In this document: positions 1 through 14,455 of the stretch, one piece after another
Layout of the letters: each line of letters starts with the position of its first letter
Numbering within the stretch: the stretch's first letter is position 1
Virus record (IMG/VR): IMGVR_UViG_2698536576_000009
Span: 1 to 14,455 of that record
Length of the DNA stretch: 14,455 bases
Origin: a virus
Lineage: Duplodnaviria; Heunggongvirae; Uroviricota; Caudoviricetes
Direction: 5' to 3' (one strand)
Position numbers and translations under genes: made by a program
The notes under the pieces: generated by a model
Database searches by the model: none
Seen by the model: the letters and a program-made list of their open reading frames with translations, nothing else
Told to the model about the DNA's origin: nothing

Positions 1-169
1 TATCGCGTCCTCAACAATGAATTTTGTGATGCGGTGCCTGGTGCCTCCAGGTGACGTTAACCAGTTAACAATTAACGCCGGATACAGAGAATCCACCCAT
101 AACACTGTTTTTGGTTTTAACTGTTCCGCGTGCGCTTAGCCGCATTCACCGCATCACACAATTCACTTT

Positions 170-227
170 AAAAAGGGCGGTAGAGCAGTCACGGAGTAAA
201 ACTGATACCGCCAAACGTCACCAGAAA
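170..227 (-). ncRNA. dicF: DicF-like small regulatory RNA (about 53 nt plus U-tail) at the 3' end of the leftward early operon
   Basis: Minus-strand sequence TTTCTGGTGACGTTTGGCGGTATCAGTTTTACTCCGTGACTGCTCTACCGCCCTTTTT: a stem GGCGGTA...TACCGCC followed by a T-run (intrinsic terminator), with an inner CAGT/ACTG pairing. Matches my recollection of E. coli DicF and sits downstream of ydfA/ydfB-like genes as in the Qin dicB operon. Not verified by search. Confidence 0.5.
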
Positions 228-562
228 ATTGATAGCAGAGGGCGTTGCAGCGGGGTTGTCACTTAAGCGTATGGTCAACCTGACAACCCGGTGTCCTCAA
301 CGGGGAAGGAATCACCCCGCCATACTTACCGCCGCGCCATTTCGCGGATTGCCACAACCGGAAGCGCACGGGCGAAGATGCCGGCGGCACGCAACAGAGG
401 GAGAAATGACTTCGCCGTGCGCTTTCGCGTTATGCCCTGACTTTTCAGGGATATATCCTTTCAGTAAACTGTCAGTGCCGGATTCTTATCCGTGTCCGGC
501 GCACGACCACACGTGACAGCGTGTTGGTCTCCATTTTTAACCGCATCTCAATGGAGGATAAA

Positions 563-805
563 ATGCCAACAAAACTATGCCCAGCCTGTAATTCTTCGTC
601 TGATTTTTCAGAGAAGAATGGTTATTATATTTTTGATTGCCCGAAACACGGTGTATTCCACATATCAAAACTTGATGGGATATTTGTGAAACCAAGTCAG
701 TATCAGGCTGACAAGTTAAATAAAATTCTCAATGTCAAAAGAGCGTCAGGCTATACGGGACCTATAGAGGTTTTACCGCGTCCTCGTCTTGTGGAACTGG
801 ATTAA
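563..805 (+). CDS. small zinc-ribbon-like protein (80 aa), unknown function
   Basis: ATG at 563 preceded by GGAGG with 5-nt spacing; CPAC...CPKH cysteine/histidine pairs suggest a zinc ribbon; AT-rich; oriented antisense to the surrounding operon; the 3' end overlaps the convergent 186-aa gene by 44 nt. The six-frame ORF begins at 521; the start was chosen by RBS. Confidence 0.5.
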   Translation: MPTKLCPACNSSSDFSEKNGYYIFDCPKHGVFHISKLDGIFVKPSQYQADKLNKILNVKRASGYTGPIEVLPRPRLVELD

Positions 806-1322
806 ACCAGTGCTCCTGAATCGCTCGTATTTTTACCCTCGGATGATTGCCGGGGGTGATTATTAATTCTGGCGGACATGGTTCTCCATTATGACAAATT
901 GCGCTATAAGTGAAATCAGCCAGAGCAGTGCCGGTCATTATTATTCCGAACTTATCAAGCAGCGAGAGCAAATCACGCAAACAGGAGTTATCAGTTTTTT
1001 CGTTATAAAATGAATCCCCTGATGCAGAGAGCATTTCACCTCGCTCTGCGATGCGTTTGGCCATTTTCCAGAATTCTTTTTTTGAATACTTTTCCTCGAC
1101 ATAAAAACCCATCGCCGAGGCAATCCGCTTTGCAGCTTCTTCAGTATCCTGGTTGTTTGTTACCGAAACAGAGTACAATCCGGTAAACGCATCGCGCACA
1201 TTACGAGCTATATTATCAGTGTCTTTTTTCGTTACCGATTCCAATGCAAGTTCGTTCAGGCGTTGACGGAGTGTCTGTGCTGCAATCTCCTGGATTGATA
1301 GTGGTAAATCTTTAAATTCCAT
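762..1322 (-). CDS. hypothetical protein (186 aa), no family recognised; candidate accessory/exclusion gene
   Basis: Long minus-strand ORF with ATG at 1322..1320 and a GGGG purine tract upstream; lies in the leftward operon between the ydfB-like gene and the dicF-like sRNA, where Qin has ydfC; lower GC than flanking prophage DNA by eye. Confidence 0.65.
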   Translation of the reverse strand: MEFKDLPLSIQEIAAQTLRQRLNELALESVTKKDTDNIARNVRDAFTGLYSVSVTNNQDTEEAAKRIASAMGFYVEEKYSKKEFWKMAKRIAERGEMLSASGDSFYNEKTDNSCLRDLLSLLDKFGIIMTGTALADFTYSAICHNGEPCPPELIITPGNHPRVKIRAIQEHWFNPVPQDEDAVKPL

Positions 1323-1333
1323 CTTTAACCCCG

Positions 1334-1462
1334 TTAGCCGTTAGATTTTGCCGAACTGGAAAGCGCCTGTTTAAACTCACTGAAGCTGAGAGCTTCTTCG
1401 CCTTCGGCAAGGCCTTCGAAGTATTCTTCGTAAGCCTTTTTCATGATTGTGTCGAAATCCAT
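1334..1462 (-). CDS. ydfB: YdfB-like small protein (42 aa)
   Basis: Not in the ORF track (below its size cutoff). Minus-strand ATG at 1462..1460 with AAGGTGAG RBS; translation MDFDTIMKKAYEEYFEGLAEGEEALSFSEFKQALSSSAKSNG, stop TAA at 1336..1334; begins 10 nt after the ydfA-like stop. Size and position match Qin ydfB. Confidence 0.5.
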   Translation of the reverse strand: MDFDTIMKKAYEEYFEGLAEGEEALSFSEFKQALSSSAKSNG

Positions 1463-1472
1463 ATCACTCACC

Positions 1473-1619
1473 TTAGTTTCTTTCCAACCAGCGACGTGCG
1501 CCAGCTTCGGTTTTAAACGTTTTGCTTTTGGTATACGTCATGGCGGTGAATGTGCCGTCCTGATTGGGAAACACGCCACATACCAGAGATTCGTTGTTGC
1601 CAAGATCGATAGTATCCAT
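1473..1619 (-). CDS. ydfA: YdfA-like small protein (48 aa; DUF1391-like)
   Basis: Internal ATG at 1619..1617 of the 1473..1712 minus ORF, preceded by GAGG with 5-nt spacing; product MDTIDLGNNESLVCGVFPNQDGTFTAMTYTKSKTFKTEAGARRWLERN; first gene downstream of the repressor, as ydfA is after dicA. Confidence 0.55.
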   Translation of the reverse strand: MDTIDLGNNESLVCGVFPNQDGTFTAMTYTKSKTFKTEAGARRWLERN

Positions 1620-1696
1620 GTTGACCTCATTTCCCCTTAACGCCGGGGTAGCGGAACTGTTTGCTGAGAACACCGTGCGGTGTCTTGATGGATGAT

Positions 1697-1725
1697 AATT
1701 TAGTTTCCTCATTAAAATTGGTCAA
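1697..1725 (-). promoter_or_regulatory. candidate sigma70 promoter of the leftward early operon (PdicB-like)
   Basis: On the minus strand: -35 TTGACC (1725..1720), 17-nt spacer, -10 TAAATT (1702..1697); about 70 nt upstream of the ydfA-like start. Confidence 0.4.
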
Positions 1726-1739
1726 GAATTTTTAATGAG
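1708..1739. promoter_or_regulatory. perfect 10-bp inverted repeat (CTCATTAAAA / TTTTAATGAG) with 12-bp spacer, bracketing the -35 element; candidate operator
   Basis: Read directly: arms at 1708..1717 and 1730..1739 are exact reverse complements; the spacer contains the minus-strand -35 hexamer. Confidence 0.5.
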
Positions 1740-1809
1740 AAAACTCAATATTTAATGCAAAATAAAGCCAATACATTGAAATGTAAGGCTTTAAAATTTG
1801 TGAAGGGGG

Positions 1810-2217
1810 TTATTGATGTTTGTTACGTTTGCGAGCTTCTAGTAGCTCGGTGAACAGGCGATTAAAATTCTCAACGCGGGCACGGAGTTCGCTGATTTGT
1901 GCTTGCTGCTCTGATTTTGGAAGTGCGCGATACAATCGCAATATCTCCAACTCATCTTCCGATAAGTCTAAGGCGCTGTTGAGTGCAACTGGTGGATCTG
2001 GTGTTTTATCCTCGTCACCAAATAGTATCCAAGTTGGTGAACATTGCAATACCTCAGCCAGGCGATGCAAATTTTGCCCGCGCGGGGCTGTATGGTCGCT
2101 TTCCCATAGTGAAATTGATGAGCCAGATACGCCAGCAGCTTTGCTTAAATCGTTTTGACTTAAACCAACCTGTTTGCGTCTTTCTCTAATTCGTTGACCT
2201 AAAGTTTTCTCGTTCAT
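1810..2217 (-). CDS. dicA: DicA-like HTH (XRE-family) prophage repressor, 135 aa, without a peptidase S24 domain
   Basis: Product MNEKTLGQRIRERRKQVGLSQNDLSKAAGVS...LQCSPTWILFGDEDK... has an N-terminal HTH and the C-terminal motifs and length I recall for E. coli DicA; divergent from a Cro-like gene. Confidence 0.85.
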   Translation of the reverse strand: MNEKTLGQRIRERRKQVGLSQNDLSKAAGVSGSSISLWESDHTAPRGQNLHRLAEVLQCSPTWILFGDEDKTPDPPVALNSALDLSEDELEILRLYRALPKSEQQAQISELRARVENFNRLFTELLEARKRNKHQ

Positions 2218-2233
2218 ATTTAGATATCTTAAT
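2218..2233. promoter_or_regulatory. near-palindromic 16-mer ATTTAGATATCTTAAT abutting the repressor start codon; candidate operator
   Basis: Contains the perfect palindrome AGATATCT (2222..2229) with symmetric A/T flanks; lies in the divergent repressor/cro intergenic region. A second imperfect dyad TAGTTATTACTA is at about 2257..2268. Confidence 0.3.
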
Positions 2234-2238
2234 AACCC

Positions 2239-2268
2239 TTGACTTGAGATTCCTTTAGTTATTACTAT
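2239..2268 (+). promoter_or_regulatory. candidate rightward promoter (PR-like) for the cro-like gene
   Basis: -35 TTGACT (2239..2244), 18-nt spacer, -10 TACTAT (2263..2268); about 27 nt upstream of the ATG at 2295. Confidence 0.4.
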
Positions 2269-2294
2269 TGAGAAAACTCAACTTTGGAGGGGTG

Positions 2295-2522
2295 ATGTTT
2301 AAATCAGACGTAATTAATTTTTATGGGACGAAAGCCAAAGTAGCGAAAGCTGCTGGTGTTGATCCATCTGCTGTTTCTCAATGGGGGGAATTGGTTCCTG
2401 AAGGTCGCGCGATCCGCCTGCAAGAGGCATCCGGCGGGGAACTTCAGTACGACCCCAAAGTTTATGACGAATATCGTAAGGCAAAGCGGGCGGGGCGGTT
2501 GAACAATGAAAATCACTCCTGA
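2295..2522 (+). CDS. Cro-like regulator (DicC / YdaS family)
   Basis: ATG at 2295 directly after GGAGGGG (in-frame GTG at 2292 is an alternative); 75-aa product with an HTH-like segment KAKVAKAAGVDPSAVSQW; divergent from the DicA-like repressor. The six-frame ORF starts at 2268 on TTG. Confidence 0.75.
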   Translation: MFKSDVINFYGTKAKVAKAAGVDPSAVSQWGELVPEGRAIRLQEASGGELQYDPKVYDEYRKAKRAGRLNNENHS

Positions 2523-3057
2523 ACAGGCTCGTGAGGCTCTGGATGCATGGGTATGCCGACCAGGAATGACACAGGAGCAGGCGACGATATTAATCACGGA
2601 AGCATTCTGGGCTCTGAAAGAACGCCCGAACATCGATGTTCAACGCGTCACGTTTGATGATGGCGCGGTTGATCAACGGGCGCTGGGCGTCAACCGGGTG
2701 AAGATATTCGAACGATGGAAAGCTATTGATACCAGGGATAAGCGGGAAAAATTCACGGCGCTGATTCCGGCAATTATGGAGGCTATCCGGATCAGCGATT
2801 TCAGGTTGTATTGTGAAATTACTGATGGAAAAAGCATTACGTACATGATCGCCGGGTTAAACAAAGAATATGGCGATGTGGTGGAGTCCGGGCTGCTTTT
2901 TGCGGATCCATCTGTTGTGGAACGTGAGACTGACGAGCTTATAGAAAAAGCCATTGCTTTCAAGCATGCGTATCGTCAGCAATATCAATATTACTTTGCA
3001 GATAAACAAATGTCTGCCAGGGGTTCGTATGAGTATCGATGCACTACGATGGGCTAA
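2506..3057 (+). CDS. YdaT-like regulatory protein (CII-position gene), 183 aa
   Basis: Overlaps the cro-like stop by 17 nt and the O-like start by 29 nt; positional equivalent of ydaT after ydaS/dicC. Family assignment is from synteny and general resemblance only. Confidence 0.55.
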   Translation: MKITPEQAREALDAWVCRPGMTQEQATILITEAFWALKERPNIDVQRVTFDDGAVDQRALGVNRVKIFERWKAIDTRDKREKFTALIPAIMEAIRISDFRLYCEITDGKSITYMIAGLNKEYGDVVESGLLFADPSVVERETDELIEKAIAFKHAYRQQYQYYFADKQMSARGSYEYRCTTMG

Positions 3058-4069
3058 AAAGGTGAAAACCGGCAGTTCATCCAGTAAGTCAGTATTGACC
3101 TGGCTTGCTGATATGTGCGGTGCCGATTTGTGTGCATACCCGTCTGTATCTGCACTGGCAGAAGTAACGGAACTGAACAAAAAGACTGTGCAGGACAGCT
3201 TACGACACCTGATGGAGATTGGGTTAATTGTTGATACCGGTGAGAGAAAAGGCCGAACAAAGCAAATCGTGGTGTACCGACTTATCGGTGTAGAAGAAAG
3301 CGTTGCCGAGCCTGAATACACCCAAAAACGGGAGTCTTTAAAGGTGAGTAAAATTGGTGCTGTTAATAAAAACAGTACCGAAAATGGTTATGTTTCAGCA
3401 CAAAACAGACCCAAAAACGGAACTCTTAGCTGCATGGAAAATAACCAAAGACACCCAAATTTTCCATCAAAGACACCCAAAAACGGATCACGGAACCCAA
3501 AGGAATCCAAAGATCTAAACCCCACACATAACGCACGCGAGAGTGCTCCGACCAGTGAGCAGGAAGTTTTGTCGTTACAGGCACCACCCCCTGTATTCCT
3601 GGAAGGCCTGAGCGAACCCATCGGGAAATTTCCGATGACCGATAGCTGGTATCCGTCACGTGATTTTCGACGACGGGCTGCGTTGTGGGGGATGGCTTTG
3701 CCGGAGACAGAATTTACACCTGCTGAACTTGCCGCCTTCCGGGACTACTGGGCAGCGGAGAGGAAAGTGTTTACGCAGATTCAGTGGGAGCAGAAATTCG
3801 CCCGTCACGTAAATCACGTCAGGGCGCAGGTTAAACCAGTCAGCAAGGGGGTAAACCATGCAGCAGCACCAGGTGGCACCGCATCACGGGCAGTTCAGGA
3901 AATTCGGGCAGCACGTGAGCAGTGGGAACGTGAAAACGGATTTATCAGCGACGGAAACGGCGTGGAAGCTGTGGGAGCTCATGGGGGAGGTTTATTCGAA
4001 CCGCTGGACTCAGAAGAACGGGGCCGCACCTTCGACGCTCTGGATTGCACAGATTGGTGCGATGACTGA
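3029..4069 (+). CDS. replication initiator, O-like (N-terminal winged-helix domain plus DnaT-like C-terminal region)
   Basis: ATG at 3029 preceded by AGGGG; N-terminus MSIDALRWAKK...LTWLADMCGADLCAYPSVSALAEVTELNKKTVQDSLRHLMEIGLIV is typical of phage replication-initiator HTH domains. The ORF track start at 2954 was rejected for lack of an RBS. The 3' 212 nt overlap the P-like ORF. Confidence 0.7.
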   Translation: MSIDALRWAKKVKTGSSSSKSVLTWLADMCGADLCAYPSVSALAEVTELNKKTVQDSLRHLMEIGLIVDTGERKGRTKQIVVYRLIGVEESVAEPEYTQKRESLKVSKIGAVNKNSTENGYVSAQNRPKNGTLSCMENNQRHPNFPSKTPKNGSRNPKESKDLNPTHNARESAPTSEQEVLSLQAPPPVFLEGLSEPIGKFPMTDSWYPSRDFRRRAALWGMALPETEFTPAELAAFRDYWAAERKVFTQIQWEQKFARHVNHVRAQVKPVSKGVNHAAAPGGTASRAVQEIRAAREQWERENGFISDGNGVEAVGAHGGGLFEPLDSEERGRTFDALDCTDWCDD

Positions 4070-4523
4070 GCAGCAAATCCGGCAGGTCTGCCGCCAGTGC
4101 ATGGACCGCTGCCGGGCGGGTGAAACATGGCCCCCGGACCTGGCTGAGTTTGTGGCGCTGATTTCGGAAAGCGGAGCCAATCCATTCGGTCTGACGGTGG
4201 ATGCTGTGATGGAGGAGTACCGCCGCTGGCGCAATGAGTCCTGGCGATACGACGGAAGTGATAAGTACCCGTGGTCTCAGCCTGTGCTGTATCACATTTG
4301 CCTCGAGATGCGTTCAAAGGGGATTGAGCGCCAGATGACCGAAGGGGAATTAAAACGGCTTGCAGAACGGCAGCTGACGAAATGGGCAAAGCATGTAGGT
4401 AACGGCCTGAGCGTTCCGCCAGTCCGGCGACAACTGGCGGCACCCAAACGCCCGTCGGGGCCAACGCCAATTGAGTTGCTGAAACAGGAATATGAACGCC
4501 GGAAAGCGGCTGGTTTTGTTTGA
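3858..4523 (+). CDS. replication protein P-like (helicase loader)
   Basis: C-terminal half (DKYPWSQPVLYHICLEMRSKG...TEGELKRLAERQLTKWAKHV) resembles lambda P as I recall it; ATG at 3858 follows AAGGGGG. An alternative start at 4062 (ATGACTGA, 8-nt overlap with the O-like stop) would give 153 aa. Confidence 0.7.
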   Translation: MQQHQVAPHHGQFRKFGQHVSSGNVKTDLSATETAWKLWELMGEVYSNRWTQKNGAAPSTLWIAQIGAMTEQQIRQVCRQCMDRCRAGETWPPDLAEFVALISESGANPFGLTVDAVMEEYRRWRNESWRYDGSDKYPWSQPVLYHICLEMRSKGIERQMTEGELKRLAERQLTKWAKHVGNGLSVPPVRRQLAAPKRPSGPTPIELLKQEYERRKAAGFV

Positions 4524-4556
4524 GTTGATAAGTAATTTTACCGGGAGGAAATTTTA

Positions 4557-5318
4557 ATGGAGACTGTTTTTGACGCACTGAAAGCAATGGGAAAAGCCAC
4601 GTCGGTAGAACTCGCTGCGCGACTTGATATCAGCCGTGAAGAAGTGCTGAACGAGCTGTGGGAACTGAAAAAGTCTGGCTTCGTTGATAAAAGCGTAAAC
4701 ACCTGGCGTGTGGCTGATAACAACGTTCAGCAGGAGCAGCCAGCGCCGGCAGAACTGCCGGAAGAAACTACCACGGCAACAGTCGCGAAAATTTCAGAGA
4801 GCGATTTAACTGCGACGATTGAACAACGTGGACCACAAACGGCGGATGAACTGGCTACGCTGTTCGGTACCACATCCCGCAAAGTGGCTTCAACGCTGGC
4901 AATGGCAATCAGCAAAGGTCGTCTGATTCGCGTAAATCAGGGCGGTAAATTTCGTTACTGCATACCGGGCGATAATTTACCAGCAGAGCCGAAAGCAGCA
5001 TCGGTAGCGGAAACTGATGGTAAGGCCTTTCCTCAGCCAGCAGGCGTTGCGTTACCAGTACAGGAAGCTGTAACACTGGAAGAAATTAAAACAGAAACTG
5101 TGGCGGACATTGTGCAGTCGCTGCCATCGTTTACTGAAACGCGAGCTGATGATTTGATTTTGCCATCGCTGCATATGGCAAACCGCGAACTGCGGCGGGC
5201 GAAGAATCATGTCCAGAAGTGGGAGCGTGTCTGTGCCGCGCTGCGGGAGCTGAACAAGTACCGGGATATTGTTCGACAGATTGTTGATTCCTCCAGTCGT
5301 ATTGTGTCGGAAAAGTGA
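4557..5318 (+). CDS. hypothetical prophage protein with two winged-helix-like segments (253 aa)
   Basis: ATG at 4557 with GGGAGG RBS at 9-nt spacing; repeated HTH-like segments ([28 protein letters not shown] and [29 protein letters not shown]). Confidence 0.7.
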
Positions 5319-5333
5319 TTGCCGGAGGCGCTT

Positions 5334-5756
5334 ATGGCAAAAATTTTTACACAAGAAGAGCGAGAAAAAATTAAAGGGCAGGTTGTTGAACTTGTACGTC
5401 TGAGCGGTCGCGAGACGTTACGGGCACTGGAGGCTAAAACCGGTGTATCAAGGTATTACATAAGCACTCTCGCCAGAGAACTGGTCGCCAGTGGTGATGT
5501 TTACAATTCAGGCTACGGATTATTCCCGTCCGAGCAGGCGCGTAAAGACTGGCAAAACGCCCGCAAAAAACTATCAAGGGCAAAGGTGAAGAAACCGGTT
5601 GTGGTTGATCCTGACCTTATCTGGTCATTACCAGACGGAGAAATACGCCGCTACGACAGGCGTCTGAACATAATCTGTCGCGAGTGCAGGAAGAGCGAAG
5701 TTATGCAGCGCGTGCTGGCGTTTTATCAGGGGAAATTTCAGGAGGTGGTGCGGTGA
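5334..5756 (+). CDS. hypothetical protein (140 aa) with HTH-like segment
   Basis: ATG at 5334 with GGAGG 5 nt upstream (the track's upstream TTG at 5319 was rejected); stop overlaps the next start (GTGA). Confidence 0.65.
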   Translation: MAKIFTQEEREKIKGQVVELVRLSGRETLRALEAKTGVSRYYISTLARELVASGDVYNSGYGLFPSEQARKDWQNARKKLSRAKVKKPVVVDPDLIWSLPDGEIRRYDRRLNIICRECRKSEVMQRVLAFYQGKFQEVVR

Positions 5757-6028
5757 GTGAATCAAAATGCCAGGTTAATGGCAACAAGATAGAACCGTGT
5801 ACGGTACTGGCAAAATCCCTTGAGCATGATGCTGAATACACGACGCGAAAAGGTCTGCTGATATACAAAATCTGGAATGAGAGTTTAACTCGCGGACCTG
5901 ATTTGGTGATGTTGCGTTCCGGTGAATTTTCTAAATTACCAGTTCGAGTTTCATTTTGCCCGTTCTGTGGTGAAAGTCTGAAAACGTGGGAAGCGGAGGC
6001 AACCAGTGAGCGGAAAAAGAATGACTAA
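5753..6028 (+). CDS. hypothetical small protein (91 aa) with C-terminal CPFC zinc-binding-like motif
   Basis: GTG at 5753 preceded by AGGAGG at 7-nt spacing, overlapping the upstream stop (GTGA coupling). Confidence 0.55.
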   Translation: MSESKCQVNGNKIEPCTVLAKSLEHDAEYTTRKGLLIYKIWNESLTRGPDLVMLRSGEFSKLPVRVSFCPFCGESLKTWEAEATSERKKND

Positions 6029-6230
6029 CAGAGAGCTTGTCGATGCCGCGATTAAGCTTGCTGGTGATTTTTATTCAATGATGGGGTACGCGCATCGCCC
6101 TGGATTCAAATATTGGGAATCACCGCATCCGCAAGAGCAACAGGTATTTCAAATGGCCTGCCGTGCTTTTGAGGTTATTCGCGGTTCTGATGTGATGGAC
6201 GCCGTTGCCGACCTGGAGGATGAAGAGTGA
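6006..6230 (+). CDS. hypothetical small protein (about 70-74 aa)
   Basis: GTG at 6006 after GGAGG (6-nt spacing), or ATG at 6021; stop TGA overlaps the next GTG start. Confidence 0.55.
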   Translation: MSGKRMTNRELVDAAIKLAGDFYSMMGYAHRPGFKYWESPHPQEQQVFQMACRAFEVIRGSDVMDAVADLEDEE

Positions 6231-6865
6231 GCAAGATTGACTATCAGGCACTACGTGCTAAGGCAGAAAAAGCAACGTGTGGCGAGTGGTCGCTCGAATA
6301 TGGAAAGGGCCGATTTGATGGTGATGATGCACTAATTCATCGTGAAGTTGCTGGATATATTCCTGTTTGCAGAATTGAAGGAGCGCATCCAGAAAGCGGT
6401 TTCGATGAAGATTTCCAAATGGAACAGCAGTCCAATGCTGAATTCATCGCTGCAGCCAATCCAGCTACCGTGCTGACACTGCTGGCTGAACGGGAAGCCC
6501 AAAGCAAACGCATTGCAGAGCTGGAGACTAATCTTGCGGCACTGGCGGTGGAGAATGCGGGAATAAAGTCTGCAATTCCTCAACTACGGGATATTGATGC
6601 TGACAATGACAATATGGATGACGTATCTCTTGCTGAAGACTTCGGATTCAATCATGCAATAGAACGGATGAAACGACGGATTACTGAAATTCCGGCTGCT
6701 GACGCTTTCCTGGCTGATGTTCGAGCGGGGGCGCTTAACGACCTTTGCACGGCGTTTGTCAGGCACGCAAAAGTTGCAGGACTGGATGATGCCGATACCG
6801 TAACGCTTAAGGAAGTGACAGAAGCATTGTTGCATTGTGCAGAACAGATTCGCGCGCCTGAATAA
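6227..6865 (+). CDS. Ead/Ea22-like prophage protein (212 aa), tentative
   Basis: GTG at 6227 with GGAGGA RBS; the internal motif NAEFIAAANPATVLTLLAEREAQSKRIAELE resembles Ea22-like proteins as I recall them. Confidence 0.6.
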   Translation: MSKIDYQALRAKAEKATCGEWSLEYGKGRFDGDDALIHREVAGYIPVCRIEGAHPESGFDEDFQMEQQSNAEFIAAANPATVLTLLAEREAQSKRIAELETNLAALAVENAGIKSAIPQLRDIDADNDNMDDVSLAEDFGFNHAIERMKRRITEIPAADAFLADVRAGALNDLCTAFVRHAKVAGLDDADTVTLKEVTEALLHCAEQIRAPE

Positions 6866-6962
6866 TTAAATTTAGTGTTGTAAATAAAATTTAATCCTTA
6901 ACCGGAGGGATTTCTGCACCCTCAGAACATCGGGAGGCCGCCTGAAAGGGCGGTAATGAAAA

Positions 6963-7382
6963 GTGACTGAATTAACCAAAGAGCAATTAATCGAAGAAGC
7001 CAAATTAAAAATAGCGATTGCGAAATGCCACCCCAATTCAGGGATGGCACGGGTAGAGGGCGAGTTATTCAAAATTGCACTGGCATCGCTGGTAGCAGAG
7101 CCAGTTGCATGGACTGATGACGAGGAACTGCGAGATGTTGAGCAAATTGGTTTAGGTTATTTATTACCTTGTCCTCCAGATAAATACGCAGACCCGCGTC
7201 GTGTAATTCCGCTGTATCGTGTGCCGCCAGTTCCCACAGTGCAGGCACCGGGCATTGAGATCGCAATAAACGAACTGGTGTCTCTGTCCCCACGGCTGGA
7301 TAAACGAGCGGTGGAAACTCTTTCTATGGCTGTGGCACATCTACGCAAACTGGTTAAGAAGCAGATACAGGCCAAGGACTAA
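6963..7382 (+). CDS. hypothetical protein (139 aa), tandem paralog of the next gene
   Basis: GTG start; N-terminus MTELTKEQLIEEAKLKIAIAK...KIALASLVAEP parallels MTTFTDKEMIKEIKERIGS...YEIALASLEAEP of the next ORF. The RBS is weak. Confidence 0.55.
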   Translation: MTELTKEQLIEEAKLKIAIAKCHPNSGMARVEGELFKIALASLVAEPVAWTDDEELRDVEQIGLGYLLPCPPDKYADPRRVIPLYRVPPVPTVQAPGIEIAINELVSLSPRLDKRAVETLSMAVAHLRKLVKKQIQAKD

Positions 7383-7385
7383 CAC

Positions 7386-14455: not shown

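Follow-up and report, generated by a model that had tools for sequence, protein, structure and literature searches.

DicF is a well-studied prophage small RNA (sRNA) of E. coli that inhibits cell division and certain genes of sugar metabolism, and the closest described system is the dicBF operon of the Qin prophage in Escherichia coli K-12. The dicBF genes have been described in a layout of the lambdoid early-left type (PMC5069750). RNase E makes the 5′ end of DicF, Rho-independent termination makes the 3′ end of the 53-nt form, and RNase III makes a further form of 72 nt (PMC5069750). On the side of the targets, the same report finds that the ribosome-binding site (RBS) of ftsZ is bound by the 3′ part of DicF, and xylR and pykA by its 5′ end. 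Compensatory mutations show direct pairing with all three targets in K-12, and the mutant DicF23 indicates that pairing upstream of the ftsZ RBS is important (PMC5069750). The dicF gene occurs in multiple prophage contexts and in several copies in O157:H7 (Balasubramanian et al. 2016, PMC5069750). An expansion from one to four copies in EHEC, with roles on pchA and stx2A, is summarized in PMC7873438, which cites Melson and Kendall (2019).

The window analysed here is the whole 14,455-nt stretch of DNA (positions 1 to 14,455 of the IMG/VR record IMGVR_UViG_2698536576_000009), which corresponds to positions 2005208-2019662 of NZ_LR882057.1. A megablast search with window positions 1..2600 found two chicken-derived E. 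coli chromosomes with 99.9% identity over the full length, to which we refer as sister genomes. The elements of the sRNA gene in the window are as follows, where DicF nucleotide n is window position 228-n.

175..227, minus strand: dicF, the 53-nt DicF sRNA (RF00039 match and K-12 alignment)
170..174, minus strand: UUUUU tail of the Rho-independent terminator, at which the 53-nt form stops (read from the sequence)
176..212, minus strand: terminator hairpin of two stacked helices, outer nt 16-22/46-52 and inner nt 24-28/38-42 (fold)
213..227, minus strand: 5′ single-stranded region, DicF nt 1-15, the seed for xylR and pykA (unpaired in the MFE and centroid structures; identical to K-12)
196..192, minus strand: CUCCG loop, nt 32-36, complementary to CGGAG in the ftsZ RBS (RNAduplex)
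181, minus strand: G47A, the sole difference from K-12 DicF (K-12 alignment)

We assign window 227..175 on the minus strand, with high confidence, to the dicF gene of the Hfq-binding sRNA DicF, located in an early-left operon of the dicBF type in a truncated lambdoid E. coli prophage. As such it is an ordinary copy of dicF and already known. The assignment is made because of homology and the covariance-model score, and not because of fold energy. In an Rfam 15 scan of the whole window at gathering thresholds, RF00039 (DicF) is matched in full (model positions 1-52 of 52) at 226..175 of the minus strand. The score of 74.1 bits is well above the gathering score of 48, and the E value is 4e-15 (2.2e-16 when 1..800 is scanned alone). 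Pairwise alignment places K-12 MG1655 dicF (b1574, 53 nt, NC_000913.3 1649382-1649434) on window 227..175 with 52/53 nucleotides identical, DicF nt 1-46 having the K-12 sequence throughout. The minus strand from 227 to 170 reads UUUCUGGUGACGUUUGGCGGUAUCAGUUUUACUCCGUGACUGCUCUACCGCCC, then UUUUU. The preliminary description had recognized a DicF-like element at 170..227 from the letters alone, and its coordinates coincide exactly with DicF plus the U-tail. The covariance-model search and the K-12 alignment that it proposed both agree with its naming of DicF, since the score is well beyond the threshold and the 5′ region used for xylR and pykA and the loop that faces the ftsZ RBS are unchanged. 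The conservation that it looked for in the ftsZ-pairing seed is likewise found, the CUCCG loop and the 5′ seed being intact. Its match to the DicF sequence holds for all but one position; the copy is not identical and carries G47A. In the matching RefSeq genome, the NCBI pipeline leaves dicF and everything between the 186-aa open reading frame (ORF) described below and dicB unannotated. Correct labelling shows that this cryptic prophage carries both cell-division inhibitors, DicF and DicB.

The DicF hairpin folds as the family consensus, and its helices are paired in 100% and 99.7% of cells in an alignment of 59 distinct sequences. Fold energy was considered as support for DicF and was dropped, as the z-score of the 63-nt element is weak and not significant (-1.83; 9/200 shuffles fold equally well). 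In RNAduplex calculations with K-12 ftsZ from -60 to +30, which are unconstrained and ignore the sRNA's own structure, CUCCG at nt 32-36 faces the CGGAG of the ftsZ RBS in both the G47 and the A47 allele.

The position of the single substitution should be noted. Through G47A, a wobble pair of the terminator stem (U21·G47) becomes U21-A47; the predicted hairpin energy is equal for both alleles (-15.9 kcal/mol), and the pair probability of nt 47 is 0.99. In the Rfam consensus, the 21/47 pair is written in lower case, which denotes a variable pair, and the version in the window is scored as compatible. A47 is found in none of the 128 other copies among the matches listed, all of which have G47. 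They comprise 120 IMG/VR stretches, 7 loci obtained with a looser pattern in species-representative genomes, and K-12; the IMG/VR search, which allowed R at nt 47 in its pattern and gave at least 120 stretches, is a sample and not a census. One of these loci (L129) has C21-G47; with the window included, positions 21 and 47 form U·G, C-G, or U-A, each a standard pair. The exact 123-nt allele around dicF is present in 2/5426 complete E. coli genomes. In the unconstrained duplex, A47 loses one peripheral pair with C-23 of ftsZ, and the energy changes from -38.5 to -35.1 kcal/mol.

These numbers bear on the alternative that G47A makes an altered DicF with weaker ftsZ repression and lower toxicity, which would act on metabolic targets only. 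The scarcity of A47 in both the 128 sampled copies (among the matches listed) and the 5426 complete genomes could be taken in this sense, as could the lost ftsZ pair, which makes the predicted duplex 3.4 kcal/mol less favorable, since the DicF23 results in K-12 point to the importance of pairing in the region upstream of the ftsZ RBS (PMC5069750). We nevertheless regard such a change of function as very unlikely. The predicted duplex is very long, the lost pair is at its margin, and the core that faces the RBS is preserved; nt 47 of the free RNA is engaged in the terminator stem with the near-complete pairing given above, and Rfam counts the 21/47 pair as variable. Rarity may also mean a recent mutation in one clone, both genomes being from chickens. 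The rarity of the allele is most simply explained by a recent neutral substitution in one lineage. What novelty is left at this locus consists of this rare structure-preserving allele and of a non-coding block, described below, that is more conserved than its protein neighbors.

The genes and signals upstream of dicF in the same orientation, and the signal at the edge of the window, are as follows.

1810..2217, minus strand: DicA-like CI-type repressor, 135 aa (Pfam HTH_3; BLASTP 72/128, 56% identity to K-12 DicA)
1697..1725, minus strand: promoter-like TTGACC-17-TAAATT in the gap that separates ydfA from the repressor gene; candidate promoter of the operon (consensus scan only)
1473..1619, minus strand: ydfA (DUF1391), first gene of the operon (Pfam PF07151, 101.4 bits; ydfA in a sister genome)
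1334..1462, minus strand: ydfB (ydfB in a sister genome; phrog_2061, E 6e-27)
762..1322, minus strand: 186-aa ORF at the place of K-12 ydfC (N-terminal ~90 aa match phrog_2151 and phrog_1363)
8..12, minus strand: GAGGA, likely Shine-Dalgarno sequence of dicB, 7 nt before the ATG

Divergently from the repressor gene run a gene of the P22-Cro type, a YdaT-family gene, and replication genes, and the gene order as a whole is that of the immunity and early-left regions in lambdoid phages. The preliminary description had stated that the operon context of dicA, ydfA, ydfB, and dicF is preserved. This is right for the DicA-like repressor, ydfA, and ydfB, which all lie upstream of dicF; it does not extend to ydfC, which is replaced, and the repressor has just 56% identity with DicA. 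The 186-aa ORF was considered as a diverged or fused YdfC and rejected, as no similarity is found (BLASTP against YdfC, E 8.9). The segment 377..805, which reaches into this ORF, is present at ≥80% coverage in only 23/5426 E. coli genomes. Judging from its position, the sequence at 1725..1697 may be the operon promoter; in the consensus scan, the count of promoter-like sites around this region is not above shuffled expectation.

The 3′ flank of the 186-aa ORF shows two further features. An unannotated ORF of 80 aa (MPTKLCPACNSS...CPKH) lies at 563..805 on the plus strand, convergent to the dicBF-type operon, with GGAGG 7 nt before its ATG, and shares 44 nt with the 3′ end of the 186-aa ORF. 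Its product matches phrog_10133 (E 5.8e-27) and has no Pfam hit, and PGAP leaves it unannotated in a sister genome; the CxxC...CxxH spacing suggests that it may encode a small zinc-binding protein. Just past the stop codon of the 186-aa ORF, CGCUCUUUU occurs at 737..745 on the minus strand, which we take to resemble a boxA-type antitermination motif and which could easily be due to chance.

Judging from a sister genome, the window ends immediately before dicB. In NZ_LR882057.1 the first three bases past position 1 are the ATG, so that the expectation of a dicB-like gene just outside the window proves correct to the base. The sequence past position 1 in a sister genome begins ATG GAA AAG and is annotated as dicB (8601-8789 of locus L001, 62 aa), and its product matches Pfam PF05358 with 131.8 bits over the 62-position model from end to end. 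The K-12 junction is identical, with GACGCGATA directly followed by the ATG of dicB. Downstream of dicB in a sister genome are a DUF1482 (ydfD-like) gene, an exonuclease gene, a frameshifted integrase gene, and tRNA-Ser. It had also been stated that no start codon follows the GGAGG at 48..44; this stands for ATG and GTG and fails for TTG, of which there are two, at 17 and 14. Both are out of frame, and in a sister genome they end in a TAA that overlaps the dicB ATG. GGAGG at 48..44 was itself considered as the dicB Shine-Dalgarno sequence and rejected, since 44 nt separate it from the ATG and it forms part of a small hairpin (51-47/41-37). GTG codons at 105 and 96 on the minus strand share the dicB frame, which no stop interrupts, and N-terminal extensions of 32 or 35 residues are formally possible; the annotated ATG with GAGGA is far more likely to be the start than either upstream GTG.

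Around dicF, conservation extends well beyond the sRNA into the following two non-coding segments.

228..375, minus strand: conserved non-coding leader, precursor segment, nearly identical to K-12
16..167, minus strand: spacer from dicF to dicB, enclosed by a long-range stem of 20 bp (MFE; 167-147/36-16, one G159/A24 mismatch)

In the pairwise alignment, homology to K-12 is almost perfect over window 375..1. The same interval is found in essentially all of the 128 related loci among the matches listed, and the block reaches ~500 in most of them. The flanking proteins have diverged from those of K-12, with 56% identity for the repressor and 55% for DicB of a sister genome. The non-coding block behaves as a conserved mosaic unit, and the breakpoints coincide with its ends. 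A block that is more conserved than the proteins around it, together with a change that preserves a stem, is the pattern that would be expected of an RNA module that is under selection and passes from one lambdoid prophage to another.

The leader is strongly structured by prediction, with a z-score of -3.64 for the 400-nt fold. Among 88 distinct sequences, 0/43 predicted pairs in the leader (517..223) have a compensatory change; the region is so invariant that this counts neither for nor against the predicted structure. The 3′ end of the leader gives AU/UUU at the mature 5′ end of DicF, where the slash marks the junction, and we take this sequence to fit the preference motif of RNase E. A conserved inverted repeat, GCGCACGG...CCGTGCGC, lies at ~362..420 on the minus strand, with an apical segment that occurs as discrete cassettes among 88 aligned loci. 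In this repeat the window has a unique TCGCCCG where other loci have TCGACCG.

The 20-bp stem that closes the spacer consists of standard pairs in 97.5% of cells among 59 distinct sequences. Its variation includes one pair that is CG in 41, UG in 15, and UA in 2 sequences, and another that is GC in 32 and GU in 27. Only 5 pairs change on both sides in this stem and the DicF hairpin taken together, in sequences that are closely related and with a structure that was derived from one of them; covariation of the two modelled elements is thus supportive only. The 3′ arm of the stem ends 3 nt before the GAGGA Shine-Dalgarno sequence. The stem is a candidate substrate of RNase III, and the 3′ end of the 72-nt form would then lie near window 156. 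This position falls in the 5′ arm of the predicted stem because the end of the 72-nt form is 19 nt past that of the 53-nt form.

This arrangement also raises the question of whether the main role of the hairpin is one in cis, namely to terminate or attenuate transcription within the operon and so set, together with the long stem downstream, the level of the dicB transcript, with regulation in trans being incidental. The hairpin and U-tail are located 175 nt upstream of dicB, which would need read-through, and the conserved long-range stem brackets the spacer up to the immediate vicinity of the Shine-Dalgarno sequence. It is hard to reconcile this idea with nt 1-15 and the loop, which are dispensable for termination and yet almost invariant in the 128 loci, except nt 12. 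The compensatory-mutation data on the near-identical K-12 RNA (PMC5069750) also argue against it, and the K-12 seed mutants DicF3, DicF9, and DicF23, in which the hairpin is intact, are already reported to abolish the filamentation and xylose phenotypes. A mainly cis-acting hairpin is extremely unlikely on these grounds, though roles in cis and in trans are not mutually exclusive.

A broader proposal is that the block of ~375-500 nt, made up of the structured leader, DicF, and the STnc100-like spacer with its 20-bp stem, is an exchangeable RNA module with functions beyond DicF, of which the rare G47A allele would be a tuned variant. The conservation described above is what draws attention to it, and we hold it to be doubtful though not negligible. 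If it were true, one more RNA might be processed from the block, or the block might include a switch in cis that links dicB translation to cleavage by RNase III. Searched permissively against Rfam, window 1..800 gave only DicF and a sub-threshold match to STnc100 (RF02076) in the spacer, at 37.7 bits against a gathering score of 47.

Our preferred reading is that of a canonical dicF gene, for which the following course would apply. Relief of the DicA-like repressor would give a polycistronic transcript that starts upstream of ydfA and runs via ydfB and the 186-aa ORF into the non-coding block. A cut by RNase E at the AU/UUU junction would generate the 5′ end of DicF. Termination at the hairpin and U-tail would give the 53-nt form, whereas read-through into dicB, followed by a cut by RNase III within the 20-bp stem, would give the 72-nt form. 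With the assistance of Hfq, the 3′ part with the CUCCG loop would pair with ftsZ and occlude its RBS, leading to a division block and filamentation, and the 5′ single-stranded end would repress xylR and pykA, with metabolic effects. The sequence features present, namely the AU/UUU junction at the 5′ end, the U-tail, and a 20-bp stem that includes window 156, are compatible with maturation by RNase E and by termination or RNase III and with Hfq binding. We infer that the copy in the window is probably expressed and processed and represses its targets by analogy with published work on K-12.

The state of the prophage has to be set against this reading. At ~10250..14455 the prophage ends, and the host genes zinT, msrQ, msrP, and hiuH follow, with zinT ~1.1 kb past the last phage gene. 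The other end of the prophage in a sister genome has a frameshifted integrase gene beside tRNA-Ser and mtfA. The two ends as seen imply a cryptic remnant of ~20 kb without late genes. Additional RNAs are found in it on the plus strand. A type I toxin-antitoxin locus of the hok/sok kind (Rfam sok, 120.7 bits, 7816..7991) overlaps the annotated hokD coding sequence at 7986..8141. An isrK match (Rfam, 74.3 bits, 10819..10895) adjoins a C4 antisense RNA (76.3 bits, 10923..11007) at the truncated right end of the prophage, where the two are flanked by an ORF6N-domain gene (9686..10246, minus strand) on one side and zinT on the other.

That the prophage is a remnant with a frameshifted integrase in a sister genome and no late genes speaks against a working dicF, and regulation may differ from that in Qin, given a repressor with 56% identity to DicA. 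Two weak terminator-like sites on the minus strand and the convergent ORF at 563..805 also stand between the presumed promoter and dicF. The gene might then be an intact but effectively silent relic, either because the operon is repressed for good or because transcription stops short of dicF. The defective prophage, its intact repressor gene, and these upstream obstacles fit such a relic, as does the fact that this is the only place of dicF in one sister genome (H41). The Qin prophage of K-12, on the other hand, is equally defective, and its dicF works when expressed (PMC5069750). Furthermore, a block that is near-identical to K-12 between proteins of ~55% identity argues for selection or for recent exchange of a working module, and the sole substitution keeps the structure. 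We therefore consider silence unlikely and retain the reading of a dicF gene that would function as in K-12.

Compared with the dicF locus of K-12 Qin (RF00039), the window shares 52/53 nt of DicF, the hairpin, the U-tail, the 5′ seed, and the anti-RBS loop. Near-identity extends to the leader of ~150 nt and to the 175 nt that separate DicF from dicB; at both loci, dicF is preceded by ydfA and ydfB and followed by dicB and a ydfD-like gene. The window differs from K-12 by G47A, by the 186-aa ORF in place of ydfC, and by the additional convergent 80-aa ORF. The repressor and DicB are 56% and 55% identical to their K-12 counterparts, respectively, and the prophage in a sister genome is located between tRNA-Ser/mtfA and zinT, not at the Qin site.

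In comparison with the multi-copy dicF of EHEC O157:H7, where strains have up to four copies, one of the two matching genomes has dicF at a single place, and the window allows no inference of a link to pathotype or virulence (pchA, stx2A). More widely, the 123-nt segment around dicF is found in 3952/5426 complete E. coli genomes, at up to 7 places per genome; the distribution of dicF over multiple prophages is already published.

The comparison with STnc100 (RF02076) concerns the spacer. Its segment 158..23 on the minus strand matches model positions 26-154, and the outer stem and the CCNGG-AGGCA-CCNGG hairpin are common to both, whereas only part of the 206-position model is covered and the score is under the gathering threshold. 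In prophages of other enterobacteria, STnc100 may be the counterpart of this leader.

Follow-up and report, generated by a model that had tools for sequence, protein, structure and literature searches.

A two-gene cassette in a dicBF-type early operon

The window analysed here, i.e., the whole stretch of 14,455 nucleotides taken from the Caudoviricetes record IMGVR_UViG_2698536576_000009, carries near its start the leftward early operon of a lambdoid prophage. On the minus strand we found a DicA-like repressor gene (1810..2217, a 135-aa ORF; Pfam HTH_3, E 1e-16; its counterpart at locus L002 is annotated dicA) with a divergent Cro-like gene beside it (Pfam P22_Cro, E 7e-18), followed by ydfA (1473..1619; RefSeq annotation; DUF1391, Pfam PF07151, E 9e-29), ydfB (1334..1462; RefSeq annotation of a 99.9%-identical genome) and, downstream in the same operon, the DicF sRNA gene (175..226; Rfam RF00039, 74.1 bits with a gathering score of 48, E 4e-15). 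In a near-identical genome, dicB, a DUF1482 gene and an exonuclease gene lie directly past the end of the window. The combination of DicF in the same orientation, ydfA and ydfB, an HTH repressor and a divergent Cro-like gene identifies the operon as being of the dicBF type. A consensus scan additionally revealed a promoter-like TTGACC-17-TAAATT 5' of ydfA (1697..1725, minus strand), which is likely the equivalent of dicBp given that its position agrees with that of the Qin promoter (PMC10448788).

Between ydfB and dicF lie two convergent genes. The first, on the minus strand, is listed as an ORF for a 186-aa protein (762..1322); it starts 11 nt past the ydfB stop and its product is a hypothetical protein in RefSeq. 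The second, on the plus strand, encodes an 80-aa protein (563..805). Their coding regions overlap at the 3' ends over 44 nt, stops included (762..805), which is the arrangement described in an earlier note made from the sequence alone.

The window has the same backbone as the DicA-repressed dicBF operon of Qin (ydfA-ydfB-ydfC-dicF-dicB), and its ydfA-ydfB block is 95% identical to that of K-12. When compared by blastn with Qin of NC_000913, however, the region matched only at positions 1-505 and 1336-1690 (92-95% identity), leaving a segment without K-12 Qin counterpart (506..1335) which contains both genes, along with the leader that precedes the small one. Window positions 506-1335 are a self-contained, horizontally exchanged two-gene cassette within the repressor-controlled leftward early operon of a Qin/DicA-type lambdoid prophage, and the presence/absence polymorphism that had been expected for this operon was borne out, alongside an allelic one. 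The earlier note had further placed the pair in the slot of ydfC. Its position is indeed the right one relative to K-12, and similarity to K-12 ydfC is absent from the window, but pair and ydfC are not strict alternatives: K-12 Qin has ydfC alone, the window the pair alone, and another locus, L114, combines them, with ydfC followed by a pair cassette of 795 bp that is exactly what K-12 lacks by comparison.

The segment had also been called AT-rich, which is clear for the small gene (GC content 0.35-0.37) but not for the 186-aa gene (0.42-0.46); ydfA and ydfB have a GC content of 0.46-0.48, and the spacer toward dicF one of 0.55-0.62. The idea of an invertible segment or one bounded by flanking repeats was dropped, as the repeats found were short and at chance level only. 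The intact window-type allele is rare: of 5,426 complete E. coli genomes, about 25 carry it, and porcine ETEC account for many of these. In many O157:H7 genomes the cassette is fixed in a decayed form; in this O157:H7-type copy both genes are damaged, with a frameshift in the large gene and a stop at codon 62 of the small gene.

The two genes and their products

The small gene opens at ATG 563, four bases after a Shine-Dalgarno sequence, GGAGGA, read at 553..558 (plus strand), in agreement with the strong ribosome-binding site claimed for it, and its product matches phrog_10133 (E 6e-27). Four residues of the protein are putative metal ligands encoded within 578..649 (plus strand): C6 (578-580), C9 (587-589), C26 (638-640) and H29 (647-649). 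None of the four varies in alignment A3, which takes in the 44%-identical homolog at locus L015 (see below), meaning that the two knuckles of a zinc ribbon, CxxC...CPxH, are kept down to 44% identity. The description of the protein as zinc-ribbon-like is thus upheld by the ligand pattern but not by family assignment, since Pfam zinc-ribbon matches were sub-threshold (PF13453, Zn_ribbon_TFIIB: 14.6 bits vs. a cut-off of 22). The small protein forms four clusters among 5.8 billion proteins, a tblastn search of 50,697 phage records gave no match to it, and PGAP leaves the gene unannotated in several genomes. Its dN/dS was 0.07-0.32 in frame, compared with approximately 0.5-7 in four other frames and 0.25-0.50 in the fifth (reverse-complement frame 1), and the length of 80 aa is maintained at 66-69% identity.

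The small gene is the sole plus-strand gene across more than 5 kb of minus-strand early genes, and hence needs a promoter of its own. The left arm of the cassette (506..562, plus strand; alignment A4) is the leader of this gene and possibly holds that promoter; it is common to unrelated cassette types and absent from K-12. The motif TGGAGGATAAAATG, conserved in cassette types A (that of the window), B and C, stands at the start of every window-type small gene, and a search for it with up to 2 mismatches is how type D was found. A consensus scan and reading of window positions 400-562 yielded no convincing sigma-70 promoter, the best matches being weak and one -10-like element overlapping the ATG. 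Where the context is of the KilR type, two unrelated small genes are preceded by a discrete block of about 70 nt that contains TGATATACT or TGGTATTCT, an extended -10-like element. A hairpin sequestering the ribosome-binding site was considered for the small-gene leader and discarded: it does not form in the minimum-free-energy fold, and the z-score is only -2.2.

Full-length homologs of the 186-aa protein were found in Escherichia and Salmonella only, at 67% identity or more. The protein falls into two parts with different histories. Its N-domain (residues 1-58; 1149..1322, minus strand), to which all PHROGs matches were restricted (2151, 1363, 9419, 6937 and 33007, all of unknown function), is predicted by AF2 to be a two-helix hairpin, with pLDDT of about 77-89 for residues 1-50. 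This domain (residues 1 to about 60) is common to some 75 clusters of small prophage proteins at 50% identity, in which it is joined to more than 25 unrelated C-termini, and similarity to other cassette types reaches about residue 70. The rare C-domain (residues 79-178; 789..1088, minus strand) is specific to this cassette type: when 1.84 billion representatives were searched with a HMMER profile, only its own family, one fragment and a single standalone protein, P0134, were recovered. We found dN/dS of 0.2-0.9 for the N-domain and 0.07-0.18 for the C-domain, and the last C-terminal residues are variable. The earlier statement that the 186-aa protein fits no family therefore holds insofar as no characterised family was found, but its first 60-70 residues are a widespread prophage N-domain. 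That both genes are real was confirmed by purifying selection on the small gene in frame and on the C-domain, and the doubt then raised as to whether the small ORF is conserved at all is answered by its maintained length, its in-frame selection and the 44%-identical homolog.

Structure prediction was confident for the N-terminal hairpin only, with pLDDT below 50 for the C-domain whether the alignment held 10 or 89 sequences. The structure comparison that the earlier note had proposed was accordingly informative for one part of the protein: Foldseek searches of BFVD and PDB returned a 52-aa N-domain homolog from phage phi191 plus noise, with the C-domain lacking a confident model. Searches of both proteins and of the partners in six other pair types (see below) against Pfam, NCBIfam, PADLOC and PDB sequences gave nothing significant, and no partner in the seven pairs matched a toxin, immunity, defence or DNA-binding family. 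Specifically, the best PADLOC-DB v2 hits of the 186-aa protein had E 0.014-0.021 and the 80-aa protein had none; neither protein matched the SieB family in Pfam, and hydrophobic segments were absent on reading the sequences; no HTH or other DNA-binding domain was found in the 186-aa protein with Pfam or NCBIfam. The name 'RNA-binding protein', given by PGAP in two genomes, was set aside as it has no supporting NCBIfam model and the protein is hypothetical according to every other source. No publication on these genes emerged from the literature searches.

Conservation of the pair and other pairs at the same position

The most distant relative of the pair was found at L015, in another lambdoid prophage with the gene order repressor, P0134, KilR. 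P0134 is a standalone 119-aa protein related to the C-domain (E 8e-9) and devoid of the N-domain; it is convergent, with a 71-nt overlap, to the gene for a 91-aa homolog of the zinc-ribbon protein (44% identical). The left flank at L015 is KilR instead of DicF and dicB, and ydfA and ydfB are missing. C-domain and small protein are thus conserved jointly down to about 36% and 45% identity, respectively. The suggestion that the two genes form a unit was supported by their co-inheritance, the small gene being present at every one of the 29 C-domain loci (not all of which are independent), and we read the C-domain and the zinc-ribbon gene, as far as their sequences indicate, as a conserved two-gene module. 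Further distant pairs were sought in GTDB genomes, with either the small protein or the C-domain as query, and in metagenomes, with the C-domain; none was found beyond L015. We note that L015 is the only truly distant instance that favours selection for the pairing, as linkage alone predicts co-occurrence within a cassette of 830 bp.

At least six other, unrelated convergent pairs were found to occupy the same position; they share the N-domain, while the C-terminus and the small partner differ. The pairs comprised proteins of 212 and 69 aa (n = 52), 186 and 80 aa as in the window (n = 29), 129 and about 98 aa (n = 7) and 122 and 100 aa (n = 1), with three further types at L112, L113 and L114. 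Among 107 loci, each C-terminal type was accompanied by one small-gene type and never by another, a pattern that linkage alone could yield. The idea that the type A C-domain is remotely homologous to type B proteins was rejected (hhalign probability 0.5%). Purifying selection likewise acts on the small gene of type B (dN/dS 0.23). At 7 type B and 5 type D loci an intact large gene stands beside a truncated small one, which means that (cryptic) lysogens, at least, can dispense with the small partner. The length of the overlap is not conserved, being 0, 20, 23, 71, 77, 125, 131 or 194 nt among relatives (20 nt in one subtype, 71 nt in the distant relative), whereas abutting or overlapping 3' ends, without an intervening terminator, recur throughout the seven pair types seen.

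Possible functions of the pair

Considering this layout, we tentatively propose that the two proteins form a cognate antagonistic pair whose members would be expressed under opposite regimes, the small one from its own promoter and the large one early after induction; judged from sequence, we regard this as a possible reading, short of a probable one. For the small protein, synthesis would probably extend to the lysogen, while that of the large protein would be limited to derepression of the early operon, i.e., to induction or infection. One partner would bind and neutralise the other via the C-domain, and either could be the effector. Transcription of either gene would interfere with the other, because the 3' ends abut or overlap and leave no room for a terminator. 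The most likely role of such a pair would be in phage-versus-phage competition, as an exclusion or abortive function with cognate self-immunity comparable to P22 sieB/esc or BstA/aba; a second possibility is that the lysogen would be shielded from a harmful early protein. The role in exclusion, defence or as a toxin and antidote that the earlier note had suggested for the pair is, in our view, plausible.

The principal alternatives treat the pair either as more tightly or as more loosely connected than this. We consider it unlikely that the genes encode a two-subunit, co-functional system for defence or host takeover in which the zinc-ribbon protein is a subunit or sensor of the large one. Co-conservation of C-domain and small gene at large distance, the strict pairing of C-terminal and small-gene types and the joint decay in the O157-type copy would all fit such a system. 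However, convergent genes are served by different promoters, one of them repressor-controlled, and with no terminator between the genes their transcripts would collide, contrary to what co-expression needs; PADLOC matches are absent, and the large gene can be intact where the small one is truncated.

We also think it improbable, to a like degree, that a recombination-prone slot has merely brought together unrelated genes, namely an early accessory protein with a mosaic C-terminus and, on the other strand, an independent AT-rich moron. This would be in keeping with the mosaic nature of lambdoid genomes and with a cassette that is freely combined with different immunity regions; linkage over 830 bp accounts for the strict co-occurrence, and the small gene is lower in GC content and is sometimes lost alone. 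Against this, the pairing recurs at about 36% and 45% identity with a KilR left flank and without ydfA and ydfB on the right, and seven unrelated pairs have a single tail-to-tail layout, for which chance adjacency would need to be repeated each time.

The remaining explanations are considerably weaker. A lysis-lysogeny switch, with the small protein as antirepressor or regulator of the DicA-like repressor (cf. TF-smORF modules, or Rem of Qin) and the large protein as its regulator, seems very unlikely. There are precedents for small, homolog-less phage proteins that inactivate cI-type repressors (PMC10432266), DicA itself has the antirepressor Rem (PMC10448788), and the cassette lies near the immunity region; yet repressor and cassette type vary independently, given that at least six different upstream neighbours (mostly repressor types) were found with type A and at least 12 with type B, and that the same repressor type was found with types A, B and C. 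Moreover, the large protein lacks an HTH or other DNA-binding domain, and TF-smORF pairs are divergent whereas the cassette pair is convergent. About as unlikely is that the rightward transcript serves chiefly to brake the dicBF-type operon, by antisense or transcription interference, with the peptide being secondary: while this would suit seven pair types with abutting or overlapping 3' ends and no terminator, in an operon that encodes the toxic DicF and DicB under layered control (PMC10448788), the strong, frame-specific purifying selection and the invariant Cys/His residues show that the protein itself is selected, and a role of the RNA alone would not call for seven different conserved proteins. 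Finally, that the 80-aa ORF is spurious and merely happens to lie open opposite the flank of a real gene, as its being skipped by PGAP in several genomes and its mere four protein clusters might suggest, is a near-negligible prospect and was rejected by the substitution pattern (in-frame dN/dS of 0.07-0.32), together with the length kept at 66% identity, the 44%-identical homolog, the strong ribosome-binding site and the PHROG match.

Returning to the proposed antagonistic pair, several known systems resemble it in part. In P22, the sieB/esc system of the early-left operon combines exclusion with cognate self-immunity. Prophage exclusion with cognate self-immunity has also been described for BstA (preprint 10.1101/2020.07.13.199331). 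The likeness of sieB/esc, known from P22 and lambda, and of BstA/aba to the pair is that of a prophage accessory function (in the case of sieB, in the early-left operon) built, as proposed here, from two cognate elements, of which the first is active in the lysogen and the second safeguards lytic growth of the phage itself. They have no sequence or domain similarity to the pair, and in them esc arises in frame from within sieB and aba is a DNA element, whereas the partners in the window are separate convergent protein genes. A precedent for exclusion by genes on opposite strands is olg1/gene 10 of Pseudomonas phage Fc02, both of which gave superinfection exclusion (PMC9936078); here, too, a lysogen-expressed small gene overlaps an opposite-strand early lytic gene next to the repressor, but Fc02 is a Mu-like phage, the sequences are unrelated and the geometry of the overlap is different.

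Modularity of another kind is found in CdiA-CT/CdiI and Rhs-CT/RhsI, in which a constant N-terminal part likewise carries many unrelated C-terminal domains, each with a small cognate gene, and conserved flanks permit exchange of the variable core. In those systems, however, the partner is co-directional and downstream, while the window pair is convergent and has no delivery, toxin or immunity domain in Pfam; unlike polymorphic toxin-immunity proteins, the cassette products are small cytoplasmic proteins encoded by a phage. Type II toxin-antitoxin systems are comparable as small, mobile two-gene units and as possibly neutralising pairs, but they are co-directional, autoregulated operons, whereas the convergent window pair forms no operon and has neither a DNA-binding antitoxin domain nor a known toxin fold (Pfam, NCBIfam, PDB), and in window-like pairs the small partner can vanish while the large one stays intact. 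TF-smORF modules of linear plasmid-like phages (PMC10432266) also place variable, homolog-less small proteins in a swap-prone slot, each tied to a larger neighbour. Those modules are divergent, with an HTH-containing larger gene and a repressor-specific smORF, whereas the window pair is convergent, has no HTH and is independent of the repressor type.

Taken more broadly, it is conceivable, if somewhat doubtful, that the window represents an undescribed class of polymorphic tail-to-tail cassettes in enterobacterial lambdoid early-left operons. Such cassettes would combine a constant N-domain bearing interchangeable effector C-domains with a cognate, opposite-strand small protein driven from a conserved arm, and their variable core would be swapped by recombination between two conserved arms at the translation starts. 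They might serve kin discrimination, or exclusion with self-immunity, among competing temperate phages, with convergent transcription rendering the partners mutually exclusive in time.

The dicBF operon is among the best-studied cryptic-prophage loci of E. coli, and its slot holds at least seven unrelated gene pairs of no known function, often half-annotated with the small gene missed. The rare intact allele and the decayed O157:H7 copies provide natural loss-of-function material for comparison. If these pairs are cognate sets of effector and neutraliser, they would constitute a new family of phage-competition or toxin-antidote modules none of whose proteins is listed in today's defence and toxin catalogues, and they would offer a simple, testable case of convergent transcription separating two antagonistic functions in time.

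Position and layout of the gene pair

The sequence belongs to an E. coli lambdoid prophage of the Qin/DicA type, whose early region makes up the window. The minus strand carries, in order, a DicA-like repressor gene (1810-2217; HTH_3, E 1e-16), a promoter-like site (1697-1725), ydfA (1473-1619 in RefSeq; DUF1391, E 9e-29), ydfB (1334-1462), an ORF for a 186-aa protein (762-1322) and DicF (175-226; Rfam 74 bits); from 2268 onward, a Cro-like gene and one of the YdaT family point rightward. On the plus strand lies an 80-aa ORF (563-805) with a GGAGGA (553-558) four bases 5' of its ATG. We could thus confirm the convergent pair reported in the earlier note, whose coding regions share 44 nt at their 3' ends (762-805). 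In NZ_LR882057, a 99.9% identical genome in which dicB, a DUF1482 gene and an exonuclease are annotated further left, the 80-aa ORF has no annotation; other genomes have it annotated, sometimes as a 135-aa ORF extending upstream. Counted from an ATG further upstream, the open ydfA frame extends over 79 codons (1473-1712, minus strand; 48 codons in RefSeq), with the DUF1391 match confined to residues 33-79 of the longer frame. Further right in the prophage, a full-length Rfam sok match (RF01794; 7816-7991, plus strand; 120.7 bits, E 1e-27) points to a type I toxin-antitoxin locus of the hok/sok kind, and an IsrK sRNA (10819-10895, plus strand; 74 bits) is directly followed by a C4 antisense RNA (10923-11007, plus strand; 76 bits).

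When compared with K-12 Qin by blastn, positions 1-505 and 1336-1690 aligned as homologous flanks (at 92% and 95%, respectively), and the block between them (506-1335; henceforth the cassette) had no K-12 counterpart. The earlier note had put the pair in the place of ydfC; this is true with respect to K-12, where ydfC (unrelated to the 186-aa protein) occupies the position, but not as strict substitution. In comparison locus L114 the order is ydfA, ydfB, ydfC and then a 201-aa gene, related to the 186-aa gene in its N-terminal domain, with a convergent 63-aa gene. Relative to L114 (1760-2775), K-12 (L004, 2062/2063) lacks exactly 795 bp, starting 20 nt past the ydfC stop: a clean indel covering the 201-aa/63-aa cassette. 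With both ydfC and such a cassette present in L114, the pair cannot simply be seen as a replacement for ydfC.

The spacer between cassette and dicF (413-505) shows almost no variation among K-12 and all the cassette types, is better conserved than the genes flanking it and contains strong hairpins (e.g., GUGCCGGAU...GUCCGGCGCAC). Processing signals of the dicBF transcript may lie in it, or else a rightward promoter, which K-12 would then share. Each cassette end has a copy of a 13-nt direct repeat, TCCAT(T/C)TTTAACC, nearby (530-542 and 1318-1330, the second overlapping the 186-aa gene's start codon), probably by chance, since the region has many repeats of similar size.

The two proteins and a distant relative

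In divergent copies of the cassette, fetched via their proteins, the small ORF always had exactly 80 codons (66-69% amino-acid identity), with C6, C9, C26 and H29 invariant. Its Nei-Gojobori dN/dS (codons 1-66) was 0.07-0.32 in frame, compared with about 0.5-7 in four of the five other frames and 0.25-0.50 in the fifth (reverse-complement frame 1). The protein matches phrog_10133, a family without assigned function, and scored below threshold against the Pfam zinc-ribbon (14.6 vs 22 bits). For the 186-aa gene, dN/dS was 0.07-0.18 in the C-terminal and 0.2-0.9 in the N-terminal part. Both genes are real, and there is next to no chance that the small ORF is spurious.

The earlier note could place the 186-aa protein in no family, which holds for one of its two parts. 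Three concordant sources (PHROGs, a search of 5.8 billion proteins and an HMMER profile search of 1.84 billion representatives) assign residues 1 to ~60-70 to a widespread prophage domain (the N-domain), found in small proteins of 50-220 aa that form about 75 clusters and have more than 25 unrelated C-termini among them. AF2, run on an 89-sequence alignment, predicted this domain as a two-helix hairpin (pLDDT ~77-89 over residues 1-50) and gave pLDDT below 50 for the rest; fold searches with the model found nothing useful. One protein from the HMMER search (P0147, 204 aa) has two N-domain copies in tandem. The C-domain (residues 79-178) is rare, its own family being confined to Escherichia/Salmonella (at least 67% identity). 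The 186-aa protein is hypothetical in every source except two genomes (NZ_CM168005, i.e., L003, and NZ_OZ547217), whose PGAP name, 'RNA-binding protein', is unsupported by NCBIfam/Pfam models.

The sole relative of the C-domain outside its own family, among the 1.84 billion representatives (HMMER), is P0134, a standalone 119-aa protein (E 8e-9). It is encoded in another lambdoid prophage (metagenomic contig L015), between a DicA-like repressor and KilR, at a locus without ydfA, ydfB or N-domain. Directly downstream lies a convergent 91-aa ORF (71-nt overlap), a homolog of the zinc-ribbon protein with 44-45% identity and the same four invariant ligands. At ~36% and 45% identity and in a changed neighbourhood, C-domain and zinc-ribbon gene have thus been kept together tail to tail; every fetched locus with the C-domain also had the small gene. 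Promoter-like hexamer pairs at window 537-564 (plus strand) and L015 4117-4146 (minus strand) have a -10-like element overlapping the small-gene start (TAAAATG and TACAATG).

Alternative cassettes at the same position

To survey pairing, we retrieved 80 viral contigs encoding the N-domain and identified the large genes and the small ORFs starting at a conserved GGAGGATAAAATG. The resulting 107 loci, in which some contigs are represented twice, comprised 45 distinct sequence combinations, and large and small types paired one-to-one with no cross-pairing: 212/208 aa (phrog_2151) with 69 aa (phrog_4274) at 52 loci, 186 aa with 80 aa at 29, 129 aa with ~98 aa at 7, and 122 aa with an unannotated 100 aa (phrog_8894) at one. 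Other prophages yielded another three pairs (194 aa with 150 aa, 201 aa with 63 aa, 198 aa with 76 aa), and the 3' ends abut or overlap (0 to 194 nt) in all seven pair types, whose proteins had no match in Pfam or PADLOC. The 100-aa ORF (L008 1560-1862, plus strand; E 6e-34), which overlaps the convergent 122-aa N-domain gene by 77 nt and lacks RefSeq annotation, is another small gene overlooked by an annotation pipeline.

We refer to the window-type cassette as type A and to others at this position as types B, C and D. The C-domain of type A showed no detectable relation to the protein of type B (hhalign probability 0.5%). The type B small gene is under frame-specific purifying selection (0.23), and the small gene alone has been lost from 12 loci of types B and D. 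In types A, B and C the small gene follows the same ~60-nt sequence (window 506-562) and the same RBS-ATG, the motif by which the type D start was found. Likewise, unrelated small genes of L015 and L113 (KilR-type context) share a ~70-nt block just 5' of the start, discrete within an otherwise diverged spacer and including an extended -10-like element (TGATATACT or TGGTATTCT). Surrounded by several kilobases of leftward early genes and itself the sole gene reading rightward there, the small gene would need a promoter of its own, and we infer that it has one; sigma-70 matches in the window were weak only, one -10-like TAAAAT overlapping the small-gene ATG.

The intact window-type core is rare (24-25 of 5,426 complete E. 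coli genomes; many porcine ETEC, few poultry, human and calf isolates) and also occurs in Salmonella serovars. The commoner form in complete E. coli genomes (~385 vs ~25 intact) is an inactivated O157:H7-type copy (L005, strain TR01, 1559-2320; also L021-L028 and L111), 76% identical, with the large gene frameshifted to 129 aa and the small gene stopped after 61 codons.

Cassette type also assorted freely with the upstream neighbour (the nearest same-strand upstream ORF of 95-260 aa; usually the repressor, RelE in one cluster), with at least 6 neighbour types for type A and at least 12 for type B. The repressor-ydfA interval is a second variable slot of the same operon; L003, L005, L007 and L111 carry a RelE/RelB toxin-antitoxin pair there, which the window lacks.

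Possible roles of the pair

The literature search found no paper on these genes, and papers on dicBF treat ydfABC as uncharacterised (PMC5069750, PMC10448788). Judged from sequence, the suggestion of the earlier note that the pair serves exclusion, defence or as toxin and antidote is reasonable. Our tentative reading is that the products may be a cognate pair under opposite expression regimes, with an effector/immunity logic or one of prophage exclusion with self-immunity. Expression of the two genes would be mutually antagonistic because transcription converges without a terminator. Polymorphic effector/immunity systems resemble the cassette in layout (constant N-part, variable C-domains, matched small partners), and prophage exclusion with self-immunity resembles it in genomic place and opposite regulation. 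The latter is reportedly the arrangement of P22 sieB/esc. It is also described for BstA/aba (10.1101/2020.07.13.199331) and Fc02 olg1/gene 10 (PMC9936078).

The cognate-pair reading has weak points: linkage alone can explain most co-occurrence of the two genes, there is a single distant instance, Pfam and PADLOC recognised no biochemical domain in either protein, and the small gene can be lost by itself. It is unlikely, and equally so, that the products form a co-functional complex or that the genes are two unrelated neighbours. A lysis-lysogeny regulator is improbable: the same repressor type occurs with cassette types A, B and C, and this free assortment argues against a repressor-specific antirepressor. 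A mainly antisense role is slightly more improbable still.

The pair is a prophage accessory two-gene module: a real cassette, co-inherited and independently exchanged, and one of the alleles of a polymorphic slot in the repressor-controlled early operon.

Follow-up and report, generated by a model that had tools for sequence, protein, structure and literature searches.

Two predicted P22-type operators meeting at an inverted repeat around the leftward early promoter of a Qin-like Escherichia coli prophage

The leftward early promoter of the window, meaning here the whole 14,455-nucleotide stretch of viral DNA that was analyzed, has its -35 element bracketed by a perfect 10-bp inverted repeat, which raises the question of whether the repeat is a single operator for one dimeric regulator, a hairpin, or part of a different arrangement of binding sites. 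The window belongs to a lambdoid Qin/mEp460-like E. coli prophage and, over the 1,301 bp searched (1300-2600), matches strain NY1601 with 100% identity. The coordinates of the features discussed are collected in Table 1.

The inverted repeat and its genetic setting

Directly upstream of the leftward promoter and in the same orientation (1810-2217 for the gene and 1697-1725 for the promoter, both on the minus strand) lies the gene for a helix-turn-helix (HTH) repressor of the DicA family, and a Cro/DicC-family regulator is encoded on the plus strand, both proteins matching their NCBIfam models over full length with scores above the curated cut-offs. The N-terminal domain of the repressor is homologous to the DNA-binding domain of P22 C2 (E 2e-15), however the C-terminal domain of P22 C2 is missing from DicA-family proteins, and the short window repressor has no RecA-cleavable C-terminal domain. 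The Cro-like protein differs from K-12 DicC in its HTH region and is 70% identical to it over the rest. The initial annotation had named a dicF/dicB-type operon to the left of the promoter, and this is borne out by the position of ydfA and ydfB directly downstream of the promoter, by the DicF gene, and by dicB, which lies just past the left edge of the window in the identical genome. A 79-aa open reading frame at 1473-1712, with its ATG at 1712 in the left arm of the repeat, was set aside as an artefact, RefSeq and Pfam both placing ydfA at 1473-1619.

Two further groups of features were observed in passing. The terminator-like hairpin directly after the repressor stop codon, AAAGCC...GGCUUU followed by AUUUUG, is nearly invariant among relatives; it was missed by a simple terminator scan, and the corresponding place in K-12 holds a different hairpin. 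Elsewhere in the prophage, Rfam matches were found on the plus strand to the sok antitoxin RNA (120.7 bits), isrK (74.3 bits) and the C4 antisense RNA (76.3 bits).

Table 1. Annotated and predicted features of the window; mismatches are counted against the motif ATGAGAAAACTCAA.
Feature	Position	Strand	Details
DicF sRNA gene, same leftward operon	175-226	minus	Rfam RF00039, 74.1 bits
Hypothetical gene	762-1322	minus	
ydfB	1334-1462	minus	leftward operon
ydfA (DUF1391), first gene of leftward operon	1473-1619	minus	RefSeq and Pfam; own Shine-Dalgarno sequence
-10 hexamer TAAATT	1697-1702	minus	plus strand AATTTA; 17 nt from -35; promoter scan
OL1, promoter-proximal 18-bp operator (predicted)	1697-1714	minus	TAATGAG-GAAA-CTAAATT; covers -10 and most of spacer
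Motif match	1699-1712	minus	2 mismatches
Left arm of repeat, CTCATTAAAA	1708-1717		1708-1712, OL1 inner half-site; 1713-1717, non-conserved promoter spacer
-35 hexamer TTGACC of leftward early promoter (PL / dicBp equivalent)	1720-1725	minus	plus strand GGTCAA; promoter scan
Right arm of repeat, TTTTAATGAG	1730-1739		T4 tract at 1730-1733, then 1734 (A or G), then OL2 inner half-site
A4 tract (minus-strand sense)	1730-1733	minus	5-8 nt upstream of -35; 40/40 at all four positions; pi 0.0
OL2, promoter-distal 18-bp operator (predicted)	1733-1750	plus	TAATGAG-AAAA-CTCAATA; upstream of -35
Motif match	1735-1748		0 mismatches
Terminator-like hairpin with U-rich tail	1758-1800	minus	directly after repressor stop codon; -12.3 kcal/mol, z -3.97
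DicA-family, P22 C2-like HTH repressor, 135 aa	1810-2217	minus	NCBIfam NF007257, 237 bits (cut-off 101); WP_001003378.1
Motif match	2200-2213	minus	3 mismatches; within first codons of repressor
OR3-equivalent site	2217-2234	plus	TATTTAG-ATAT-CTTAATA; the AGATATCT dyad; abuts repressor start codon
Predicted rightward promoter (PR / dicCp equivalent)	2239-2268	plus	TTGACT-18-TACTAT; promoter scan
OR2-equivalent site	2242-2259	plus	ACTTGAG-ATTC-CTTTAGT; between PR -35 and -10; one good half-site
OR1-equivalent operator	2266-2283	plus	TATTGAG-AAAA-CTCAACT; overlaps end of PR -10 and start region; position of K-12 Oc and P22 OR1
Motif match	2268-2281		1 mismatch
Cro/DicC-family regulator, 75 aa	2295-2522	plus	DicC model NF007282, 165 bits (cut-off 130); WP_000476984.1
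YdaT-like gene	2506-3057	plus	
sok, isrK and C4 matches, in the order listed	7816-7991, 10819-10895, 10923-11007	plus	Rfam

The two arms of the repeat are exact reverse complements separated by a 12-bp spacer, TTGGTCAAGAAT (1718-1729), as the initial annotation had described; it had also placed a minus-strand TTGACC in the spacer with TAAATT at 17 nt, and both the sequence and an independent promoter call (1697-1725, minus strand) agree. Transcription is predicted to start at about 1690, by analogy with P22 PL, where the RNA 5' end lies 7 nt downstream. Of perfect inverted repeats with arms of 10 nt or more and spacers of 3-30 nt, the whole window contains no other, however dinucleotide-preserving shuffles of the window contain 0.5 such repeats on average and at least one in 30% of cases (p ~0.3), so that, over the whole window, the repeat by itself does not exceed what chance would give. 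For the 190-bp AT-rich region that follows the repressor gene, such a repeat arises in 47 of 5000 shuffles (0.9%). The palindrome statistic is weak, and the case for the operators proposed here is built on comparative evidence instead.

That evidence makes it very probable that two P22-type operators, OL1 and OL2, lie side by side about the leftward promoter and that the inverted repeat marks where they meet. Two dyad-symmetric sites of about 17-18 bp overlap the promoter region (1697-1714 and 1733-1750), as expected of the OL1/OL2 arrangement of P22 and the lambdoid phages, each being an 18-bp dyad of the form TAWTGAG-N4-CTCAWTA. Because the two are inverted relative to each other, their inner half-sites (CTCAT and ATGAG) oppose one another on the two sides of the -35 element; AT-rich flanking bases happen to lengthen this 5-bp complementarity to 10 bp in the window. 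When the arms are extended outward to 20 nt (1698-1717 and 1730-1749) they are complementary at 18 of 20 positions, because the repeat comprises two inverted copies of the predicted 18-bp operator. OL1 differs from the OL2 core by two mismatches. Counted from the predicted start, OL1 covers about -8 to -25 and OL2 reaches from about -44 to -61; the center of OL2 lies ~51 bp upstream of this start and 36 bp away from the OL1 center. Each operator is the predicted binding site of a dimer of the adjacent DicA-family repressor. A possible third OL site at 1750-1765 was rejected, as it is not kept in mEp460 or Buttiauxella.

A private T>C substitution was observed in the window at position 1707, in the 4-bp center of OL1 (GAGGAAACT in place of GAGAAAACT), where 39 of the 40 distinct relatives carry T. 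The private C breaks the A-tract center of OL1. In P22, the operator center affects affinity through indirect readout (PMC4267663).

Conservation of the promoter region among relatives

Of 5,426 complete E. coli genomes, about 800 contain the same immunity region at 90-100% identity, and phages mEp460 and HannyBb carry it as well. The comparison set consisted of 80 viral contigs, several genomes, and two Buttiauxella loci encoding the repressor or close relatives, with conservation of the promoter region counted over 40 distinct same-immunity sequences. Two contigs binned into metagenome-assembled genomes labeled 'Bacillota bacterium' and 'Veillonella parvula' (L013 and L014) carry this E. coli-type immunity region with a repressor 96% identical at the protein level, and these host labels are almost certainly a binning artefact rather than the true host.

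Among the 40 sequences, the -10 hexamer and five of the six positions of the -35 hexamer are invariant, and 1696-1712 (TAATTTAGTTTTCTCAT) and 1735-1748 (ATGAGAAAACTCAA) are invariant or nearly so. The equally invariant A4 tract at 1730-1733 possibly serves as a proximal UP-element-like tract or as the flank of OL2. Between these blocks, positions 1713-1717 carry two to four alleles each (e.g., TAAAA, the common GAATG, GGCGC, TATTT, and GTTAA), and 1727-1729 also vary freely. The five innermost pairs of the repeat are complementary in 19, 14, 25, 30, and 3 of the 40 sequences, and complementarity at all ten pairs is retained in only two (median 7/10). Variants of the operator cores are one-sided in all seven cases, none being compensated on the other arm, and nucleotide diversity is 0.008 in the OL1 core and 0.026 in the OL2 core, against 0.053 at third codon positions of the repressor gene. 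In the Buttiauxella prophages, whose repressors are 75-76% identical, TGAGTTTTCTCA and TGAGAAAACTAA are kept on either side of the -35 element, while the flanks of both operators have diverged and are otherwise unalignable. The invariant operator cores, the variable bases at 1713-1717, and the retention in Buttiauxella together argue that the conserved units are two separate sites of 14-18 bp, each with its own dyad axis, and not a 10-12-10 dyad.

These data bear directly on the proposal that one dimeric regulator, possibly other than the immunity repressor, takes both 10-bp arms as half-sites 22 bp apart and so clamps the -35 element. The perfect 10/10 complementarity centered on the -35 and an arm spacing of about two helical turns would suit such a protein, however the innermost pairs are poorly kept among relatives, Buttiauxella and mEp460 retain only the CTCA/TGAG parts of the arms, and the right-arm motif recurs upstream of the cro-like gene without a partner arm. 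The comparative data thus largely refute this proposal, which we consider highly improbable. In the initial annotation, the region had been read as an operator of the leftward early promoter of the dicF/dicB-type operon, recognized by one dimer through a single 10-12-10 dyad; the former part of that reading holds, but the unit of recognition must be revised, as the inner five nucleotides of the left arm vary.

The immunity regions of mEp460 and HannyBb are alike at about 91% DNA identity, both operators included, however their inner spacer bases differ (CTCATTATTT...TTTTGATGAG) and they therefore lack the perfect 10-bp repeat. No published operator analysis of mEp460 or HannyBb was found, the literature search on mEp460 returning mentions in prophage typing only.

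Operator-like sites upstream of the cro-like gene and in related immunity systems

The 13-mer TGAGAAAACTCAA at 1736-1748, within OL2, occurs a second time at 2269-2281, shortly before the Shine-Dalgarno sequence of the cro-like gene. When the two intergenic regions were shuffled, only 2 of 3000 pairs shared a word of this length (p ~7e-4). A search with ATGAGAAAACTCAA allowing up to three mismatches gave six matches in 14.4 kb where 1.95 are expected, four of them in the immunity region. The match at 2200-2213 was rejected as an operator copy, since its DNA is not kept in Buttiauxella, where the protein sequence changes, and it is probably a coding coincidence. The matches at 12130-12143, inside a long open reading frame, and at 13451-13464 lie outside the immunity region and fit the chance expectation of about two.

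In the repressor-cro intergenic region the same site family is represented by three putative operators, equivalent in position to OR1, OR2, and OR3. The strongest sites of the window have AAAA centers, and the OR3-equivalent site is conserved in the Buttiauxella and Citrobacter loci. The initial annotation had contrasted the symmetry of the repeat with that of the AGATATCT dyad and had seen in this a hint of a distinct regulator or of composite control. The comparison does not support either suggestion: the operator sequence of the leftward promoter is found again upstream of the cro-like gene, and the AGATATCT dyad has the same 7-4-7 frame as the other sites, from which it differs mainly at position 5/14 and in the center, and sits at the position of P22 OR3.

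The third copy of the operator also bears on whether the repeat acts as a hairpin, either in RNA, terminating or stabilizing the repressor transcript at its 3' end, or in DNA as a cruciform. The minus-strand RNA does fold at -15.7 kcal/mol (z -4.15), but the copy at 2266-2283 has no local partner, and the one-sided operator variants of relatives break pairs rather than compensate for one another: among the 40 distinct relatives, no compensatory changes keeping the pairing of the repeat were seen. Nor does the repeat have the G+C-rich stem and following U tract of an intrinsic terminator, its stem being AT-rich and followed by UAUCAUCC, and a terminator scan gave no call there. A better terminator-like hairpin lies upstream at 1758-1800, and the leftward transcript would start downstream of the repeat. 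A role as a hairpin is accordingly judged exceedingly unlikely.

Two predicted operators at the leftward promoter agree in position with annotated operators of a characterized phage when the protein_bind and promoter features of P22 (BK000583) are compared with the window. The annotated PL of P22, TTGACC-17-TAAATT, has hexamers and spacing identical to those of the window. P22 OL1 (ATTTAAGACTTCTTAATT) lies between -35 and -10, as does its positional equivalent in the window, and P22 OL2 (TTTGAAGAAAACTTAAAT; TTTGAAG-AAAA-CTTAAAT) lies upstream of -35 at a position matched by the window OL2, with center-to-center distances of 35 bp in P22, 36 bp in the window, and 35 bp at K-12 dicBp. P22 OR3, OR2, and OR1 likewise align position for position with the three intergenic sites of the window, OR2 being nearly identical (ACTAAAGATTCCTTTAGT in P22, ACTAAAG-ATTC-CTTTAGT, against ACTTGAGATTCCTTTAGT). 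The P22 C2 protein binds 18-bp sites through contacts at positions 2-7 and 12-17, leaves the central 4 bp uncontacted, and prefers an A-tract center (PMC4267663). The two systems differ in their half-sites (TTGAG/CTCAA in the window, TTAAG/CTTAA in P22) and in the recognition helices of their repressors (SSISLWES and NVAISQWER, respectively). In addition, P22 immC has an OL3, whereas the window has no conserved third site resembling it, and the leftward operon contains ydfA, ydfB, dicF, and dicB in the window but gene 24, ral, and other early-left genes in P22.

The dicA-dicC locus of the K-12 prophage Qin resembles the window in gene order, repressor length, and flanking genes. A comparison with PdicB of Qin, as the initial annotation had suggested, revealed the same -35 hexamer at dicBp, flanked by two operator-like sites 35 bp apart, and the K-12 motif recurs at Oc upstream of dicC, paralleling the recurrence upstream of the cro-like gene in the window. 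However, the K-12 operators, TTGTTAG-N6-CTAACAA, indicate a different immunity specificity, and the window repressor is 56% identical to K-12 DicA with the differences concentrated in the HTH. At Oc, DicA binding has been shown genetically, single-base mutations abolishing binding in vivo, and DicA did not bind the operator-like sites Om and Oa when assayed in vivo (PMC3441716), so that occupancy cannot be assumed for every site of operator-like sequence. The location of DicA binding at K-12 dicBp is described as unknown or of low evidence (PMC7567609).

Four immunity types can be distinguished that share the ydfA flank and the overall layout: type A, represented by the window (TTGAG-AAAA-CTCAA), type B, that of K-12 (TTGTTAG-N6-CTAACAA), type C, with variants of the K-12 motif (loci L009-L011), and type D (CTTAGG-AAAA-TCTAAG; locus L012). 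In each type, a type-specific motif flanks the leftward -35 on either side and is repeated upstream of the cro-like gene of that type. The recognition helix reads S(G/D)SSISLWES in the window and Buttiauxella and (H/N)V(S/T/A)(I/V)SQWER in K-12 DicA, types C and D, and P22 C2. Among these heteroimmune relatives the predicted operator motif changes together with the repressor recognition helix. DNA homology between the window and the other immunity types (the K-12 DicA type and two others) stops at about 1691-1703, at the -10 hexamer and the outer half-site of OL1, and the predicted operators therefore travel with the repressor module. The TAATTTAG shared at this boundary may explain why the outer half-site of OL1 is CTAAA rather than CTCAA.

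One locus, from Citrobacter braakii (L017), encodes a repressor 66% identical to that of the window. Downstream of its repressor stop codon, the OL2-like site resembles type A (TTGAGTTTTATCA) and the OL1-like site is different (GGTTAGTAATCTTAACC); this operator set may be a hybrid or an intermediate.

Predicted regulation and variation of the leftward promoter

The DicA-family repressor is the obvious predicted ligand of the leftward operators. At the leftward promoter we infer binding, repression, the start site, and possible cooperativity as follows. With OL1 occupied by a repressor dimer, RNA polymerase would be denied the -10 hexamer and the spacer, and a dimer on OL2 would provide extra occupancy, possibly cooperative, while covering the region contacted by the polymerase alpha subunit. 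The center-to-center distance of 36 bp corresponds to about 3.4 helical turns, a spacing at which the two dimers do not share a face of the helix, and cooperativity between OL1 and OL2 is therefore uncertain. Occupancy of OL1 and OL2 would keep the ydfA-ydfB-dicF-dicB operon silent in the lysogen. The repressor would likewise act at the three related sites of the repressor-cro intergenic region.

In lambda and P22, Cro and repressor share operators, and the Cro/DicC-like protein of the window probably uses the same sites as the repressor. That this protein, and not the repressor, is their main user would be compatible with two operators at the promoter; the shared operators of lambda and P22 speak for it, as does the HTH of the Cro-like protein, which has also diverged from that of K-12 DicC. 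However, the change of recognition helix was found here for the repressor, and in K-12 deletion of dicA derepresses dicBp 22-fold while deletion of dicC has no effect in the repressed state (PMC10448788). We regard mainly Cro-like use of the sites as very unlikely, and the repressor as their predicted principal ligand.

Judged by its sequence, the window is a heteroimmune member of the P22/DicA-type immunity switch, and its arrangement is standard and already understood; the current understanding of such switches is unchanged by these findings. What is added is the assignment of putative operator coordinates and of the consensus TAWTGAG-N4-CTCAWTA to a widespread, uncharacterized immunity type. 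The window also provides a natural specificity variant of the well-studied P22 C2-operator pair, with an A to G change at operator position 5 and V33S and Q37L in the recognition helix, and it suggests where DicA-type repressors may contact the dicBF promoter, whose DicA site in K-12 is described as unknown.

The segments between the invariant operators are themselves unusual in their variability. Among 53 distinct same-immunity sequences, nucleotide diversity is 0.46 at 1713-1717, 0.46 at 1727-1729, and 0.29 at 1691-1695, compared with 0.053 at third codon positions of the repressor gene and 0.052 in the 5' UTR, making these segments 5-9 times more diverse than the synonymous sites of the adjacent gene. 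Two of these hypervariable islands flank the -35 element (1713-1717 and 1727-1729) and the third separates the -10 hexamer from the predicted start (1691-1695); all three lie where neither repressor recognition nor the promoter hexamers impose constraint. The leakiness of a promoter that drives toxic cell-division inhibitors might be tuned here by diversifying selection or by patch recombination recurring between co-resident Qin-like prophages, a tentative reading that we hold to be rather unlikely. If it were true, the perfect 10-bp repeat of the window would represent one allele of a hypervariable spacer.
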